Source of the DNA: an uncultured Spirochaetota bacterium
GTDB taxonomy: Bacteria > Spirochaetota > Brevinematia > Brevinematales > JAOACQ01
Reading direction: 5' to 3'
Assembly: GCA_963783575.1 (NCBI GenBank)
Contig: CAWAOD010000005.1
Coordinates: 586,189-650,188 of the forward strand
DNA length: 64,000 nucleotides
Numbering within the stretch: position 1 is the first letter of the stretch; each line of letters starts with the position of its first letter. The notes under the pieces are model-generated. The model was not told the origin of the DNA. It did no database searches and worked only from the letters and a program-made list of their open reading frames with translations. The translations under genes and the position numbers were made by a program. Of the stretch, positions 1 to 64,000 are shown in pieces.

Positions 1-2162
1 TCAAAAGTTTCCAGCATTTTCCATTCAATTATAGGAATATTTTTTAGCGCTTCGATTGGGATGGCCATAATTTCCGCAGATGTTTTTGCGACAGCTGTAA
101 AAATGTTGGACGATCCTATCAGGAATTCCTCTTCTCCGAAGAAATCACCCGGAAGAAGAAAATCGATATACTTATTTTCAGCATAAATTTGTGCTTCTCC
201 GCTCTTCAGCAGGATAATCCTTGGATTATCGGCCTGAATCAATGAATCGCCGGGCTGGACCGATTCAATAACAATTTTTTTTGCTATCCAGTACTGAATA
301 AGGCTGGAAACCATTTCTCCAAAAAGTTCCGTGCTTTGTAAAAAACTAATAATCTCGTAAATTCTTTTTAATTCTTCTTGATTTACATTTCTGCTGATAA
401 ATTCATTATAAATTTCAATGGGTATTTTTAAAACTTTAATATAGCTGACTGCACGATAGGTTCTTCTGGAGGGTTCCCGAAACAGTGCGGAAATTTCGCC
501 TAGAAAGGACCCTGGAGATAGTTTATAAGAAACCTTTTTTTCGGAATCTATATATTCAGCTACACCGCCCAAAATAAGATAAATATGCCGGTTTTCATCC
601 CCTTTTTTAATAATTATTTCACCGACACCGCATGTTATTACACTGCAATTTAGCAGCATATCCAAATCAAAGACGGGAGCCTTTGGAAAATATTCTCTCA
701 GGAAAACATAAGCCGATTGCATATAATAATCCTTGTTAGACTTTATAAGAATGTCTTCCTGCCCGAAAGTAGCGTTTGATCCGATTTCCTTCTCCTGGGG
801 CGTCAGTTCTCTTGAAGTATGGCTTAAAATAATCTTTAAAGATTGATCTTTCGAAAAATCCGCTGCTTCGCCATGAATCATCCCGCCGCCGATATCTATT
901 TTTTTCTCATTGACAGGCAATAAAAGACTGGTTTTAAACCGTTCATAGAGCATTTTGGCTGCAGGATTGCTTTCAGATTCTTTCAGCAATACCGAATCCA
1001 ATACTTTCAAAGAAGGGATATCGGCAAAATGTGCATAGGTTTTATAACCGCCTTCCCAGAATGCGCGGAAAAACATAATGGAGTTTTCAACAGGATGAGG
1101 TGAAAATATCGGCATTACCTCCAGCCCATTAATATTATTCCATTCATCGAATTGTAAGTCATGAATGATAAAGGTGTTTTCAAAGCGCTGTTTCGATATT
1201 GACATAAGTGCGGACAATTTTTTTGATATTGAAGCCCTAACAAGCGGGGTAGCATAATAATTTATTTTATGATCCGATCGGACAAGGGATGTCAGGCCGG
1301 CAAAATGGTCGTCATGGGCATGAGTATGGAAAATTCCTTCAATCTCATTTACGCTGATGCCCAGCGCTATTAAGCTTTGTAAAATATTAGGACCGGTATC
1401 GATCAAATAAAATTTACCCTGAAAATTAATGATACTTGACATGCAGGGTTTTGTGACATCCCAGCCGTCACCTTCGCCAATATGGATAACAGAGAAGTAT
1501 TCGCGGTTGATATGGTGATAATCGAGATTTACAGGCGGTTTATATTCCTCTCCTTTTCCCAATGAAAGATCTACCGTCAGACTTATATCTTTATATTTAA
1601 ATTCATATATGTTCAAACCTTTTCTTTTGACGGTTACATCGTTCTTAATTTCAACCGGGGAGGATTCTACAGCCCGGAAGTCAATCAATTCCTCGGTTTT
1701 TTTGATTTTGTCAAAAGCGAATTTCAGTTTTAACTTAAACATTGCTTCTGCAATATCTCTGGATATACCGGTTTCCAGAATTTCATCTAAACTTGTCAAT
1801 CCATAATTTCCTCTCAGCAAGTACTCACTTTGAGCTGTAACCTGAATCGGATGACCGATCAATATTGGCTTTTCCCCTGTATTATTCGGGTGGCCGGGCA
1901 GAATCATTCCCTGCCTGTACAGCATCTGTAGTATTGGAAATTCGGCCAGATTTGAAAATTGACCGTTTTGTATTGATACATCCGATAAAAGGATGGCATT
2001 AGGGCCGGTTTCATATGAGATGCCGTTTTTCATTTTCGGCACGATAAAACCTCGAATCATTAAGTGTTTAACTACATCGGCCGGACATCCGCATAGAATG
2101 TAGAGATTTTCCTCGGGAATTTCAACCCAAAACACACCATTTGTAATTTTAATTTTATCCAT
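1..2162 (-). CDS. MBL-fold metallo-hydrolase with two C-terminal cyclic-nucleotide-binding domains (3' end runs off window; absent from ORF track)
   Basis: Manual translation from ATG at 2162 (MDKIKITNGVFWVEIP...) is open for 720 codons to the edge; contains LIDTG and FHTHAHDDHFAG (HxHxDH), and cNMP-type GSFLGE...RTYRA and GDFFGE motifs; AGGAG RBS upstream. Confidence 0.85.
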   Translation of the reverse strand, partial: MDKIKITNGVFWVEIPEENLYILCGCPADVVKHLMIRGFIVPKMKNGISYETGPNAILLSDVSIQNGQFSNLAEFPILQMLYRQGMILPGHPNNTGEKPILIGHPIQVTAQSEYLLRGNYGLTSLDEILETGISRDIAEAMFKLKLKFAFDKIKKTEELIDFRAVESSPVEIKNDVTVKRKGLNIYEFKYKDISLTVDLSLGKGEEYKPPVNLDYHHINREYFSVIHIGEGDGWDVTKPCMSSIINFQGKFYLIDTGPNILQSLIALGISVNEIEGIFHTHAHDDHFAGLTSLVRSDHKINYYATPLVRASISKKLSALMSISKQRFENTFIIHDLQFDEWNNINGLEVMPIFSPHPVENSIMFFRAFWEGGYKTYAHFADIPSLKVLDSVLLKESESNPAAKMLYERFKTSLLLPVNEKKIDIGGGMIHGEAADFSKDQSLKIILSHTSRELTPQEKEIGSNATFGQEDILIKSNKDYYMQSAYVFLREYFPKAPVFDLDMLLNCSVITCGVGEIIIKKGDENRHIYLILGGVAEYIDSEKKVSYKLSPGSFLGEISALFREPSRRTYRAVSYIKVLKIPIEIYNEFISRNVNQEELKRIYEIISFLQSTELFGEMVSSLIQYWIAKKIVIESVQPGDSLIQADNPRIILLKSGEAQIYAENKYIDFLLPGDFFGEEEFLIGSSNIFTAVAKTSAEIMAIPIEALKNIPIIEWKMLETF

Positions 2163-2591
2163 AAAATCTCCTTTACCAAAAGTCAAGTACTTCTGAATAA
2201 AAAATTCCAAATCTATTAGTCTTAACTTTTTACCCGATTGTGTTTTTCCTTATTTTTCTTTCTTAACTAAAATTATCTCATATTATAAAGCTGTTGCAAT
2301 TTTTTGCAATCAAAAAAGAATTTATTTTTTCATTTTGTTGGATAGTTTTTTATAACATATTTTCTTTTTAAACTTTTATAGAATAAACCTTTCTTAAAGG
2401 TAAATTTAAATACAATTATATTATTTGACTTTTATAATTTATAATATTATGTTATGGAACAATTTAATAATAATAAGTAATATTGTTAATAGATGTATGA
2501 AACGTCAGTGTGTCTTAAGTTATAATTTCCTAAGCCGATTTAACACGCTATTATCAGAACTTTATTTATAAAATTTTTATGGGGATTCATT

Positions 2592-3083
2592 TTGAAATAC
2601 AATGAATCTATAACAATTAGAAATGATATTAAGCCTGGAGATTTGGGTTATATTACTTATTTCCATGGGATAATATACAATAAAGAATACGGATTTGATA
2701 TTACTTTTGAAAGGTATATAGCAGTACCTTTATCCGATTTTATTTTCATCAGAGATCCTAAAAGTAGAATCTGGATATTAGAAAGAAAAGGTAAAATATT
2801 AGGAAGTATAGCAATAGTAAATATTGATAATATTCAAGCGCAATTGCGATGGTTTTTAATAGATCCATCACTCCGAGGGAAAGGACATGGAAAGAAATTA
2901 CTGGAAGAATCGTTAACGTTTTGCAGAGAGATGAATTTTAAAAAAATCATATTGTGGACAATAAACTTTTTGGATGCGGCAATTCATTTATATATAGAAT
3001 ACGGTTTTGTATTTGTGGAGGAAAAAAAACATGTTATTTGGGGAAAAGAAATAATAGAACAGAAATATGAATTAATGTTATAG
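2592..3083 (+). CDS. GNAT family N-acetyltransferase
   Basis: QLRWFLIDPSLRGKGHGKKL acetyl-CoA motif A; AIHLY..YGF motif B; GGGGA RBS with TTG start. Confidence 0.9.
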   Translation: MKYNESITIRNDIKPGDLGYITYFHGIIYNKEYGFDITFERYIAVPLSDFIFIRDPKSRIWILERKGKILGSIAIVNIDNIQAQLRWFLIDPSLRGKGHGKKLLEESLTFCREMNFKKIILWTINFLDAAIHLYIEYGFVFVEEKKHVIWGKEIIEQKYELML

Positions 3084-3104
3084 AAAGAATTATTTCCGGC
3101 TTTT

Positions 3105-3581
3105 TCAGGTGTAACGTTTTTTCATATCATTGAGGATTGTATAATGCTTTCTTTCCTCTTCAATAATCTTCTCAATGGCTTCATACTGAGTCTTGGGAAT
3201 AAGATTCTTTATTTCATGATAATAAAAAATGGAATCCAGCTCCCGCTGCAATGCGAAATTAAAAGCATCAACCGTATCCTTTACCTGCGCCAAGTGTTTA
3301 TCCATAACTTCTTTTGTAAAAATAATGTTGTTATCCACATAACTGCGAAGATAAGCGCTATATTCACCGGCATAGTTTTCCTGCGGATTGTAGTTTTCTA
3401 TATTGGCAGATATAGATTCAAAAGTATCTTTATGCTCTGCTTCCGCTTTGGCAAGAGAGGCAAAAAGCTTTTTTGCTTCCTCTTGCTTGGCAAGTTGCTC
3501 TGCAAATTTATAAAAATTAATACCATTCTCTTCAATCCGGATAGCAACTTCCATTATATCGCTTGCTGAAAAACTCTGCAT
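3105..3581 (-). CDS. Ferritin-like / rubrerythrin-family diiron protein
   Basis: AIRIEENGINFY, EAEH, ELDSIFYY, EERKH diiron four-helix motifs; no rubredoxin CxxC. Confidence 0.85.
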   Translation of the reverse strand: MQSFSASDIMEVAIRIEENGINFYKFAEQLAKQEEAKKLFASLAKAEAEHKDTFESISANIENYNPQENYAGEYSAYLRSYVDNNIIFTKEVMDKHLAQVKDTVDAFNFALQRELDSIFYYHEIKNLIPKTQYEAIEKIIEEERKHYTILNDMKKRYT

Positions 3582-3660
3582 TCTATAACCTCCTAAAGAA
3601 TTACCCTTTTACAAACATTTGCATTCACTTAGAAAGCAAAAAATACCAATATAATCAAAT

Positions 3661-4725
<1,065 letters not shown>

Positions 4726-4997
4726 TTAAGTAATTTAAACAGCTGTACCTATAATGTCAAATCATAACGGAAAATAGATAATTACTTATTAAGAATAATA
4801 ATAATAAAAAGAATTTAAAATTCAGTACACAATATTTCATTACCAAGTAATTACATTTAAGCATTGGCTGAAAGTAAGTATCTTCAACAGTCAAAGAAAG
4901 AAAATGGTTCGCTTGGAAAAATAGAAAAAGCTCTTTCTAGTTATGAAGAAATAAAAATGGTGTATTAAAAATTTGAAAATATTATTTTTTATTGATC

Positions 4998-5686
4998 TTA
5001 AAATAATTCATTCATATTAAATGGTTTTCCATGTCCGGGATATACTTTGTTAATTTTTAACCTCTTCAGTCTTTCCAAGCTTGCATTTAATTTGTTTAAG
5101 TCTTCACCCTGCGGGCTAACAGCCGGTTTCCCATAATTTCTGAGAATGTCTCCGGAAATTAAATCGTTGTTTTCTGTCAGAATTCCTATAGAACCTTTTG
5201 TATGACCGGGAATGTGAAGCACAATTGCATTGAATCCATATTTATTAAGTTCCTGTCCATCCTCTAAATACAAATCCGGTTTAAAACCATCATAACCAGA
5301 CTTTATTTTATTTTCAATAAATTTAATCCCTGTAATTAACCCGCTAATTTTCAAAATAATCCTGGAAATAAGCAGATTAGCCTGCCTGTTCTTTAAACTT
5401 TTCGCATGTTCTTCAAAACTTTCTGTCATAATCGAATCATTTTATGCATAACTATTATTGTTTTATATCGATTGCGGATATACAGTGCGTTACCGGTATG
5501 ATCAGCGTCTCCATGTGTCAAAATTATTAATTTAAGATTTCCGGGAATGCAGCCTGCTAATTTCAATTCATTTTCAAGCTTGATACGATTGCCTGAAAAT
5601 CCTGTGTCTATTAAAACAAACCCGGTATCAGTTTTTATAAGGAAGCTGTTAACAACACCTAATTTAATTGTTATAATTTCCTGCAT
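4998..5686 (-). pseudogene. MBL-fold metallo-hydrolase split by a 1-nt frameshift (pseudogene or sequencing indel)
   Basis: 5426..5686 has LIDTG and THGDADH; 4998..5429 has PGHTKG, SGD, PGHG. Adding one base to the T4 run at 5440-5443 gives continuous ...MHKNDSIMTE... Confidence 0.8.
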
Positions 5687-5710
5687 AACATTTTATCCTA
5701 AATATTTGAG

Positions 5711-6532
5711 TCAGGCTGAAAACTTTAAATGAACAATATTAATTGACTTCCATTTATCAATAATTTTTATTGTCTTTATTGTATTTTGATCCCAGCTGTC
5801 TTCCATTTTAATTTTTGAAAAAATTGGATATTGTTCCAATATCACTATTCTTTTATCCCATTTTTTTATTTTATTTATATTGTTAATTTTCCATTTTCCG
5901 GCTTCCGCTTTTTCCATTCCTATGCGTTTCATTGTAGTATATGCTATAAATGTAGTTACAATATTTTTACGTATTGTATTAAATATAATTTCACTTTCCG
6001 GAAAATTATCAGCTAAATCCGAAAAAAAATTTTTGACAATATTTTTATTAAAATAATCCAGAACACCGCCTGAAATAAACAGTACTCCATCTTTAACATT
6101 ATCAATATATTTAATCCACCGTAAATCAAAAATAGATCCTTCAATGCAGTGAGAATTTTTTGTCTCGGGAATAAGTTTTTTTCGTATTTCAATAACATCA
6201 GGGAGATCAATATCATACCAATTCAACTGTCCGTTATCAACTCGATAAAAAGTCGTGTCAAGGCCTGCTCCCAGATTTATAATCGCTGCTTTCGGATGAT
6301 TTATCAAGAATTCATTTACGGTATTTTCAAGCATTTTTGCTCTTACTAGATGCATTATGTGAAGAGATTCGGGATAATATTTTTCTATTTTACTAAAATC
6401 ATATTGTATTTTATCAACGATATCAATTGCTTTTAAATCAATGAGAATAGAATTTTTTTCCCTGCTTAATTTTGCGCGGCTCCATAAAGGTAATAATAAC
6501 GTTTCCTGAATACCATCCAAATTTATTTTCAT
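5711..6532 (-). CDS. Class I SAM-dependent methyltransferase (LCM/TcmP-like O-methyltransferase)
   Basis: ETLLLPLWSRA, INLGAGLDT, WYDIDLPDVI motifs. Confidence 0.9.
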   Translation of the reverse strand: MKINLDGIQETLLLPLWSRAKLSREKNSILIDLKAIDIVDKIQYDFSKIEKYYPESLHIMHLVRAKMLENTVNEFLINHPKAAIINLGAGLDTTFYRVDNGQLNWYDIDLPDVIEIRKKLIPETKNSHCIEGSIFDLRWIKYIDNVKDGVLFISGGVLDYFNKNIVKNFFSDLADNFPESEIIFNTIRKNIVTTFIAYTTMKRIGMEKAEAGKWKINNINKIKKWDKRIVILEQYPIFSKIKMEDSWDQNTIKTIKIIDKWKSINIVHLKFSA

Positions 6533-6782
6533 ATAGCAATTCCTTCAAAATTCTCTAAAAAAATCATTTTACTTTAATATTGTTAAAATAGAATAATCAG
6601 ATATTCTAATACTTCAATCTGAATTAATCAAATTTTAAATAAAATTCCAGGAATAAGATGTGAAGATTATAAGGATTGGCTTTATCTTTTTAAATAACAA
6701 ACTTAATATTATCTTTTCAATTTGATGAGTTTTTTAATCAGTTAAATTATAATTAGTTAAATTAGTAAGAAGGCAAAAGATT

Positions 6783-7658
6783 ATGATGCAAAAAAGACAT
6801 TTAAGTATATTTTTAAAACTTTTGCCTCTTCTGTTCCCTTTTCTGGCACTTGTAGCAACAGGTTTATGTTTTACCGTATTGCAGTCTTTCGGAATAGGAA
6901 TGTTCGGGTACCATTATTCATCGCCATTTTTTGCTTACAAAACGGTATTTTCAGAAAAATGGTTTGTTAATTCTTTCTTTTTTTCATTTTATGTGGCTAT
7001 TGTATCCGCTTTGATCGCTACTGCTCTGGGGATACTTTTTTCCTGCTGGGTCTGGTCCTTACCAATTAAAATACGGCAATTTGCCGTTTTACAACGCATA
7101 TTTCTGATCCTTCCGCATATTTCGGTAGCTTTCATTATCGTGATTCTTTTCAGCAGGACAGGGGTCTTATCCTCAATATTTTACCAGCTCCACCTGATCC
7201 AAAGAGCCGAACAATTCCCTTCTTTTGTCTATTCAGGAAACGGGCTGGATGTTATCGCCGGTTACATATTCAAGGAAGTGCCGTTCGTTATGGTTATGGT
7301 TCTGGGAATACTGGCTAAATTGGATGTCCGGCAGGTCGAAACCGCCAGGATGCTTGGCGGAAATAACCGGATGATCTTTTTCCGCATTATACTGCCTTTT
7401 ATAATGCCGGTTACAAATACAGCCTTCCTGATAATTTTCATTTACAGTTTCGGCGCTTTTGATTTACCGTTTGTTCTTGGCGGCAGCTACCCCGGAATGA
7501 TTTCTTTGAGGGTATACGAATACTATTTTCAAAGGGATTTATATTACCGGCCAATCGCAATGGCCATACTTACGCTGCTTTTCTTCTTTTCCCTCTTTTT
7601 TATATTGCTTTATTCCCGGCTTGCGGAAAGACTTGAGAATGATGTGAGGAAGATATGA
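6783..7658 (+). CDS. ABC transporter permease (PotB/YnjC N-half-like)
   Basis: Six TM segments; KEVPF and ETARMLG (EAA loop). Confidence 0.9.
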   Translation: MMQKRHLSIFLKLLPLLFPFLALVATGLCFTVLQSFGIGMFGYHYSSPFFAYKTVFSEKWFVNSFFFSFYVAIVSALIATALGILFSCWVWSLPIKIRQFAVLQRIFLILPHISVAFIIVILFSRTGVLSSIFYQLHLIQRAEQFPSFVYSGNGLDVIAGYIFKEVPFVMVMVLGILAKLDVRQVETARMLGGNNRMIFFRIILPFIMPVTNTAFLIIFIYSFGAFDLPFVLGGSYPGMISLRVYEYYFQRDLYYRPIAMAILTLLFFFSLFFILLYSRLAERLENDVRKI

Positions 7659-8452
7659 AAAAAGGATGGGCTGAAGTATGGATTCCCGTTATTATTTTTA
7701 ACGCTGTCTTTACCTTTCCGGGACTGGTACTTGTCTTTTATACCTTCTCCTCAATGTGGAAATTCCCGGAGATAATACCGGGGCGTTATGATTTCCACAG
7801 TTTCAATTATCTACTGAAAGAAGCCCCGGGAATAATAAAAAGCCTCGCCTCTTCTTTAATTTATTCGATCTGTTCAGTTGCAGCCACATTTGTCATATCT
7901 GTTTTACCGGCATCTGTTTTTGCCCGCTACAGCTTTCCTTTCCGCAGACTTCTCGAAGGATTATTCCTTGCGCCGGCATTGATACCTTCCATGGCTTTTT
8001 CTATGGGAATCCATATCTTATTCATTAAAGCGGGACTTTCCGATACTCTAACCGGAGTTGTAATTGTATTGTCGATTGTTAATTATCCTTATATGCTGAG
8101 GGCGCTGACAGCCGGTTTTCAATCTTATGGATTCTCTTATACCGAATGTGCTGGGAATCTTGGAGCCGGCTTTTTCCAGACCCTCCTTGAAGTGGAAATC
8201 CCTCTTTTAATACCGGCCATTGTTTCCGGCGGATCTGTTGTTTTTCTTATTTCCTTCTCTGAGTATTTCCTTGTATTTCTTATAGGCGGGGGCAGCGTTC
8301 CTTCCTATACGGGTTATTTATTCCCTCTTCTCAATTCTTCGGATAGGAGCACGGCTTCATTATTAACTTTGATCTTCCTCATTCTTCCCGTTATGCTTTT
8401 TTTTCTAATTGATTTAATGGTAATGCGGATTTATAGAAAAAAAGGGATATAA
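7655..8452 (+). CDS. ABC transporter permease (PotC/YnjC C-half-like)
   Basis: ATGA overlap with previous gene; ECAGNLGA EAA-like loop; FLISFSEY. Confidence 0.9.
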   Translation: MKKGWAEVWIPVIIFNAVFTFPGLVLVFYTFSSMWKFPEIIPGRYDFHSFNYLLKEAPGIIKSLASSLIYSICSVAATFVISVLPASVFARYSFPFRRLLEGLFLAPALIPSMAFSMGIHILFIKAGLSDTLTGVVIVLSIVNYPYMLRALTAGFQSYGFSYTECAGNLGAGFFQTLLEVEIPLLIPAIVSGGSVVFLISFSEYFLVFLIGGGSVPSYTGYLFPLLNSSDRSTASLLTLIFLILPVMLFFLIDLMVMRIYRKKGI

Positions 8453-8467
8453 TAAAGTCTCCGGCCC

Positions 8468-9670
8468 CTATTTTCCAAGGACTTCCCGGCTCCAGCCATC
8501 CTCGAGTTTTTCAACATAAGCCGAAGGTATTTCAGGAACGCCGTTCTTCGCCAGTATTTCAAGCGGAAGCGTTGCCTCTCCGAGATCAAGCTTATGGAAG
8601 TTATTCTGCCATTCGCTAGAAAGCCGCTTAATATCGAGGACGGTAAAATCCCCCCAATTTTTAGGTTCATTCTTGGAATACTGGGCTTCGGGAGACATTA
8701 AAAAATTAGCGACCATCATGGCACCCGCTTTATTCCGCGCGTTATAAGCGATCGCGGTAAAATGAGTATTGAATATGGAACAATCCTGCATTACAGTAGT
8801 CCTGACTGTTGAAGGATAACGGCCTTCTATAATCCGGTTCTGAGCATCGGCCTGGTGGTACGACATATTGAAATCCACTTCTCCCCTTTCAAAAAGAGTA
8901 TCGAGAGCGGCTATATCCTTCGGATATGTTTTTCCCTCCTGCCATAGGAAGGGTTTCATATCGTTCAGATATTTCCAGAGGCTTTTTGTCTTTTCTTTAA
9001 AAAGATTTTCGTCATAACCCTTCATATATTGCATAAATCCCCCGGTCGAGGCGTAAAAAGCCTGCCGGATAAATGCCGAGCCCGTGAAGTCCGGAGGCTG
9101 GGGATATGTAAAACGGCCGTGGTTTTTCTTAACCCATGCGAGCAATTCCGAAAAATTTTTTGGAGGATTCCCGATCTTTGCCGAATCGTACTCAAAAACG
9201 AATTGCGCCCTTCCATATGGAGCTTCAAAGCCTTTAACAGGATAACCGAAATCAAATTCAACCGATACGGGATCAACATAATTTTTGAAATTTGGCAGTT
9301 TTTGAGTAAATGGCCCAAAAAGAAGCCCGTTTTCCATAGCATCGCGAAAATTTTCACCGTTAATCCATACCAGGTCGATCGTACCGCTTGATTTTCCGGC
9401 CTGTTTCTCACTTAGAAGCTTATTTACAAATACTCTTGCATCAGCAGGAACCCTGACAAGGTTAATCTCATAACGCGATTTTACTTCCTTCGTAACATAT
9501 TCGTCTATCCATAGATTAATACTTGCGGATCCTCCCCACATATAAAAATTTACCGTAGTATTCCTGGCTGCTTTTTCAATTTCATCATAATTCTTTGAAA
9601 GCCAATCGGTGTCAAAATGCTTAGAGCAGGAACCGAATAAAACCAATAATAAAACAAAAAGTTTTTTCAT
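8468..9670 (-). CDS. ABC transporter substrate-binding lipoprotein, YnjB family
   Basis: Lipobox FGSC; FYMWGG, DLVWINGENF and RFTYPQPPDFTGSAF are YnjB-family signatures. Confidence 0.85.
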   Translation of the reverse strand: MKKLFVLLLVLFGSCSKHFDTDWLSKNYDEIEKAARNTTVNFYMWGGSASINLWIDEYVTKEVKSRYEINLVRVPADARVFVNKLLSEKQAGKSSGTIDLVWINGENFRDAMENGLLFGPFTQKLPNFKNYVDPVSVEFDFGYPVKGFEAPYGRAQFVFEYDSAKIGNPPKNFSELLAWVKKNHGRFTYPQPPDFTGSAFIRQAFYASTGGFMQYMKGYDENLFKEKTKSLWKYLNDMKPFLWQEGKTYPKDIAALDTLFERGEVDFNMSYHQADAQNRIIEGRYPSTVRTTVMQDCSIFNTHFTAIAYNARNKAGAMMVANFLMSPEAQYSKNEPKNWGDFTVLDIKRLSSEWQNNFHKLDLGEATLPLEILAKNGVPEIPSAYVEKLEDGWSREVLGK

Positions 9671-9690
9671 ATTTCCTCCCGACTCACCCC

Positions 9691-11041
9691 CATAAGCGCT
9701 AACTTGTTAAGGAAAAATATTCCACAATTTGCATTTTTCTTCTTCTCTTTTTATTAATAAGTCCTCTGGAAATTCTTATCCAATTTATAAAAATACCGGT
9801 AAGCGAAAGGCATGGAATAATTACTCTCTGCATTTCATGAAGCATAAATGCAAATTCACGCCAACGGCTTACTATCCCTGCCCTGATTAATAATATCATA
9901 ACCCCAGGGGGAAAAAGTCTGGGCTTGCCAGATAAGTTTGTCGTTTAACAGGGCCACAAACAATTTGCCATACAGCCAAGCCTTGGAACTTTCATCTGTA
10001 TATTTAGGCAAATGCCCAAGTTCCGCAAGTTGCTTAAAACGTTTAAATACTAATTCAACCTGCCATCGTAATCTATACCATCGCAGTATTTCTGCCGGCG
10101 GAAAACTTGACTCTTCAAAAGTTGTGAATACAATCACAAACTCCGCATATATTAGTGTCTCCGGTTTTAACTTCTGACTCTTTTTTATAGCATGCTTTTT
10201 AATACGTTTGTGAGCCTTAAGAATAGCTTGTTCAGATTTTCTTATAACACAAACTCTACCGGAAACAGTGGTTTTATCAGGGCATTGTAAATGAACATTC
10301 CATGAACATGCTTGTCCCGATTTCGAAACTTCTGATAATCTATCCAGCCAATTAAATGGCTTACCGGATGAATCGCTAACTACAACATGATGAGGGCTGA
10401 TGCGGACCAATAGAGAAGCTTTCTGCTCAACGGCAAACTTTATTCCCGGAGCCTGACCATAACCTCGATCACCTATAATATAATCACCCGGTTTCAAATC
10501 AAATTGTTTAAACGACTCACCCGTCCCTATACCGTTCATTTGAGTTACGCGAAAGTAGTCACACTTGAATGTAGGTAGTCTAAGACTGTAATGAACCTTC
10601 CATAAACTTCCCGTCCTTCCAGGTTCTTTAACTACAGTAGCATCAAGAAGGCGAACTTCAAATCCATCTTTATTTTCCAGTTTCACACCTCGCTCCTCAA
10701 ATAAACCTTCACATAATGACGCCAACCAATCCGAACTCTTTCTTAATCGCTTCAGCAAGGCAACATCAGATAAATCTGCTAAATTGGCTTCACGAGCCCT
10801 TACTACTGTTTCTCTTAGAGAAAACCCGCCAGCCAGATGAATCAAAAGGGTTCTGAGCAAGTCCTCCTCAGATTTGCACTTACGCAATCCCCTTAATGCA
10901 CCCGTTTCCTTTGCCTTTTCACGCCAACCTATTGGAAACATTGAAACTAAAATATTCCAATCTTCATTAATCATAGCCACCTCCATATAAATATTATAGC
11001 TATGATTTGTAAAAATATCAAGAATCAAGTTAGCGCTTATG
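9691..11041 (-). mobile_element. Complete IS4-family insertion sequence (1351 bp)
   Basis: Perfect 16-bp TIRs CATAAGCGCTAACTTG (9691-9706) / CAAGTTAGCGCTTATG (11026-11041); flanking CCCC duplication; DDE transposase inside. Confidence 0.95.
9856..10974 (-). CDS. IS4-family DDE transposase (probable start 10974 after GGAGG; possibly extended to 9699 by a +1 shift)
   Basis: LLDAT, GDRGY, Y-RLRWQVELVFKRFK (YREK signature). Confidence 0.92.
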   Translation of the reverse strand: MINEDWNILVSMFPIGWREKAKETGALRGLRKCKSEEDLLRTLLIHLAGGFSLRETVVRAREANLADLSDVALLKRLRKSSDWLASLCEGLFEERGVKLENKDGFEVRLLDATVVKEPGRTGSLWKVHYSLRLPTFKCDYFRVTQMNGIGTGESFKQFDLKPGDYIIGDRGYGQAPGIKFAVEQKASLLVRISPHHVVVSDSSGKPFNWLDRLSEVSKSGQACSWNVHLQCPDKTTVSGRVCVIRKSEQAILKAHKRIKKHAIKKSQKLKPETLIYAEFVIVFTTFEESSFPPAEILRWYRLRWQVELVFKRFKQLAELGHLPKYTDESSKAWLYGKLFVALLNDKLIWQAQTFSPWGYDIINQGRDSKPLA

Positions 11042-11088
11042 CCCCCCTTCCCCCTCTCTTTGGTAAAGAGAGGGGGAAGGGGGGTGAG
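11042..11088. repeat. REP-like GC-rich palindrome (24-bp stem, 3-nt loop when joined with 9683-9686), target of the IS
   Basis: CTCA+CCCCCCTTCCCCCTCTCTTT-GGT-AAAGAGAGGGGGAAGGGGGGTGAG is a perfect inverted repeat. Confidence 0.85.
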
Positions 11089-11092
11089 AATT

Positions 11093-12037
11093 TCAATCCT
11101 CTATATTAAGCCTCAATTTTACGCGATCACCGGCCCTGATCCCGCCATGAATACGGTAAACTGTGCAAATCCAGTCTTCAATTGAAACACGGTATATGAT
11201 AAAATGACCTGCAAAACGCACTTCCTCGACAATGCCGGGTCCCATGTCATCTTTTTCTATGGTAAATGACTCGGCCCTGGCATAAATTTCCGACCGCTCT
11301 TTCAAATTGCTTTTATTAATTCCAAGGATATTATGAAGTTTTTCCGGTATGATATTTACATGTCCTAGAAAATCCGCCACTTCTAGGGACACGGGACGAT
11401 TATAGACTTCATAAACGGAATCATACTGGCAAAGCACTCCTCCTATCATAATACCAATCCTATCCGAAATCATAAAAGCTTCCTGAAGGTCATGCGTAAC
11501 AAGGAGAGTGGTGATTTTAAATTCCTTCTGAGTTTTCCGGATAAAATCCGCCATTTCGAACTTAAGGTTTTTATCCAGGTTGGCAAAAGGCTCATCTAAA
11601 AGTAAAAGCTCAGGGCTTAGCACCATAGCCCGGGCTATGGCAACCCGCTGCTTCTGCCCGGCAGAAAGCTCGGCAGGATATGAGCTTGATTTTTCAAAAA
11701 TTCCAAAATGCTTGAGGATCTCTTGCACCTTAATCCGAATATCTTTTTTGTTTTCATGCCGGGCACGAAGGCCGAACGAGATATTGTCAAATACGTTCAT
11801 GGTAGGGAAAAGAACATAGTCCTGAAAAACAAGTATCGCCGAAAAATTATTTTGTTTTTCAATGCTTCCGGCATCAGGATTTTCCAATCCCGCAATAATT
11901 TTAAGAAGCGTGGTTTTCCCTGCTCCCGAAGGGCCGATAATTGAAACCAGCTGTGCTTCATCTACGGCAAAACAAATATCTTTTAAAACGGACTTTCCAT
12001 TATACTGCTTGCAAAGTCCTTCTACTTTAAGAACCAT
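11093..12037 (-). CDS. ABC transporter ATP-binding protein (PotA/YnjD-like)
   Basis: GPSGAGKT Walker A, LSAGQKQR signature, LLLLDEP Walker B. Confidence 0.95.
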   Translation of the reverse strand: MVLKVEGLCKQYNGKSVLKDICFAVDEAQLVSIIGPSGAGKTTLLKIIAGLENPDAGSIEKQNNFSAILVFQDYVLFPTMNVFDNISFGLRARHENKKDIRIKVQEILKHFGIFEKSSSYPAELSAGQKQRVAIARAMVLSPELLLLDEPFANLDKNLKFEMADFIRKTQKEFKITTLLVTHDLQEAFMISDRIGIMIGGVLCQYDSVYEVYNRPVSLEVADFLGHVNIIPEKLHNILGINKSNLKERSEIYARAESFTIEKDDMGPGIVEEVRFAGHFIIYRVSIEDWICTVYRIHGGIRAGDRVKLRLNIED

Positions 12038-13020
12038 TCAGCCTCGCTTAAGTAAGACTTTATTTTCTTAAAAGTCGCTTCGTTTTTAATAGGCCTGGGA
12101 AGATGGACATATTCATAATACGCCATATAACACCAGGACATAGCCCTCAAAAGAATTACGCTTTCTGTCAATAATGTCCTCTCCTGTAAAATTTCAAGAC
12201 TGACACCAGGTAAAGCCCGTGAATGGTAACTTTTCAGGAAAAGCCTCTTTTCATCATCCGAAAAACGGTAATTTATTTTCCAGAGCGTTGTCGTTGCAAC
12301 AAGAAAATGAGCAAGATCCAGATATCGGTATGAAAACACCGCCTTTTCCCAGTCGACCAGGCAGCTTTTATTTTCCCCGATTATAAAATTATGAGAGTTT
12401 ACTTCCGTATTCACAACACATAAAGATTCACCCTCAAAAATTCGGCCCGGATCCTCAAACCTCTTAACCAGCCGGTCATGATAATTAAGAAGAAGGTTAT
12501 AAACACCGGGATATTCTACGGCCGGGTATTTTTCAAGCATCCTTATGCTCTCGGACATAACTTCATCAAAAGGATCACTCTGAATGATCAATTCTCCTTT
12601 CCTCAGGACGCCGTGGATTTTTGCGAAAATAAAAGCCGCCCGGTCAACGTCTTTTGTATAATCCAGGGGCCTTCCCTCAATATATTCCTCCAGTAATACG
12701 CCATTAAACACTATGCCATTGTTCATTGTTCCAATAACTGCTTCAGGGTTTTCAGTATTAAATTCTTTATCATAATAAAAGGCGCGAGGCGTCACGCCGG
12801 TTTCTTCAATGAGTTTTAATGTCTTAAACTCGTATTCAATCTGGCTTGAAAGTCCAAGCTGGCTTCCCTGGTTTATCCGGAAAACGTATATTCCCGATTT
12901 ATCAATGATGCGGTAATTAGTGTTGTACTCGCCGGAGGCTAAAAATTCCACATTCTGTATGGCCGATAGCCAGCCTTTCCTTTCGGCAAATTCTTTAATC
13001 GATTCCGGAATATCAGCCAT
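12022..13020 (-). CDS. Aminoglycoside phosphotransferase / choline kinase-like protein
   Basis: GEYNTNY, variant Brenner motif NTEVNSHNF, LVDWE, DLAHF. Confidence 0.8.
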   Translation of the reverse strand: MADIPESIKEFAERKGWLSAIQNVEFLASGEYNTNYRIIDKSGIYVFRINQGSQLGLSSQIEYEFKTLKLIEETGVTPRAFYYDKEFNTENPEAVIGTMNNGIVFNGVLLEEYIEGRPLDYTKDVDRAAFIFAKIHGVLRKGELIIQSDPFDEVMSESIRMLEKYPAVEYPGVYNLLLNYHDRLVKRFEDPGRIFEGESLCVVNTEVNSHNFIIGENKSCLVDWEKAVFSYRYLDLAHFLVATTTLWKINYRFSDDEKRLFLKSYHSRALPGVSLEILQERTLLTESVILLRAMSWCYMAYYEYVHLPRPIKNEATFKKIKSYLSEAEWFLK

Positions 13021-13147
13021 TTTTTATTATGCCTCACCTGAAATTTTCTTATTATAGTTTTCATAAAAATTAATTGCAAAATTTATTGATGTTCAATTAT
13101 TGAATGATTACTATTTAATATAGAATTGGCAATAAAGGAGGTATTTT

Positions 13148-13885
13148 ATGCCAAAAGATAAAGTTTCTTATTGGATTACATTACCGGGTTTTATTGTGGC
13201 TGTCATTTCCGCGCTTATCTCACTCATGGCGGGGATAGGAACGAGATTTGACTGGTGGTTTTTCCGAACGGGGCTCACTATCATCGCCGCTTCTGCATTT
13301 GTAGGAATAGCGGGCATTGTTATTTCACTCATAGGAATAATAGCCGTGATTTTTTTGAAAGTAAAAAAGGGTTTAACATATACGATCTTGGGGCTTGTTA
13401 TCAGCCTTTTAGTAGCTGGAGGTCCCTGGTCTATGATGAAAATCGCGAAATCTGTACCCCCCATTCATGACATTACCACAGACATGGCTAATCCTCCCCA
13501 GTTTTCGGCGGTATTAACTCTTCGGAAAAATGCCGTAAATCCGCCCGAATACGGGGGAGCAGTAATCGCGGCTCAGCAGGAAAAAGCCTACCCTGATATC
13601 AAACCATTGATTCTGAATATACCGGCGGACCAGGCTTTTGATAAGGCGCTGAAAACGGCCCAAAAGATGAAATGGAGTATTGTCTCGACAAACCGGGAGG
13701 GTGGGATTATTGAAGCGACAGCAACAACCTTCTGGATGGGCTTTAAGGACGATATTGTCATCCGGATCGCGGTAAAAGACACAGGCAGTCTCCTTGATAT
13801 CAGGTCCGAATCCCGTGTCGGAAAGGGAGATTTCGGTGCAAACGCGAAAAGGTTAAGGAGATTTTTAAAAGAAATGCAGAAATAG
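13148..13885 (+). CDS. DUF1499 domain membrane protein
   Basis: 3 TM helices, PPIHDITTD, GFKDD, DIRSESRVGKGDFGANAKR. Confidence 0.9.
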   Translation: MPKDKVSYWITLPGFIVAVISALISLMAGIGTRFDWWFFRTGLTIIAASAFVGIAGIVISLIGIIAVIFLKVKKGLTYTILGLVISLLVAGGPWSMMKIAKSVPPIHDITTDMANPPQFSAVLTLRKNAVNPPEYGGAVIAAQQEKAYPDIKPLILNIPADQAFDKALKTAQKMKWSIVSTNREGGIIEATATTFWMGFKDDIVIRIAVKDTGSLLDIRSESRVGKGDFGANAKRLRRFLKEMQK

Positions 13886-13904
13886 AAATCTTAAAGGATG
13901 TAAA

Positions 13905-14612
13905 ATGACGATTTCTGTTATCATTCCGGTTTATGGGGAAGAAGATAAAATCAATGAAATAATAAGCAGACTGAAGGAACAGGCGAATTATTCAGCCTGC
14001 GAAATTGAGGTAGTTTTTTGCAGAACGGATGAAGGAGTAGAACTTAGCGGGCTTGAATCAACCGGTTCACAAATGAAGATCAGGTTTGTTATGTCGGGAA
14101 AAGGCCGGGGGTTACAGATGAATACAGGAACGAAAGCCTCGGCAGGCGATGTTCTGCTTTTTCTGCATGCGGACAGCGTTCTGCCAGATAATGCGTTTGG
14201 AAAGATAAAATCTGCGCTTTCCGATACTGCGATATCCGGGGGTGCTTTCTCTCTCAGGATTGACGTAAAACATCTTTTTTTAAAAGCAGTATCCGCTGTT
14301 ACAAACCTTCGCTGCCGGTTAAACCGTATTCCTTACGGCGATCAGGCTTTTTTTATAAGAAAAGATATCTTTGATAAAATCGGCGGATTTAAAGAAATAC
14401 CGATCATGGAGGATGTGGAGCTTATGCGCCGTATCAGAAATGCAGGGTTAAAGATTGCAATACTGAAGGATAAAGTTACGACTTCTGCAAGGCGCTGGGA
14501 GAAAGAGGGCTTTTTTTACACAACAATACGCAACAGGTTTCTTTCGCTTCTTTATACGTTTGGAGTTAAGCCGGAAAAGCTTGCAAATTATTACAGGCCG
14601 CATTCGGATTAA
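13905..14612 (+). CDS. GT2 glycosyltransferase, TIGR04283 type (rSAM/selenodomain- and arsenosugar-associated transferase 2)
   Basis: GRGLQMN, LLFLHAD, PYGDQAFF, PIMEDVE, TSARRW. Confidence 0.9.
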   Translation: MTISVIIPVYGEEDKINEIISRLKEQANYSACEIEVVFCRTDEGVELSGLESTGSQMKIRFVMSGKGRGLQMNTGTKASAGDVLLFLHADSVLPDNAFGKIKSALSDTAISGGAFSLRIDVKHLFLKAVSAVTNLRCRLNRIPYGDQAFFIRKDIFDKIGGFKEIPIMEDVELMRRIRNAGLKIAILKDKVTTSARRWEKEGFFYTTIRNRFLSLLYTFGVKPEKLANYYRPHSD

Positions 14613-14622
14613 GGCAGGAATT

Positions 14623-15297
14623 ATGAAAGATAAAGGGATTATACTATTCCTGAAATATCCCGAAGCAGGAAAAGTCAAGACCCGGATAGGGGCCGAGCTT
14701 GGGGATGATTTTACGGTAGTTCTTTACAAAAAATTTGTGTCGGACATTTTAAAAAAGATTTCATCACTTGAGCCGGATTTGATTATTTATTTTACACCCA
14801 TGGAAAAGCAAAAAGAAATCGCTGATTGGCTCGGTTATTCCTTACCTGTTATTCCCCAGTCCGGGAATAATGTCGGTGAAAGGATGCGCAGCGCTTTCCG
14901 TGAGCAATTTATGGCTGGTTACAGCAGGCTGATCCTTATAGGAAGCGATATTCCCCATATTCCTTCAATATACCTGTTAAACGCATTGAATTTTCTGGAA
15001 AATAAGATCCCGGTTATCGGACCGGCTTCCGATGGGGGATATTACCTGATCGGGTTTAACCGTAATAATTTTCTGCCTTCCGTATTCGAGGGCATCAATT
15101 GGAGCACCGGTTCGGTCTTTACAGAAACTATTACGGCTTTTGAGAAATATGGGTTTAAACCCTCGGTTTTACCGGTATTGAGCGACATCGATACGGCGGA
15201 CGATTTAAGAAAAATCCTCCGTGAATATGAAATGTCGGAACTGCCCGAAACTTCTCGTTTCTGGAACCGGGAAAAAGGAAGAATTTATGGACCCTAA
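14623..15297 (+). CDS. TIGR04282/DUF2064-type transferase (rSAM/selenodomain- and arsenosugar-associated transferase 1)
   Basis: KYPEAGKVKTR, GERM, IGSDIP, GPASDGGYYLIG, DIDTADDL; start moved to ATG after AGGA. Confidence 0.9.
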   Translation: MKDKGIILFLKYPEAGKVKTRIGAELGDDFTVVLYKKFVSDILKKISSLEPDLIIYFTPMEKQKEIADWLGYSLPVIPQSGNNVGERMRSAFREQFMAGYSRLILIGSDIPHIPSIYLLNALNFLENKIPVIGPASDGGYYLIGFNRNNFLPSVFEGINWSTGSVFTETITAFEKYGFKPSVLPVLSDIDTADDLRKILREYEMSELPETSRFWNREKGRIYGP

Positions 15298-16084
15298 AAC
15301 TTTATCCGGTATTATCTCATTTTTTTCAGTATTTATTCTGGAAAGGTCTTTTCCGCATTATTCCGGAAGACTTCACCATTCGCGCCACACTTTGTATAAT
15401 CTCTCTATAACACTATTGAATGGAATCCTGGGCCGGTTTATTTTTTTGAGTGTGAATATCCTGATCTTCAGTTTTATTGGATTGAAGCGGGCCGGTTTAA
15501 TTTATTTATTTCCTCTGCCATATCTGCCGAGGGCGGCAATTGCGTTGCTCCTGTTTGATCTCTGGATGTACTTCTGGCACCTCGCCAATCACCGTATACC
15601 TTTATTCTGGCTTTTTCACCGCGCCCACCATAATGATCCAGAGATGGACGCCTCGACAAGCCTGCGCCTGCATCCGGTTGAGATATGCTTTTCATCGGTA
15701 ATCCGGCTGCCGGTTTTTTTGTTGATAGGTATGGATGTTTCAATGCTTGCCATTTATGAATCCGTACTCATGGTCTCTATTTTATTTCATCACAGTAATA
15801 TTTCATTACCGGTAAAGGCAGATAAGATTCTGAGGATTTTTATCGTTACACCGGATATGCACCGGATGCATCATTCTATTAATCCGGATGAAATAAACTC
15901 AAACTATTCGTCGATTATCTCCATCTGGGACAGAATATTCAATACTTTTACAAAATGGGGGAACACAAAAGCCATGCCGCTGGGGCTTCGTGTTTTCAGG
16001 GAGAAGAAGTGGCAGACACCCTTGGGAATCCTGGCGGTACCTTTTATGGGAGAAAATAACGGAGGGAACAATGGAAAAGAATGA
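15287..16084 (+). CDS. Sterol desaturase / fatty acid hydroxylase family protein
   Basis: His boxes HLANH, HRAHH, HHSN, HRMHH; NYSS...WDRIF. Confidence 0.9.
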   Translation: MDPKTLSGIISFFSVFILERSFPHYSGRLHHSRHTLYNLSITLLNGILGRFIFLSVNILIFSFIGLKRAGLIYLFPLPYLPRAAIALLLFDLWMYFWHLANHRIPLFWLFHRAHHNDPEMDASTSLRLHPVEICFSSVIRLPVFLLIGMDVSMLAIYESVLMVSILFHHSNISLPVKADKILRIFIVTPDMHRMHHSINPDEINSNYSSIISIWDRIFNTFTKWGNTKAMPLGLRVFREKKWQTPLGILAVPFMGENNGGNNGKE

Positions 16085-17561
16085 TTTTGATGTCATAGTA
16101 ATCGGGGGAGGGGCGGCGGGCATTTCTGCCGTAAAAACGGCCCACGGGTTTGGAAAAAAAACCGCGATAGTTGAGAACAAAAAACTCGGAGGGGAATGCA
16201 CATGGAACGGATGTGTTCCGAGTAAGGCGCTGATTCATGCTGCCGATAAAGCATTTTCCATCAAATCTGAGGCAATAATGGCTGGCAGGAATGTCTCCGA
16301 ATTTATATCCGCGGAGGGTTTAACCAAAGGAGGCATGGCCTCTGAAGAAAAGGTAAAAAAAGCCCTGAAATATGTGGAAAAAGTAATACAAAATGTCTAT
16401 TCCGAAGAAAATCCTGAAAGCTTTGAAAAAGCAGGAATCACCGTAATAAAGGGGAAAGCCGTTTTTATCGACAGCCGGACAATTTCAGTTGATGGAAAAA
16501 AGCTTAGGGCAGCCAGGTTCATAATTGCGGCGGGCTCTTCTCCATTTATACCTCCTGTTGAAGGTATAGATAAAGTCCCATATTATACCAATGAAAGCAT
16601 TTTTGAAATGACTGAAATACCTTCCTCGATGATAGTCCTTGGAGGCGGCCCGATAGGGATTGAGCTGGCGCAGGCTTTTGGCCGACTGGGCGTAAAAATA
16701 ACTGTCGTTGAGATGCTTGAGCGCATACTTTTCAGGGAAGATCCCGAACTTACCGGTCTTCTGGAATCACGCCTGCGTTCGGAAGGGATCACACTCCTGA
16801 CGGGAACGAAGGCTCTTAAATTTGAGCCGGGTGACGACGGTGTCTCATTGATCATTGAAAATAAACAGAAGGAAAAACAGATGATCTCAGGCCGGGCCGT
16901 ACTTGTGGCGGTGGGACGAAGGCCGAATATTGAAGGGCTTAATCCGGATAATGCACGTATAAAATTTACAAAACAGGGAATATTGGTAAACGCTTATCTC
17001 CAGACAAGCCAGCCTAATATTTATGCCTGCGGCGACATTGTCGGCCCGTATTATTTCAGCCATGTGGCCGGGTACCAGGGCATTACGGCCGGAATAAACG
17101 TTTCGATCCCCTTCCGCAGGAAGGCCGACTACAGCCAGGTTCTCTGGACTACTTATTCCGATCCTGAATTGGCAAGGGCCGGGTTGACTGAAGCCGAGGC
17201 TAAAGAAAAATTTGGAAAATCCGTTAGGGTATACAGGGTGCCTTACTCCAAACTCGACAGGGCTAAAACCGAAAGCAGGGAAGAAGGTCTTGCCAAATAC
17301 ATCCTCAATAAAAAAGGCAGGCTGATCGGGGCCCACATTTTTGGCCATCTTGCCGGTGAATTGATCCACGAGGCGCAATTGGCCCGCGTTTTGAAATTCA
17401 ATTTTACCCGCCTTCAATCCGTTATGCATGCCTACCCGTCTTATTCTGATATCATACGGCAGGCCTCTAGGGACGCTTACCTGTATAGAATCCGCAGCAA
17501 CCCGGTTGTAAAACTGGCAGTCCGGCTGGCAGGTCTCTTTTCCGCAAAAAAGGAGAAATAA
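16071..17561 (+). CDS. Class I pyridine nucleotide-disulfide oxidoreductase (LpdA/MerA-like)
   Basis: GGGAAG FAD motif, GGECTWNGCVPSK redox disulfide, GGGPIG, HAYPS; no MerA C-terminal Cys pair. Confidence 0.9.
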   Translation: MEKNDFDVIVIGGGAAGISAVKTAHGFGKKTAIVENKKLGGECTWNGCVPSKALIHAADKAFSIKSEAIMAGRNVSEFISAEGLTKGGMASEEKVKKALKYVEKVIQNVYSEENPESFEKAGITVIKGKAVFIDSRTISVDGKKLRAARFIIAAGSSPFIPPVEGIDKVPYYTNESIFEMTEIPSSMIVLGGGPIGIELAQAFGRLGVKITVVEMLERILFREDPELTGLLESRLRSEGITLLTGTKALKFEPGDDGVSLIIENKQKEKQMISGRAVLVAVGRRPNIEGLNPDNARIKFTKQGILVNAYLQTSQPNIYACGDIVGPYYFSHVAGYQGITAGINVSIPFRRKADYSQVLWTTYSDPELARAGLTEAEAKEKFGKSVRVYRVPYSKLDRAKTESREEGLAKYILNKKGRLIGAHIFGHLAGELIHEAQLARVLKFNFTRLQSVMHAYPSYSDIIRQASRDAYLYRIRSNPVVKLAVRLAGLFSAKKEK

Positions 17562-18257
17562 ATGAAACGCTGGGCAAAACCCCTGATCTTTTTCGGTATT
17601 TTAATTGTGATTTTTATCTTAATCCGTTTTACAAAAATCGGCGCTATCCTGACCTTTGAAAATCTAATGCATTCAAGAGAAGCTGTTAAAAATTTCGTTT
17701 CTTTTCACTACTTAATTTCGGTTTTAATTTTCATTGCCATATACATTATCGTAACGAGTTTTTCCATACCCGGCGCGCTTATTCTGACATTGTCCGGAGG
17801 ATTTCTTTTCAGCACCGTTCCCGGTGCTTTATTTGTGAATGTCGGAGCGACAATCGGGGCCTGCAACGCTTTTCTTGCCTCACGCTATTTTCTTGGGGAT
17901 TTTGTTCAGGAAAAATATGCTGATAAATTATCCGGTTTTAACTCAGAGATAAAGTCAAACGGGGCAGGCTATCTTCTGACATTACGTTTTATACCGGTTT
18001 TTCCATTCTTTCTTATCAATCTTCTTGCCGGATTGACAAAGGTCCGATTTTTTACATTTTTCTGGACAACATCGGCAGGCATTTTACCCGCTTCACTGGT
18101 CTATACTTACACGGGCAGCAACCTGGCCGAATTGAAATCGGTTTCAGGCATATTTTCATGGAAAATATTATCCGTTCTCATCCTGCTTGGGGTTTTCTCG
18201 ATACTTCCAGGTTTTTTAAAAAAGATTTTCCGAAAAAATAATTTAAGGAGTAATTGA
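17562..18257 (+). CDS. TVP38/TMEM64 (VTT/DedA superfamily) membrane protein
   Basis: PGALILTLSGG, GATIGA, LRFIPVFPFFLIN. Confidence 0.9.
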   Translation: MKRWAKPLIFFGILIVIFILIRFTKIGAILTFENLMHSREAVKNFVSFHYLISVLIFIAIYIIVTSFSIPGALILTLSGGFLFSTVPGALFVNVGATIGACNAFLASRYFLGDFVQEKYADKLSGFNSEIKSNGAGYLLTLRFIPVFPFFLINLLAGLTKVRFFTFFWTTSAGILPASLVYTYTGSNLAELKSVSGIFSWKILSVLILLGVFSILPGFLKKIFRKNNLRSN

Positions 18258-18267
18258 GGAGGTTTGT

Positions 18268-18717
18268 ATGCGTAAAATTTTGTTTAATATTTTAGTTGGG
18301 GTGGCGGTCACATCTCAAAGCCAGGGTAAGATAACCCTTGGTGTTGTTGACGGAAAACTTGCCCCCTGTCCTGCTTCACCGAACTGCGTTTCCACACAGG
18401 CCGATCCTTCGGACAAGGAGCATTATATTCAGCCTATACATTATGCAACAGCCCGTCAGCAGGCGAAAGAAACCCTTTTATCGGCAATTATGGAAATAAA
18501 AAAAGTCACCGTCATAACAAACACCGATGACTACATTTACGCTGAATTCCGGACGGCCCTGATGAATTTTACCGATGATGTGGAATTTTATTTTCCCGAG
18601 AATGAGCCTGTGATCTATTTCCGTTCCGCTTCCCGCATAGGTTACGGGGATATGGGCACAAACCGTAAAAGAATGGAAGATGTCAGGAAACGCTTCATGC
18701 AGAAAATAAAATTATAA
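18268..18717 (+). CDS. DUF1499 domain protein (short exported form)
   Basis: LAPCPASPNCVS, FTDDVEF, RSASRIGYGDMGTNRKR. Confidence 0.9.
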   Translation: MRKILFNILVGVAVTSQSQGKITLGVVDGKLAPCPASPNCVSTQADPSDKEHYIQPIHYATARQQAKETLLSAIMEIKKVTVITNTDDYIYAEFRTALMNFTDDVEFYFPENEPVIYFRSASRIGYGDMGTNRKRMEDVRKRFMQKIKL

Positions 18718-18783
18718 GAAAAAACTATCAGACACGTTTCTTTTTTATTATCTGATAATTGATGCTATTCAAAAAAATCTATT

Positions 18784-18821
18784 AATACACCACACTGTCA
18801 CTAAAAACAGTGTGGTGTATT
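18784..18821. terminator. Bidirectional intrinsic terminator
   Basis: 15-bp stem AATACACCACACTGT/ACAGTGTGGTGTATT between convergent genes, T-rich tail. Confidence 0.8.
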
Positions 18822-18851
18822 TTATTGTTTTTTTATACCTGAAGAAATATA

Positions 18852-19910
18852 TTATTTGCTGAACCTTGCCCTTTCATCAAGAGGCACAAGCAGTATTACA
18901 ATTCTCCTGTTCTGTGCCCTGCCTTCCTCAGTATCATTTGAAGCGATCGGGTTGTATTTCCCATACCCCGTCGCTTTCATAAGTGAAGGATTTACACCCT
19001 GCGATTCCAGGAACCGGACAATGGTCGTTGCCCTGGCTGTTGACAATTCCCAGTTGGATGGATATTTCCATTTATATTTATCCGCAATCGGCACATTGTC
19101 AGTGTATCCTTCCACCCTGATCTGTTTATCTGTGATGTTCTTCAAATCTTTTGAAATTCTCTGCAGTACTTTTTCTCCGTTTTTCTTGATATCGGCTCTC
19201 CCCGAATCAAAGAATATTTTATCGAGAAAATCGATGCTGAGCTGGTCGCTCAACTGTTTGATCTTGACATCGCCGTTAGCGATTTCATCTTTAAATTCCG
19301 CCGTTAGATTGCTTGATGTTGCTGTTAATCTTGCTATTTCGGCGTCCTTCTGCGCCGTGATATTGGAATTTTCAGTCGAAATGGATTCCAATCTTTTTTC
19401 CAGCCCTGCTATCTCATTGTCTTTTGAATTGATCTGATCCTGCAGGGCTTTCATCTTCTGATCGTTATCCTTCATGGTTGCATTCAGGCTGTCGATCTGT
19501 TTTCCGAGTACGCCTTTTTCGTTATTAACAGTGTTTTTCATACTTAAATAATCGTTACTCAGCTTTGATATTGTTTTCATTAAAGCATTATTCTGAACCT
19601 GCAGCGTGCCAAGCTGCTCCTTATCCAGATCCCTGTCTTTATTCAGGCTGTCAATTTCAGCAGCCGAATTGGAATAATCATCCTGAAGCTTGGCAAGCTG
19701 ATCTTTAAGCCCGGCGTTCTGAATCAGTGAATTAGAATAGTCGCTCTGAAGACCGGCAAGCTTCGAGCTCAGGTCCTTGTTCTGTGAGGCCAGGCTGGCG
19801 TTTTCTTCCTGCAGTTTTGCCGATTCATCAGGCTTCACAGCGGCCTTTGAACATCCTATAAATAGTATAAGTATTAAAGTTACAATAATAATATACAATG
19901 ATCTTATCAT
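18852..19910 (-). CDS. OmpA/MotB C-terminal domain lipoprotein with long coiled coil
   Basis: Lipobox FIGC; heptad-rich middle; FFDSG, VEGYTDN, NWELSTARA, NRRI. Confidence 0.9.
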   Translation of the reverse strand: MIRSLYIIIVTLILILFIGCSKAAVKPDESAKLQEENASLASQNKDLSSKLAGLQSDYSNSLIQNAGLKDQLAKLQDDYSNSAAEIDSLNKDRDLDKEQLGTLQVQNNALMKTISKLSNDYLSMKNTVNNEKGVLGKQIDSLNATMKDNDQKMKALQDQINSKDNEIAGLEKRLESISTENSNITAQKDAEIARLTATSSNLTAEFKDEIANGDVKIKQLSDQLSIDFLDKIFFDSGRADIKKNGEKVLQRISKDLKNITDKQIRVEGYTDNVPIADKYKWKYPSNWELSTARATTIVRFLESQGVNPSLMKATGYGKYNPIASNDTEEGRAQNRRIVILLVPLDERARFSK

Positions 19911-19993
19911 ATAAACCTCCTATGATAAAAATTTCATATAAAAATCATGTTTTGTTCATTATAATCTCATTTCCAAATTAAATATTGTTCCAA

Positions 19994-20836
19994 TTATTTA
20001 TTCTCGATCTCACTCAATTGATAAACCTCTTTATCAACTATTACAATCTGTATCCTTCTGTTCCTTGACTTTCCTTCATCTGTATCATTTGGAGCAATCG
20101 GCCTGTATTCACTGTAAGAGATTGCTGAAAGTCCGCTGGGATTCAGGCCCTCTTTTTCCTGCAGGTACCTTACAACATTAATAGCCCTTGCCGCGCCTAA
20201 TTCCCAGTTTGTAGGATATTTAGCCCTCAGTTCCGATCTTATCGGCACATTGTCAGTATGCCCTTCTATTCTTATGACCTTACCGGTCAGCTGTTTGAAA
20301 ACAGGGGCAATTTTATGAAGAAATGTTTCCCCGGCTGGTTTTATGACCGCTTCACCGGAATCAAAAAATATCTTTTCTTTAATGTAAACTGTAATAGCGT
20401 TATTTATCACATCAAGCTGGATATCTCCGGAGGCTATTTCATCCTTCATTTTATTTTTCAGGTCATTGTAAACAACATCTCCGCGGTAGGCTTTCTTCAT
20501 TAAAATATCTTTTTCCGCCTGATCCGCGTCTTTTAACCTTTTGATCTGGTCAATAAGAGAAGCATTAGCTTTTGACAACCTTTCCAGATCAGCGGCAGCA
20601 GCCCCTGACTTGGTAAGCCGGTCAAGCTCAGCCTGGCTGTTGCTCAGATCAGTTTCAAGTTTTTGAGTGTAAGCCTCGAGATCGGCGATCCTTTCCTGCG
20701 CCTTTGTGTCCTCATTTGCCGCAGGCGGATTTGCGGTTACAACCGGTTTAACCTCGGGTTTCTGCGTTCCGCATCCTGCGAATGTCAGTATTCCTATAAT
20801 ACCGGCAACTAGAACTAAATACTTCTTCATAATCAA
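19994..20836 (-). CDS. OmpA/MotB C-terminal domain lipoprotein
   Basis: Lipobox FAGC; IEGHTDN, NWELGAARA, NRRI. Confidence 0.9.
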   Translation of the reverse strand: MIMKKYLVLVAGIIGILTFAGCGTQKPEVKPVVTANPPAANEDTKAQERIADLEAYTQKLETDLSNSQAELDRLTKSGAAAADLERLSKANASLIDQIKRLKDADQAEKDILMKKAYRGDVVYNDLKNKMKDEIASGDIQLDVINNAITVYIKEKIFFDSGEAVIKPAGETFLHKIAPVFKQLTGKVIRIEGHTDNVPIRSELRAKYPTNWELGAARAINVVRYLQEKEGLNPSGLSAISYSEYRPIAPNDTDEGKSRNRRIQIVIVDKEVYQLSEIENK

Positions 20837-21026
20837 TTACCTCCAAATTATTTTTGTATTATTTGATTATATTCTTTATCAGTTTCCATAGATTACTGCC
20901 TTTCCAATAATCTATTTTTAATATTATTAAAAACTTGTCAGAAAGGCAAGTAAGTAATATGAAATATAATATATTTATCCATCCCTTAATATCTGATAAT
21001 AAATAATTGATAATCATAACAGCTCC

Positions 21027-21179
21027 TCAATGAATCAATACATTTCTTATAATATACAGTATTCCAATTATTCCTATTAAAAATAAAATTGAATTCAGCA
21101 GGAAATAATCTCGAAGAATCATAGCAATAGTTAATAAGAATACAGATAAGATTAAAATAATAATTTTATTCGGATTCAT
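21027..21179 (-). CDS. Small two-TM hypothetical protein
   Basis: MNPNKIIILILSV... two hydrophobic segments; AGG upstream; very AT-rich so may be spurious. Confidence 0.35.
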   Translation of the reverse strand: MNPNKIIILILSVFLLTIAMILRDYFLLNSILFLIGIIGILYIIRNVLIH

Positions 21180-21350
21180 CTTAAAAACCTTTTTTATTTT
21201 AATACGATAAAAAAAGTTAATTAAAAAGAAATAAATCGACATCAGGTTAAATCACTGAATTTTGAAAATTCAGTATCGGGAAAATTCACTTAATTTAATT
21301 TCAAACATCAGGGATTTCCTCTGATAGCAGTAGAAATTTATTATTATGAT

Positions 21351-21379
21351 TTGACGGAAATAATTACTATGCTTATAAT
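21351..21379 (+). promoter_or_regulatory. Sigma70-type promoter
   Basis: TTGACG-N17-TATAAT upstream of 21494. Confidence 0.6.
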
Positions 21380-21493
21380 TGACACGAATATGACTGATTA
21401 ATAAAATTATTATGATAATAATTATTCCTTATTTTATTTGATTTGATTTTTTAGAAGAATCTTATTAATATAAAAATTGACGGAGGCGGGTTT

Positions 21494-22429
21494 ATGAAAA
21501 ATATTATTATTCCATCTATTATAATAATTGTCATGAGTTTTGCCGGATGCGGCGTTAAACCTGAAGAATACGCCTTGGCAACCAATGATATCCGGATTCT
21601 GGAAGGCAAAAATCAGAATCTTGAATCCGATTACAGCAATAAAATTATGGAATTTGATAATTTAAGCAATGCTTATGCTTTTCTGTCAAATAATCCGCCG
21701 TATATAACTGATATAATTATCTCCAATACTATCCAGACTGATTTTGCGACCAATGTGGAAATCTCAAATATTTATTTCACCAATATAGAAGTGTTGACCA
21801 ACACTGCTATTGAAACCAATAACGACGAACTTAATAAAACAATTGCCGGATTAATGGTTGAAAATTCATCAATATCAAATGAACTGGAACTCCTAAAGAT
21901 CAAATATAGCAATGATACCAAAACATTAGAAGAAAAATCGGACCGTACTGAAAAAATTTATCAGGATCTTAAAGCTTCCTTCAAAAGGGATATTGATGCA
22001 GGAAACTTGAAAATAAGTAAAATTTATAATCTGATCTGTTTTTCAATTCAGGAAGAGGTGTTCTTTGATTCAGGTAAGGCTGCCGTTAAATCGAATGGCC
22101 GTGTATTCCTGAAAAAACTGGGTAAAATTTTATATAAAATGAATGATAAATTCTTTTTTGTCGAAGGACATACGGATAATGTTCCGATCGGCGACGCGGC
22201 TTTTACATCAAACTGGGATCTTGGTGCGGCTAGGGCAATCAGCGTTGTCCAATATCTTCAGGAAATTACCGGCATTCCTGGTAGCCGGCTTGCTGTCGTG
22301 AGTTATTCAAAATACAGGCCGTTAGCATCTAATATCACTGAATCCGGAAAAGCTAAAAACCGACGTATTCAGATAAGTATCGTTGATAAAACGGAATATG
22401 ACATGACAAGGATGGACCATTCAGAGTAA
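21494..22429 (+). CDS. OmpA/MotB C-terminal domain lipoprotein with Thr/Ser-Asn-rich stalk
   Basis: Lipobox FAGC; VEGHTDN, NWDLGAARA, NRRI. Confidence 0.9.
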   Translation: MKNIIIPSIIIIVMSFAGCGVKPEEYALATNDIRILEGKNQNLESDYSNKIMEFDNLSNAYAFLSNNPPYITDIIISNTIQTDFATNVEISNIYFTNIEVLTNTAIETNNDELNKTIAGLMVENSSISNELELLKIKYSNDTKTLEEKSDRTEKIYQDLKASFKRDIDAGNLKISKIYNLICFSIQEEVFFDSGKAAVKSNGRVFLKKLGKILYKMNDKFFFVEGHTDNVPIGDAAFTSNWDLGAARAISVVQYLQEITGIPGSRLAVVSYSKYRPLASNITESGKAKNRRIQISIVDKTEYDMTRMDHSE

Positions 22430-22991
22430 TTATCCATTTGCCGGAAGATAATGGTATGATCCTTATAATTGCGCTTCCGCCGGGAACAAATAACTGGTCA
22501 TCCAATGGGAATTGACATCGAAAAACCGGCTGCCAGGATATCGAATGCGTGGTATAATAACTTCAATTCCAGGAATGAGTCTTCATTATTTATATTTATA
22601 TTGCTGATATCGAAATTGTCAATATTATTTGCTCTATTATGCTTCGTTTATCACAATTTTTGTTGTTGATACAAGATCATTCCCATTCTTTAATGAGATC
22701 ATCTGACTTTTACCGGCTTCTACGCAGGTATTTTCAATTCTACGGTACTGTCCGATTTACCGGTAAAGTCCCGTTCAAATATACATCCGTTCCACTATCC
22801 ATAGTTTCGAGAAACCCTCCATTTGAAAATATTATAGATTTATTTTTGAAATTAACCAAATATTTTATTTGCTTTTGATAAAAATTTATTCCCATTCATT
22901 TGCAAAGAGACTAGATTTCTAACCAATTATTTATAATTTCTTAATAATAAAATTTTATAATTACGGAAATTATTTGGGGTAATATGGAATA

Positions 22992-23276
22992 ATGGACTAT
23001 AGAAAGTATAAAAGAGAAGAATTTAATATCTCAGTTAGTGTGATTATTAACAATAAAAAAATTGATAGCACATCTGTGAATATATCTGCAGGTGGCGCTC
23101 TTTTAAGGATAGAAAATAAGGATGCACAGATAATAACCGGGGATGATGTCGGAAAACAGGCCGAATTTGATTTTAATAGTTTATCCACAAGCGGCAAGAT
23201 TTCAGGTAAAATTATAAGGTTATATGAAAATTTGAATGAAATATTAATTGCAGTAATATTTTTGAGAATTTATTAA
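22992..23276 (+). CDS. PilZ domain protein
   Basis: RKYKR (RxxxR) and NISAGG (D/NxSxxG). Confidence 0.8.
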   Translation: MDYRKYKREEFNISVSVIINNKKIDSTSVNISAGGALLRIENKDAQIITGDDVGKQAEFDFNSLSTSGKISGKIIRLYENLNEILIAVIFLRIY

Positions 23277-23393
23277 AAGTGATTAACGATAAGAGCTCTC
23301 AATTTGTTGAAATAATTTCTGTTTTTTTTAAGATGTCTGAAGTGATTTCTTTCCTGTTTTTTCATATTAAGTTATTATTTCGGAGAATTTCTA

Positions 23394-23723
23394 ATGGAAA
23401 TAAATGCCCGGAAAAAAGATGCCATGCTCATCTTTGATTTGATAGGAGAACTGGACCTATATTGTTCTGAAGATGTAAAAGAGATGATAAGAAAACATAT
23501 TGATGCCGGCGAGATTCATATTCTTTTAAATCTGAAAGACCTCACTTATCTGGATAGTTCTGGATTGGGGGCATTGATATGGAACCTTCAATATGTAAGA
23601 AAGAAAAATGGTTTTATCCGTCTGTGCAATCTCAATGGAAGCCCTAAGCATATACTGGAACTTTCAAATGCGATCAGGCTTTTTTCCGTATTTAATAATG
23701 AGGAAGAAGCAATGATTATATGA
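23394..23723 (+). CDS. STAS-domain anti-sigma factor antagonist (RsbV/SpoIIAA-like)
   Basis: GELD, YLDSSGLG with phosphorylatable Ser. Confidence 0.9.
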   Translation: MEINARKKDAMLIFDLIGELDLYCSEDVKEMIRKHIDAGEIHILLNLKDLTYLDSSGLGALIWNLQYVRKKNGFIRLCNLNGSPKHILELSNAIRLFSVFNNEEEAMII

Positions 23724-23754
23724 TTAATTTATTTGTAACCGGAAGGGGAATAAA

Positions 23755-24288
23755 ATGTATATTATTAAAAAACTTGTAGTCGATGAGTTTAATGATATTT
23801 TTCAGACTGATGAGATGGAATACATTGTATTCAACTCTAATTATAATAAAATCAGGGAATATACAAATTTGATTATAGACAAAGCTCCTGTTAAATTTAA
23901 GGAAGGAAATCTCCTTTCACAACAATTCTCTGAAATAATTAAAAACGCGATGAAGCATGGAAATCTGCTGGATGAGAATAAAAAAGTCCATGTCTGGTAT
24001 TCATTCCACAAAAAAGCAAAGTTTATTGTTGAGGATGAAGGGGAGGGCTTTAGTAACCTTGATGAATGGAATAAATATTATTATCAAAGGCAAACAGCCT
24101 TATATGAAGAAAAATTTGAACATTTCCTGGAGCTGGCTTCTTACCATGGACCTAAAAGCGATTCTAATGACGGCGGTAACTCTTTAATTGCGGCTCTCGA
24201 ATATTGGAACGGCGGAATGATTTATAATAAAAAAAAGAATAAGGTTGGCGTTGTACGCTGGTACAGCGGTGGTTCAGCATTAAATTAA
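23755..24288 (+). CDS. RsbW-like anti-sigma factor / HATPase protein
   Basis: EIIKNAMKHGN N-box, VEDEGEGF G1 box; atypical G2 (DGGNSL). Confidence 0.75.
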   Translation: MYIIKKLVVDEFNDIFQTDEMEYIVFNSNYNKIREYTNLIIDKAPVKFKEGNLLSQQFSEIIKNAMKHGNLLDENKKVHVWYSFHKKAKFIVEDEGEGFSNLDEWNKYYYQRQTALYEEKFEHFLELASYHGPKSDSNDGGNSLIAALEYWNGGMIYNKKKNKVGVVRWYSGGSALN

Positions 24289-24302
24289 GAAAGGAGTTAA
24301 AA

Positions 24303-25634
24303 ATGGCTATAGTAAAACATCCGGCATATTTGTCAAAATATTTGCATACCGAAAAGAATATAAATGAAAACACTGCAAAACTGCCTGAGGCCTTAAAAGA
24401 ATCTTTGATATTTCAAGTTGCGCCTGTTAAAGAGAGGGGAGAGATGATTTCAAAACTTATAACAAGTACTTCCTGTGTTTATGAGAATGCTTTTGTTAAT
24501 GAAGTTGCCGACGCAATTAGTCATGATGAAGAGATTTTTGCTGTGGCAGTTGTTGACAGTACACTTCATCCTAAGGGAATCATACTCCGGAAAGATCTTT
24601 TTGATATTCTGGGGAAACCCTACTGCAGGGATGCTTACCATCGTAAACATATCAATAAACTCATGAAAAAGGCTGAGATTTTTCAGGATAATAACAGTAT
24701 TTTTACTGTTATCGATCATGTAAGCTCAGAACTTCAAAAACCTTCAAATACCTTTTATCTTGTTGTTGATTCGACAGGAAAGATACAGGGAATAGTTTCA
24801 ACCCGCAGAATCCTTGGTTATCTTTCAGATATAACACAGAGGGATATTCATCTTGCCAAGAAAGTTCAGACAAGTATCGTTAAGGAACAGACCCACATCA
24901 ATCGGGATTGTTTTGAATTATTAGCTGTTTCACGTATGGCAAAAGAAGTTGGGGGTGATTTTTATTACATACGGGAATATAAACCCGGCAGATGGATTAT
25001 AGCAATATGCGATGTCAGCGGCAAGGGAATCTCTGCTTCTCTTATTACAACAGCCCTGAGTGGCATATTCAGCACTTTTGATTTTAACCGAGGTATTAAA
25101 TCTTTTGTTAATAATGTCAACCAATTTTTCATTGAGACATTTTATATGGAAAAATATGCCACGGCTGTGATAATGGAATTATATGAAGAAACCGGAGAAC
25201 TTCTGCTGTGTGATATGGGGCATAAACAGGTCTTTATTGAAAGAAATGGACAGATTATTAGACTTCATACGAATGATATCAATTTGCCCATAGGAATTAT
25301 TCCGGAACAGGATGTGGTGTTCAACCGCCTTCATCTAAAAAAAGATGAGACGATTATGCTTATGACTGACGGCCTTTGCGAACAGAGAAACACTTCGGGA
25401 AAAGAATATCAGATAAACCGATTTGCAAATATAACTAAAAAAGAAAGCAAAAACGGTCTATCAGCCATCAGGGACATGATCCTGTATGACTTAAATCATT
25501 TCAAGGGAGATCGATCACAGGGGGATGATATTACTTTATTGATGATTCGTTATAAAGGTATTATAAAAGCCGATGAAATAATTCCTTCATTCAGAATATA
25601 TCATGAACATGCAATTGAAAATGCGATTATTTAA
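24303..25634 (+). CDS. SpoIIE/RsbU PP2C phosphatase with N-terminal CBS-like pair
   Basis: GGDFY, DVSGKG, MTDG, DDIT; N-terminal AVAVVD...PKGII and YLVVD..GKIQGIVS CBS patterns. Confidence 0.9.
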   Translation: MAIVKHPAYLSKYLHTEKNINENTAKLPEALKESLIFQVAPVKERGEMISKLITSTSCVYENAFVNEVADAISHDEEIFAVAVVDSTLHPKGIILRKDLFDILGKPYCRDAYHRKHINKLMKKAEIFQDNNSIFTVIDHVSSELQKPSNTFYLVVDSTGKIQGIVSTRRILGYLSDITQRDIHLAKKVQTSIVKEQTHINRDCFELLAVSRMAKEVGGDFYYIREYKPGRWIIAICDVSGKGISASLITTALSGIFSTFDFNRGIKSFVNNVNQFFIETFYMEKYATAVIMELYEETGELLLCDMGHKQVFIERNGQIIRLHTNDINLPIGIIPEQDVVFNRLHLKKDETIMLMTDGLCEQRNTSGKEYQINRFANITKKESKNGLSAIRDMILYDLNHFKGDRSQGDDITLLMIRYKGIIKADEIIPSFRIYHEHAIENAII

Positions 25635-25768
25635 ATTGAAATTTAGTCTTTGATTAATAAAAATTTGCATTTGTCTGATAGTTTTCTTATAATTTATTAA
25701 TGTTAACTGGCTGTGCAGTTTGACCGGCTCATAAAAATTATTTTAAAAAACTACCGGGGCATATTATT

Positions 25769-27094
25769 ATTAATATTAATAACAATAAAATCTTTGTTTT
25801 GGATACGAATGTTGTTCTTTACGACTACCGCGCCATTTATTCTTTTCAGGAACATAATGTTATCATACCGATTACTTTGCTTGAAGAAATTGATAATTTT
25901 AAAAGAGGTAATGAGATCATAAACTTTAATGCCAGGGAATTTTCAAGGGAACTGGACTGTTTAATGGGAAACAGGCTCTTAAACGAGGGGATTATTCTTG
26001 ATGACGGAGGAGTCATCATCGTAATGACAAACACTCAGGTTGATCCATATTTAAAAGAAATATTCTGGGAAGATAAGCCCGACCATCGCATCCTTTCCGT
26101 GGCTTTTAAACTGGCAAATGAGTATGGCAGGGAAAGGGTTATTCTTGTTTCAAAAGACATTAATCTAAGGATGAAGGCAAAAAGTGTGGGAATCTTCGCC
26201 GAAGATTATGAAACTGGAAAAATTAAAAATATTGATGACCTTTATACAGGTAAAAATTTAATTGAAAATGTTGAAAGCGCAAAAATTGACATAATCTATA
26301 GGCAGGGTTCGATTAACCTGGAAGATTCGAATATAAATATCAATCCCTATCCAAATGAATACTTTATACTCAGGAATGGAAATAAAAGCGTCCTGACCTG
26401 CTTTCAAAAAGACAGAAATGTATTAAAACTTGTCGAGAAAAAGAAGGCGTTCGGAATACAGCCGCGCAACGCCGAGCAGGTTTTTTCCCTGGATGCTTTA
26501 ACTAATCATAATATCAGCCTAGTCACTCTGTCCGGAAAGGCCGGAACCGGTAAAACATTGATGGCTCTCGCCGCAGCGCTGGAAAAAAACAGGGACTATG
26601 CCCAGATTTTGCTTGCAAGGCCGATTATCCCACTGTCAAACAGGGACATCGGGTATCTTCCCGGCGATATAATAAGCAAGATAGACCCATATATGCAGCC
26701 GCTTTATGACAATCTTTCGGTAATAAGGCATCAGTATGATGAAAGCTCTCCCGAATCAAAAAAAATAACCGATATGCTCGGCTCTGAAAAACTTTTAATT
26801 ATGGCGCTTGCCTTTATAAGGGGAAGAAGCCTGTCAAAGGTTTATTTTATTATAGACGAAGCGCAAAACCTAACTCCCCATGAGGTAAAAACAATCATCA
26901 CAAGGGCCGGGGAGGGGACAAAAGTTGTCTTTACAGGCGACCCTTATCAAATCGATACGCCGTATCTTGATTCCAGAAGCAACGGATTGACATATCTTAT
27001 TGACAAAATGAAGGGACAGGATGTTTACGCGCATATAACCCTGGAAAAAGGCGAGCGTTCATACCTGGCCGAATTGGCTTCCGATCTTCTTTAA
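25769..27094 (+). CDS. PIN-PhoH (PhoH2/YlaK-like) protein; start uncertain
   Basis: KIFVLDTNV PIN start, GKAGTGKT Walker A, IRGRSL, DEAQN, GDPYQID, ERS. Confidence 0.92.
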   Translation: MNINNNKIFVLDTNVVLYDYRAIYSFQEHNVIIPITLLEEIDNFKRGNEIINFNAREFSRELDCLMGNRLLNEGIILDDGGVIIVMTNTQVDPYLKEIFWEDKPDHRILSVAFKLANEYGRERVILVSKDINLRMKAKSVGIFAEDYETGKIKNIDDLYTGKNLIENVESAKIDIIYRQGSINLEDSNININPYPNEYFILRNGNKSVLTCFQKDRNVLKLVEKKKAFGIQPRNAEQVFSLDALTNHNISLVTLSGKAGTGKTLMALAAALEKNRDYAQILLARPIIPLSNRDIGYLPGDIISKIDPYMQPLYDNLSVIRHQYDESSPESKKITDMLGSEKLLIMALAFIRGRSLSKVYFIIDEAQNLTPHEVKTIITRAGEGTKVVFTGDPYQIDTPYLDSRSNGLTYLIDKMKGQDVYAHITLEKGERSYLAELASDLL

Positions 27095-27119
27095 GAGAAT
27101 TCTGTTAAAAAAATCAAAA

Positions 27120-27163
27120 TTAATTGAAAATTAACTTAAAATTCAGTGTTTTTTAATCATTTA
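27120..27163 (+). promoter_or_regulatory. Four 11-bp-spaced TT(A/C)A repeats, possible Pho-box-like site
   Basis: TTAATTGAAAA/TTAACTTAAAA/TTCAGTGTTTT/TTAATCATTTA just upstream of a phosphatase gene; AT-rich so chance is possible. Confidence 0.35.
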
Positions 27164-27189
27164 GCGTCATACTTAAAATGGAGGATTAT

Positions 27190-28845
27190 ATGATGTTAAA
27201 AAAGAGATATCTTTATACACTTTTGGTATTATTTTTTGCAGTTTCTACCGGTATTTTGTTCGCGGATTTTGATGGAAAACAAATAAATGCGGATTTAAAT
27301 GCGACCGAAAAGCCAGATCATATTCTATTAACCTGGTCCGGCAACCCGATGACAACCCAGACAATTTCATGGCGCAGCAGTATTAGGGTAGAAAACGGCC
27401 TGATAAAATTCAGAGAAGCCGATAATTCAAACGCAGTTTATAAAACAATCGGCGCTTCTGTTAAAAAGTTTACTGCAGTTTACGGTGACAGCACCGGAAG
27501 TTTTAATCTCTTTTCAGTAACATTGACAGGCCTAAAACCCGGTACACAATATGAGTATATAGCCGTTTCCGGAAATATTGAAAGCCCTTTATTGCATTTT
27601 ACAACAGAGCCTGAAAATACTGATTCTTTTAAATTTCTTATATTTGGGGATAGTCAGAGCGGCGAAGCGGATAATCCGAATTATGCCCCATGGCATGAGA
27701 CAATTACAAAAGCATATGCAAGAAATCCGGACGCCAGGTTTTTAATTAATATGGGGGATCTTGTTGAAGTCGGGCAGGATTATATCCACTGGAATAACTG
27801 GTTTGATGCTGCGAAAGATGTTATAGAAAATATTCCCGAAATGACTGTTGAGGGAAACCATGAAACCTATTTGGTCTCTCCGGCTAATGACTCATCAAAA
27901 CCTATCTATTTTACCGAGCAGTTTCCTGTTTTCCAGGATGGCCCCGATGGGCTGAAAGGCCAGGTTTATTCCTATGACTATGAAAATGCTCATATTATCG
28001 TTCTCGACAGCCAGGAAGATGAAGAATCCCCTAAATACGGCGACATTCTTAGTAACCAGGCTGAATGGCTCGATAATGACCTGTCTTCTGCAAAGGCCGA
28101 CTGGAAACTGGTATTTTTCCATAAAACTCCTTATTATAATAAAGGCGCAAGGGCGAATGAAGTGGTAAAAGCAATATTTTGCCCTGTAATTGAAAAATAC
28201 CATGTTGATATTGTGTTCAATGGGCATGATCATACACTTTCAAGGACATTTCCTATAAAAAATAATAAGTTTTATTCCAGCCCTAAAGACGGAACGGTTT
28301 ATTATGTTACTGGAAGAAGCGGTGCGAAGTATTACAGTGATCTGACGCAAAAGATCTGGGATGCATATTTCTATGACCCGCAGGATCAACCCTGTTATGA
28401 GTTTGTTTCCGTACAAAAAAACGTATTAACGATTAAAGCTTTTAAACAGGATGGAACATTGATCGATTCTTATACAATTGATAAACAGAATGACTCTAAC
28501 AGTTCCCTAACACCCGCGCCTTTCCGGTTTAATATAGTCCGGGCGGCGGTTTACGGGAATTTTCTTATCGGGCAGTCCATTAACAGCCCATCCATTACTA
28601 AAAATACAAACGGTGAATGGTATATTGATGTTTCTCCTTTTATGAACTATATTGGCGGTTCTATAGCGGTCAGTAATAATAAGGAATACTTAATACTCAA
28701 GGATAAAACGCTGGAAGTACCTGCGGATAAAGTACAGGTCAATAGTAAGAAAATAACCCTTGTTTCTGCAGGGGCGTTAAAATCTCTTCTTGGTTTTAAC
28801 TTCAGTTATAATGAATTCCTTAATGTTATTGAATTTGTTAAATAA
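27190..28845 (+). CDS. Secreted purple acid phosphatase-like metallophosphoesterase with N-terminal FN3-like domain
   Basis: Signal peptide; GLKPGTQYEY; FGDSQ, GDLV, GNHE, FFH, GHDH. Confidence 0.9.
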   Translation: MMLKKRYLYTLLVLFFAVSTGILFADFDGKQINADLNATEKPDHILLTWSGNPMTTQTISWRSSIRVENGLIKFREADNSNAVYKTIGASVKKFTAVYGDSTGSFNLFSVTLTGLKPGTQYEYIAVSGNIESPLLHFTTEPENTDSFKFLIFGDSQSGEADNPNYAPWHETITKAYARNPDARFLINMGDLVEVGQDYIHWNNWFDAAKDVIENIPEMTVEGNHETYLVSPANDSSKPIYFTEQFPVFQDGPDGLKGQVYSYDYENAHIIVLDSQEDEESPKYGDILSNQAEWLDNDLSSAKADWKLVFFHKTPYYNKGARANEVVKAIFCPVIEKYHVDIVFNGHDHTLSRTFPIKNNKFYSSPKDGTVYYVTGRSGAKYYSDLTQKIWDAYFYDPQDQPCYEFVSVQKNVLTIKAFKQDGTLIDSYTIDKQNDSNSSLTPAPFRFNIVRAAVYGNFLIGQSINSPSITKNTNGEWYIDVSPFMNYIGGSIAVSNNKEYLILKDKTLEVPADKVQVNSKKITLVSAGALKSLLGFNFSYNEFLNVIEFVK

Positions 28846-28886
28846 AATTGAGAATATTTTTATATAAACGAAAGCCTCTTGACTAA

Positions 28887-28947
28887 AAGGATTAATAAAT
28901 CCAAGGATTAATAAATCCAAGGATTAATAATCCAAGGATTTATAAAT
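28887..28947. repeat. Tandem repeat, 16-bp unit AAGGATTAATAAATCC, about 3.8 copies
   Basis: Two perfect units, one 15-bp unit and a partial fourth overlapping the stop of the convergent kinase. Confidence 0.9.
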
Positions 28948-29845
28948 TAAATTCCAGGATAACTTTTGTTCCGTTGTCACGTTCAATGCAAACAGATCCA
29001 TCGATCTGTATCATCAACATTTTTACAAGTGAAAGTCCAAAACCGCTTGATTTTTCAAATTCTATGGATTCTGGAATACTGATTCCGTTATCTTGAACAG
29101 AAAATACTGCAGTTTTACCGTTTAATGCAGCAGAAACTATTATTATTCCCACATTTCCAATCGTAAACGCATATTTCATAGCATTTGTAATAAGCTCATT
29201 AATGATTATACCGATCGGATACATTTTTCCAATATCAAGAACAAAATCATCTATCTTTTTAACAACTTCTATATGATCTTTATTTGGGAAAATAGAGAAA
29301 ATCTCATCAATCAGAGGTATTAGATAATCTTTGACTGATAAATTACTAATATCCTTTGACCTGTACAGCCTGTCATAGAGATGAGTCATAGTCTGAATTC
29401 GTCCTGCGGCATCATTTATCACTCCTGCCGTAAAAGGATCATTTATGTTTCTGGCTTGCAATCTTAAAAGAGAGTAAACAGTGTTCAAATTGTTCTTGAC
29501 ACGATGATGAACCTCTTTAATTAATATTTCCTTTTCCTGAAGAAGAATTTTTATATTTTTGTTTGCGCTGATGAGCATGATATTTTCATCAATTATCATG
29601 TTAATGTAATATTCACGGCGTTTCATTATAATAAATGTTATTACAACTGAAAGAAAAGAGGTAACACAAATAGTCATAATATGAGATTGCCACTTTGTAA
29701 AATAAGAAAACTGATACTCCTTAAGTAATTCATAGAAGAACATAACTGTCGCTGTTAAAAGAGCAGATAATGCAGGAATACGGAAATTATCGGCAAAGGC
29801 TGCTTTTCTGACTTTGATCATAGAAATTCTTTTAACTTTAATCAT
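28940..29845 (-). CDS. Membrane sensor histidine kinase, HisKA_2 type
   Basis: EVHHRVKNNL H-box, NELITNAMKYAF, DNG, GFGL; two N-terminal TM helices. Confidence 0.9.
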   Translation of the reverse strand: MIKVKRISMIKVRKAAFADNFRIPALSALLTATVMFFYELLKEYQFSYFTKWQSHIMTICVTSFLSVVITFIIMKRREYYINMIIDENIMLISANKNIKILLQEKEILIKEVHHRVKNNLNTVYSLLRLQARNINDPFTAGVINDAAGRIQTMTHLYDRLYRSKDISNLSVKDYLIPLIDEIFSIFPNKDHIEVVKKIDDFVLDIGKMYPIGIIINELITNAMKYAFTIGNVGIIIVSAALNGKTAVFSVQDNGISIPESIEFEKSSGFGLSLVKMLMIQIDGSVCIERDNGTKVILEFNL

Positions 29846-30115
29846 ATCATACTCTTAATATCCTGGTAAATTATAAATCTATTTTTACAAACCGCCTTAA
29901 AATGATGATAAGTATACCAATTAAATAAATCTTTATCAACTTAAACAATAGTTTTCATCTAATAATAAAATGATCTTCCAATAGTTAAGCGCACTGTATC
30001 AAATTAATAATAAAAGATGACTTGAGTTTGGAAATCCAGCACAAACGATTAATGAACAAAATTCAGGTTGTTTAATTTCTGTATTTTGTTGATAAGGATA
30101 GATGGAATATGTAGT

Positions 30116-31003
30116 TTAATTTGTAGATACAACTACAGAATAATTTGAAATAACTGTAATTCCGGCGCCGATAGCGACTTCAGTACCAAGCTCAACAGTA
30201 CATACATAATCAGAGGGATTCAGTACTCCCTTATTAGTAAGATACGACAGAAAAGGCGTGATATCGAAAGCTGCCGCGTTAAAAATCTGAGTACCGGACC
30301 CCGCGCTGAATGCGGCGTAAATCCAATAGTGGGGCGATCCCCCCTGGTTTGTAGCATAATAATAATTAAAGTTGTAACCGTTGGCGCTCAGTGAACCGGT
30401 AGGACTAATCCCGTCGGGGATAGCGTTAGCACTTGCGAGCCATATCATGACTTCACATTTGATATCCGTAGATGTGAATGCCGCCGGGTTGCTGTTATTG
30501 GATATTATCCAGATGTCGTATGCAAGGTCGTAAGTGTTTCCTCCGAAAGCCTGTGAAGTTGTCTGGCTGATATTAAATGAGGAAGTCAACTGATGGCCGG
30601 CAATTATGAAGGGAAAGTCCATCGGGTGGTTTGTTAAGGGTGCCCAGGGACTATCTCCGCAGAAAACTTCAGGATATGCGAGTACTGTATACTGATTGTT
30701 ATTATTCCAGGACCACTGCCAGCCGAAGAAACCGGTTCCGTTGGTGCTGCCGTAAAAGATGGTTTCACTGAATGGCGTCTTGGCGTACTGAACATTCCAT
30801 TCGTTATTATTTACCTGATATCGGCTGTTAATGATTATTTGATCGTTATTATTGGTTTTGAAAGCGGTAACTCCGGCTGGCAGGCCTCCGGAAGTCGAAT
30901 TGGTTCCTCCACCTCCTGAACCTGGTTGAACCGTGGAACAGGCGTATAAAATAAAAAAGGATATTATTATAATATACAATAAAAGAGGGTGTATTCTTTT
31001 CAT
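30116..31003 (-). CDS. GH12-like glycoside hydrolase lipoprotein
   Basis: Lipobox LYAC; NNEW, AYPE, DLAYDIW, EVMIW (nucleophile), GTE (acid/base). Confidence 0.8.
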   Translation of the reverse strand: MKRIHPLLLYIIIISFFILYACSTVQPGSGGGGTNSTSGGLPAGVTAFKTNNNDQIIINSRYQVNNNEWNVQYAKTPFSETIFYGSTNGTGFFGWQWSWNNNNQYTVLAYPEVFCGDSPWAPLTNHPMDFPFIIAGHQLTSSFNISQTTSQAFGGNTYDLAYDIWIISNNSNPAAFTSTDIKCEVMIWLASANAIPDGISPTGSLSANGYNFNYYYATNQGGSPHYWIYAAFSAGSGTQIFNAAAFDITPFLSYLTNKGVLNPSDYVCTVELGTEVAIGAGITVISNYSVVVSTN

Positions 31004-31133
31004 ATTCAGGCTCCTTCCGGATTTGTTCAGGGTTTGAGGATGTTCGAACCAGAAAAATTATACAGAAGAATTCATAATAATTCAATAAACATATTTAAAA
31101 TTTTATGCATTTTTTAATATGCAATTCGGTATC

Positions 31134-31163
31134 TTGACTTTATGACGGGTATGGTTATATAAT
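31134..31163 (+). promoter_or_regulatory. Sigma70-type promoter for the amr operon
   Basis: TTGACT-N18-TATAAT. Confidence 0.6.
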
Positions 31164-31206
31164 AAAAAAAGATCCTCAAGGAGTCATTAATGACAGAGGA
31201 AATGGT

Positions 31207-32742
31207 ATGAAAAATAAAATCAACAGATTCTGGTTTTTATCAGCATTAATTATTTATGCCCTGTTCAGCTGCAGTTTAAAGGGGGATTACAGGCATGCTG
31301 CCAATGCCGGATCTTTTTATCCCTCCGATAAGATAGAGCTGAGGAAGATGCTGGATTATTTCTTCAGCCATGTGACTGTTAATACAGATGTGAAACCTGA
31401 CGCAATTATCGTACCGCATGCGGGCTATGAATACAGCGGCGGAACGGCCGCGTATGCTTATAATACGCTTAAAGGGAAGAATATTAAAAGGGTCATACTG
31501 CTGGCGACATCGCATTATGCCTATGTGAACGGGATTGTAATCAATGAGAAGGCTTATGAGACCCCTCTCGGGGTTTATAATATGGACAGACAGGCAATTG
31601 ATATATTAAAAAGGGAGGATTTCGATCATGTTAAAAATGAGATTGAATCCACCCGTGAGCACAGTGATGAAGTCCAGATCCCTTTTCTGCAGGAGGTTCT
31701 GCCGGATGCTAAACTTGTACCTCTTATCGTTGGAGAATTATTTGAAGATGAATATACAAATGCCGCAAAGGCATTGAATAAAATTATTGATGATAAAACA
31801 GTAATCGTGGTGAGCTCTGATTTTACCCATTACGGTGAACGATTTGAATATACGCCGGACTTCGGCGGGAAAAGTATAAAAGACGGTGTGACTGAACTGG
31901 ATGGAAAAGCCATCGGGTTAATAACTAACCGCGATTACAGGGGATTTGTGGAATATATTAAAAAAGTCAGCGCAACTATCTGCGGCGCTCATCCGATAGC
32001 CCTGCTTTTGCGGATTCTGGAGGAAAGAAATTATCCCTTCAAAGGCAATCTGCTGAAATATACTATGAGCGGTGAATTGACAGGGGATTATTCAAATAAT
32101 GTGAGCTATTCCGCCATCCTTTTCGGGGATGTCAGGTCTATTCAGGATATAAAGTCCGATAAGCCGTCGATAGACCGGAAGCTGATCGGCGATGATGACG
32201 AAAAAACCCTGTTAAAGCTTTCAAGGAACGTGCTGGAAACTTTTGTGAAAAAAAACAGCTCGGATTTTCCGCCGGATAAACTGAAGGATTATAATATTAC
32301 TGAAAATCTGAGTCAGAAACTGGGCGTATTCGTTACCCTGACAAAGAAGGGTGATTTGAGAGGCTGTATAGGATACATTACGGGGCGGGATGAGCTTTAT
32401 AGGGCTGTAATTGCCAATACCATAAATGCGGCCGCGAATGACCCCCGTTTTCCGCCTGTCGCTGGCGATGAATTGAAAAATATCAGTATAGAAATATCCG
32501 TTATGACACCGATGGTAAGGATCAATTCACCGGAAGAAATAAGGATCGGAAGGGATGGGCTTTATCTGGAAAATAACGGAAATGCGGGGGTCTTTCTGCC
32601 GCAGGTCCCTCTGGAACAGAACTGGGACAGAAAAACATATCTTGAGGAACTCGGGATGAAAGCAGGTCTTACTGCAGATGCCTATAAGGATAGAAATACG
32701 GTTCTTTACCGTTTTTCTGCACAGGTCTTCGGTGAAAAATGA
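31207..32742 (+). CDS. amrB: AmmeMemoRadiSam protein B (Memo) / protein A (AMMECR1) fusion with lipoprotein signal
   Basis: AGSFYP, VPHAGYEYSG, EHSDEVQIPFLQ, SSDFTHYG, TICG (Memo); GVFVTL, LRGCIG, DPRF, FLPQV (AMMECR1); N-terminal LFSC lipobox. Confidence 0.93.
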   Translation: MKNKINRFWFLSALIIYALFSCSLKGDYRHAANAGSFYPSDKIELRKMLDYFFSHVTVNTDVKPDAIIVPHAGYEYSGGTAAYAYNTLKGKNIKRVILLATSHYAYVNGIVINEKAYETPLGVYNMDRQAIDILKREDFDHVKNEIESTREHSDEVQIPFLQEVLPDAKLVPLIVGELFEDEYTNAAKALNKIIDDKTVIVVSSDFTHYGERFEYTPDFGGKSIKDGVTELDGKAIGLITNRDYRGFVEYIKKVSATICGAHPIALLLRILEERNYPFKGNLLKYTMSGELTGDYSNNVSYSAILFGDVRSIQDIKSDKPSIDRKLIGDDDEKTLLKLSRNVLETFVKKNSSDFPPDKLKDYNITENLSQKLGVFVTLTKKGDLRGCIGYITGRDELYRAVIANTINAAANDPRFPPVAGDELKNISIEISVMTPMVRINSPEEIRIGRDGLYLENNGNAGVFLPQVPLEQNWDRKTYLEELGMKAGLTADAYKDRNTVLYRFSAQVFGEK

Positions 32743-33809
32743 ACTTCTTCAGGAAAAACGGTTCTTCTATCATTTTACTGATTTGCTTAACGGCTTTGTC
32801 GTTCACGCTTTATCTGTACATGTGGCAGTTATTGGTTCCATCGATTCTATGGTCGATGTTTATCGGCTTTATCCACAACAGGATTCTCTCGACAGGAAAG
32901 GTTTATTCCTACCGCTCAATATATTTTATAATACTGGCGGTTTCCTTTATTGCAGGTTTCCGCCTGACTTCCGTTGAGGTTACTCAGACACCTTACTGCC
33001 ATATAGGTATAGCGGGAAACTTAATTCATACTTTATATAACCAGATTCTGGCTATTACAAATTCATCCTGGGGCAGGTTCGGAGCTTTAAGCGCAGGCCT
33101 GCTCTGGCTGGCTGTTATTTTAATTAACGGCGGCGGTTTCTGCAGTTATGCCTGCTTTTTCGGGGGAATAGACGAGGGTTTTTCCGGAATCCTGAAAAAG
33201 CCGCTGATAAGGCTTCCGCAAACAAAAAGGTTCCGTGAGTTTCAGATCGCATCCCTTTTATTTTTCGCTTTTATCTCATTTACATCAGTTGAGGCTGTTT
33301 TCTGTACCTGGCTTTGTCCATTGAAAGTTACAAACCATATCCTGAACCCGGAAGCCCCGGCCTGGCTGATTCAAAACATCCTTTATATTTCAACCGGCGC
33401 GGTATTTCTTGTTGGCCTCCCTCTGCTGACAAAAAAAAGGACCTTCTGCAGTATCATATGCCCGTTCGGGGCACTGCCGCCTTTATTGTACCGGATAAAT
33501 CCCTATAAAATGAGCGTCGATGATACAAAATGCACGGGATGCAAAAAGTGCCTTGCGGCATGTCCGTCGTTTGCGATAGAAGAAGCCGGTGATAAGGTAA
33601 AGATAAACCGGTACTGTACTCTCTGCGGAAAATGTTTGGAAACCTGCTCCGGCGGGGCTATTAAGACTACGCTGTTCCATAAAAGGGAATCTTTTTTAAT
33701 GGCCACGGTATCTCTGGCTATCGGCGGCGGAATATCGCTGTTTATTTTTCCGGCAGCGGTCATGAATCTTGTGGAATGGACTATAAAGCTGGCAGGATGG
33801 AAATTTTAA
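32739..33809 (+). CDS. Membrane polyferredoxin (NapH/MauN-like 4Fe-4S binding protein)
   Basis: Multiple TMs; CSYACFFG, CTWLCP, CSIICP; two CxxCxxCxxxC ferredoxin motifs. Confidence 0.88.
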   Translation: MNFFRKNGSSIILLICLTALSFTLYLYMWQLLVPSILWSMFIGFIHNRILSTGKVYSYRSIYFIILAVSFIAGFRLTSVEVTQTPYCHIGIAGNLIHTLYNQILAITNSSWGRFGALSAGLLWLAVILINGGGFCSYACFFGGIDEGFSGILKKPLIRLPQTKRFREFQIASLLFFAFISFTSVEAVFCTWLCPLKVTNHILNPEAPAWLIQNILYISTGAVFLVGLPLLTKKRTFCSIICPFGALPPLLYRINPYKMSVDDTKCTGCKKCLAACPSFAIEEAGDKVKINRYCTLCGKCLETCSGGAIKTTLFHKRESFLMATVSLAIGGGISLFIFPAAVMNLVEWTIKLAGWKF

Positions 33810-33833
33810 AAATAGTAATAGGTGTAAGAACTT

Positions 33834-34442
33834 ATGATAAAAGAAACCTGGCAGATTGTCATTGAGGGTTTTGTGCTCGGGCTTTCCACGGGCGGGTATT
33901 GTTTTATGACATGCGTTCCGTTTTTCATGCCTTATATCCTGGCGGCAAGGCGGGCATCGGCATTTTTAAGCTTTATCGCCGGCAGGTTTCTGGCTTATGT
34001 AGCCTTCGCAATTATAGCAGGCTTCATTGGGGTTTACCTTACAGGGGTTTATAAAAATATATCCGCTGTCCTTTTGATAATCACATCCCTTATTCTTATG
34101 TTTTTTTCTATATTCAACCTGTTTCCGAAAAATCCGTTCTGCAGGCGTTGGATTGAAAGCGGTCGTCTGAACAGCTATCCATTTATTGCCGGCGTTCTGC
34201 TGGGCTTGAACCTCTGCCCGCCGTTTCTTACCGGAATGGCCAGGGTTATTCAGATGGGAAGCGTATGGAAAAGCGTTTTTTTCTTCATCAGCTTTTTCAT
34301 GGCCACAACACTGTTCCTGGTTCCGATGGTTATTCCGGTTCCTTTTTTGAAAGGGGGTTTTTTTAAGAGGCTGGGTTCCTATCTCGGAATACTGGCCGGA
34401 ATATGGTTTTTAATTCAGGGAATAATTTCCTGCTTCACGTAG
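33834..34442 (+). CDS. DsbD_2 / TauE-SafE-like membrane protein
   Basis: GLSTGGYCFMTC, GRFLAY, GLNLCPP membrane Cys motifs. Confidence 0.75.
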   Translation: MIKETWQIVIEGFVLGLSTGGYCFMTCVPFFMPYILAARRASAFLSFIAGRFLAYVAFAIIAGFIGVYLTGVYKNISAVLLIITSLILMFFSIFNLFPKNPFCRRWIESGRLNSYPFIAGVLLGLNLCPPFLTGMARVIQMGSVWKSVFFFISFFMATTLFLVPMVIPVPFLKGGFFKRLGSYLGILAGIWFLIQGIISCFT

Positions 34443-34452
34443 GAGTTTTTCA

Positions 34453-36610
34453 ATGATGCTTTTTGTCCTGGGGTTTGTTTCTGTGATCACACAGTCTGTA
34501 TTATTGAAGGAACTGGCTGTTCTTTTCCGGAATAATGAGATTGTGATAGGAATTCTTTTTTTCTGGTGGATGGCCGGGTCTGGTATAGGCAGCGTACTTT
34601 ATAAAAATCTGCCGGATAAATTTAAACGTTCCGGATATCCGGCGCTTGTCATTGCGGTAATACTGCAGATCATAATGATTTTTGCGGTCCGTATTACCTC
34701 CGGATTTTATTATATCAGGGCGGAATTGGATTTGATTGTTTTGTTTTTGTTATCCGCGGTGTTTCTGCTGCCCGTATCTTTATTAATCGGCCTTGCGTTT
34801 CCTGCGCTGACCGGCAGTTCTTCAACGGGCAGAACAACAATCTCATATTTTCTGGAGACATCCGGCTTTTTCGTTGGAGGCATTATATTTTCCCTCCTGA
34901 TTACCGGTAATTTTGACGCTCTTCCGGCTTCCGGTATGGTTTTGCTGGTTTGTATTATATCTGTATTTCTGTCCCTGAATCGGAAAATTCAGAGAAGAGA
35001 AGCCGTTCTTTTATCGGTGATGTTTTTTCTGTGTTTTATTTTTATAGTTTTTAATAGAAATTTTATTGACTTTTCCAGGCAGATGGAATGGAGGGGCGGA
35101 CTGTTAATAGAAAGCCGGGAATCGAAATATGGAAATATGGCCCTGCTGGATGACCGGGGGAAAACCCTTTATTATAACGGCAAAGTCCTTGCTTCTGAAG
35201 CGTACAATCTGACCGAGGAGAAAGCTCATATACCCGCAATGATTAAAGGAAGGCTGGAAAATATTCTTATCATCGGGTATGCCGAGCCCGGTCTTATTAC
35301 AGAATTGGTTAAATATAAACCTCAATCAATTGTAAATGTATTCCTGGATGAAAGACTGGCTGATTTTTCCCAAAAATATTACGGAGAAGAAAATCTTTTA
35401 AAAAATATATCCATGGACCCCATTATCTGGGTCAAATCGCATCAGGAGAAGTTTGAACTCATCATTCTCAATTTGCCTTTCCCGGATACACTTGCCGGCA
35501 GCCGTTTTTATTCTCTTTCTTTTTTAAAACAATTGAAAAATTGTCTTTCCCTGGCCGGTTTACTTGCCATGTCATTTTCCTATGAGGAGAATTACCTGCC
35601 GGAAGAAACCCTGAACAATTTCAGCCTGCTGTATAATAAATTAAAAAACGTTTTTCTTGAAACCGAAATGCTGCCAATGGAACACTTTTTTCTTCTGGCC
35701 TCCGATGCTAAAATGACAGCATCAGAGAATTTCCTTGAGAAATCTGTTTCCAGGAGTTTCAGGGAGATTCAATCTCAAAAAGTTAAACCCGTCTTATATC
35801 AGTTATTATTTGAATGAAAAAAGGACCGCCGGCATAACCGGATTGATTACAAACCGCCCATCTCAGAATGAGTCCGGGAATAATTTTGATTTCCGTTTTT
35901 ATCGGAATACCATGAAAAAATGGCTCAAAATAAGTTTTCAAGACAGGTGGATTATCATTTTTGTCATCCTTCTTGCTGCCGGTTATTCGGTATACCGGGG
36001 CAGGAGATATTTGGCAGGTTTTTTCCTGTCCGGAAAATTGGGAATAATCATATTTTTCACTGCCTTTTGCGGAATTGCCGGGGAGCTTCTTCTCATTTAT
36101 CTCTATCAATATCTATATGGTTATATTTATTCTGTTTTCGCACTGCTGATAGCTGCATTTATGCTGGGAATGAGCCTGGGCGCCGGATGGATGGCCGGGA
36201 AAAAAAAGGTCAATACGGGGGATAATGTGCCGATTATTTTATTTATAACCTGGCTTATTTTAACCGGCGCCTATTTTCTTTTAAATCAAAATATTACAGA
36301 ATTTGTACCGGGAATGCCAATATTTTTTCTTCTTTTTACAGACGGTTTTCTCAATGGGTGGATTTTTAATCATTATGCCGGCATGGAGGAAATAAAAGCG
36401 GACGCCGCTGTGACAGCCGCCAGGACATACTCATACGACCTTTATGGTTCGGCGGCCGGGTCTATTCTCAGCGCTTCGGTATTGTTCCCGTATTTAGGGT
36501 TTACCGGCAGTATTACAGTTATGGCGATAATTTTGCTTTTATTGCTTTTTTTATTAATAATATATGAAAAGGAGCATGAATGGAAAAAAATTCAAAAAAC
36601 TTATCATTAA
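34453..36610 (+). CDS. Membrane-embedded spermidine-synthase-like (fused TM / SAM-fold / TM) protein, split by a 1-nt frameshift near 35735-35785
   Basis: QSVLLKEL...NE, ESKYGN, EEKAH, ILIIG, LPFP...RFYS; second ORF carries C-terminal TM block (ELLLIYLYQ..YG, YSYDLYGS). Removing one A from the A5 at 35777-35781 fuses them. Confidence 0.8.
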
Positions 36611-37746
36611 TGGAAATATTTTCATTTACCATATCGTTCCTGGTTTTAACCCTCTTTTTGGCTTTATTTTTCTTCCAGAAGACTCCTTTGATATTTTCTT
36701 CCGTTACCGCTAATAATTTATATGCCAGGGAGGCCATGTACTGGGAAAGGGCGGATTCGGGAGTGAAATGCAATCTATGTCCGTCATACTGCTATCTGAC
36801 AGAAGGGGCCAAAGGTAAGTGCAAAGTCCGGATGAATAAGGACAGCACGCTTTATACTGAAGTTTATGGACAACCGGCCGCTGTCCATATCGATCCGATA
36901 GAAAAAAAACCGGTTTACCATATGCTCCCGGGGAGCATGATCTTTTCCATTGCGACGGTCGGGTGCCCCTTGAAATGCTCATTCTGCCAGAACTGGACTC
37001 TTTCGCAGGCCTATCCGGAGGAACTGAAAGAGGGTAATAATGGAACCGGCATGATTATCAGTCCGGAGCAGATCGTTCAGTCGGCCATACAGAACGGCAA
37101 TAAATCCATAGCCTTTACTTATAGCGAACCGGTAATTTACTATGAGTACATGCTGGATATCGCAAAGCTCGCTAAACAATATGGCCTCCGGAATGTAATG
37201 GTCACGTCCGGGTATTTCAATCCGGAGCCTATCAGTAACATTGCGCCGTATTTTGATGTCATCAAGGTTGACCTTAAAGGGTTCAGTGAAAAATTCTATA
37301 CTGAAGAGGTCGGCGGCCATCTGACCAATGTCCTGAAGGTCTTGAAAATTATTAAGGAAATGAATAAGCTGGTTGAAATAGTGAATCTTGTAATACCGCA
37401 AAGGAACGACAGCGATGATGATTTTAAAAGTCTCTGCCTGTGGGTTATGGACAGCCTGGGGCCTGATACTCCGCTTTTCTTCACCCGCTTTATGCCTGAT
37501 TACAAGCTGAACAACCTTCCGCCGACACCGCTGGAAACGCTTCTTCGGGCTAAATCCATTGCTGATAAAACGGGCCTGCACTTTGTATATATCGGCAATG
37601 CGCCGGAGGCGAAGGGGGAAAACACCTATTGCCCGGATTGTCATACTCTTTTAATAGAAAGGGAAGGGTACTGGATAAAAAAGAATATTATTAAACATGG
37701 GTGCTGTCCGGTCTGCGGAAGATCAATTCCGGGGATCTGGGAGTAG
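36580..37746 (+). CDS. amrS: AmmeMemoRadiSam radical SAM enzyme with N-terminal TM anchor
   Basis: CNLCP..C, DPIEKKP, CPLKCSFCQN (CxxxCxxC), FTYSEP, YIGN, C-terminal CPDC/CPVC. Confidence 0.95.
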   Translation: MEKNSKNLSLMEIFSFTISFLVLTLFLALFFFQKTPLIFSSVTANNLYAREAMYWERADSGVKCNLCPSYCYLTEGAKGKCKVRMNKDSTLYTEVYGQPAAVHIDPIEKKPVYHMLPGSMIFSIATVGCPLKCSFCQNWTLSQAYPEELKEGNNGTGMIISPEQIVQSAIQNGNKSIAFTYSEPVIYYEYMLDIAKLAKQYGLRNVMVTSGYFNPEPISNIAPYFDVIKVDLKGFSEKFYTEEVGGHLTNVLKVLKIIKEMNKLVEIVNLVIPQRNDSDDDFKSLCLWVMDSLGPDTPLFFTRFMPDYKLNNLPPTPLETLLRAKSIADKTGLHFVYIGNAPEAKGENTYCPDCHTLLIEREGYWIKKNIIKHGCCPVCGRSIPGIWE

Positions 37747-37753
37747 AAGGATA

Positions 37754-38971
37754 TTATTTTATCTCATTCAGCCAGTTTTTCCATACCGGATCATTTCTTA
37801 GATTTATTAAATCAGGATCTTTTTCCATATAATTAAAGTTTTTATAACCGTTTTTTACCGCTGATTTTAATGTACCGTATGCTTCCTTAATCTTTCCTGT
37901 TTTGCTGTAGGAACAGGCTATATTGTAATATGCCAGGTCTTTCTTTTCAAAACCGTTATCAATGGCTTTTTGGTATGCAATAATTGAATCTCCGATTCTA
38001 TTCTTTAAATTTGATAAACTATTTCCATAATCATAATAGATTTCCGCCATGTATATCATCATTTCAGATCTTTCTCCCGTCCCTAACTTTATAGCTTCTT
38101 CATACTTTTTAACAGCCTCATCATCATTTTTTAATTGATGAAAATACAATGCCTGAGAATAAAAATTGTCATATGCGGCATAATCATTTTTTACAGCATC
38201 ATTATAATTTACTAAATTTAAATCATAATCTGCTTTTAATTGTAAGATTGTGGTATTTACAATCCCATGTTGAATATTAAAATAATCGACTCCTTTAGAA
38301 TTGTTTTTCTGAAATATATTTTTACTTTTGTCTTCGCTTATAAATTGTTTCCCTTTACCATTTATTATCCATTTTATATCCCTGGCTGAATTTTCTAAAT
38401 AAACAGGCAGGGTAAAATAAGAATTATCTCCCATATCAACACTAATATCTATTACGTCGATCTGATTATTTGACCATCTTTTACCTGTACTTAGACGGTA
38501 TGGGTAAATTTTATTGATTAATTTACTCCATCCTTTAAGTTTATAAGTATGAACAATATTATTTAATCCTTTTTTGAAATCCGCTGTAAAAGTATAAACT
38601 ACAGGGTTATTGTCTTTGCCGATTTCCATTTTATATTTAACAACTTCATCATTGACGGTGACATTGAAATCTTCAATGCCGGAAGTATTTCTTATTGTCC
38701 CGTTTTCATTCATTATTTTTTCCGGCGGCGTCTCAAATCCAATTAATCCTTCCTGTTCTTCTTTGCTGTTGCTTAGTTCCAGATATGCCTTAACTAAAAC
38801 ACCGTTATTTGTATCGGATTTAAATTCCAGTTTTTCATAAGTTAGGGCAATATTGTAATTCTGTAAAGGAAATAAATTGTCTCCGCTGGCATAAAAAAAA
38901 CTATCATCAGAATATAAATAAGGACTTAAATAAAATAAAAAACAAAGCAAGAATAATTTTAATTTGAACAT
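37754..38971 (-). CDS. Secreted protein with DUF4424-like N-terminal domain and C-terminal TPRs
   Basis: Signal peptide; I.LTYEKL, IGFE, YRLSTGKRW; YYNIACSYS...GYKNFNYMEKDPDL TPR-end motif. Confidence 0.7.
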   Translation of the reverse strand: MFKLKLFLLCFLFYLSPYLYSDDSFFYASGDNLFPLQNYNIALTYEKLEFKSDTNNGVLVKAYLELSNSKEEQEGLIGFETPPEKIMNENGTIRNTSGIEDFNVTVNDEVVKYKMEIGKDNNPVVYTFTADFKKGLNNIVHTYKLKGWSKLINKIYPYRLSTGKRWSNNQIDVIDISVDMGDNSYFTLPVYLENSARDIKWIINGKGKQFISEDKSKNIFQKNNSKGVDYFNIQHGIVNTTILQLKADYDLNLVNYNDAVKNDYAAYDNFYSQALYFHQLKNDDEAVKKYEEAIKLGTGERSEMMIYMAEIYYDYGNSLSNLKNRIGDSIIAYQKAIDNGFEKKDLAYYNIACSYSKTGKIKEAYGTLKSAVKNGYKNFNYMEKDPDLINLRNDPVWKNWLNEIK

Positions 38972-39243
38972 AACTATATCTCCTTAAACAAAAATCTTTA
39001 AAAATTCTATTTCACGCTCCATAAATTGTCAAATTACCAGCAGGAAGATGCTGAATTTATTATAATATGCCGCCTTCTGTATAAATATGAATATCTCCCA
39101 TACTTTCTTTGCCTGGAATTATAAAATTCTGTCTGTTAGAATCATTTTGTTATTGCATAAATTTTTGAATAAGGTTAAAATATCGAACTCATTGGGGCTT
39201 GTTATCAAAGGTAGAGCAGTTTAGTATAAAGGGGTGATACATT

Positions 39244-41218
39244 ATGAACCCGCTGATTGTAGCGCCGCTTATAATGGCTTTTATCTGCTTGTATGCCGGA
39301 ATTTATCATTTCAGCATGTTTATTCGCCAAAGAGATGATAAACTTAGCCTGGCTTTTTCTTTATTATGTTTTTCAGTCGCTCTTTACGATTTTTGTTCAT
39401 TCGGTCTGTATTCTTCAAAAAGTATTAATTTTGGTGTTTTGTATCAGAATTTACAACTAACGGTAGTCAACCTTATATCTGTATCCATGCCTCTGGTTTA
39501 TATATTATCTAACCAATATGCGCCGAAAAAGGGTGATATTGGTTTTATCATTTATATTCGCGGCTTTTTTTATCTATAGTGTTACTTTATTCTTTAATGT
39601 GAACGCTTTAATGCAAAATACTAATATTAAGTTTTTGGAATTATTTCGGATAACCTATTATGAAACGGCTCCGAATGCGATAACAAGTCTGGAATTAATA
39701 TTTATTCTATTCTGTTTTATTTTCATTATTTACTTATTGATACGGAATTATAAAGAAAATAAAAATAATCACATCCGATGGATCTTTATATCTTTAATCC
39801 TGTATTTTGTTTCATTTATTAACGATTCGTTGGTTTATATCGGATTCTACAAGTTTTTTTACACTACTGAATACTCTTTTATGCTGATGATTCTGGCCAT
39901 GGCGGATTATCTGCTGCATAAATATGTCGATTTGAAAGAAAAAATATCCATTCAATTGTACACCGACATGTTGACTTCTATGCCAAACCGCCGGAAACTA
40001 TTATCTGAAATGGAGAATACTGAACATCCTTTTCTTGTTCTGATTAATATCGATTCTTTCAAGGAAATTAATGATTTTTATGGTAATGATATTGGGGATT
40101 TTGTATTGATGGAATTATCAAAACGACTAAAAAATCTTTCTTTTCAGAATCGGCACCAGATTTTTAAAATGCACGGGGATGAATATGCCATATTAATGGA
40201 TATGGAAATTATTCCGGAAGAAACCGCGAAAAAAACATGGTTCGGCATAATCCATTATATATTTGAGGAAATCAACGATCATAATTTTAAATACCAGGAT
40301 ATTGAAATCAATATACGTGTGACTATTGGAGTCTCCTACTATAATCCAGATATAAATGAAAATGGAGATATCGGATTGTTAAAAAGCAAAGTTTTAAATA
40401 ATGCAGATATGGCGTTAAAACACGCAAAAAAATTGGGGAAATCCTTTCTGGTTTATGATAATTCTATGCAAATACATAAGGAATTTGAAAACAATCTTTT
40501 TTGGACAAAAAAAATAAAAGAAGCGATTAATAATGACCGTATAAAACCATTCTTTCAACCTATAATCAATAATTCTACCGGTAAAATTGAGAAATATGAA
40601 TGTCTGGTCAGAATGCTGGATGGAGATGGAAAACTGATCGGACCATATCAGTTCCTTGGTATATCGCAAAAAGTCAGGCTTTATAATAAAATAACCGCGA
40701 CCATGCTGAGGAAATCCTTTAATACCTTTGCCGGTACAGATTATGAATTTTCGATTAACCTCTCTGTCAATGATATCCTTAATGAAGAAACCAACCGTTT
40801 GATTCATACCATTCTAAAGCAAAATGAACTTCTTGCCCCGCATGTGGTTTTTGAAATTCTGGAGTCGGAAGGCATCAGCAATTATGATATTATGTCCGGT
40901 TTTATCCATGAGATCAGGGAATATAGATGCAAATTTGCCATTGATGATTTTGGTTCCGGATATTCCAATTTTGACCACATCATAAAACTGAATGTGGATT
41001 ATATTAAGATTGATGCCTCTATTATCAAAAATCTCGATCAAGATTCCAATTTAGTTATCATAGCCAGGATGATTGCAGAAGCAGCAAGGGCTCTTGGTAT
41101 TTCCACCATCGCTGAATTTGTTCATTCCGAAGCGGTTTTTTTGAAGTGTAAAGAGATCGGCTTCGATTATTCGCAGGGATATTATTTCAGCGAACCAAAA
41201 GAAAACATAGATAGATAA
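39244..41218 (+). CDS. 7TM sensor + degenerate GGDEF + EAL phosphodiesterase, split by a 1-nt frameshift near 39490
   Basis: Removing one C at 39490-39491 gives VSMLWFIYYLTNMRRK; GGDEF site is HGDEY; EAL domain has ECL, SINLS, FEILE, IDDFGSGYS, KID, AEFV, QGY. Confidence 0.85.
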
Positions 41219-41229
41219 ACAGTAAATTG

Positions 41230-42189
41230 TTATCCCTCAAAAATTGCCTCTATAATTTCCAGTCCGGCTCTTTTACCGGTATCTTCGAAAATCAAATTGT
41301 TTGCTTTACCATATAATTTGACAACAGCTTCAGAATCTATGCTTTCCTTTATTTTTCGGGTCATACTTCCCTGAACAGGAGCGATGAGGTCCGATGATTT
41401 GCTTTTTATTATTTTTACATCCATTATATGACTATTGTTTTCTAATGTAATATCAAGGGCTTTCCCATCATAGTTTAAATTCTTAATTTTGGAACGGTTA
41501 TAAGTCGAAAAGAGCTGGAAACTTCCATGTATATAAAGATAAGAGATAAAACCGGTAAAATAGCTTCCAAGCCATGGGATATTTGCTATTGAAATATGCA
41601 AAGAAGCGTCGCTTTTTGAAAAAGTATTGCACTGGGCCCAGATCCATGATTTAGGAAATGACCTTCCCCAATCTTTTTCAATATAACCCTTCCCTCCGCT
41701 GAAATCAATTTTCCTGTTATTTATATTCAAAATTCCATTTAAAGAATGATTAACAGAAACCACACCATGTTTACATTCCATAAAAGGAACAAAAGTATAT
41801 AACCCCATAATTCCGGGAGACAGTAATGATTTCGGGTATTTAATCATGTCTTTATATTCAATTTCCCCTTTAATTTGAATTTCACCGCTGTCTATATTTA
41901 ATTTAATACCGCTGAGAGAAAATTCCGAGGTGCCTATCTTTACATCCAGTTTTTCTGTATTTGTCCTGAATGTTTCAAGGCCGTATCTGACATAATCTGT
42001 CCTGCCGGTAATTCCGTCAAAAATCTGAATAAAGGCATGCGGATCGTTTTTTGATAAAGATACACCGGGAATAAAGGAGTAGACCTGCGATAAATCCCTT
42101 GAAACATGCTTAAAATACCAACCTTCAAAATAATTCTTTTTTGAAAGGTTTCCCTGAAATAATTCCGGATTTAAAATCTTAATAGTCAT
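41230..42189 (-). CDS. Tocopherol cyclase family protein
   Basis: YFEGWYFK, MECKHGV, GYIEKDWGRSFPKSWIW. Confidence 0.88.
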   Translation of the reverse strand: MTIKILNPELFQGNLSKKNYFEGWYFKHVSRDLSQVYSFIPGVSLSKNDPHAFIQIFDGITGRTDYVRYGLETFRTNTEKLDVKIGTSEFSLSGIKLNIDSGEIQIKGEIEYKDMIKYPKSLLSPGIMGLYTFVPFMECKHGVVSVNHSLNGILNINNRKIDFSGGKGYIEKDWGRSFPKSWIWAQCNTFSKSDASLHISIANIPWLGSYFTGFISYLYIHGSFQLFSTYNRSKIKNLNYDGKALDITLENNSHIMDVKIIKSKSSDLIAPVQGSMTRKIKESIDSEAVVKLYGKANNLIFEDTGKRAGLEIIEAIFEG

Positions 42190-42283
42190 AGATTCAATAA
42201 TCCTTACCGTTTGGTATACAAAAGTGCTAATTTGCTTAAATTTCTCTTTTTGAACTATCTTTAACTATATAATTTTTTTTATT

Positions 42284-43111
42284 TTATATTGAATTGAAAA
42301 TCTTGTCCAGAATTAAATCCTGAATATTTTCAGGAATTAATTGCATTATCCGGACGGCGAACCGGTTCCTGGCGATAATATAGCGGCGTCCCGGTTTCTT
42401 TTTATTAATGATTTTAAAAATCTGCCGGGCGGCATTCTCCGGGCTGATACCATGATTTCCACTGTCAATCATCCGTTTCGCGCCCGATTCGATGGATTTC
42501 CGGTATGATTCCCTGATTTCTGCCAAAAGACCTGATTCGGCTTTTTTCCAGGTAGAATTCCAGATGGGTGTTGCCACATTCCGGGGAGCTAAAATAACGA
42601 CGGGGATTCCTGAACGGGACAATTCCCGCCGGAGAGAATTGGCATAAGATTCTGCAGCCGCTTTGGAGGCGGAATATAATGAGAAATAGGGCATAGCGAT
42701 TTTCGCGGCTGTCGATGTGGTAATATAGATCCCTGCATGATTTTCCAGGCAGACCGGAATCAGAAGCCTGTTGATTTCGGCCATTCCGAAAAGGTTTACG
42801 GAGAATACTTCCCGGAACATTCTGGAAGTACAATTTTCCGCCGGTGAAATTGCCGCAATTCCGGCACAGTGGATCAGGGATTTTAATGAATATTTACCGG
42901 CCAGGCGAATTGCATGATCTGTGAAATATCTAATGGAATCAGTAGAACACAGGTCCAGCGCACAGGGAATAATTCCTTGTTGTGGGCTTGATTCCGGAGG
43001 ATTCAGATATCCGGCTAATACTATTATGCCTTTCAAATTTAATAATCCCGCCAGACTTTTTCCGATTCCGGAATCACATCCGGTGAGTATGCAGAATTGT
43101 TTTCCGGTCAT
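42284..43111 (-). CDS. Short-chain dehydrogenase/reductase
   Basis: TGCDSGIG, CAG, YSASK. Confidence 0.92.
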   Translation of the reverse strand: MTGKQFCILTGCDSGIGKSLAGLLNLKGIIVLAGYLNPPESSPQQGIIPCALDLCSTDSIRYFTDHAIRLAGKYSLKSLIHCAGIAAISPAENCTSRMFREVFSVNLFGMAEINRLLIPVCLENHAGIYITTSTAAKIAMPYFSLYSASKAAAESYANSLRRELSRSGIPVVILAPRNVATPIWNSTWKKAESGLLAEIRESYRKSIESGAKRMIDSGNHGISPENAARQIFKIINKKKPGRRYIIARNRFAVRIMQLIPENIQDLILDKIFNSI

Positions 43112-43401
43112 ATTAAAAACTCCTTAAGTATAGATTAATGGGTGTTTTCCCGGCAATTCAATTACTGTTAAAAAATTATAATGAAAATATTAAAAATATA
43201 CAATACCCATATACAAAATATTATTTTACTTTACATTTAAACTAAAATAAATAATTATAAATTTGACGGAAAAATGAATAAAGATCCTCTTCATAATCCT
43301 AAGCTGAGACAAGCATCCTTTTTTTGATTTTTTTTACAAATTTTATTATAATTATTTTCAGCTTTTAAATAAATTCAGAATAATATGGAGGTTATAAATA
43401 T

Positions 43402-43959
43402 ATGAGAAGAAGGTTAATATTGACTGGATTGATTACAATGTTCGCTTTGGCTGTTGTATTGAATGGATGTGCCAAACCGCCGTTACAAGAAAAATCAGCG
43501 GCCTCTGATGCAATGAGTGCTGCGGTTACTGCTGGTGCTGATAAGTATGCTTTGAATGATATGGGGGCTGCTGAAAAGTTATTGGACCAAGCCGAAGCAA
43601 ATATGGCTCAGAAAAAGTATACCGATGCTAAAAAAAGTTATGAGGACGCCAAAGCAGCTTTCGAAAAAGCAGCTGCTGGTGTAGATGCCGGGAAAAAAGC
43701 TATGATAGACCAAAATAATGCTGATCTTGCTACGATTGGAAAACAATGGGTGGATGTTACTACTGCTGCCAAAAAACTTGGCAAAAAGATGAAAGCCGAA
43801 GATTTAAAAGGTATTAACGCCGATGGTAAAGTTATTGCTGATGATCTTAAAGCCGCGAAAGATTCTAATGCTAACGATCCAGCTACCGCCCTAGCCAAAT
43901 TGAATGAAGTTAAGTCCTTAATTGGGAAGTGGAATACACAGGTTTCTGCAATTAAGTAA
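43402..43959 (+). CDS. Ala/Lys-rich helical lipoprotein (DUF4398-like)
   Basis: Lipobox LNGC-AKPP; A..AGADKYA pattern; strong GGAGG RBS. Confidence 0.7.
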   Translation: MRRRLILTGLITMFALAVVLNGCAKPPLQEKSAASDAMSAAVTAGADKYALNDMGAAEKLLDQAEANMAQKKYTDAKKSYEDAKAAFEKAAAGVDAGKKAMIDQNNADLATIGKQWVDVTTAAKKLGKKMKAEDLKGINADGKVIADDLKAAKDSNANDPATALAKLNEVKSLIGKWNTQVSAIK

Positions 43960-43970
43960 TAAATCAAGTA

Positions 43971-44016
43971 AAGAGGCCATCGTTTTTAGATGGCCTCTTA
44001 TTAAAAATTTTTTTTT
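43971..44016 (+). terminator. Intrinsic terminator
   Basis: AAGAGGCCATC/GATGGCCTCTT stem followed by a T tract. Confidence 0.8.
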
Positions 44017-44470
44017 GTTTACAAATTCAAACAAATCTAATAATTCAAAGTGTCATTGTAGATATTCTTATAGCACCACCTTATTCCAGGACTTCTAATC
44101 TTCGCGAATAACCGCTGAAGCAAATTAAACCTTTTTTACAGTAAAAATAGTTTTTTTGTGTTTACCGGAATCAAGATGATAAACAAGCAATGTCGCCGAA
44201 TTGAAGTAAGTGTTAATCTTATTGCTAATAAAAAATTCTATTCCGCCGACTCAAAAAAATAGGGTTTAGTCGGTGACATTTTAGATTTTTTGATTATTGT
44301 ATTTCCTCACAGTCCTTGAAGATGGACTCCTCGGGAATACAAATTTTACTTAAAGAGTACCAAAAAAGGGAGAGATCGGCATAATGCTGTATTTTCTTAC
44401 ATTTTATAGGGTTAAATACAATAAAAACGAGAACTTTTGACATTACGATGAAAAAGAATGGGAGTAAAAA

Positions 44471-45352
44471 ATGAAAATATTATTTTTTGTATTTGCGGCT
44501 GTTTTAATGGCAGCCTGTCAAAATCAATCCATATCAACATCATCCACATCATCCACACAGATGGCAGTACTTCCAGATTTGCCTGACGGTGTGACTGAGG
44601 TCAATGATAATGATTGGGGAATAATGGCCGATGATGGTTATGTATTGAACCGCAATCCATGGAACATAAAAGCAGCTTCCAAGCCCTATGCGCAAAATGT
44701 CTTTAAGGGTGTTTCGAATAGCATATCTTTCTTCGGTTGGCAATGGTACTGGAACAATACCAACGATTATACGGTACTTGCATACCCAGAGGTCTTCTGT
44801 GGTTGGAGTCCGTTTGGACCGATGGGTACTAATGGCCATACCCCTGGATATCCCTATATAATTGGCGGGCATGGTTTCCAATCTACATTCGATATCACGA
44901 TGGCAACCTCCCCAGTGAATGGGAAGAACACTTGGGATCTGGCATATGATATCTGGGTGCTGAATAGTGCATGTAATCCAACTAATTTCGGACGCAGTGA
45001 TATCAAAGCCGAGATCATGGTCTGGCTTGACAGCCGGAATTCGCTTCTTCCTCTATGGTTAGGACAGCCAAATGATACTCTGATTGCAAACGGATGCACC
45101 TTTGATTATTACTATTATCCAAACCAGGCTGATGGGAACGGTCCAGGAGGCACACATATTTATGCGGCATTCAGTAGTCAAACTCCGATCTATTTCTCTA
45201 CAAATTTTAACTTAACCATTTTTATAACCTATTTGGTAAATCATGGCATTATTACCTCAAATGATTATATTGCAACTGTCGAGCTTGGAACTGAAGTTGT
45301 AATTGGTTCTGGACAAACGGTTATCAAAAATTACTCTGTTATTGTTAACTAA
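44471..45352 (+). CDS. GH12-like glycoside hydrolase lipoprotein (paralog of 30116..31003)
   Basis: Lipobox MAAC; FFGWQW, YTVLAYPEVFCG, DLAYDIW, EIMVW, VELGTEV. Confidence 0.8.
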   Translation: MKILFFVFAAVLMAACQNQSISTSSTSSTQMAVLPDLPDGVTEVNDNDWGIMADDGYVLNRNPWNIKAASKPYAQNVFKGVSNSISFFGWQWYWNNTNDYTVLAYPEVFCGWSPFGPMGTNGHTPGYPYIIGGHGFQSTFDITMATSPVNGKNTWDLAYDIWVLNSACNPTNFGRSDIKAEIMVWLDSRNSLLPLWLGQPNDTLIANGCTFDYYYYPNQADGNGPGGTHIYAAFSSQTPIYFSTNFNLTIFITYLVNHGIITSNDYIATVELGTEVVIGSGQTVIKNYSVIVN

Positions 45353-45444
45353 TAAAACTGGGAAATATTTCTTCCGGATACTTTGTTTGGTTGGAATCTA
45401 TCATTTAAAAAAAAGGCAGGAAATAATATCCAGCACTTTTTTAA

Positions 45445-46581
45445 TTACTTCCCAACAGTCTGTTTGCCGGTTATAACAAAAGCTAAAATCATAACAGCGG
45501 CTATAAAAACCAGAAATCCGATGACAATTGCCCATGTTAAAGGCCTGCCGAAATTGAAGGTCCAGCCGATGCCGAAACGTTTTTCCACAAAGAGGGCTGG
45601 GTCTTTAGGATTATAATAATACTGCCCGAGGACCCAGAATTGATCTTCATTACGACTGATCGTTTTTTCTTTAGGGCTTTTTTTGTCTTTAATTTTGACA
45701 TTGCTTCCGCCCTGTCCCGTTGTGATGGAAAGTACGATAGCCCAGACAATAATAACAAAAACAGGAATTAAAATTACAACCGTCATTAATTTTAAATTAT
45801 TCATAGAAGTCAAAATAAACCACTGTACCAATCCGAACAGTATTACAAGAAGCAGTCCGCTAAACACAATGAATGCTGACCAGCGGTAACGGAAAATCCT
45901 GCTTTGTTCAATTGAAATAACTGCTTTTGAAGGATCCAATAGCTGTTTTGATTTTTTAATCACAATAAAAATCAGAATATATACCAGTGAAATAAATAAT
46001 TGTGTTCCCGGAAGGTAGAGGACACCCATTAATGATTTTTCCATCCATCCGTTAACATTACCGTTAAGGTCCCAATGCATGGGCATTCTGGGGGGCAGGG
46101 AAGGGTATAAATAATAAGTAAAAATCAAGGTGCCGAAAATCACGACAGCATACAGAATGAACCACAGCGGAGAAACTCTGATCATCTTCGAGCGGAATGA
46201 TGTATCTATTACCACGAATTGTTTGAATTCCCGGGTATAATTTTTTTCCGCTTTCAGCTTTTTCATTTGAAAATGCTTAATTAGATAAATTACAAAAAAT
46301 ATTAATAGCTGAACAACGTATGCTTCCAGAAATAAATACAGGCCCAGGTTTTCCGGAAGCTTCAAAACCGCCGGTACCATTAAAACAGTAATCACTAAAC
46401 CAGCAATGACGCTCTGTAATGTATAATCCCTGCGCATTTTAGCGATTGCTTCATCATGAAAAACCTGCTCGGGAATACTTACCCCAAAGCTGTCCGTTTT
46501 CCGGATAATATACGGCATAATGCTGAAAAATAGAACTGAAATAAATTGCATGAATAATAAAATTAATAAAGTAAATAACAT
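45445..46581 (-). CDS. DUF1648/DUF5808 membrane protein
   Basis: FGVSIP, LPPRMPMHW, YYNPKDPALFVEKRFGIGWTFNF. Confidence 0.9.
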   Translation of the reverse strand: MLFTLLILLFMQFISVLFFSIMPYIIRKTDSFGVSIPEQVFHDEAIAKMRRDYTLQSVIAGLVITVLMVPAVLKLPENLGLYLFLEAYVVQLLIFFVIYLIKHFQMKKLKAEKNYTREFKQFVVIDTSFRSKMIRVSPLWFILYAVVIFGTLIFTYYLYPSLPPRMPMHWDLNGNVNGWMEKSLMGVLYLPGTQLFISLVYILIFIVIKKSKQLLDPSKAVISIEQSRIFRYRWSAFIVFSGLLLVILFGLVQWFILTSMNNLKLMTVVILIPVFVIIVWAIVLSITTGQGGSNVKIKDKKSPKEKTISRNEDQFWVLGQYYYNPKDPALFVEKRFGIGWTFNFGRPLTWAIVIGFLVFIAAVMILAFVITGKQTVGK

Positions 46582-46666
46582 AAACTACTCCAAATTTTTA
46601 CTTGAAAATCTAACAAAGCATTCTGCGGCCAATGCATGAAATGCTATCGAGAGCAGCAAGATTTTG

Positions 46667-47065
46667 TTAATTCAACTTACTTGATTCCTTTTGGTAATCT
46701 TGAAATATCTCATGGCATATCTTGATAAAATCTTTTTCCTCCATATTCCGGCATACGGCTTCTGCGATAAATGGACGAAGGCTTTCTTTCAGAGTTTTCT
46801 GAAATTTTTCATCGCTGTACGGAATGATATTCGTCTGAACCACTACTCCCTTCTGCCGGTGGACCTGGACAAAACCGTCTTGCTTCAGAAGATTATAAGC
46901 CTTATTGACTGTATGTAGATTAATGCCCAGATCTGAAGCCATCTGGCGGATGGAAGGCATCATTTCGCCGGGTCTAAGCTCATGAGAAGCAATTGCCTGG
47001 ATAACTGCCGATCTTATCTGTAAATAAATAGGCACATCACTTTGAAAATCAATCCGGATAATCAT
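46667..47065 (-). CDS. GntR family (YtrA subfamily) transcriptional regulator
   Basis: PIYLQI, PSIRQMA.DLGINLHTVNKAY; short C-terminus. Confidence 0.92.
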   Translation of the reverse strand: MIIRIDFQSDVPIYLQIRSAVIQAIASHELRPGEMMPSIRQMASDLGINLHTVNKAYNLLKQDGFVQVHRQKGVVVQTNIIPYSDEKFQKTLKESLRPFIAEAVCRNMEEKDFIKICHEIFQDYQKESSKLN

Positions 47066-47083
47066 GATAATCTCCTTGTCCTA

Positions 47084-47126
47084 TCTGTTATACATATAAT
47101 ATAACAGACAATATTTATAAAGTCAA
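47084..47126 (-). promoter_or_regulatory. Promoter with overlapping palindromic operator for the GntR operon
   Basis: Minus strand TTGACT-N17-TATATT with TG extension; TCTGTTATA-N7-TATAACAGA (47084-47108) overlaps the -10. Confidence 0.75.
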
Positions 47127-47341
47127 TATTAAAATAAAAATTTTAAATTCTTTTATTTTTAACGGGAAGCGGGCATTTTTAGCAGAAGAAAATGCAGACG
47201 GCTGTGTTAAACAAGATATTTTTTCCATTTACAAATAAGTAAAAAAATCATATTTTTTGTAATATTTGTATCTTTCCGGTACGCTATCTTTGGTTGAAAT
47301 TATAAAAATTCCTATCAATTAACATACCTTGGAGGTATAAA

Positions 47342-48028
47342 TTGAAAAATATTTTTAGAAAAATGATGGTCTTAAGGGTTATATTGATATCTTTTGCTCT
47401 TTTATTATCGCTTGCCCTGAATGGTGAAAATATTAAAGTCTTAGAGCAAAATGGGTCTACTAATCTTAATCCTGTTTCTTTAACAACTAAAATTGTTTTT
47501 TATACTCCAACTAATCAAAGTGTCAGCATTTATAGTGTTTATTATCATCATCACCATGATGATTTGCTCAATATGCAACCGATTTGTACCGCACCGGCGG
47601 TGCTGGAAATTTCTAACGGTATATATGATTTTAATACCGGCGGCGCGTTTTTTTCACTTAACGCAGCGGGTGGCACACAGTATTGGAAAGTCCGGAATGG
47701 AAGATCTTGGGAACAGGGTTTCGGGCTTTGCCTTTCCTTAGGTGGGCCTATAGTGGGGGTATATGGGCTGATTGTATATGGTGTGGGTAATACCACAATA
47801 AAAAACAACGGTCCCTTAAGTGCACCTACGATTACTACTACTCATGATGCTAATATGTTGGTATTGGGTATTGTGGGTTTAGTAAGTTTGGTACCGGGCT
47901 TCATCTTGATTTATGATGGAAGACCTTATGCTGACCTCATAAATATCAAATTTAAAGAAAAGTTTTTTATGCAGAAAATGGCTGCCGGCAAAACAGCAAT
48001 GTTTACGGAACAGGCTCTTGCTGCGTAA
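47342..48028 (+). CDS. Hypothetical exported/membrane protein
   Basis: GGAGG + TTG start, signal peptide, two C-terminal hydrophobic segments. Confidence 0.6.
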   Translation: MKNIFRKMMVLRVILISFALLLSLALNGENIKVLEQNGSTNLNPVSLTTKIVFYTPTNQSVSIYSVYYHHHHDDLLNMQPICTAPAVLEISNGIYDFNTGGAFFSLNAAGGTQYWKVRNGRSWEQGFGLCLSLGGPIVGVYGLIVYGVGNTTIKNNGPLSAPTITTTHDANMLVLGIVGLVSLVPGFILIYDGRPYADLINIKFKEKFFMQKMAAGKTAMFTEQALAA

Positions 48029-48340
48029 TTGAGGACAAAAACGGTGAATACTGGCTGCTTTATCACCAAAAGGATTCGGCTGCAACTGGTTTTGATCGTT
48101 CGATTTGCTTGGCTTTGGTTTGGCGAATCCCGCATCCTGCATGGAAAAGCAACACGTAAGACTATATTGACCGGCCCGTCTGTTAAATAGTGGTATTTTC
48201 TAAATTTTTTAACGGATTTTATAGAGTATTGTTTATGAGGAAAGCATTTACCTATATCATATCCGCCAGAACGGACAACGGAACGAGCAGGGTCCATGTG
48301 CTGTCGATATAGTGTATTAATTATTTACAGCGCAATAAGA

Positions 48341-48580
48341 TTATTTATTAAACTTTATCAGGACTTTATTCCCCCAGGCTCCCGATCTCCATCGGACCAG
48401 CATGATTCCCCTGATCCATTCATCCGTAGCCATCGCAATCCATATTCCCATCAAACCGAGGCAAAGTTTGATGCCCAATAAATAAGCCCCGGCAACCCCA
48501 ACAATCCACATAAATATCATGCCCATATAAACCGGCTCAAAGCGGCAGCTTGCAGTTTTTCTTTGCAGGGACGCGTGCAT
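48341..48580 (-). pseudogene. MATE efflux transporter C-terminal remnant
   Basis: MWIVGV..AYLLG....LGLMGIWIAMATDEWIRG...RWRSGAW is a MATE C-terminus; no N-terminal part upstream. Confidence 0.75.
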
Positions 48581-48727
48581 ACACCACTAAAAGAAGCCTT
48601 GTAAAACCTTAAGCATTTCGAATAAATAGCAGGCAGTTGGGCTTGCATAATATTACCCGGATAAATATAATATTTCAAATTCTTAGATATCTTCAATAGT
48701 AGCCAGGTGGATATTCATAAAATTTTA

Positions 48728-48757
48728 TTGACATGGTTAATTATCTTATTCTATAAT
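48728..48757 (+). promoter_or_regulatory. Consensus sigma70 promoter
   Basis: TTGACA-N18-TATAAT. Confidence 0.7.
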
Positions 48758-48816
48758 AAAATAGAGTAAAAATACCAATATTGATTTTTAAATGCAATAT
48801 TTTATTGGGGGAAAAG

Positions 48817-49563
48817 ATGAAAAAAATACTGTGTGGTCTGATTTTTGTATTTACTATCTTGATTTTTACGGGAGCCTGGGGGCGTATGCCTTTCAAAGAT
48901 GGAAATACACTCTATATCCTGGCTTCTTCAGGGCTGAATATGCGCGATCAGCCGTCGAAAACCGGAAAAGCGGTTGTTTTAGTTCCTTATGGGGGTTTTA
49001 TCAAATTAACGCATACAACGCAAAAAAGTGAAGTTATTGACAACATCAGCGGAAATTGGATTGAAGCCGATTTTAACGGCAAAAAAGGTTTTCTTTTTGA
49101 CGGTTATCTGACCACTCTCAAACCGCCGGTTAAAGACGAAACTTTGGTCGTTTATGCTGACAGGCTATTCGAAAAAAGTAAATTTGAAACAGTGGAAAAA
49201 GACAAAGACGGTGAAATAACAGTTCAGCATTATAAAAACGGAGCTAAGCTGACTAAAAACTACAGCAGTATCTCGTCTATAATCGAACTTGTTGTACCGG
49301 ACATTTCGATCGAAGAGGGTTTTCTGATTCTCAGGCTTGTGTCGGGGATTCAATTTGAAAAAGACCCCTATCCAAGTGAGAGCAAGCAATATAAACAAAC
49401 AATTGAAGGTTTTGAATGGGATGTGGATGTGAATGTTGATAAGGATTCATCCGGGGACATTACCAATATCGGTGTCATAAAAGGACCGGGCGTTAGCCTT
49501 GGCATCAAGGTTTCTAAGGACAACCAGGGAAATGTCTTATTATCGAAAAGTTCAGTAGATTAA
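48817..49563 (+). CDS. Secreted SH3 (bacterial SH3_3) domain protein
   Basis: Signal peptide; SGLNMRDQPS, VPYG, GNW...GFLFDGYL. Confidence 0.8.
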   Translation: MKKILCGLIFVFTILIFTGAWGRMPFKDGNTLYILASSGLNMRDQPSKTGKAVVLVPYGGFIKLTHTTQKSEVIDNISGNWIEADFNGKKGFLFDGYLTTLKPPVKDETLVVYADRLFEKSKFETVEKDKDGEITVQHYKNGAKLTKNYSSISSIIELVVPDISIEEGFLILRLVSGIQFEKDPYPSESKQYKQTIEGFEWDVDVNVDKDSSGDITNIGVIKGPGVSLGIKVSKDNQGNVLLSKSSVD

Positions 49564-49696
49564 TAGTCGGGTGTTTTCTTATTGGATGCCGGTTATTGTT
49601 TTAAAAAATAGCTTTGAGTAGTTTGTCAAGAATTAGAATATATTTGAATCAGAAAACTGATTGAATCATCAGACAGGAGGCTGTTTTTAAGAAGAA

Positions 49697-49822
49697 ATGG
49701 CTGGCAGTGGAATTGGAAATCTGAGCACTGTAAAAGCATTGATCGATAAGCATGCCGATGTCAACATAAAATACAAAGGGTATAATAACAGGACGGTTTT
49801 AATGATGGCGGCCTCCCTCCTT
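49697..49822 (+). pseudogene. Ankyrin repeat remnant
   Basis: GNLSTVKALIDKHADVN...TVLMMAA; the rest of the listed ORF is antisense shadow of the next gene. Confidence 0.6.
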
Positions 49823-49825
49823 GAA

Positions 49826-50580
49826 CTAGTTACGCCCATTAAAATATTTGTCTATCTCCGGAATCTTAGGCGGTTTAAAGTTAAAAGACTTATAATTAAC
49901 AGTTATTTTAGTCGAGATGTTTGTCTGGATATTATACCCGATATAAAAAGGGCCGTTATAAGTAGTACTGTTTGTAGCCATATAAACATACAACACATTG
50001 CAGAATCCTGAAGGCGGGGCAGTCACTGTCTCTGTAAAATTATATGCGCCGCCCTGCGAAGGATATTCTGTCACCCCGTTGTTGGAGCAGTTATTATTAT
50101 TTGAATCCCAGTAAAAAAGCGTAGAAGCGTATTCATTCGGGGCTGAATAAACGAAATCGTAATTGGAGCCGATTGTAAGATCGCCCTGAAGCGGTGACAT
50201 GAGGGAAAAATCCCCTGAATAAACAGGCTCGTATTCATATGGGAAAGGATCGGGCGTAGGCGAAGAGCCGCTCGCCTGAACAAGGAATGCCGCCAGCAGG
50301 TTGGTGGGGCTTATGCAGCTGTCCCATAACTCGACTGTTGCGTAACCAGGATTTGCGGGAAGCATTTGTATGACGGCTGATTGCCCATTCCTGGAGAAAA
50401 ATGTCCGGTTATAATATTCGTTTGTATATGTTGTCCAAGTGCATGTCCAGGGCGCCGATCCGGCCGGGAGATTGATCTGCAGTGACGCGGCGTTAATGCC
50501 GGCCTGGTAAACTGGGGAGACAGTCCCTGAAAAAGTATATCCATCCGAAAAAAAGCGCTTGTCAGGCTGGACAGGCCAAG
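49826..50580 (-). pseudogene. 5'-truncated secreted beta-rich protein (no start or signal peptide)
   Basis: Frame of 49826..50365 stays open about 70 codons upstream (SDGYTFSGTVSPVYQAG...RTFFSRNGQSAVIQ) without an initiation codon. Confidence 0.55.
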
Positions 50581-50627
50581 ATTATATTATCTATTACATT
50601 AATAATCATATACTTTAATAAACGTGA

Positions 50628-50678
50628 CCTGTCTGCCGTCTACCTGCCGGAAATCCCGGCGTAGGCAGGCCAGGCAGG
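50628..50678. repeat. GC-rich imperfect hairpin (REP/MITE-like)
   Basis: CCTGTCTG...GTCTAC..GCCGG-AAATC-CCGGC-GTAGGC..CAGGCAGG nested inverted repeats. Confidence 0.6.
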
Positions 50679-50721
50679 CTGCTTGACCCGGTTTAATTCA
50701 ATTGAAGAAATGGAGGTTATT

Positions 50722-51948
50722 ATGATTTTTAGTAAAACATTTAACAAGGCAATATTCAGTCTCATCGGTCTAGCATTAATGGCCGGTCTGACCGCCTGTG
50801 CCAACAGTCCTTCCGGGACCAGTTCCAGCAAAACTTCTTCAGGTAACTTAACCAGTTCCAGTTCAACCGGCACGGTATTAAATGGAGTTCCGGTGGATTT
50901 AAAGCTCAAGTGTGTTGGTACTAGTAACTTAAAGTTAAAATCCCTATTATTCAGGGACAGTCCGGCACCGTCGGGGCAAACCATTACAAATGGAAACGGA
51001 TGCGGGCTCACGAACGGCAATGTTTTCGCTTTTACTCCGTCGTCCATGAAGTGCTCGATTGACTCTATATCGCTTTACGAAACAGTAACCACCGACAGCC
51101 AGGGCAATGCCGTCACTGCCGGTAAACAAATTACCGTTACAAACTCAACTTTTACTGTGGACATAGCTGGGGGAAGCGACTCAACTCTAATGACCTTCAG
51201 TTTCACTGTCCCGCCGGAAAATTTCGGTAGCTACCATGTGGTTAACTTTCAGTTCCACGGGCCTATACCTTATTCTGTCAGCGGAAATGTTGTGGCCAAT
51301 GGTATTACTTATAATTTTACCGATATACCGGTCACTATGAACAACGCGGGGAGGATGTTTGTGAGATCTTCACCTATTATAATCGACTCTAACAGTTCCC
51401 CCACCATTCAGGTTTACTTTGATACTGGCGACGGTGTCTATCTGACTTACAACAGCCAGGTAGCCAATTCAGGACCGGATTGCTGTCAGCTTACGAACAC
51501 CAATGGTTTGGCGCTGTCGAATACTTATATCGCCATAGGAAAGAATGAAACCTTCCTGATGTACGCGGGAAACGGCCAGCCAACTGTTAATCGTTATCTG
51601 GTCCAACTGGCGGCCGGTGATAATTCATGGGGGGATCCTACAAGTTTCGGAATAAAAATGACGGTAATTCAAGATACTGACGGATCGCTTGCGGGAGTAA
51701 ATTGGCAGGAAATGTTCTTCTCAAACTATAATGATGATAATTCTCATTTTGCTATAGCGCCATTATATGCTCCTTATTGTATTAGCAACATTGACGGAAG
51801 CTGGCAGATTATGGAGAATCCTTCCGTTCCAACAGGAATCACCGGCATAGATCTTTCTTTTCCAGCTTTTCAATTGGGAAACCATACAGGAGTTTTGCAT
51901 TTACCATCTAATACGAACCACAACTATATCTGCACAAATATGGATTAA
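50722..51948 (+). CDS. Hypothetical surface lipoprotein with Ser-rich tether
   Basis: GGAGG RBS; lipobox LTAC; SSSKTSSGNLTSSSST linker; beta-rich body. Confidence 0.8.
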   Translation: MIFSKTFNKAIFSLIGLALMAGLTACANSPSGTSSSKTSSGNLTSSSSTGTVLNGVPVDLKLKCVGTSNLKLKSLLFRDSPAPSGQTITNGNGCGLTNGNVFAFTPSSMKCSIDSISLYETVTTDSQGNAVTAGKQITVTNSTFTVDIAGGSDSTLMTFSFTVPPENFGSYHVVNFQFHGPIPYSVSGNVVANGITYNFTDIPVTMNNAGRMFVRSSPIIIDSNSSPTIQVYFDTGDGVYLTYNSQVANSGPDCCQLTNTNGLALSNTYIAIGKNETFLMYAGNGQPTVNRYLVQLAAGDNSWGDPTSFGIKMTVIQDTDGSLAGVNWQEMFFSNYNDDNSHFAIAPLYAPYCISNIDGSWQIMENPSVPTGITGIDLSFPAFQLGNHTGVLHLPSNTNHNYICTNMD

Positions 51949-52046
51949 GAATGTTTCAGGGATTACGGCTTATGTAATCCTCGCTTGGATTGGGTGAGAC
52001 AAATTTGTTTTCAGGTTTTTTAGTTTTCGGACAGGAGAATTAAAGC

Positions 52047-54437
52047 TTGTCCCAATCAGGTGCTTCCTGTGTTTTGCAAAGAATTTCCCCTGAGGTGAGT
52101 CATGCAATCAATTTTCATTATTCTGATCCGGCGGTCAATATTATGAAACGCGCTGGAGGTTTTACTATAGGCCTTGCTATCTGCGGCCTTGCAGAAGGTT
52201 ATCAACGTATTTTTATTCCGGTTATTCAAAAAATGGCGAAAGAAGAAAATTTTCGTCTGGTTATTTATTCCGGGGGGCCTCCCGGTTTTATGGCTGAGAA
52301 AATGCCCCATACGGCATCAGTTTTCCGGTATATCGATAGGGGACAGTTGGATGCTCTGATCATGGCATCAGGGAATATTAACATTTTTCTTCAGGATTCG
52401 GAATGGAAACAATTTTACAGCAGGTATATGTCCATTCCAATGATCAGTATCGGTATTCAGATAGAAAATATTCCCAGCATCCTGATTGATAATAAAACCG
52501 GCATAAAAGAAGCGGTCCGGCATCTGGCGGAAGAACATGGCAGAAAAAGGATTGCGTTTATCAAAGGGCCGGATAATAATCCGGAAGCAATTGAGCGTTT
52601 AGATGGTTTTCTGGAAGAGATGGAATTTCTGAATATCCCGGTTAACCGTAACTGGATTATCAGAGGTGGATTTTGGGAAAAATTTGGGCATGATGCGGTT
52701 AATATAATCTGGGACAGGGATGGAAAGAAACCTGAAGCCCTTATTGCCTGCAACGATGATATGGCAATCGGAGCTTGTCTGGAACTGGAAAGGCGGGGAA
52801 TATCAGTGCCGGATGAAGTGGCTGTAATTGGGTTTGATGATGTTATTGAAGCCAGGAACCAGGCTATACCAATATCGACAATCCATTTTCCGATATTTGA
52901 ACAAGCCGAGTTGGCAGGCCGGTTAGCCTTGGATCTTTTAAAGGGAAATAGGGTTCCTGCTTTAACAGTTCTTCCAGTCCGTTCTGTCCATCGTGATTCA
53001 TGCGGTTGCGTCAGCCGGAATTCAATAAATAAAATCCTGGATTCAGTAAAAGGGAAACCTTTGATTCATCTCCAGTCTGAAATGGAAAACAGTTTTATCC
53101 GGAAAGAACAGATCCGGAAATTTTTGGAAATAAACAAAGGTGGAACATCTTCTTCTAAAATGGATACTATAAACCGCTATCAAGGATTCTTTCAAGAACT
53201 GTTGAGTGAACCGGATAAATGTTTTGAAACAGTTTCTCTGTGGAAAGATTTCCTGTTTAAGGCAGAATACCTGTATAAGGGTATGGAGGATGATACCATT
53301 TCTTTTTCATTAATGAAAAATGTTTTTTTGGAAACAGCATTTTCATCAACCAGCCATTATTGGTGTGAGGAACAGCACTATTCAATATTGCTGGGATATG
53401 AAATGTCGGCCCTGGATTCTGTTTTTGATTTTGAATCCGTATTTCAGATTCTGGAAAACGATCTGCCTTTGTTCCATGTGAAGGAATTGTTTTTATTCCT
53501 ATTCCAGAAACCATTAGTAAGAGACTTTCCGGATTACAGTTTAATTGAATCAGAAGAAATTGAGCTGGTTTTCAATTTTAAAGACGAAAAATCTCACGAA
53601 ATCAAAAGCTCCAGCCGTATCTTTAATATTCCGGAGCATATCCTTCCGGAATCATTATTAAATAAAAGCGGTTCTTATGTTCTTCAGACCCTTCATTCCG
53701 GAAAAGACTTGTATGGGTATATGATTATGAGTATGACAGCATCCAATGATAAATATTATAATTCTTTGGCAGGGAAGTTGAGCTCTGTTCTTAAAAGTAT
53801 AGGGTTATACCGTTCTCTGAAAGAATCCATTGAGGAAAAGCAGGAGCTGATTCTTGAATTAAAAGAAAGTGAAAACCGTTATTATTCAATAGTTGAATAT
53901 CTTCCTTTTCCTCTGTTTGAAGTTGATTGTTTCGGCACTTTTATTTTCGCAAATACTGCTTTTAAAAGAATGACCGGCCTATCAAATATCATTGAAAATT
54001 CAAGGTCTGATTATTTTAAGGATTATTTCGGTGAGAAAAGCTGGGAATCTATTGTCAGACTGTTTCACACCAATCCTGAGGATATTCCTCTCCAGCCGTT
54101 AAAATTTGAAAAAAGAAAGGATAAAGAAATGACATTCCTGGCAAGAATCCAGATGGTGGGCGGACTGAAAGCCCGGATAACTCTGATTGAAGTTAACGCA
54201 TCCTGGCCGTTATTGACAAATATCCATGAAGAGATCTCCAGAAAGTATTTATTGAATAACCGGGAAAGCGAGATTCTGCCTTTACTTATTAAGGGATACC
54301 ATAGTAAAGAAATTGCCGAAAAAATCAATCTTTCAGGAATATCCATCCGTAAATATTTCTCCTCCATTTACTCCAAACTTAATGTCCATAACCGTAAAGA
54401 ACTCCTGATTTTGCTGGAGTCCATTTCAAAGGGTTAA
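52047..54437 (+). CDS. Regulator: LacI-type sugar-binding domain + PAS-like + C-terminal LuxR HTH
   Basis: IDNKTG, HGRKRIAFIKG, ACNDDMAIG, VIGFDD, RDSCGC; REseil...G...KEIA.KINLS...IYSKLNVHNR. Confidence 0.85.
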   Translation: MSQSGASCVLQRISPEVSHAINFHYSDPAVNIMKRAGGFTIGLAICGLAEGYQRIFIPVIQKMAKEENFRLVIYSGGPPGFMAEKMPHTASVFRYIDRGQLDALIMASGNINIFLQDSEWKQFYSRYMSIPMISIGIQIENIPSILIDNKTGIKEAVRHLAEEHGRKRIAFIKGPDNNPEAIERLDGFLEEMEFLNIPVNRNWIIRGGFWEKFGHDAVNIIWDRDGKKPEALIACNDDMAIGACLELERRGISVPDEVAVIGFDDVIEARNQAIPISTIHFPIFEQAELAGRLALDLLKGNRVPALTVLPVRSVHRDSCGCVSRNSINKILDSVKGKPLIHLQSEMENSFIRKEQIRKFLEINKGGTSSSKMDTINRYQGFFQELLSEPDKCFETVSLWKDFLFKAEYLYKGMEDDTISFSLMKNVFLETAFSSTSHYWCEEQHYSILLGYEMSALDSVFDFESVFQILENDLPLFHVKELFLFLFQKPLVRDFPDYSLIESEEIELVFNFKDEKSHEIKSSSRIFNIPEHILPESLLNKSGSYVLQTLHSGKDLYGYMIMSMTASNDKYYNSLAGKLSSVLKSIGLYRSLKESIEEKQELILELKESENRYYSIVEYLPFPLFEVDCFGTFIFANTAFKRMTGLSNIIENSRSDYFKDYFGEKSWESIVRLFHTNPEDIPLQPLKFEKRKDKEMTFLARIQMVGGLKARITLIEVNASWPLLTNIHEEISRKYLLNNRESEILPLLIKGYHSKEIAEKINLSGISIRKYFSSIYSKLNVHNRKELLILLESISKG

Positions 54438-54440
54438 AAT

Positions 54441-54457
54441 TTATACAATTTGTATAA
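54441..54457. promoter_or_regulatory. Palindrome, candidate operator for the downstream glycoside hydrolase operon
   Basis: TTATACAA-T-TTGTATAA perfect inverted repeat. Confidence 0.45.
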
Positions 54458-54578
54458 TAATTTTTTATAATAATACCCTATAATTTTATCATTATGTTAT
54501 TTTATCAGTTTTTATCCAGCTAAATTTCGGTATGTTTTTATATCTATCTGGAATAATTAACAATAAAATGGAGAATAT

Positions 54579-56180
54579 GTGTTTGTATTTAAAATTAAGA
54601 GAATGAATAATATGATTCCGGTAATGGTTTTATTGGTCTTGCCTTTATCCTGTGCGATAAACACGGGAAAAGAGCCGGAAAAGAATGTGATTACTGTGAT
54701 GAACGATCATCCGACAAACTACAGCGCTTATGTCCTGACCGGATCAAATCTTCTCGCAACAACCGCTTATGTTAACGGAATAACCATAGATACGGTATCC
54801 GTGGATTCCATTTCCAATTCCGTGGCCTCGATTTTAAACTCCGGAGACAGTAATGGAATCGTAGCAGAGGTTGATTCCAAAAATGTGGATTATACTATCG
54901 ACTATACAGCGGCGGGTAAACCGGTTCTGGAATTGTTTTACGGCGCTGATATCCAGATCGCGAGCAAGGCATTTCTGGCTATACCGGAATATATTGAGCT
55001 GATCCGGAACATCAAGGTCGATATTATCCGCTTCCCGGGAGGAGGTGGACGGGTCAGATACGAAAGGGATCCGAGCAATATCACAGAGAATGATTACGGC
55101 AATTATAAACCCTACCGTTTTTATATGACCGGGCTGGATGTCGCCAATTATATCAGTCTCTGCAGAAATCTGGGTATACAGGCCGAACCGGAAATCAATC
55201 TTTATGTTGATAATGTCGCTATGGCGAGCAATATGGCCGACCAGATCGTTAATGAACTGGGGTATGATCTGAAATATATATCCGGAGGAAATGAACCGGA
55301 CGCCAATGATTACAGCAATTGGACCTTTATGAACGCGACTAATCTGGAACAAAGCTATTCCAATTATGTTGACCGTTTCAACCGGTATATAGGAGCCTTG
55401 CGTACTATAAAACCCGGGTTGACTTTCACCTTTCTTGAAACAAGCAGCAAGCAGTTCGGAAATTATATCAACGACGTCTACCAGACCGTATCCAAAGACC
55501 TTGTTTTTTCCTGGCTGGGAACAAACCAGCCCGGCGCTTATTCTTCCCACTGGTATATGCTGGGAGATTACGGGCAGGACCCATCCTATCCCGATTATCC
55601 ATCGGTGGATCATCTGGTTCTATCTAACGAATACGTAAACAATATCAATCATCTTTTCAATCTTTACAATACGATGAAACAAACCAGGGACCAGTATATG
55701 CCGGGCGCTAAGATATTCCTGGGCGAGTGGGGCGCCTGCTGGAGTGCGGCATCCGCAGGAATTCATGGGAGCTTAGCCACGGCTATTTTTGCCGCGGAAG
55801 TGATGGAAACCTGTAAATACGCAGGATTTGATACCATTGAATATTACGGCCTGTCCGATCCCAAAATTTTTGACCCCTGGAACCCGTCATTAATCGCCGT
55901 TGATACCTTAAACGGCAATGCGTTATCGCTCAGACCACAGTACTATATCCATCTGTTTTACAAATACCTCTGGGGTGACCAGACAATTGTGTTATCCGGG
56001 AACCGTAAGACTGATTATTCCATATACGCTTCCAAAGATTCAAATTACCGTTACATTATGCTGATCAATAGAACGGAAAGCATGACTTACAATAAACTAA
56101 TAAAAATAATATTTGGTGAAGGGACAAAAACACTCCAATTAACATTAAAACCTCGTTCCGTCAGCATTATCCGGTTTTAA
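54579..56180 (+). CDS. Clan GH-A glycoside hydrolase lipoprotein (GH44/51/79-like)
   Basis: Lipobox PLSC; IRFPGG, GNEPD acid/base, FLGEW nucleophile. Confidence 0.75.
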   Translation: MFVFKIKRMNNMIPVMVLLVLPLSCAINTGKEPEKNVITVMNDHPTNYSAYVLTGSNLLATTAYVNGITIDTVSVDSISNSVASILNSGDSNGIVAEVDSKNVDYTIDYTAAGKPVLELFYGADIQIASKAFLAIPEYIELIRNIKVDIIRFPGGGGRVRYERDPSNITENDYGNYKPYRFYMTGLDVANYISLCRNLGIQAEPEINLYVDNVAMASNMADQIVNELGYDLKYISGGNEPDANDYSNWTFMNATNLEQSYSNYVDRFNRYIGALRTIKPGLTFTFLETSSKQFGNYINDVYQTVSKDLVFSWLGTNQPGAYSSHWYMLGDYGQDPSYPDYPSVDHLVLSNEYVNNINHLFNLYNTMKQTRDQYMPGAKIFLGEWGACWSAASAGIHGSLATAIFAAEVMETCKYAGFDTIEYYGLSDPKIFDPWNPSLIAVDTLNGNALSLRPQYYIHLFYKYLWGDQTIVLSGNRKTDYSIYASKDSNYRYIMLINRTESMTYNKLIKIIFGEGTKTLQLTLKPRSVSIIRF

Positions 56181-56266
56181 TGTGAAATGGAACTATGAAA
56201 ATATTTTTCCGTTCAAATGTAGAACAGGAATTATTAAGAAGAAATTTGAAAAGATAGGAGGGTGTT

Positions 56267-57664
56267 ATGAAAAGATCTCTATTCATTTTTTACATGGCGA
56301 TTTGTATGGCTTTTTTAATACCGGCTTGTTCCAATTCGCCTGGATCATCAAGTAATTCAAATAGCTCATTGTCAATGTCTTCGTCATCGTCATCTCAGTC
56401 TACTAATAATGTTTCTGTGACCATCACTTCGCATATAATTAACACAATTAATCCGCTTTTCTTTGGACAGAATTATTGGGACTGGAGTCCGACAATAGGC
56501 GATCAGGTCTCTAATACAGGACCAATCTTTAAGTCTTCTAATATTAAATTTCTCCGCGCAGGCGGAGATAATAACGACTGGGAATCTCCCGATCCCCTGG
56601 ACTCGAGCTTTATGGATAACTATGCTTCTTACTGCGCCGTTATAGGTGCGACTCCCCTGCTGCAGGTGCCGCTTTTCAGCACATCAAACATAGCGGCAAG
56701 AATAGCCCGGGCAACTAATATGCTTTCATACTATATAGGGATAAAAAATTATCCGATCACATGGATCGGCATAGGCAATGAACCTGATGTTTACCCTTCT
56801 AATTCCATAATTCCCAGCTGGTCTTCTTTTATCGATAATTTTACAAATGTGGCCGCAGCGATTAAAACCCAATATCCTTCTCTCAAAATTGTGGGTCCGG
56901 AGTTGTGTCAGATTTATAATTATACAAATACAGTTTCAGATGAGCTTATTAATTTTTTGGAAAATTGCGGGAGTTATGTGAGCGCAGTTTCGATTCACTA
57001 TTATCCAAGCTGGCCGAATTCCACCGCTACATATGATTTGGTAACAAATCAATTCGATTATATATCAAATATGTATTCTATGATTTTTGACGCCATGACA
57101 AAATACGGGCAGGGACAGAAGCTTATTATCGACGAATGCCAGATTTCAGCCAACCCTAATCCTACAGAACTTGATGGCGAAGCCTCCGATGGAACTTTTG
57201 AAGCAGGTTTATGGTTTGCCGATTTTATCGGAATATCAAGTTCACAGCCCAATATTCTTTCGATAATGCCCTGGTCCCTCTGTGAACAAAGCGAGGAAGG
57301 TTTCCTTAATTTCGAAATGGGTGACTCGCCAAGGCCTATATTTTATATATACAATTTATTATCGAATCATTTTCTTACAAATATGATATCATGCGTTAAG
57401 TTAAACGATATACGCATCTATACTTATGAAGATTTATACGGTAATGCCAGCATCTTTTGTATAAACTGGAATAAAACAGTTCCGTATTCAGTAAAGCTCT
57501 CCTTTACTCAAGGTGTTTTGCAAAACACTAATTTTACCTATACTTTCGGCCCATTGTCTCTTACATGCCTTTCAATATCTGCGGACCTTTCCCAGAGGAC
57601 AGCTTATACCTATAGTTCGGTTGATTCTGTTACCGGCAACTGCATTGAAACCAATAATTTTTAA
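56267..57664 (+). CDS. Clan GH-A glycoside hydrolase lipoprotein (GH44/51/79-like)
   Basis: Lipobox IPAC, poly-Ser linker; FGQNYW, LRAGG, IGNEPD, IVGP, SIHYYP, IIDE. Confidence 0.75.
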   Translation: MKRSLFIFYMAICMAFLIPACSNSPGSSSNSNSSLSMSSSSSSQSTNNVSVTITSHIINTINPLFFGQNYWDWSPTIGDQVSNTGPIFKSSNIKFLRAGGDNNDWESPDPLDSSFMDNYASYCAVIGATPLLQVPLFSTSNIAARIARATNMLSYYIGIKNYPITWIGIGNEPDVYPSNSIIPSWSSFIDNFTNVAAAIKTQYPSLKIVGPELCQIYNYTNTVSDELINFLENCGSYVSAVSIHYYPSWPNSTATYDLVTNQFDYISNMYSMIFDAMTKYGQGQKLIIDECQISANPNPTELDGEASDGTFEAGLWFADFIGISSSQPNILSIMPWSLCEQSEEGFLNFEMGDSPRPIFYIYNLLSNHFLTNMISCVKLNDIRIYTYEDLYGNASIFCINWNKTVPYSVKLSFTQGVLQNTNFTYTFGPLSLTCLSISADLSQRTAYTYSSVDSVTGNCIETNNF

Positions 57665-57680
57665 ACCGGAGGACCGTTTT

Positions 57681-58676
57681 ATGAATTTTAAAAGAATATA
57701 TTTCATAATAATATTATTAACATCGATTTCATCTGTAATATTATCCGGCTGTTCAAATTTGCCGGCATCATCGGGTTCTTCTTTAGGCGGTACGTCTTCC
57801 ATAAGTTTGTATACCGGTGTTTCCAACTGGATTGTCAGCACACTTCCATGCTATGCCGGGTGGTCTTCAGTAAGTTACGGCAACGGTAAATTTGTCGCGC
57901 TCGCAAGCGGAGGAAATAATGCTGCTACTTCATCCGACGGAATAAATTGGACTCTGCGAACCCTTCCATGCTCTGCAGAATGGAACTCGGTGACCTACGG
58001 TAACGGTGAATTTGTCGCTGTTGCCTGTAATTCTGGTATTGTTGCTACTTCGCCCGACGGAATCAATTGGGCGTTGCAAACCCTGCCATTTGAGAATCTT
58101 TGGACTTCAATAACCTATGGTAACGGCATTTTTGTAATATTTTGCATTACTGATCCTTATATAGTATATTCAGCCGATGGGATGAACTGGACGATGGCAG
58201 TACTTCCAGTGTCTGATCTGTGGTATTCAGCAGCTTATGGTAACGGTAAATTTGTCTCGGTTGCATGCGGATCCTGGGGCAGTACTAATGCGGTGACTTC
58301 TCAAGACGGGATTAACTGGACACAGCGAAGTATCCCCTATGCAAATTGGGATTCAATAACATTTGGAAACGGGCAATTTATAGCGATTTCCGGAAACGAC
58401 GTCGCAACGGCGGCAACTTCACCCGATGGTATCAAATGGACAGTACGGAATCTTCCAAACGCTGCCAATTGGAGTTCGGTAACCTACGGCAATGGAGTAT
58501 TTGTCGCAGTCGCGTATGATACTGCAATTTCGGCGGTATCTCCGGATGGGATAAATTGGACTGCCCTGACACTTCCATGCTCAGCCTGCTGGCAGTCGGT
58601 GGCCTACGGTAACGGTAAATTTGTCACAGTAGCTAATGGCAGCAGTATCGCAGCTACTTGTATCGCAACCAATTAA
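57681..58676 (+). CDS. Seven-repeat beta-propeller lipoprotein
   Basis: Lipobox LSGC; seven ~40-aa repeats W..LP....W.SV.YGNG.FVAVA.....ATS.DG.N. Confidence 0.85.
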   Translation: MNFKRIYFIIILLTSISSVILSGCSNLPASSGSSLGGTSSISLYTGVSNWIVSTLPCYAGWSSVSYGNGKFVALASGGNNAATSSDGINWTLRTLPCSAEWNSVTYGNGEFVAVACNSGIVATSPDGINWALQTLPFENLWTSITYGNGIFVIFCITDPYIVYSADGMNWTMAVLPVSDLWYSAAYGNGKFVSVACGSWGSTNAVTSQDGINWTQRSIPYANWDSITFGNGQFIAISGNDVATAATSPDGIKWTVRNLPNAANWSSVTYGNGVFVAVAYDTAISAVSPDGINWTALTLPCSACWQSVAYGNGKFVTVANGSSIAATCIATN

Positions 58677-58952
58677 TTCTGATTTGATGGCAAAACAACC
58701 GCAGATGTGTATTATCTAATTTGTTTAATATTGGACATTTCCTTATTGAATCAATAATAATTTCGGCTCTTCAGGATCCTATATATTTTCAACTTCTAAG
58801 CGAATATTTCAGTCGGGCGCTTAACTGATCATCAAAATGATGTTGATACTTTTCAGATATTATAGAATAAACACAAGCCAGCTTCGTGCAGTTATGATAT
58901 CGTTGGTTATTCCAATTTCCTGAATTTCACACATATGAAAACAATATATATA

Positions 58953-58981
58953 TTGACAGAAAGAAAGAACGAGTCTATAAT
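58953..58981 (+). promoter_or_regulatory. Perfect consensus sigma70 promoter
   Basis: TTGACA-N17-TATAAT. Confidence 0.7.
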
Positions 58982-59182
58982 CGTCATAAGATTTTACAAT
59001 ATATTTTTCTCTTCTTTGTCAATCCTAATATAATTTCAGAATTAAGAAATAGTTTGTATTGAAGGTTGTTAGTTAAAATCAAATTCAATAAACATCAATT
59101 TAAAAAATAAAAAAACGAAAGATTTTGTATGCAGTCGGATATTCAAAACTGACCATTCAAGATATGTGATAAATCAATTTTT

Positions 59183-59924
59183 TTGGATTGTATCCTGACG
59201 GGTCAATCATTACCGGCTGTCAACATTGGCTTTGATTTGCCTGGAATAACTAATATCAGCATTGATAATTCCGATGGCATCCGTCAAATTATGCGTCATT
59301 TGATTCAATTTCATCATGCCCAAAAAATTGCTTTTATCGGAGGCATTGAAAATACTACATATGCAATAGAACGTTATCAGGCTTTTTTACAAATCCTGAA
59401 AGAACTGAATATTCCATTTGATCCGGAATTATATTACGCTGATAACTTTGAACAAGATTAGGGAACTGAAGCAATAAATTATTTTTTAATATAAGAATAA
59501 AAGAGATAGATTCAATTGTTGTGACCAATGATCATATGGCTATCGGGGCAATGGAAACCCTTTCAAAAATGGGTAGGCTGAATTTACACTGATTAAACTA
59601 CATCCAAAAATTGCATTTGATATTCTTAAAAGCATTGAGTTTCCATGGCCCCTTGCGGAAATAGTCTACCAGCACCATGAACGGTGCGATGGCAGTTGTT
59701 ATCCTCAGGGTTTGAAGGGCGATGAAATCCTTGTGGAATCACGCATTATTGCAGTCACAGATGTAGTGGAAGCGATGGCTTCACACCGGCCATACAGGCC
59801 TTCCTAGGGAATTGACGCCGCTTTAAAGGAAATTCAGGATAACCGCGGGACAAAATATGATCAGGAAATTGTGGATATCTGCCTGAAACTATTTTTAGAA
59901 AAAGGATATTTACTTAAAAATTAA
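59183..59924 (+). pseudogene. Decayed LacI-type sensor / HD-GYP phosphodiesterase gene
   Basis: IDNSDG..HLIQFH..KIAFIGG..ERY and NDHMAIG (LacI) abut HPKIAFDIL...HHERCDGSCYP...DVVEAMASHRPYRPS*G (HD-GYP); in-frame TAGs at 59459 and ~59804, a frameshift and a large internal deletion. Confidence 0.85.
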
Positions 59925-60174
59925 CTCTAGCCCGACTAATAATGGCTATTCTCTAGTCAATATTAATCAGACGATGCAGAATTCTGAAAAATAAAAAATA
60001 ATAAAAAACTTTTGTTTGAATTAAATCTGAAATCCTGCACTTACATGGGGAAAGATGGTTATAATTTAACATACTGTGGGTTAACACTAAGCAAATACAA
60101 GTAATGGATTATTGATATTATTTTGCCTTAGAGTCAGAACCAAGTTATACTTTATTACTGAAAGGAGTAATAAT

Positions 60175-63100
60175 TTGATAAGAAAAGTAATTCAAAACCG
60201 CTATGAAGTGACAAAGATGATTGGCGAAGGCGGCATATCTCGTGTCTATCTTGCTTTTGATTCTGTTGATAAAAAGGAAGTCGTTCTGAGAACATTAAAG
60301 AAAGAAAATATATCCAACCGGATTGAAGATATTATACGGTTCAGGAATGAGGCCTCAATATTATCGCGTTTGGACCACCCGAACATTGTTAAAATTTATG
60401 AAACAGGGGAATACGAGGGTGAAAATTACATTGTAATGGAATATGTTCCGGGGAAAAGCCTGGGTAAACTGCTCCAAAATGGGAATAGGTTTAAGGAAAA
60501 CGAAATTATTGAAATTATACTGCAGATATGCCGGGCACTGGACTATATTCATCCTATGAACATTGTCCACAGGGATTTAAAGCCAGGGAATATTATGGTC
60601 AATCCAGCGGAAGCGGGTCATTACCATATCACGATCATTGATTTTGGAATGGCGCTTGTAAAAGAGTTTTCGTCAATAAAGGAACAGGAAGAGATTGCCG
60701 GCACTTTCAGCTATATGTTGCCGGAGCATTTCGGTGTTACAAGAAGAAGCATTGATGAGAGAAGCGACTTATATTCCCTGGGCATTATTTTATACCAGCT
60801 CTTTACCGGAGTTTTGCCTTTTAAGGGAACGAGTATCAGCTCTATTATCCACCAGCAGATTGCCATGCTTCCCGATCCTCCCTCTAAATACAATACGGTT
60901 ATTCCTGAAATACTTGAAAGTATTATATTGAAACTCCTGGAAAAAGAACCGGATAACCGTTACCTGTCCGCTAAAGGACTAATGGACGATCTGGAAAAAT
61001 ATCAAAAAGGCATGCATAATTTTCCTCTGGGGTTGAATGACAAACAGATAAGGCTTTCGTTTAAAACCGGGCTGATATCCCGCGAAGCGGAACTAAAAAA
61101 TCTAATGAGCTTATATGGCAAAGCGCTGGATAATAAAGGTAATGTCTGCCTGATCAGCGGTGAGGCGGGTAAAGGAAAAACAAGACTCGTAGAGGAATTA
61201 AGAAGCTTCGTTTATTCCATAGGAGGGCTTTTTATTTATGGCAAATGTTTTTCGGGAAAAAGCAAGACCCCTTACGGAGCAATAAAAGATGCCCTTAATA
61301 TCTATTTAAAGATATACCAGGACTACCCTGATGAAAAAAAACTGAAAATTAAAAATGAACTCATCGAAATGACAGGAAATCTGAGCGGAATTATTCTTCA
61401 ATTGAGTGCCTCGTTTTCGGTAATCTTTGAAAACAGCGAAGAATTGGTTAGGCTGGAGGCGGAAAGGGAGAAGAAACGGTTTTTGATGGTTGCAGCCCAG
61501 TTTATATTGAACCTGAGCATTGTAGAAAATGGGTTGGTACTATTGCTGGACGATCTGCAATGGGTTGACGATGGAAGTATGGATCTCTTAAGCGAGCTAT
61601 CGGAAGAGATGGGCAAATACCCGCTCCTGATTGTCGGGACATACCGGAACGATGAAGTTAATTATGAACACCGGGTAAGCGTGTATCGGAAGGAAGTGCT
61701 GGAAAGCAAGCGTCTTTTTACTGAAATTTACCTGGAAACTTTTAACAAAACTATGAATGACAGTTTTGTCAGTTCGCTTTTATACGCAAAAGAAGAAAAT
61801 ATTGATGAAATATCCGGAATTATTTATCAGAAAAGTAAAGGTAATCCATTCTTTACGATTGAGATATTAAAGCAATTTGTAGATGAAAAAGTGATTTATT
61901 ACAAAGAGAAAGGCTGGGTAATCGATCAGGAAATTCTGGATAAGACCAAGATAGCTCCCACGATATTAGATGTTGTTATGAAGAGGATTTCATTACTCAG
62001 TGATAAAGAATCCCGCGTTTTGTCTTTCGCGGCAGTCATCGGAAGAAAGTTTGATGTGGAAGTGCTGTTTCGTCTTCTGGATTACGAAGCATCGGAGATT
62101 ATCGGGATAGTGGACAGGGCTATTCATCTCCAGCTGCTGGAGGAGGATTTGCAGGAAAATGGGAAAATACTTTTTGCGCATGACAGAATAAAGGAAGCTT
62201 TTGAGAGAAAATGCGGCGAGGAAGAAAAGAAAGCCCTGCATATGCAGATAGGAATGATGCTGGAAAGTTTATATCCGAATGAAAAGGATAAAATTGTCTT
62301 TGACTTGATCTATCATTATATCGAAGGAAAGAATTATGCCAAGATCCTGGAATACGGATATCCCGCAGGCCTGAAAGCCAAGGAAAACTTTGCCTATAAT
62401 GAGGCATTAAAATATTTTCTACAAGTTAAAACCTTGGCTGAAGAAAGAATAGAAAAGGAAAGAAAATTATGGGTCAACACTAATAAAAATATCAGTGAAA
62501 TTTACCTGATTATAGGAAAAAACGATGAAGCTATAGAAATCAATAACAGATTACTTTCTTTTATCAGCACTAAACTTGATATTGCTGATGTGTACAAGAA
62601 AACAAGCGAAGCCTTTTTAAAAAAAGGGGACTGGAGAAATTGCGAAGAGTACGGAAGGATCGGATTATCCATACTGGGAGAAAAACTGCCGATCAGGAAT
62701 GCTTTCGTAATTCTGAGAATTTTAAAGGAATTGCTCCTGCATACTTTACACACCTTTTTCCCTGTACTTTTCTTCAGAAAAAAAAGAAACCCTGAAGAAG
62801 ATAAATATAAACTGATTGTCGGCTTTTATAAGAACCTATCCTGGATGTACTACCTTACGGATGTATTGAAAGCGGTCAGCTCAGCCTTAAGAGCTTTAAA
62901 TCTTTCTGAAAGCAGGGTAGGATATTCCGCTGAGCTCGGCTTTTTCATAGCAGGTTATGCTACTATTTGTATGGCCGTTCCGCTGTTTAAGCAGGCGATA
63001 AAGTTCCACAATAAGGCCCTGGAGTACAGGAAAGAGATGGACGACACTTGGGGATATGCCCAATCCCTTCAATGGCTTAGCATTTGCTATCAATGGAAGG

Positions 63101-64000
63101 GTGAGTTTGAAACAAGCAACCGTTATTTCGAAGAAAGTTCTGCTATTTTTAAAAAAATTGGCGATTTATGGGAATTAAGCGTGGTTTATCACTGCACGGT
63201 GTTTAATTATATTACCAAGGTAACATTGACAAAGCAATGGAATTTGCCCATTTGAGTCACAATATAAGCAGACAAATAAATGATAGTTTTGGAAAATGTG
63301 GTGATATATCACTTAATATAATAATCGACTACATCAAGGGGGATTATCAATCAGCAATTAGAAACTATGATGAAGTATGGAAAATGATAGAGGAAAACAG
63401 ATTCGATAACCTTAACTATGTTGTAAAAATAAATCTTGGAAATATTTACAGGGAAATGAAAGATTATGACAAGTCCCTAACCTTTCTGAATGAAGCCAGG
63501 GATATCTATGAGAAGAACCACTTCCTTGGGCAATACTCTGTATTTGTTTATTCTTCCCTCGCGGACAGCCTGATAGAAAAGTATAAAAAAAGAGTTGAAT
63601 CAGAATCATACCTTCAAAAAAGCGACATGAAAAAGAATCTAAACGAGATCAGGAAAATCATCAGAAAAGCCCTCCATAAAACAAAATCCTGGCTGGTTCT
63701 TTATACGGAAGCATTGAGAGTGAGCGGCAAATATTACACTTTGACCGGAAAAATACAGAAAGCAGAAAAACTATTTTTACAAAGACGTACCCAACTTGCA
63801 GACCGATAAGGGCACAAAATACGAATCAGGAAAAAGCCATTATGAGTACGCGCTCTTTCTGAAAAACACAGGAAAATTCGGGGAAACCAAAAAAAACCTT
63901 GAATCCGCTTACATTCTTTTCAAGGAAATCGGGTCCGCAGACTATTTAAAAAGGGTTTCCGATATTCTTGGAATTAGTGAAAATGGCCGGGAGGAAGAAG
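60175..64000 (+). CDS. Ser/Thr kinase - AAA/STAND-type NTPase - TPR multidomain signalling protein, with two compensating frameshifts; 3' end off window
   Basis: GEGG, HRDLKPGN, DFG, YMLPE; GEAGKGKT, LLLDDLQW, GNPFF, HDRI; -1 shift near 63210 (YYQGNIDKAMEF), return to the original frame near 63780-63810 (GTKYESGKSHYEYA...) open to the edge. Confidence 0.85.

Follow-up and report, generated by a model that had tools for sequence, protein, structure and literature searches.

The window, i.e., the complete 64,000-nucleotide stretch of DNA analysed here, comes from an uncultured Spirochaetota bacterium and carries an operon in which, in contrast to the AmmeMemoRadiSam systems it otherwise resembles, both enzymes bear export or anchor sequences and are encoded together with three membrane partners. 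As a gene unit the operon is real. We lean, at slightly better than even confidence, towards an AmmeMemoRadiSam system operating at the outer face of the cytoplasmic membrane, with SAM supplied by a transporter-fold protein and electrons by a redox module. At the level of sequence the support comprises family identities, intact catalytic motifs, conserved export and anchor sequences and gene linkage, from which we infer the location, transport and substrate of the system. Radical-SAM chemistry requires SAM, a low-potential electron and an Fe-S cluster, all of them cytoplasmic goods, and this one 6.5-kb unit offers a candidate for each of these supply lines. We know of no reaction or substrate for the AmmeMemoRadiSam family, human MEMO1 and AMMECR1 included.

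Operon organization

Six ORFs, all on the + strand, are packed close together at 31207-37746: amrB-A and the NapH-like gene share 4 nt, gaps of 24 nt and 10 nt separate the NapH-like, DsbD_2 and SAM-fold genes in turn, and amrS shares 31 nt with the last membrane ORF. The original prediction had described five tightly packed, co-oriented genes behind a single promoter, and packing and orientation are as described, while the SAM-fold gene occupies two ORFs in the window (intact in G011, a relative in which all five genes recur). The promoter is represented by a candidate 5' of amrB-A, a consensus match only, which is the top match among 27 promoter-like sites found (16.6 expected). All five genes also lie inside 7 kb in G855, a genome from another phylum. 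The features are given below (coordinates, strand, description).

31134..31163, +, sigma-70-like promoter candidate TTGACT-18-TATAAT (best site, 11 of 12 matches)
31207..32742, +, amrB-amrA fusion (Memo + AMMECR1), 511 aa (family models, conserved residues)
31207..31272, +, predicted lipoprotein signal peptide ending in ALFS-C22 (sequence pattern; AVFG-C in G011)
32739..33809, +, NapH-family (Fer4_5) membrane polyferredoxin, 356 aa (Fer4_5 + Fer4)
33834..34442, +, DsbD_2 (PF13386, CcdA-like) membrane protein, 202 aa, with conserved C23, C27, C103 and C128 (Pfam)
34453..35817, +, N-terminal part of the MFS-fold/SpeE-fold protein, 7 TM and most of the SAM-fold domain (out of frame after ~35765)
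35735..36610, +, C-terminal part of the same gene, end of the SAM-fold domain and 7 TM (other frame; 53% identity to the G011 C-terminal part)
35755..35770, +, one-base frameshift relative to G011, likely an assembly error (comparison with G011)
36580..37746, +, amrS radical-SAM enzyme, 388 aa, CxxxCxxC at 129/133/136 (TIGR04337)
36616..36672, +, AmrS N-terminal TM anchor, aa 13-31, no twin-arginine (sequence/hydropathy)

Memo-AMMECR1 fusion with a predicted lipoprotein signal

The enzymes match the known family, exceeding the cut-offs of TIGR04335 (AmrA, 165.5 vs 99 bits), TIGR04336 (AmrB, 223.4 vs 26 bits) and TIGR04337 (AmrS, 361.1 vs 220 bits), with their genes in one operon. The Memo metal triad H71/H103/C259 and the AMMECR1 residues C387 and D412 are invariant in 45 of 45 alignment rows; this triad aligns with H49/H81/C244, which an extract of PMC11081632 gives as the metal ligands of MEMO1, and the signature motifs of AMMECR1 named in an extract of PMC2034487, RGChG and DxRa, are both intact in the AMMECR1 part.

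A lipoprotein signal had been proposed for this fusion, and its leader does match the SPII pattern (basic n-region, h-region, lipobox Cys), S-C being the most frequent ending among the 153 lipobox-like ORFs of the host genome. Hydrophobic leaders, scored like all signals here from hydropathy and sequence patterns, occur in 90 of 120 close AmrB-A homologues, and in 65 of those 90 the leader is followed by a Cys. The annotated starts of both enzymes held up as well, e.g., a Shine-Dalgarno-like run lies 5-6 nt 5' of each start codon, both leaders are retained in G011, and a downstream AmrS start at M54 is ruled out by a Leu at that position in G011.

Anchor, phylogeny and topology of AmrS

AmrS has the N-terminal helix without a twin-arginine that was originally described, and the motif is absent before the h-region in both the window and G011 proteins. 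Among 120 AmrS homologues a TM anchor is found in 97 and an RR motif in 8. In the AmrS tree, signal-less forms (18 rows) separate from signal-bearing and split forms (102 rows; SH-aLRT 97), and the window protein is nested in the exported part, whose other members carry Tat or Sec signals, within a 46-row anchored clade (support 100) in which RR-bearing members are interleaved; a tree that unites its subclade with the signal-less forms can be rejected (p-AU 0.026). The RR-bearing members of this clade include G855, whose AmrS keeps RRxFL (as RRRFL, followed by a helix) in a genome with tatC. Within the window subclade the RR motif occurs in 0 of 19 rows. A host lacking Tat is ruled out, as tatC was found in both the host genome (G000) and G011.

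A cleavable-looking, ordinary Sec leader precedes AmrS at two loci (L298, L299), and tatC was not found in either of the two genomes, for which completeness is not given; it is present in all five Tat-AmrS genomes of the same phylum. It is conceivable, though doubtful, that AmrS of this clade has given up Tat, is threaded unfolded through Sec and gains its cluster outside, with the NapH-like protein, through an outer Cys3His site, and DsbD_2 as a hitherto undescribed trans-membrane electron/cluster line and the MFS/SpeE-fold protein as SAM exporter. We know of no Fe-S assembly machinery outside the cytoplasm, which a Sec-routed AmrS would need. That need would be spared by a split topology, in which the catalytic part of AmrS in the RR-less subclade would lie on the cytoplasmic side (N-out/C-in), with the cytoplasmic ferredoxin domain of the NapH-like protein as its electron donor and the MFS protein flipping its product to an outer AmrB-A. 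The missing RR motif in this subclade, with tatC present in the host genome and G011, is consistent with such an arrangement, and so is the weak charge bias of the window anchor (two K and two E before it, one K after), but N-side K/R outnumber those of the C-side in 75 of the 97 non-RR anchors, i.e., an N-in bias. The cytoplasmic position of NapH clusters, as stated in an extract of PMC5449189, also agrees with it. Given, however, the nesting of the window enzyme among Tat- and Sec-signal forms, the RRRFL leader at a locus with an identical gene set (G855) and the Sec-leader enzymes of genomes where tatC was not found, we consider the split topology unlikely and retain an AmrS facing outwards as the preferred reading.

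Nine further AmrS loci of the G855 class, mostly with RR-type leaders, had no amrB, NapH-like or DsbD_2 gene in stretches of 7-18 kb, and a scan of viral contigs for AmrS gave no match.

Transporter-fold protein with a SpeE-like domain

The SAM-fold gene differs from its G011 counterpart, which encodes one ~719-aa protein, by one extra base near 35755-35770. Frame changes occur in 4 of 58 testable genes of the host assembly, secY included, so the split is likely an assembly error. Genuine decay of an operon inactive in this host appears very improbable to us: apart from the frameshift it could draw on the patchy distribution of the gene (in 1 of 11 same-family genomes) and on the GC3 of the six ORFs (0.41-0.53 vs a genome median of 0.375), but the remaining genes are intact, with invariant catalytic residues, and both halves of the split gene are still 53-54% identical to the G011 protein. 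One public sequencing run shares 6% of the words of the window, and its three pieces of 99% or higher end at 35639, short of the frameshift; no RNA run was listed among the public runs sharing window words.

The large TM/SAM-fold/TM protein of the original prediction, including its ILIIGYAEPG loop, was recovered, in two ORFs rather than one. Its family call is Spermine_synth, and the model of the G011 orthologue (pLDDT 85) matches the SpeE fold of 1uir (Z 26.2, rmsd 2.7, 262 aligned) and, over residues 1-719, MFS folds (SV2A, Z 23.1, 331 aligned, rmsd 4.3; EfpA, Z 19.8). Loop charges predict the SAM-fold domain to be outside. In the model the protein is thus an MFS-type transporter whose SpeE-fold domain points outwards. 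Alignment to 3anx/1uir places GYAEPG and LNLPFP at what we take to be the GGGDG-loop and catalytic-Asp positions of SpeE; the Asp is kept in 4 of 40 homologues and a GGGDG-type loop in none of the 40. The presumed ribose-binding acidic position is Phe in the window and G011 proteins, and E/D in only 23 of 40. Conserved are a His (37 of 40), an adenine-pocket Asp (39 of 40) and a PxP..NRFY segment. Polar residues conserved in the membrane part (Q14, E29, E138, Q557, D674) are no more than suggestive of the predicted transport role.

Handling of aminopropyl groups had been proposed for this protein, and that claim is not supported: the scarcity of the catalytic Asp, together with an MFS fold and an outward domain, fits SAM delivery and not aminopropyl transfer. 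An enzyme acting on a lipid-linked substrate (an aminopropyl-, aminocarboxypropyl- or methyl-transferase) is a reading we find quite unlikely, even with a SpeE fold extending across the whole domain (Z 26), the conserved residues listed above and speD in 23 of 34 genomes picked from SAM-fold loci. The lost Asp and loop speak against it, although methyl or aminocarboxypropyl transfer is conceivable, and every cut-off of the SpeE equivalog models was missed; that speD was not found in the host genome (89.85% complete) is a weak point, given those 23 genomes. In a PF01536 search, the control sequences gave no match. The 'fused MFS/spermidine synthase' proteins (NF037959, PRK03612) likewise have a SpeE fold behind a 7-TM block, but here a second 7-TM block completes the MFS fold, the domain is predicted outside and the catalytic Asp and GGGDG are lost; NF037959 was not among the matches listed for the window or G011 proteins.

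NapH-like polyferredoxin and DsbD_2 protein

The expected NapH-like polyferredoxin is indeed the second gene, with Fer4_5 (PF12801, 44.1 bits vs a cut-off of 22, in two stretches) and Fer4 matches and several TM helices in the model, while the curated NapH cut-offs were missed (TIGR02163, 44.1 vs 213 bits; PRK09477, 48.1 vs 234 bits). It is predicted to have inner CxxxC pairs (135/139, 237/241), a 2x[4Fe-4S] domain and the outer-face ligands C87 and H88 (in 60 of the top 61 homologues) and C189 and C193 (in 120 of 120). Structure searches with its model returned a ferredoxin domain match and otherwise generic helical bundles (Z <= 6.7), and a polyferredoxin scan of genome contigs, used only for reaching other phyla, gave mostly generic ferredoxins. 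Dual Sec-Tat PFD is marked by an internal RR ahead of the final TM and by export of its Fe-S domain. Neither feature is seen in this 356-aa protein; the 510-aa partners at Tat-AmrS loci have them, and so does a protein on host contig C9.

Compared with NapH, NosR, PceC and dual Sec-Tat PFD as described in extracts of PMC8238504, PMC5449189 and PMC5928378, the window protein shares the Fer4_5 module, two CX3C motifs and the C-terminal 2x[4Fe-4S], as well as the modular use with differing extracytosolic clients that marks 'NapH-like' extracytosolic electron-transfer systems. It differs in having neither an FMN-binding domain nor a Tat-exported Fe-S domain, in four additional invariant ligands predicted on the outer side, in its pairing with DsbD_2 and in its predicted client, a radical-SAM enzyme and not a respiratory reductase.

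The DsbD_2-like protein was likewise confirmed (PF13386, 58 vs 24.9 bits; Atlas neighbours 0.95), with the anticipated CxxxC and CPP both in the sequence. Cys-Pro type motifs in two helices are shared with CcdA/DsbD thiol reductases, from which it differs by its CxxxC plus two more conserved cysteines, its polyferredoxin partner and the absence of a thioredoxin gene within the operon. Judged by gene neighbourhoods, the pair is a portable module, occurring without amr genes at 12 of 15 distant loci, often adjoining other secreted-protein genes, and on host contig C14, away from amr genes.

Linkage to exported amr loci

Among 72 signal-bearing amrB loci the SAM-fold gene was found at 31, DUF362 at 29, a NapH-family gene at 16 and DsbD_2 at 4, and none of these at 31 signal-less loci, counts that are not independent, since many of the loci are relatives. 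Co-occurrence with all three accessory genes had been anticipated; it holds best for the SAM-fold membrane protein, which on these neighbourhoods is the conserved partner of signal-bearing amrB, though 41 of the 72 loci are without it and 56 without a NapH-family gene within 6 kb. On contigs of at least 5 kb, 14 of 30 close NapH-like homologues share a contig (inferred from identical length, thus not adjacency, and only 8 of the 14 being < 30 kb) with an AmrB-A or anchored-AmrS hit, compared with 0 of 40 distant homologues (chance expectation 0.2). In the locus survey DsbD_2 lies next to four of the five AmrS genes without RR and to none of the 50 with Tat signals, but its exclusivity to RR-less AmrS is weakened by G855, where it stands beside an RR-bearing one.

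The exported amr loci have NapH-family genes of three different architectures; the signal-less loci have none. Besides that of the window, there is a NapH-NapG-type polyferredoxin with an internal RR motif, a family whose C-terminal domain is exported by Tat according to an extract of PMC5449189, and an FMN_bind + Fer4_5 form that is fused to the SAM-fold protein in L168 and also in L172, there cut by the contig end. This restriction to exported loci argues for the proposed electron supply as far as the NapH family is concerned; for the window's own pair the claim is weakened by its frequent occurrence without amr genes. The NapH-like/DsbD_2 pair could instead be a general thiol-reductant module that guards AmrA C387 and AmrB C259 but has no part in reducing the AmrS cluster, which would accord with its absence from most exported amr loci and with the passage of DsbD-family electrons via cysteine pairs to thioredoxin-like clients, described in an extract of PMC8238504. 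Considering, however, three unrelated architectures, two SAM-fold fusions and an operon devoid of a thioredoxin gene, we assign this explanation a low probability.

Proposed mechanism and known systems

That the system functions at or outside the inner membrane, as originally claimed, is favoured by signals found across phyla, the tree position and the predicted outward SAM-fold domain. [quoted passage not shown] The 14-TM protein, an MFS-fold carrier whose outward SpeE-fold domain keeps the adenine-pocket Asp and lacks the aminopropyl-transfer residues, would export SAM, present it to AmrS and perhaps retrieve 5'-deoxyadenosine. Electrons might pass from the cytoplasmic Fe-S clusters of the NapH-like protein via its outer Cys3His site to the AmrS cluster, with DsbD_2 keeping the exported catalytic and metal-binding cysteines reduced. 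AmrS would then generate a radical on the substrate, after which the cysteine of AmrA and the metal site of AmrB would complete the modification of an envelope-side molecule, possibly (this being the weakest step) a lipid or glycan carrying a group with a nucleoside or ring.

Memo-AMMECR1 systems are reportedly described by Burroughs et al. 2019, where exported forms may already be mentioned; that work lay outside our literature search, in which no paper describing an exported AmmeMemoRadiSam operon was found. Extracts of PMC2034487 and PMC4075521 offer RNA base modification as a guess for the trio, which is at odds with the predicted outer-face location of these products. In the HXS antiphage system (PMC13128918) radical-SAM enzymes are also tied to a periplasmic function, but there a signal peptide is confined to the effector, which leaves the cytoplasm once mature, whereas here the enzyme itself carries the anchor. 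[quoted passage not shown] It would involve a SAM exporter and a client of a new class for the NapH-family wires, possibly also export of an Fe-S enzyme independent of Tat, and for this branch it would narrow the function of the Memo/AMMECR1 trio, with RNA modification becoming less likely. Elsewhere in the host genome there are further amrA, amrB and amrS genes that carry no signal.

Operon structure and its relatives

The original prediction of a five-gene operon behind one promoter agrees with what is found at the locus, where all five genes lie in tight series and AmrA, AmrB and AmrS pass the NCBIfam cut-offs:

31134-31163, promoter candidate, near-consensus match
31207-32742, operon gene 1, amrB-A (Memo and AMMECR1 fusion)
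32739-33809, operon gene 2, NapH-family gene (Fer4_5 polyferredoxin)
33834-34442, operon gene 3, DsbD_2 gene
from 34453 (frames 34453-35817 and 35735-36610), operon gene 4, membrane SAM-fold gene
36580-37746, operon gene 5, amrS (radical-SAM enzyme)

The SAM-fold membrane gene is present as predicted, only not as a single ORF, one extra base near 35755-35770 dividing it between two frames. The same five genes occur in the same order in G011 (the sole match among 11 same-family genomes), where the SAM-fold protein is one chain of ~719 aa. Of the source-genome genes, 58 could be compared with proteins from fetched loci; 4 of these, including secY, change frame, so the frameshift is likely an assembly error. 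No sequencing read spanned the position. Decay of the operon in the source strain, the other reading of the disrupted gene, seems quite improbable. The frame changes in secY and two further genes (contigs C6:22715-24017, C13:113590-114703 and C9:364095-365847), the latter two presumably metX-like and NAD-synthetase-like by our reading of the sequence, point to indel errors in this assembly. Nearby, a divergent glycoside hydrolase of family GH12 whose leader is lipoprotein-like (30116-31003, minus strand) is absent from the G011 locus, and three consecutive ORFs (18852-22429) have coiled-coil N-termini and, by eye, C-terminal OmpA/MotB-like segments.

In G855, a genome of another phylum, all five genes lie inside 7 kb, AmrS starts with RRRFL and a helix, and tatC is present. 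The operon is a real, multi-phylum variant of the known AmmeMemoRadiSam system, itself of no known function. Full-text literature searches found no description of exported AmmeMemoRadiSam systems; they may be covered by Burroughs et al. 2019, which is cited for 'Memo-Ammecr1 systems'. Two papers carry an earlier guess of RNA modification (PMC2034487, PMC4075521).

We lean modestly towards the operon being an outer-face radical-SAM modification machine, whose location, transport, electron path and substrate we infer. The MFS/SpeE-fold protein would export and present SAM, the NapH-like protein would reduce the AmrS cluster, DsbD_2 would hold exported cysteines in the reduced state, and the reaction would be completed, on a substrate at the envelope side, by AmrA (C387) and AmrB (H71/H103/C259). 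These three AmrB residues correspond to the iron triad of MEMO1 (PMC11081632).

Predicted export signals and AmrS phylogeny

When leaders and anchors were scored by hydropathy, 90 of the best 120 AmrB-A homologues had a hydrophobic leader, followed by Cys in 65 of those 90 (the remainder: 17 without leader, 12 too short, one partial). The best 120 AmrS homologues divide into 97 whose N-terminal helix lacks the twin-arginine (RR) motif, eight that match the RR pattern (one, P0143, doubtful), nine unclassified and six short. K/R residues are more numerous on the N-side than on the C-side in 75 of the 97 non-RR anchors (equal in 11, fewer in 11), the window AmrS being only weakly biased. tatC was found in the source genome, in G011 and in 25 of 29 genomes tested. 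Some AmrS carry ordinary Sec-type leaders (L184, L185, L298, L299), and tatC was not found in the two testable genomes of this kind, which are of unstated completeness, against five of five same-phylum genomes with Tat-AmrS.

The AmrS tree (catalytic domains, 120 rows, about half of the Tat rows randomly dropped, cut rows and one mis-called ORF excluded) separates 18 signal-less from 102 signal-bearing or split forms (SH-aLRT 97). The window AmrS falls within a 46-row anchored clade (support 100) where RR-bearing and RR-less anchors are interleaved, and in its 19-row subclade none has RR. Constraining this subclade with signal-less AmrS is rejected (p-AU 0.026, 43-row subset), by a quick method and with the group chosen after the first tree was seen. 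We regard a cytoplasm-facing AmrS in this subclade as unlikely. The locus extends the known system by a clade of Tat-less, anchored AmrS that is linked to one particular NapH-like/DsbD_2 module, for which an outer metal site is predicted.

AmrS also occurs as a split enzyme, lacking its N-terminus, with a small upstream ORF whose TM helix is followed at its end by the absent first strand motif (L309:3889-4200, minus strand); AmrS without N-terminus is likewise seen in L171, L195, L211, L307, L308 and L310. One Tat-AmrS (L312:5724-6956, minus strand) has CxxCH directly before the catalytic domain, a possible haem/metal electron-entry site, and at L441:3463-8183 a tandem pair of Tat-leader AmrS-like genes adjoins a SAM-fold membrane gene without amrB/A. 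The source genome holds a second AmrB-A fusion (C18:33300-34859, minus strand) that is 58% identical and has both a leader and intact catalytic motifs, preceded by a lipoprotein-like ORF and with amrS absent from the 16 kb inspected, as well as a signal-less dispersed set of amrB, amrA and amrS (C9:102059-102772, C13:7963-8514, C5:348188-349201), this amrB being in two tblastn pieces and perhaps also broken.

Gene neighbourhoods

From 171 amrB ORFs in fetched loci, we counted the 104 with at least 2.5 kb on either side, setting one partial aside. As had been expected, SAM-fold, NapH-family and DsbD_2 genes accompany only leader-bearing amrB; the association is partial even there (31, 16 and 4 of 72 within 6 kb, with DUF362 at 29), and none of the four was found within 6 kb of the 31 leaderless amrB, many of these loci being kin and the counts not independent. 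DsbD_2 adjoins four of five non-RR versus none of 50 Tat AmrS in fetched loci, the RR pattern having put several clear Tat leaders into the 'none' class; in G855, found after the survey, it adjoins an RR-bearing AmrS.

The SAM-fold protein

The G011 orthologue model (pLDDT 85, pTM 0.88) comprises 7 TM, a soluble domain and 7 TM. The soluble domain resembles SpeE (Z 26.2); the two membrane blocks resemble carriers of the MFS (SV2A, Z 23.1; EfpA, Z 19.8). Judged from the K/R-rich loops that follow TM2, 6, 8 and 10, the SpeE-fold domain would lie outside. The predicted handling of aminopropyl groups found no support: among 40 full-length of 48 homologues, the catalytic Asp is kept in four and a GGGDG-type loop in none. 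His is retained in 37 and the adenine-pocket Asp in 39, PxP..NRFY is also conserved, and an acid at the ribose position remains in 23 (Phe in the window). Positions come from the alignment, and the residue roles are those we take SpeE to have. speD was not found in the source genome and is present in 23 of 34 others. This residue pattern argues against aminopropyl transfer and would fit a carrier of an adenosyl ligand. The domain may instead transfer methyl or aminocarboxypropyl groups, a catalytic domain of any kind appearing rather improbable.

Proposed electron partners

For the NapH-like protein, the model (pLDDT 87) and the loop charges agree on an inner position of C135/C139, C237/C241 and the 2x[4Fe-4S] domain, as in NapH (PMC5449189, PMC5928378), and on an outer position of C87, H88, C189 and C193. 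All 120 homologues have C189/C193, and 60 of the top 61 have C87/H88; a Cys3His metal site on the outer side would complete the electron wire. A search of solved structures gave none matching the membrane part.

Exported amr loci have three NapH-family designs: the window type, paired with DsbD_2; a polyferredoxin of 510 aa that carries an internal RR and an outer Fe-S domain, next to Tat-DUF362; and FMN_bind plus Fer4_5, which in L168 and L172 (the latter cut) forms a fusion with the SAM-fold protein. For the family matched by the second, Tat export of the C-terminal domain has been shown (PMC5449189). On contigs of at least 5 kb, 14 of 30 close homologues of the window type share a contig with an AmrB-A or anchored-AmrS match, compared with 0 of 40 distant ones (chance expectation 0.2), sharing being judged from exactly equal contig size, with adjacency not implied and eight of the 14 contigs below 30 kb. 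DsbD_2 lies next to 12 of 15 distant NapH-like genes, with no amr genes within 3.3 kb. The pair is a free module too, which counts against a dedicated amr role. We hold it doubtful that the redox pair serves thiol protection only.

A second DsbD_2 and NapH-like pair in the source genome (C14:113593-118889) has no amr genes and is flanked by genes for a secreted protein, for one that is outer-membrane-like and for a membrane-anchored protein of ~510 aa; within the phylum, similar cassettes turn up again in several genomes (L413, L416, L418, L419, L421). Scanned by pattern, the source genome shows only some one unambiguous Tat leader. Its tatC immediately precedes a DUF362 gene with a Tat signal and the gene of a dual Sec-Tat-type polyferredoxin of 523 aa (C9:556090-559407, minus strand), the pair that adjoins Tat-AmrS in another phylum.
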